A stretch of 918 bases of DNA from Candidatus Hydrogenedens sp. (GTDB lineage: Bacteria; Hydrogenedentota; Hydrogenedentia; Hydrogenedentales; Hydrogenedentaceae): contig JBMFRC010000044.1 in NCBI GenBank assembly GCA_049968235.1, positions 1-918 on the forward strand. Reading direction: 5' to 3'. The notes below the pieces were generated by a model. That model saw only the letters and a list, made by a program, of their open reading frames with translations, did no database searches and had not been told where the DNA came from. Positions 1 through 918 of the stretch are shown here, one piece after another (positions within the stretch are counted from its first letter, which is position 1; each line of letters starts with the position of its first letter). Made by a program: the position numbers and the translations under genes.

Positions 1-194
1 GAAGAAAAAGGGTCGAAGTTGAAGACATATTAAACATTAAAATCCCTCTTCCTCCCCTTGAAACCCAGCAAAAGATTGTGGAGGAGTTGGACCGGGAGAT
101 GGAGGCACTGGAAAAAGTAAAACTCCTCAAAGAAAAAGCAGAAAAAAGGATTGAGGAGATTTTGGATGAGGTATGGGGAGAGGAAAATAATTAA
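1..194 (+). CDS. hsdS: Type I restriction-modification system specificity subunit HsdS, C-terminal end. The CDS is 5'-partial: codon phase begins at nt 3 and the stop is TAA at 192-194.
   Basis: Translation of nt 3-191 gives RKRVEVEDILNIKIPLPPLETQQKIVEELDREMEALEKVKLLKEKAEKRIEEILDEVWGEENN. The 'IPLPPLE-QQ-IV--LD' segment (nt 42-92) is the hallmark conserved distal helix of HsdS proteins, followed by a charged E/K-rich helical tail. The frame is open from the window edge. Codon usage is GAG/GAA-rich, consistent with coding sequence. Confidence 0.85.
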   Translation, partial: RKRVEVEDILNIKIPLPPLETQQKIVEELDREMEALEKVKLLKEKAEKRIEEILDEVWGEENN

Positions 195-200
195 ATTATG
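177..200 (+). promoter_or_regulatory. Translational-coupling junction between hsdS and the RhuM-family gene: a weak Shine-Dalgarno-like GGAGAGG (177-183) inside the hsdS 3' end, the hsdS stop TAA (192-194), a 3-nt spacer, then ATG (198-200).
   Basis: The purine-rich GGAGAGGAAA lies 14-21 nt upstream of the ATG. That spacing is longer than the 5-10 nt optimum, so ribosome-binding-site strength is doubtful. The stop-to-start distance of 3 nt is seen directly and is typical of coupled operon genes. Confidence 0.35.
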
Positions 201-918
201 AAATCACAGGCACCGCAAAACATTGTCATCTACAAAACCAAAAACGGTCCTGAGTTATCAGTAAAACTTGAAAAAGAAACGCTATGGCTAACGCAAAGGC
301 AAATGGCTATTCTTTTTGATAAAGATACCGATACAATTGGATTACACTTAAAAAATATATTCTCTGAAGGGGAACTTGATGAGAAGGCAACTACCGAGTT
401 TTTCTCGGTAGTTCAGATGGAAGGCAACAGAAAAGTCAAAAGAACTATAAAATTTTATAATTTAGATGCAATAATTTCCGTTGGATACAGGGTGAACTCC
501 AAGAGAGGTACTCAATTCCGTATCTGGGCAACTAAAGTTTTAAAAAATTACCTTGTTCAGGGTTATGCTATAAACGAGAAAAGATTACTGGAGCAAACTC
601 AAAAACTAAAAGAACTTCAAAATACAATAAATTATATCACCGGGAAATCTTCTCATCCAGAATTAAAAGGGCAGACAGAAGAATTACTATCACTGATTCA
701 GCAATATGCCAATTCATTTACTTTACTTTATCAATATGACGAAAATAAAATTACCACCTATAAAACAAAAAAATCAAAGTTTATTTTGAAATATGATGAG
801 TGTAAAGATTTAATTGAAGGGCTAAAACAAAAATTTAAAGAAAAAAATGAAGCGAGTACTTTGTTTGGCAAGGAAGTAAATAATAAGTTTAGATCAGTTA
901 TGGGAGCAATTTATCAGA
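198..918 (+). CDS. RhuM-family (Virulence_RhuM-like, Fic/DOC-associated) protein of unknown function, 3'-partial. It starts at ATG 198-200, spans 240 complete codons within the window, and continues beyond nt 918.
   Basis: The ORF is uninterrupted from ATG 198 to the window end; I checked every codon by hand. The N-terminus 'IVIYKTKNGPELSVKLEKETLWLTQRQMAILFDKDTDTIGLHLKNIFSEGEL' matches the characteristic RhuM N-terminal pattern (I-Y-T-DG--...E-ETVWL-Q-QMA-LF......I--HI-NIF-EGEL). The core 'FYNLDAIISVGYRVNSKRGTQFRIWAT' (nt 453-533) matches the family's most conserved block. The family assignment comes from recalled sequence patterns, not from a database search. Confidence 0.75.
   Translation, partial: MKSQAPQNIVIYKTKNGPELSVKLEKETLWLTQRQMAILFDKDTDTIGLHLKNIFSEGELDEKATTEFFSVVQMEGNRKVKRTIKFYNLDAIISVGYRVNSKRGTQFRIWATKVLKNYLVQGYAINEKRLLEQTQKLKELQNTINYITGKSSHPELKGQTEELLSLIQQYANSFTLLYQYDENKITTYKTKKSKFILKYDECKDLIEGLKQKFKEKNEASTLFGKEVNNKFRSVMGAIYQ
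276..362 (+). other. Predicted helix-turn-helix-like segment of the RhuM-family N-terminal domain (ETLWLTQRQMAILFDKDTDTIGLHLKNIF).
   Basis: The pattern is: a hydrophobic or amphipathic helix (TQRQMAILF), a short polar turn (DKDTDT), then a second helix with basic and polar residues (IGLHLKNIF). This resembles a helix-turn-helix (HTH) DNA-binding unit. It is inferred from the residue pattern only. Confidence 0.3.

What the first reader, a model, noticed from the sequence alone, without database searches (positions are those of the whole stretch)
1..918. Uncharacterised RhuM-family gene embedded directly downstream of hsdS in a type I R-M operon
The window shows hsdS ending at 194 and a RhuM-family ORF starting at 198 on the same strand. 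Established knowledge is that type I hsd loci often carry embedded 'passenger' genes between hsdS and hsdR or hsdM. The best-studied example is the anticodon nuclease PrrC (and RloC), whose latent toxicity is held in check by the cognate type I R-M complex and unleashed when phage inhibits the R-M system. RhuM-family proteins recur in the same embedded position but have no demonstrated biochemical function. Inference: this gene may be an analogous R-M-linked second-line defence or toxin module. This is a hypothesis; the window contains only the junction and neither hsdM nor hsdR.
Basis: partly seen in the sequence, partly recalled or inferred. Interest (0 to 1): 0.55.

Follow-up and report, generated by a model that had tools for sequence, protein, structure and literature searches.

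The report
RhuM–Doc toxin gene inside restriction operon
The window holds the end of a type I restriction-enzyme specificity gene followed 3 bases later by a RhuM/Doc-kinase gene, a catalogued phage-defence candidate that often sits in this slot but also occurs on its own, so it is a fairly ordinary find.

Summary
Observation confirmed. Window 3-194 (+) encodes the last 63 residues of a type I specificity (HsdS) domain. An ATG at 198 opens a RhuM-family ORF that runs off the window.

Refinements:
- The full protein (332 aa, 100% identical database entry) is a fusion of a RhuM N-module (winged-helix-like domain plus a 50-residue helix) and a C-terminal Doc domain. Its motif HPFVDGNKR is the kinase-type Doc signature and lies outside the window.
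- The upstream gene is probably a natural hsdM-hsdS fusion.
- hsdR probably starts 2 nt after the RhuM/Doc stop, as seen in near-identical and 72-87% identical relatives.

- The idea is not new. Anantharaman 2013 proposed RhuM/Doc toxins in R-M operons. PADLOC lists this architecture as PDC-S23. The sister family PDC-S05 protected E. coli from T7, T5 and T4 as a single gene (Nat Commun 2026).
- A PrrC-like dependence on the R-M complex is unlikely. Only 10 of 80 homologous loci have an adjacent hsd gene. Close relatives (69-74% identical) stand alone. The same slot upstream of an orthologous hsdR holds Avs4 elsewhere.

Best reading: an autonomous, self-regulated Doc-kinase abortive-infection module sitting in the hsdS-hsdR hotspot. 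It is a new member of a known kind and of low-to-moderate interest.

The parts
3..194 (+). 3' end of the specificity (HsdS) coding region: the last 63 codons plus stop TAA at 192-194. It covers the end of the second target-recognition domain and the conserved C-terminal helix. It is probably the S-part of a fused hsdM-hsdS gene.
   Evidence: Pfam Methylase_S E 9.7e-7 and PADLOC Specificity_I. The C-terminal 25 residues are nearly identical to those of the HsdM-HsdS fusion proteins of L003, L094, L095 and L098. The L002 upstream ORF (96% nt identical to the window over window 43-918) is colinear with residues 521-865 of the L003 fusion.
1..42 (+). Variable part of the specificity domain. It differs from the otherwise 96% identical relative L002.
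   Evidence: The BLASTN alignment to L002 starts only at window position 43. Window 1-42 and L002 1337-1378 are unrelated. This is consistent with exchange of target-recognition domains; it rests on 42 nt only.
177..185 (+). Purine-rich Shine-Dalgarno-like stretch GGAGAGGAA inside the end of hsdS, 12-13 nt before the ATG.
   Evidence: Read directly from the sequence. This is an inference, not tested.
198..918 (+). Codons 1-240 of a 332-codon RhuM/Doc gene (PADLOC PDC-S23 architecture). The ORF runs off the window.
   Evidence: 100% identical over 240 aa to P0001 (332 aa; Pfam PF13310 + PF02661). PDC-S23 E 1.1e-128 over the full length.
219..497 (+). Winged-helix-like N-terminal domain (residues 8-100): strands, then helices 33-39 and 44-56, a beta-hairpin 66-87 and helix 89-98.
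453..533 (+). Most conserved stretch of the RhuM module, FYNLDAIISVGYRVNSKRGTQFRIWAT (residues 86-112).
   Evidence: N88, L89, D90, G96, Y97, R98, V99, S101, T105, F107, R108, W110 and A111 are invariant in 62 and in 70 homologues. The stretch lies within the Pfam RhuM match (residues 65-144).
501..647 (+). Single helix of about 50 residues (102-150). It is a likely dimerisation or linker element between the sensor and effector parts.
792..918 (+). Start of the Doc (Fic-fold) domain (residues ~199-240 of ~199-329). The catalytic motif H266-PFVDGNK-R274 lies beyond the window.

Best explanation
The ORF at 198 encodes the first 240 of 332 residues of a single-chain RhuM-Doc protein of the PADLOC PDC-S23 type.

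Its N-terminal part is a winged-helix-like module plus a long helix. This module most likely senses a trigger (a nucleic acid or a phage protein), dimerises the protein, or keeps the enzyme part silent. Its C-terminal part is a Doc-type Fic-fold kinase. When released, it most likely phosphorylates elongation factor Tu and stops translation, which gives growth arrest or abortive infection.

The gene is an autonomous, self-regulated defence or toxin module with no separate antitoxin. In this lineage it rides in the known insertion hotspot between the specificity and restriction genes of a type I system, here hsdM-hsdS fusion -> rhuM/doc -> hsdR. It is co-transcribed with that system, which gives layered defence, but it does not depend on the restriction complex.

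Shown here: gene identities, domain architecture, Doc motif and fold, operon position, and the distribution of homologues.
Taken from the literature: a single-gene RhuM candidate protects against phages, and Doc-motif proteins act as EF-Tu kinases.
Inferred: the target, the trigger, self-inhibition, and anti-phage activity of this particular protein.
For: Identity:
- Pfam RhuM E 4.8e-27.
- The full-length 100% identical P0001 has RhuM plus Fic/DOC.
- PDC-S23 E 1.1e-128, end to end.

Doc type:
- The motif H266-P-F-V-D-G-N-K-R274 fits the Doc consensus HxFx(D/N)(A/G)NKR. The lysine at position 8 makes Doc a kinase rather than an AMPylase (PMC4177925).
- H266, F268, D270, G271, N272, K273 and R274 are invariant in 62 homologues.
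- The profile matches PDB Doc proteins 9vzc (E 1.3e-6) and 3k33.

Autonomy:
- Of 75 and 76 flanking genes in species-representative genomes, only 4 upstream are Methylase_S, 7 downstream are HsdR and 2 downstream are N6_Mtase. No recurrent antitoxin family appears.
- An hsd gene is adjacent in 10 of 80 loci.
- Stand-alone close relatives are L008, L096, L097 and L005.
- Stand-alone and embedded copies are interleaved by identity. L096 is 85% identical to the embedded L094 copy. HsdR is 99% identical between L003 and L094, but the passenger is only 87% identical.
- Plasmid copies lie next to a Tn3 transposase or among hypothetical genes.

Hotspot:
- An orthologous hsdR (79% identical) has Avs4 in the same slot, and another has an ABC-ATPase plus RhuM/Doc.
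- DarTG2 and TgvAB occupy the same hsdS-hsdR slot in E. coli and V. cholerae (PMC12255303, PMC11411939).

Defence:
- PADLOC candidates (PDCs) were derived by 'guilt-by-embedding' in BREX, DISARM and type I R-M systems.
- PDC-S05 (Virulence_RhuM, single gene) reduced plating of T7 and T5 about 1000-fold and of T4 about 10-fold.
- The Fic-family defence protein SoFic also targets EF-Tu (abstract listed).
Against: - No experiment exists on PDC-S23 or on this protein.
- EF-Tu as the target is extrapolated from P1 Doc.
- Self-inhibition by the N-terminal part is not shown. The inter-domain region of the model is poorly predicted (pLDDT 44-68 for residues 121-190).
- Within the closest clade the three-gene cassette is conserved in 7 of 11 distinct loci, with 2-5 nt gaps. 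That leaves room for a functional link with this particular restriction enzyme.
Confidence: 0.55

Rival explanations
1. PrrC-like guarded toxin. The RhuM-Doc protein is bound and silenced by its cognate type I enzyme, and it is unleashed when a phage anti-restriction protein (Ocr-like) disables that enzyme.
For: - The gene sits in the same slot as prrC, between S and R.
- When embedded, the order is always M-S-[RhuM/Doc]-R.
- In the close clade the cassette hsdMS-rhuM/doc-hsdR, with gaps of 2-5 nt, recurs in 7 of 11 distinct loci spanning 72-100% identity.
- No separate antitoxin is present, so some other silencing partner is conceivable.
- PrrC-like genes co-occur with RhuM in R-M loci (PMC3710099; L100).
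Against: - About 80-88% of homologues have no hsd gene nearby.
- Relatives 69-74% identical to the window protein persist alone.
- The evolutionary histories of the passenger and HsdR are incongruent.
- PrrC is almost exclusively embedded in type I systems, unlike this family.
- The RhuM single-gene candidate worked in a heterologous host without its own R-M system.
- The protein has neither the ABC-ATPase nor the HEPN domain of PrrC.
Confidence: 0.15
2. Fused toxin-antitoxin-like addiction module. The winged-helix N-part plays the role of Phd (DNA binding, autoregulation, neutralisation) and the Doc part is the toxin. The gene's main effect is to stabilise the mobile restriction cassette, plasmid or transposon that carries it, rather than to defend against phages.
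For: - The Doc domain and motif are those of a classical TA toxin.
- The gene is found on plasmids, directly behind a Tn3 transposase, and near integrases.
- The N-module alone is common in phages, phage satellites and plasmids, where it is annotated as DNA-binding.
Against: - A single stable polypeptide cannot give the differential-stability killing of classical TA pairs unless it is cleaved.
- Strong enrichment next to defence genes (7 of 76 downstream neighbours are HsdR, where about 0.9 is expected from the frequency of HsdR among all ORFs of the same loci; my estimate gives a Poisson p of about 3e-5).
- The phage-protection result for PDC-S05.
Confidence: 0.15
3. Regulator of the restriction system itself. 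The winged-helix module controls hsd transcription, or the Doc kinase modifies an Hsd subunit to tune restriction (a restriction-alleviation-like control).
For: - Tight translational coupling between hsdMS and hsdR (gaps of 3 and 2 nt).
- A DNA-binding-like fold.
- Small regulators are known next to type I systems (RptR).
Against: - Most family members have no R-M system to regulate.
- The orthologous hsdR works with a different passenger (Avs4) in the slot.
- No operator-like repeats occur in the window.
Confidence: 0.07

Closest known systems
PADLOC phage-defence candidates PDC-S23 and PDC-S05 (single-gene RhuM candidates found by 'guilt-by-embedding')
   Same: The full-length protein matches PDC-S23 end to end (E 1.1e-128) and matches the N-module of many PDC-S05 models. 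Both are single genes, often embedded in type I R-M systems. PDC-S05 protects E. coli B from T7, T5 and T4.
   Different: PDC-S23 itself has no reported test. The tested PDC-S05 protein is described only by its RhuM domain, and PDC-S05 models carry other C-terminal parts. Here the partner R-M system has a fused M-S subunit.
Phd/Doc toxin-antitoxin of phage P1 (Doc = Fic-fold kinase of EF-Tu)
   Different: There is no Phd antitoxin gene. Doc is fused behind a ~200-residue RhuM module. The target and activity are untested. Sequence identity to P1 Doc is only about 21%.
PrrC/EcoprrI and RloC (anticodon nucleases embedded in type I R-M loci)
   Same: The gene occupies a position inside a type I hsd operon, and both are translation-targeting suicide effectors as a second line of defence (the concept; PMC3710099).
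   Different: The protein is unrelated: no ABC-ATPase and no HEPN domain. The predicted target is a protein, not tRNA. This family is mostly found outside R-M loci, whereas PrrC is almost always embedded.
SoFic (single-gene Fic-domain anti-phage system)
   Same: A single-gene defence protein with a Fic-superfamily effector. SoFic modifies EF-Tu (2026 preprint, abstract listed).
   Different: SoFic is described as an AMPylating Fic enzyme. Here the motif has the Doc-type lysine at position 8, and the N-terminal module is RhuM.
DarTG2 and TgvAB embedded between hsdS and hsdR (EPEC; V. cholerae VPI-2)
   Same: The same insertion slot in type I operons. Both are independent defence modules that work without the restriction activity.
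   Different: Their proteins and mechanisms differ (DNA ADP-ribosylation; type IV restriction). Both are two-gene systems.
Salmonella RhuM (SPI-3), the founder of Pfam PF13310
   Same: It shares the conserved N-terminal module (Pfam profile positions 2-84).
   Different: The remaining two thirds of the Pfam model are not matched and are replaced here by a linker and Doc. The 'virulence' label has no bearing on an uncultured Minisyncoccia-like organism.

Membership tests
Pfam Virulence_RhuM (PF13310) | Match to the family profile above the curated gathering score | tested here: met
   95.3 bits against a cut-off of 33.7, E 4.8e-27. Only profile positions 2-84 of 252 are matched (residues 65-144).
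Doc subgroup of the Fic/Fido superfamily | Active-site motif HxFx(D/N)(A/G)NKR with lysine at position 8 | tested here: met
   HPFVDGNKR at residues 266-274 of the 100% identical full-length P0001. Seven of its nine positions (all but P267 and V269) are invariant in 62 homologues. The consensus is taken from PMC4177925. The motif lies outside the window.
Doc subgroup of the Fic/Fido superfamily | Compact helical Fic core superposable on P1 Doc | tested here: met
Doc subgroup of the Fic/Fido superfamily | Encoded with a Phd-type antitoxin in a two-gene operon | tested here: not met
   The upstream gene is hsdS and the downstream gene is hsdR. No recurrent small partner family appears among 75 upstream and 76 downstream neighbours.
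Doc subgroup of the Fic/Fido superfamily | Phosphorylates EF-Tu and arrests translation | not testable with these tools
   Needs an in vitro kinase assay or phosphoproteomics.
PADLOC PDC-S23 (defence candidate) | Full-length match to the family models | tested here: met
   PDLC04965 E 1.1e-128, residues 6-331 on profile positions 4-324 of 327. Two further PDC-S23 models score about 1e-118.
PADLOC PDC-S23 (defence candidate) | Confers phage resistance | not testable with these tools
   Only the sister family PDC-S05 has been tested, with a positive result (PMC12881386).
PrrC/RloC-type R-M-guarded anticodon nuclease | ABC-ATPase N-domain plus HEPN nuclease C-domain | tested here: not met
   Pfam finds only RhuM and Fic.
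PrrC/RloC-type R-M-guarded anticodon nuclease | Near-obligate embedding in type I R-M loci | tested here: not met
   An hsd gene is adjacent in 10 of 80 loci and within four genes in 16 of 80. PrrC is 'almost exclusively' embedded. This particular locus is embedded.
PrrC/RloC-type R-M-guarded anticodon nuclease | Physical silencing by the Hsd complex and activation by anti-restriction | not testable with these tools
   Needs co-expression and pull-down experiments.
Type I restriction-modification operon | Specificity subunit or domain (TRD plus conserved helices) | tested here: met
   Methylase_S and Specificity_I matches for window 3-191.
Type I restriction-modification operon | HsdM methyltransferase upstream | tested here: inconclusive
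   Not in the window. In relatives the N6_Mtase is fused to the S-part: L003 867 aa, L094 1003 aa, L098. The ORF of the 96% identical L002 is colinear with the fusion's linker.
Type I restriction-modification operon | HsdR helicase-nuclease downstream | tested here: met
   The 99.5% identical contig L001 continues 2 nt after the stop with MNLNEATS, which is the N-terminus of the 790-aa HsdR of L003, L094, L095 and L098. HsdR is identified by Pfam ResIII and EcoEI_R_C and by PADLOC REase_I. Only 8 codons are seen in the window's own lineage.

The most novel reading that the evidence does not exclude
In this lineage the RhuM-Doc protein may be more than a hitch-hiker. It could be a dedicated partner of an unusual type I enzyme with a naturally fused HsdM-HsdS subunit. 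Its winged-helix and coiled-coil part would dock on the enzyme or on DNA. A Doc kinase would then be switched on when restriction is blocked or overwhelmed. That would be a PrrC-like guard built from an unrelated protein-kinase effector. The conserved three-gene cassette, with 2-5 nt gaps in 7 of 11 close loci, does not exclude this reading.
Probability: 0.12. Interest if true: 0.7.

Novelty: new member of a known kind. Interest (0 to 1): 0.3.

Why it matters
If the prediction holds, this architecture would be a one-protein abortive-infection system that uses a Doc-type kinase without any antitoxin. That would extend Doc biology beyond Phd/Doc pairs.

It would also give a mechanism to a very large, widely distributed family. 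The family is still annotated as a 'virulence protein'.

The window itself adds little. The association with type I operons, the toxin hypothesis and the defence-candidate status are all already published. The practical value is a better annotation: RhuM-Doc, PDC-S23, in an hsdMS-hsdR cassette. It also offers a compact natural three-gene cassette from uncultured small-genome bacteria that could be tested directly.

Tried and rejected
- NCBIfam gave no family for the 240-aa fragment.
- Scans of the window for promoters, terminators and repeats found nothing above chance. No internal promoter, terminator or invertible-repeat signal can therefore be claimed.
- My own iterated HMMs for HsdM, HsdS and HsdR looked too narrow at first. 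They turned out to agree exactly with the Pfam counts at positions -1 and +1, so I used them for the ±4-gene count.
- The metagenome scan with the HsdR alignment was meant to measure how often the cassette lacks a passenger. It returned only 2 loci because low-complexity peptide patterns were chosen. The frequency of empty cassettes therefore stays unknown.
- The supplement of the Nat Commun 2026 paper, which would hold the sequence of the tested PDC-S05 gene, is not held. I could not check whether the tested protein carries Doc.
- I looked by eye in the P0001 sequence for a Fic-type inhibitory helix motif (S/T)xxxE(G/N) and found no clear match. This was not tested rigorously.
- I rejected the 'virulence factor' reading. 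The closest relatives are from uncultured Minisyncoccia and other environmental bacteria.
Full report
**1. What is in the window**

The 918-nt window (33.6% G+C) has two same-strand coding regions and nothing else. No ORF on any other frame exceeds 38 aa.

Frame 3 of the + strand is open from the left edge to TAA at 192-194. Its 63 residues match Pfam Methylase_S (E 9.7e-7, above the curated cut-off) and dozens of PADLOC type I specificity models.

ATG at 198 starts an ORF that runs off the right edge (240 codons). It matches Pfam Virulence_RhuM at E 4.8e-27.

No promoter- or terminator-like site above the shuffled expectation and no meaningful repeat lies in the window.

**2. The full protein**

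A database protein (P0001, 332 aa, JGI sample 3300041917) is 100% identical over all 240 residues. A second (P0002, 97%) comes from a Minisyncoccia MAG, class Minisyncoccia of the phylum Minisyncoccota. Both carry Pfam RhuM plus Fic/DOC.

Only profile positions 2-84 of the 252-position RhuM model are matched. 'RhuM' therefore describes a conserved N-terminal module whose core is FYNLDAIISVGYRVNSKRGTQFRIWAT, with 13 invariant positions in 62-70 homologues.

The C-terminal third is a Doc domain. The evidence is as follows.
- The motif HPFVDGNKR (266-274) fits the Doc consensus HxFx(D/N)(A/G)NKR. The lysine at position 8 makes Doc a kinase of EF-Tu rather than an AMPylase (PMC4177925).
- Seven of the motif's nine positions (H266, F268, D270, G271, N272, K273, R274) are invariant in 62 homologues.
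- A profile of the family finds the solved Doc proteins 9vzc and 3k33.

The catalytic motif lies outside the window.

This N-module occurs on its own in phages, streptococcal phage satellites, Wolbachia phage WO and Bacteroides plasmids. There it is sometimes annotated as a DNA-binding protein.

**3. The surroundings**

The window is 99.5% identical to contig L001 and 96% identical to L002.

Downstream:
- In L001 the sequence 2 nt after the RhuM/Doc stop reads MNLNEATS. This is the N-terminus of a 790-794-aa HsdR (Pfam ResIII, SWI2_SNF2 and EcoEI_R_C; PADLOC REase_I).
- The same HsdR follows the RhuM/Doc gene by 2-3 nt in L003/L004 (86% identical passenger), L094 (74%), L095 (72%) and L098 (72%).

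Upstream:
- Those relatives carry one long gene that fuses an N6-adenine methyltransferase to the specificity part. It has two target-recognition domains in L094 (1003 aa) and L098, and one in L003 (867 aa).
- The truncated upstream ORF of L002 is colinear from its first residue with residues 521-865 of the L003 fusion.
- The C-terminal helix of the window's ORF is nearly identical to those of all the fusions.

The window's locus is therefore most probably hsdM-hsdS(fused) -> rhuM/doc -> hsdR. This inference is strong for the relatives. For the window's own genome it rests on 8 codons of hsdR and 63 codons of the S-part.

**4. Is the gene tied to the restriction system?**

I made two surveys.

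(a) Distant relatives. I took 80 distinct loci, mostly species-representative genomes at 38-55% identity, and scanned the neighbours with Pfam.
- Only 4 of 75 upstream neighbours are Methylase_S.
- 7 of 76 downstream neighbours are HsdR, and 2 are N6_Mtase.
- No antitoxin-like family recurs.
- With my HMMs, which agree with Pfam at these positions, 10 of 80 loci have an adjacent hsd gene and 16 of 80 have one within four genes. When the gene is embedded the order is M-S-[RhuM/Doc]-R.
- This is a strong enrichment. About 0.9 HsdR neighbours are expected from their frequency in the same loci, giving a Poisson p of about 3e-5 (my estimate). It is nevertheless a minority.

(b) Close relatives (69-100% identity), 11 distinct loci.
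- Seven are embedded directly upstream of the same HsdR lineage.
- L008 (Desulfurella) lies among housekeeping genes.
- L096 lies beside a SIR2-like gene.
- L097 lies inside an ArsR-ArsC-[RhuM/Doc]-Acr3 operon.
- L005 lies beside an SNF2/PLD helicase and a 1192-aa Eco57I-type methyltransferase.

Identity matrices are incongruent. HsdR is 99% identical between L003 and L094 while the passenger is 87% identical. The stand-alone L096 copy is 85% identical to the embedded L094 copy, which is closer than L094 is to the window protein (78%). The passenger therefore moves in and out of the cassette.

Two further loci with orthologous HsdR (77-79% identical) show the slot filled differently. One holds a full-length Avs4 (PADLOC 2390 bits). 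The other holds an ABC-type ATPase followed by RhuM/Doc.

On plasmids, full-length copies sit directly behind a Tn3 transposase or among hypothetical genes, without hsd.

**5. What is already known**

- Anantharaman et al. 2013 noted RhuM-like and Doc proteins in R-M operons together with PrrC-like genes. They noted that RhuM is often fused to Doc, and they proposed a multilevel defence (PMC3710099).
- RhuM annotations are 14-fold enriched next to invertible hsdS genes (PMC9881135).
- Payne et al. 2024 derived PADLOC's candidates (PDCs) by 'guilt-by-embedding' in BREX, DISARM and type I systems. The protein here is a full-length PDC-S23.
- A PDC-S05 representative (single gene, Virulence_RhuM domain) reduced plating of T7 and T5 about 1000-fold and of T4 about 10-fold in E. 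coli B (PMC12881386).
- The hsdS-hsdR slot is a recognised site for independent systems, such as DarTG2 and TgvAB.
- A 2026 preprint reports that the Fic-type defence protein SoFic modifies EF-Tu.

**6. Mechanism**

The best-supported reading is an autonomous, single-chain, self-regulated toxin or defence protein.
- The RhuM module senses a trigger or restrains the enzyme.
- The Doc domain, once active, phosphorylates EF-Tu or another essential protein and stops translation.
- The gene is co-expressed with the type I enzyme only because it sits in that operon's hotspot.

The architecture, the motif, the fold and the distribution are shown here. Phage protection is shown only for a sister family, in the literature. 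The target, the trigger and the self-inhibition are inferred.

The PrrC-like guard model, a fused addiction module and an hsd regulator remain as rivals with lower weight. The conserved cassette in the close clade keeps the guard model alive at roughly one in eight.

**7. Verdict**

This is a new member of a known, already catalogued candidate family in a known type of genomic position. It is not a new kind of system. Interest is low to moderate.

The most useful by-products are the corrected annotation (Doc-type kinase effector, fused hsdM-hsdS partner) and a compact natural cassette for a direct test of autonomy against guarding.

Noticed in passing
L094:2986-5997, L003:146-2749, L098:2-2422 (relatives); window 3-194 is the homologous 3' end: The methyltransferase and specificity subunits are naturally fused into one gene (1003 aa with two target-recognition domains, or 867 aa with one). 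It is followed by a separate ~790-aa HsdR. These look like natural counterparts of the engineered 'MSfus' and 'M-half-S' fusions that were shown to work with HsdR (PMC6158711).
   Followed up: partly
L002:2536-2686: In the 96% identical Minisyncoccia contig, hsdR is represented only by its first 15 codons (MNLNEATSTDLKVII*). A second RhuM-family gene then starts at 2580 (92% nt identical to window 191-304), and the contig ends. This is either a tandem duplication that disrupts hsdR or a chimeric assembly. Two RhuM-family ORFs also occur in L024, L054, L058 and L032.
   Followed up: partly
L099:1288-5994: A full-length Avs4 STAND NTPase (PADLOC 2390 bits) occupies the slot between a specificity gene and an hsdR 79% identical to the one in the RhuM/Doc cassettes. 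This is direct evidence that the slot is a hotspot for autonomous defence genes.
   Followed up: yes
L100:68-2736: An ABC-type ATPase (Pfam AAA_21, SMC_N and AAA_13; weak PADLOC Ppl, mad3 and AriA matches) lies immediately upstream of a RhuM/Doc gene and the orthologous hsdR. It recalls the published PrrC-like + RhuM + R-M neighbourhoods.
   Followed up: partly
L097:200-3079: A 70% identical RhuM/Doc gene sits inside what looks like an arsenic-resistance operon (HTH_5/ArsR, LMWPc/ArsC, RhuM/Doc, SBF/Acr3), with gaps of 9-21 nt.
   Followed up: no
L003 and L094: HsdR is 99% identical between these two loci, but the embedded RhuM/Doc is only 87% identical and the number of target-recognition domains differs. 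This points to mosaic exchange of the passenger and the specificity parts within an otherwise near-identical cassette.
   Followed up: partly
window 1-42 versus L002:1337-1378: The window and L002 are 96% identical from position 43 onward but unrelated before it, inside the second target-recognition domain. This suggests that the two strains recognise different DNA targets.
   Followed up: no
L091:3094-6999 (Legionella pneumophila plasmid NZ_CP016875.1): A 50% identical RhuM/Fic/DOC gene starts one base after the annotated end of a Tn3-family transposase gene. It appears to be a transposon passenger on a conjugative plasmid.
   Followed up: no
phage records H7-H15 and H8: The RhuM N-module alone (residues ~9-126, 46-58% identical) is common in streptococcal phage satellites (Javan elements), in Wolbachia phage WO gp8 and in gut phage contigs. 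Mobile elements therefore also use this module, with unknown purpose.
   Followed up: no
L098:2419-3147: An extra 242-aa gene with a weak SprT-like zinc-ribbon match lies between the hsdM-hsdS fusion and RhuM/Doc in one cassette. It has no PADLOC match.
   Followed up: no
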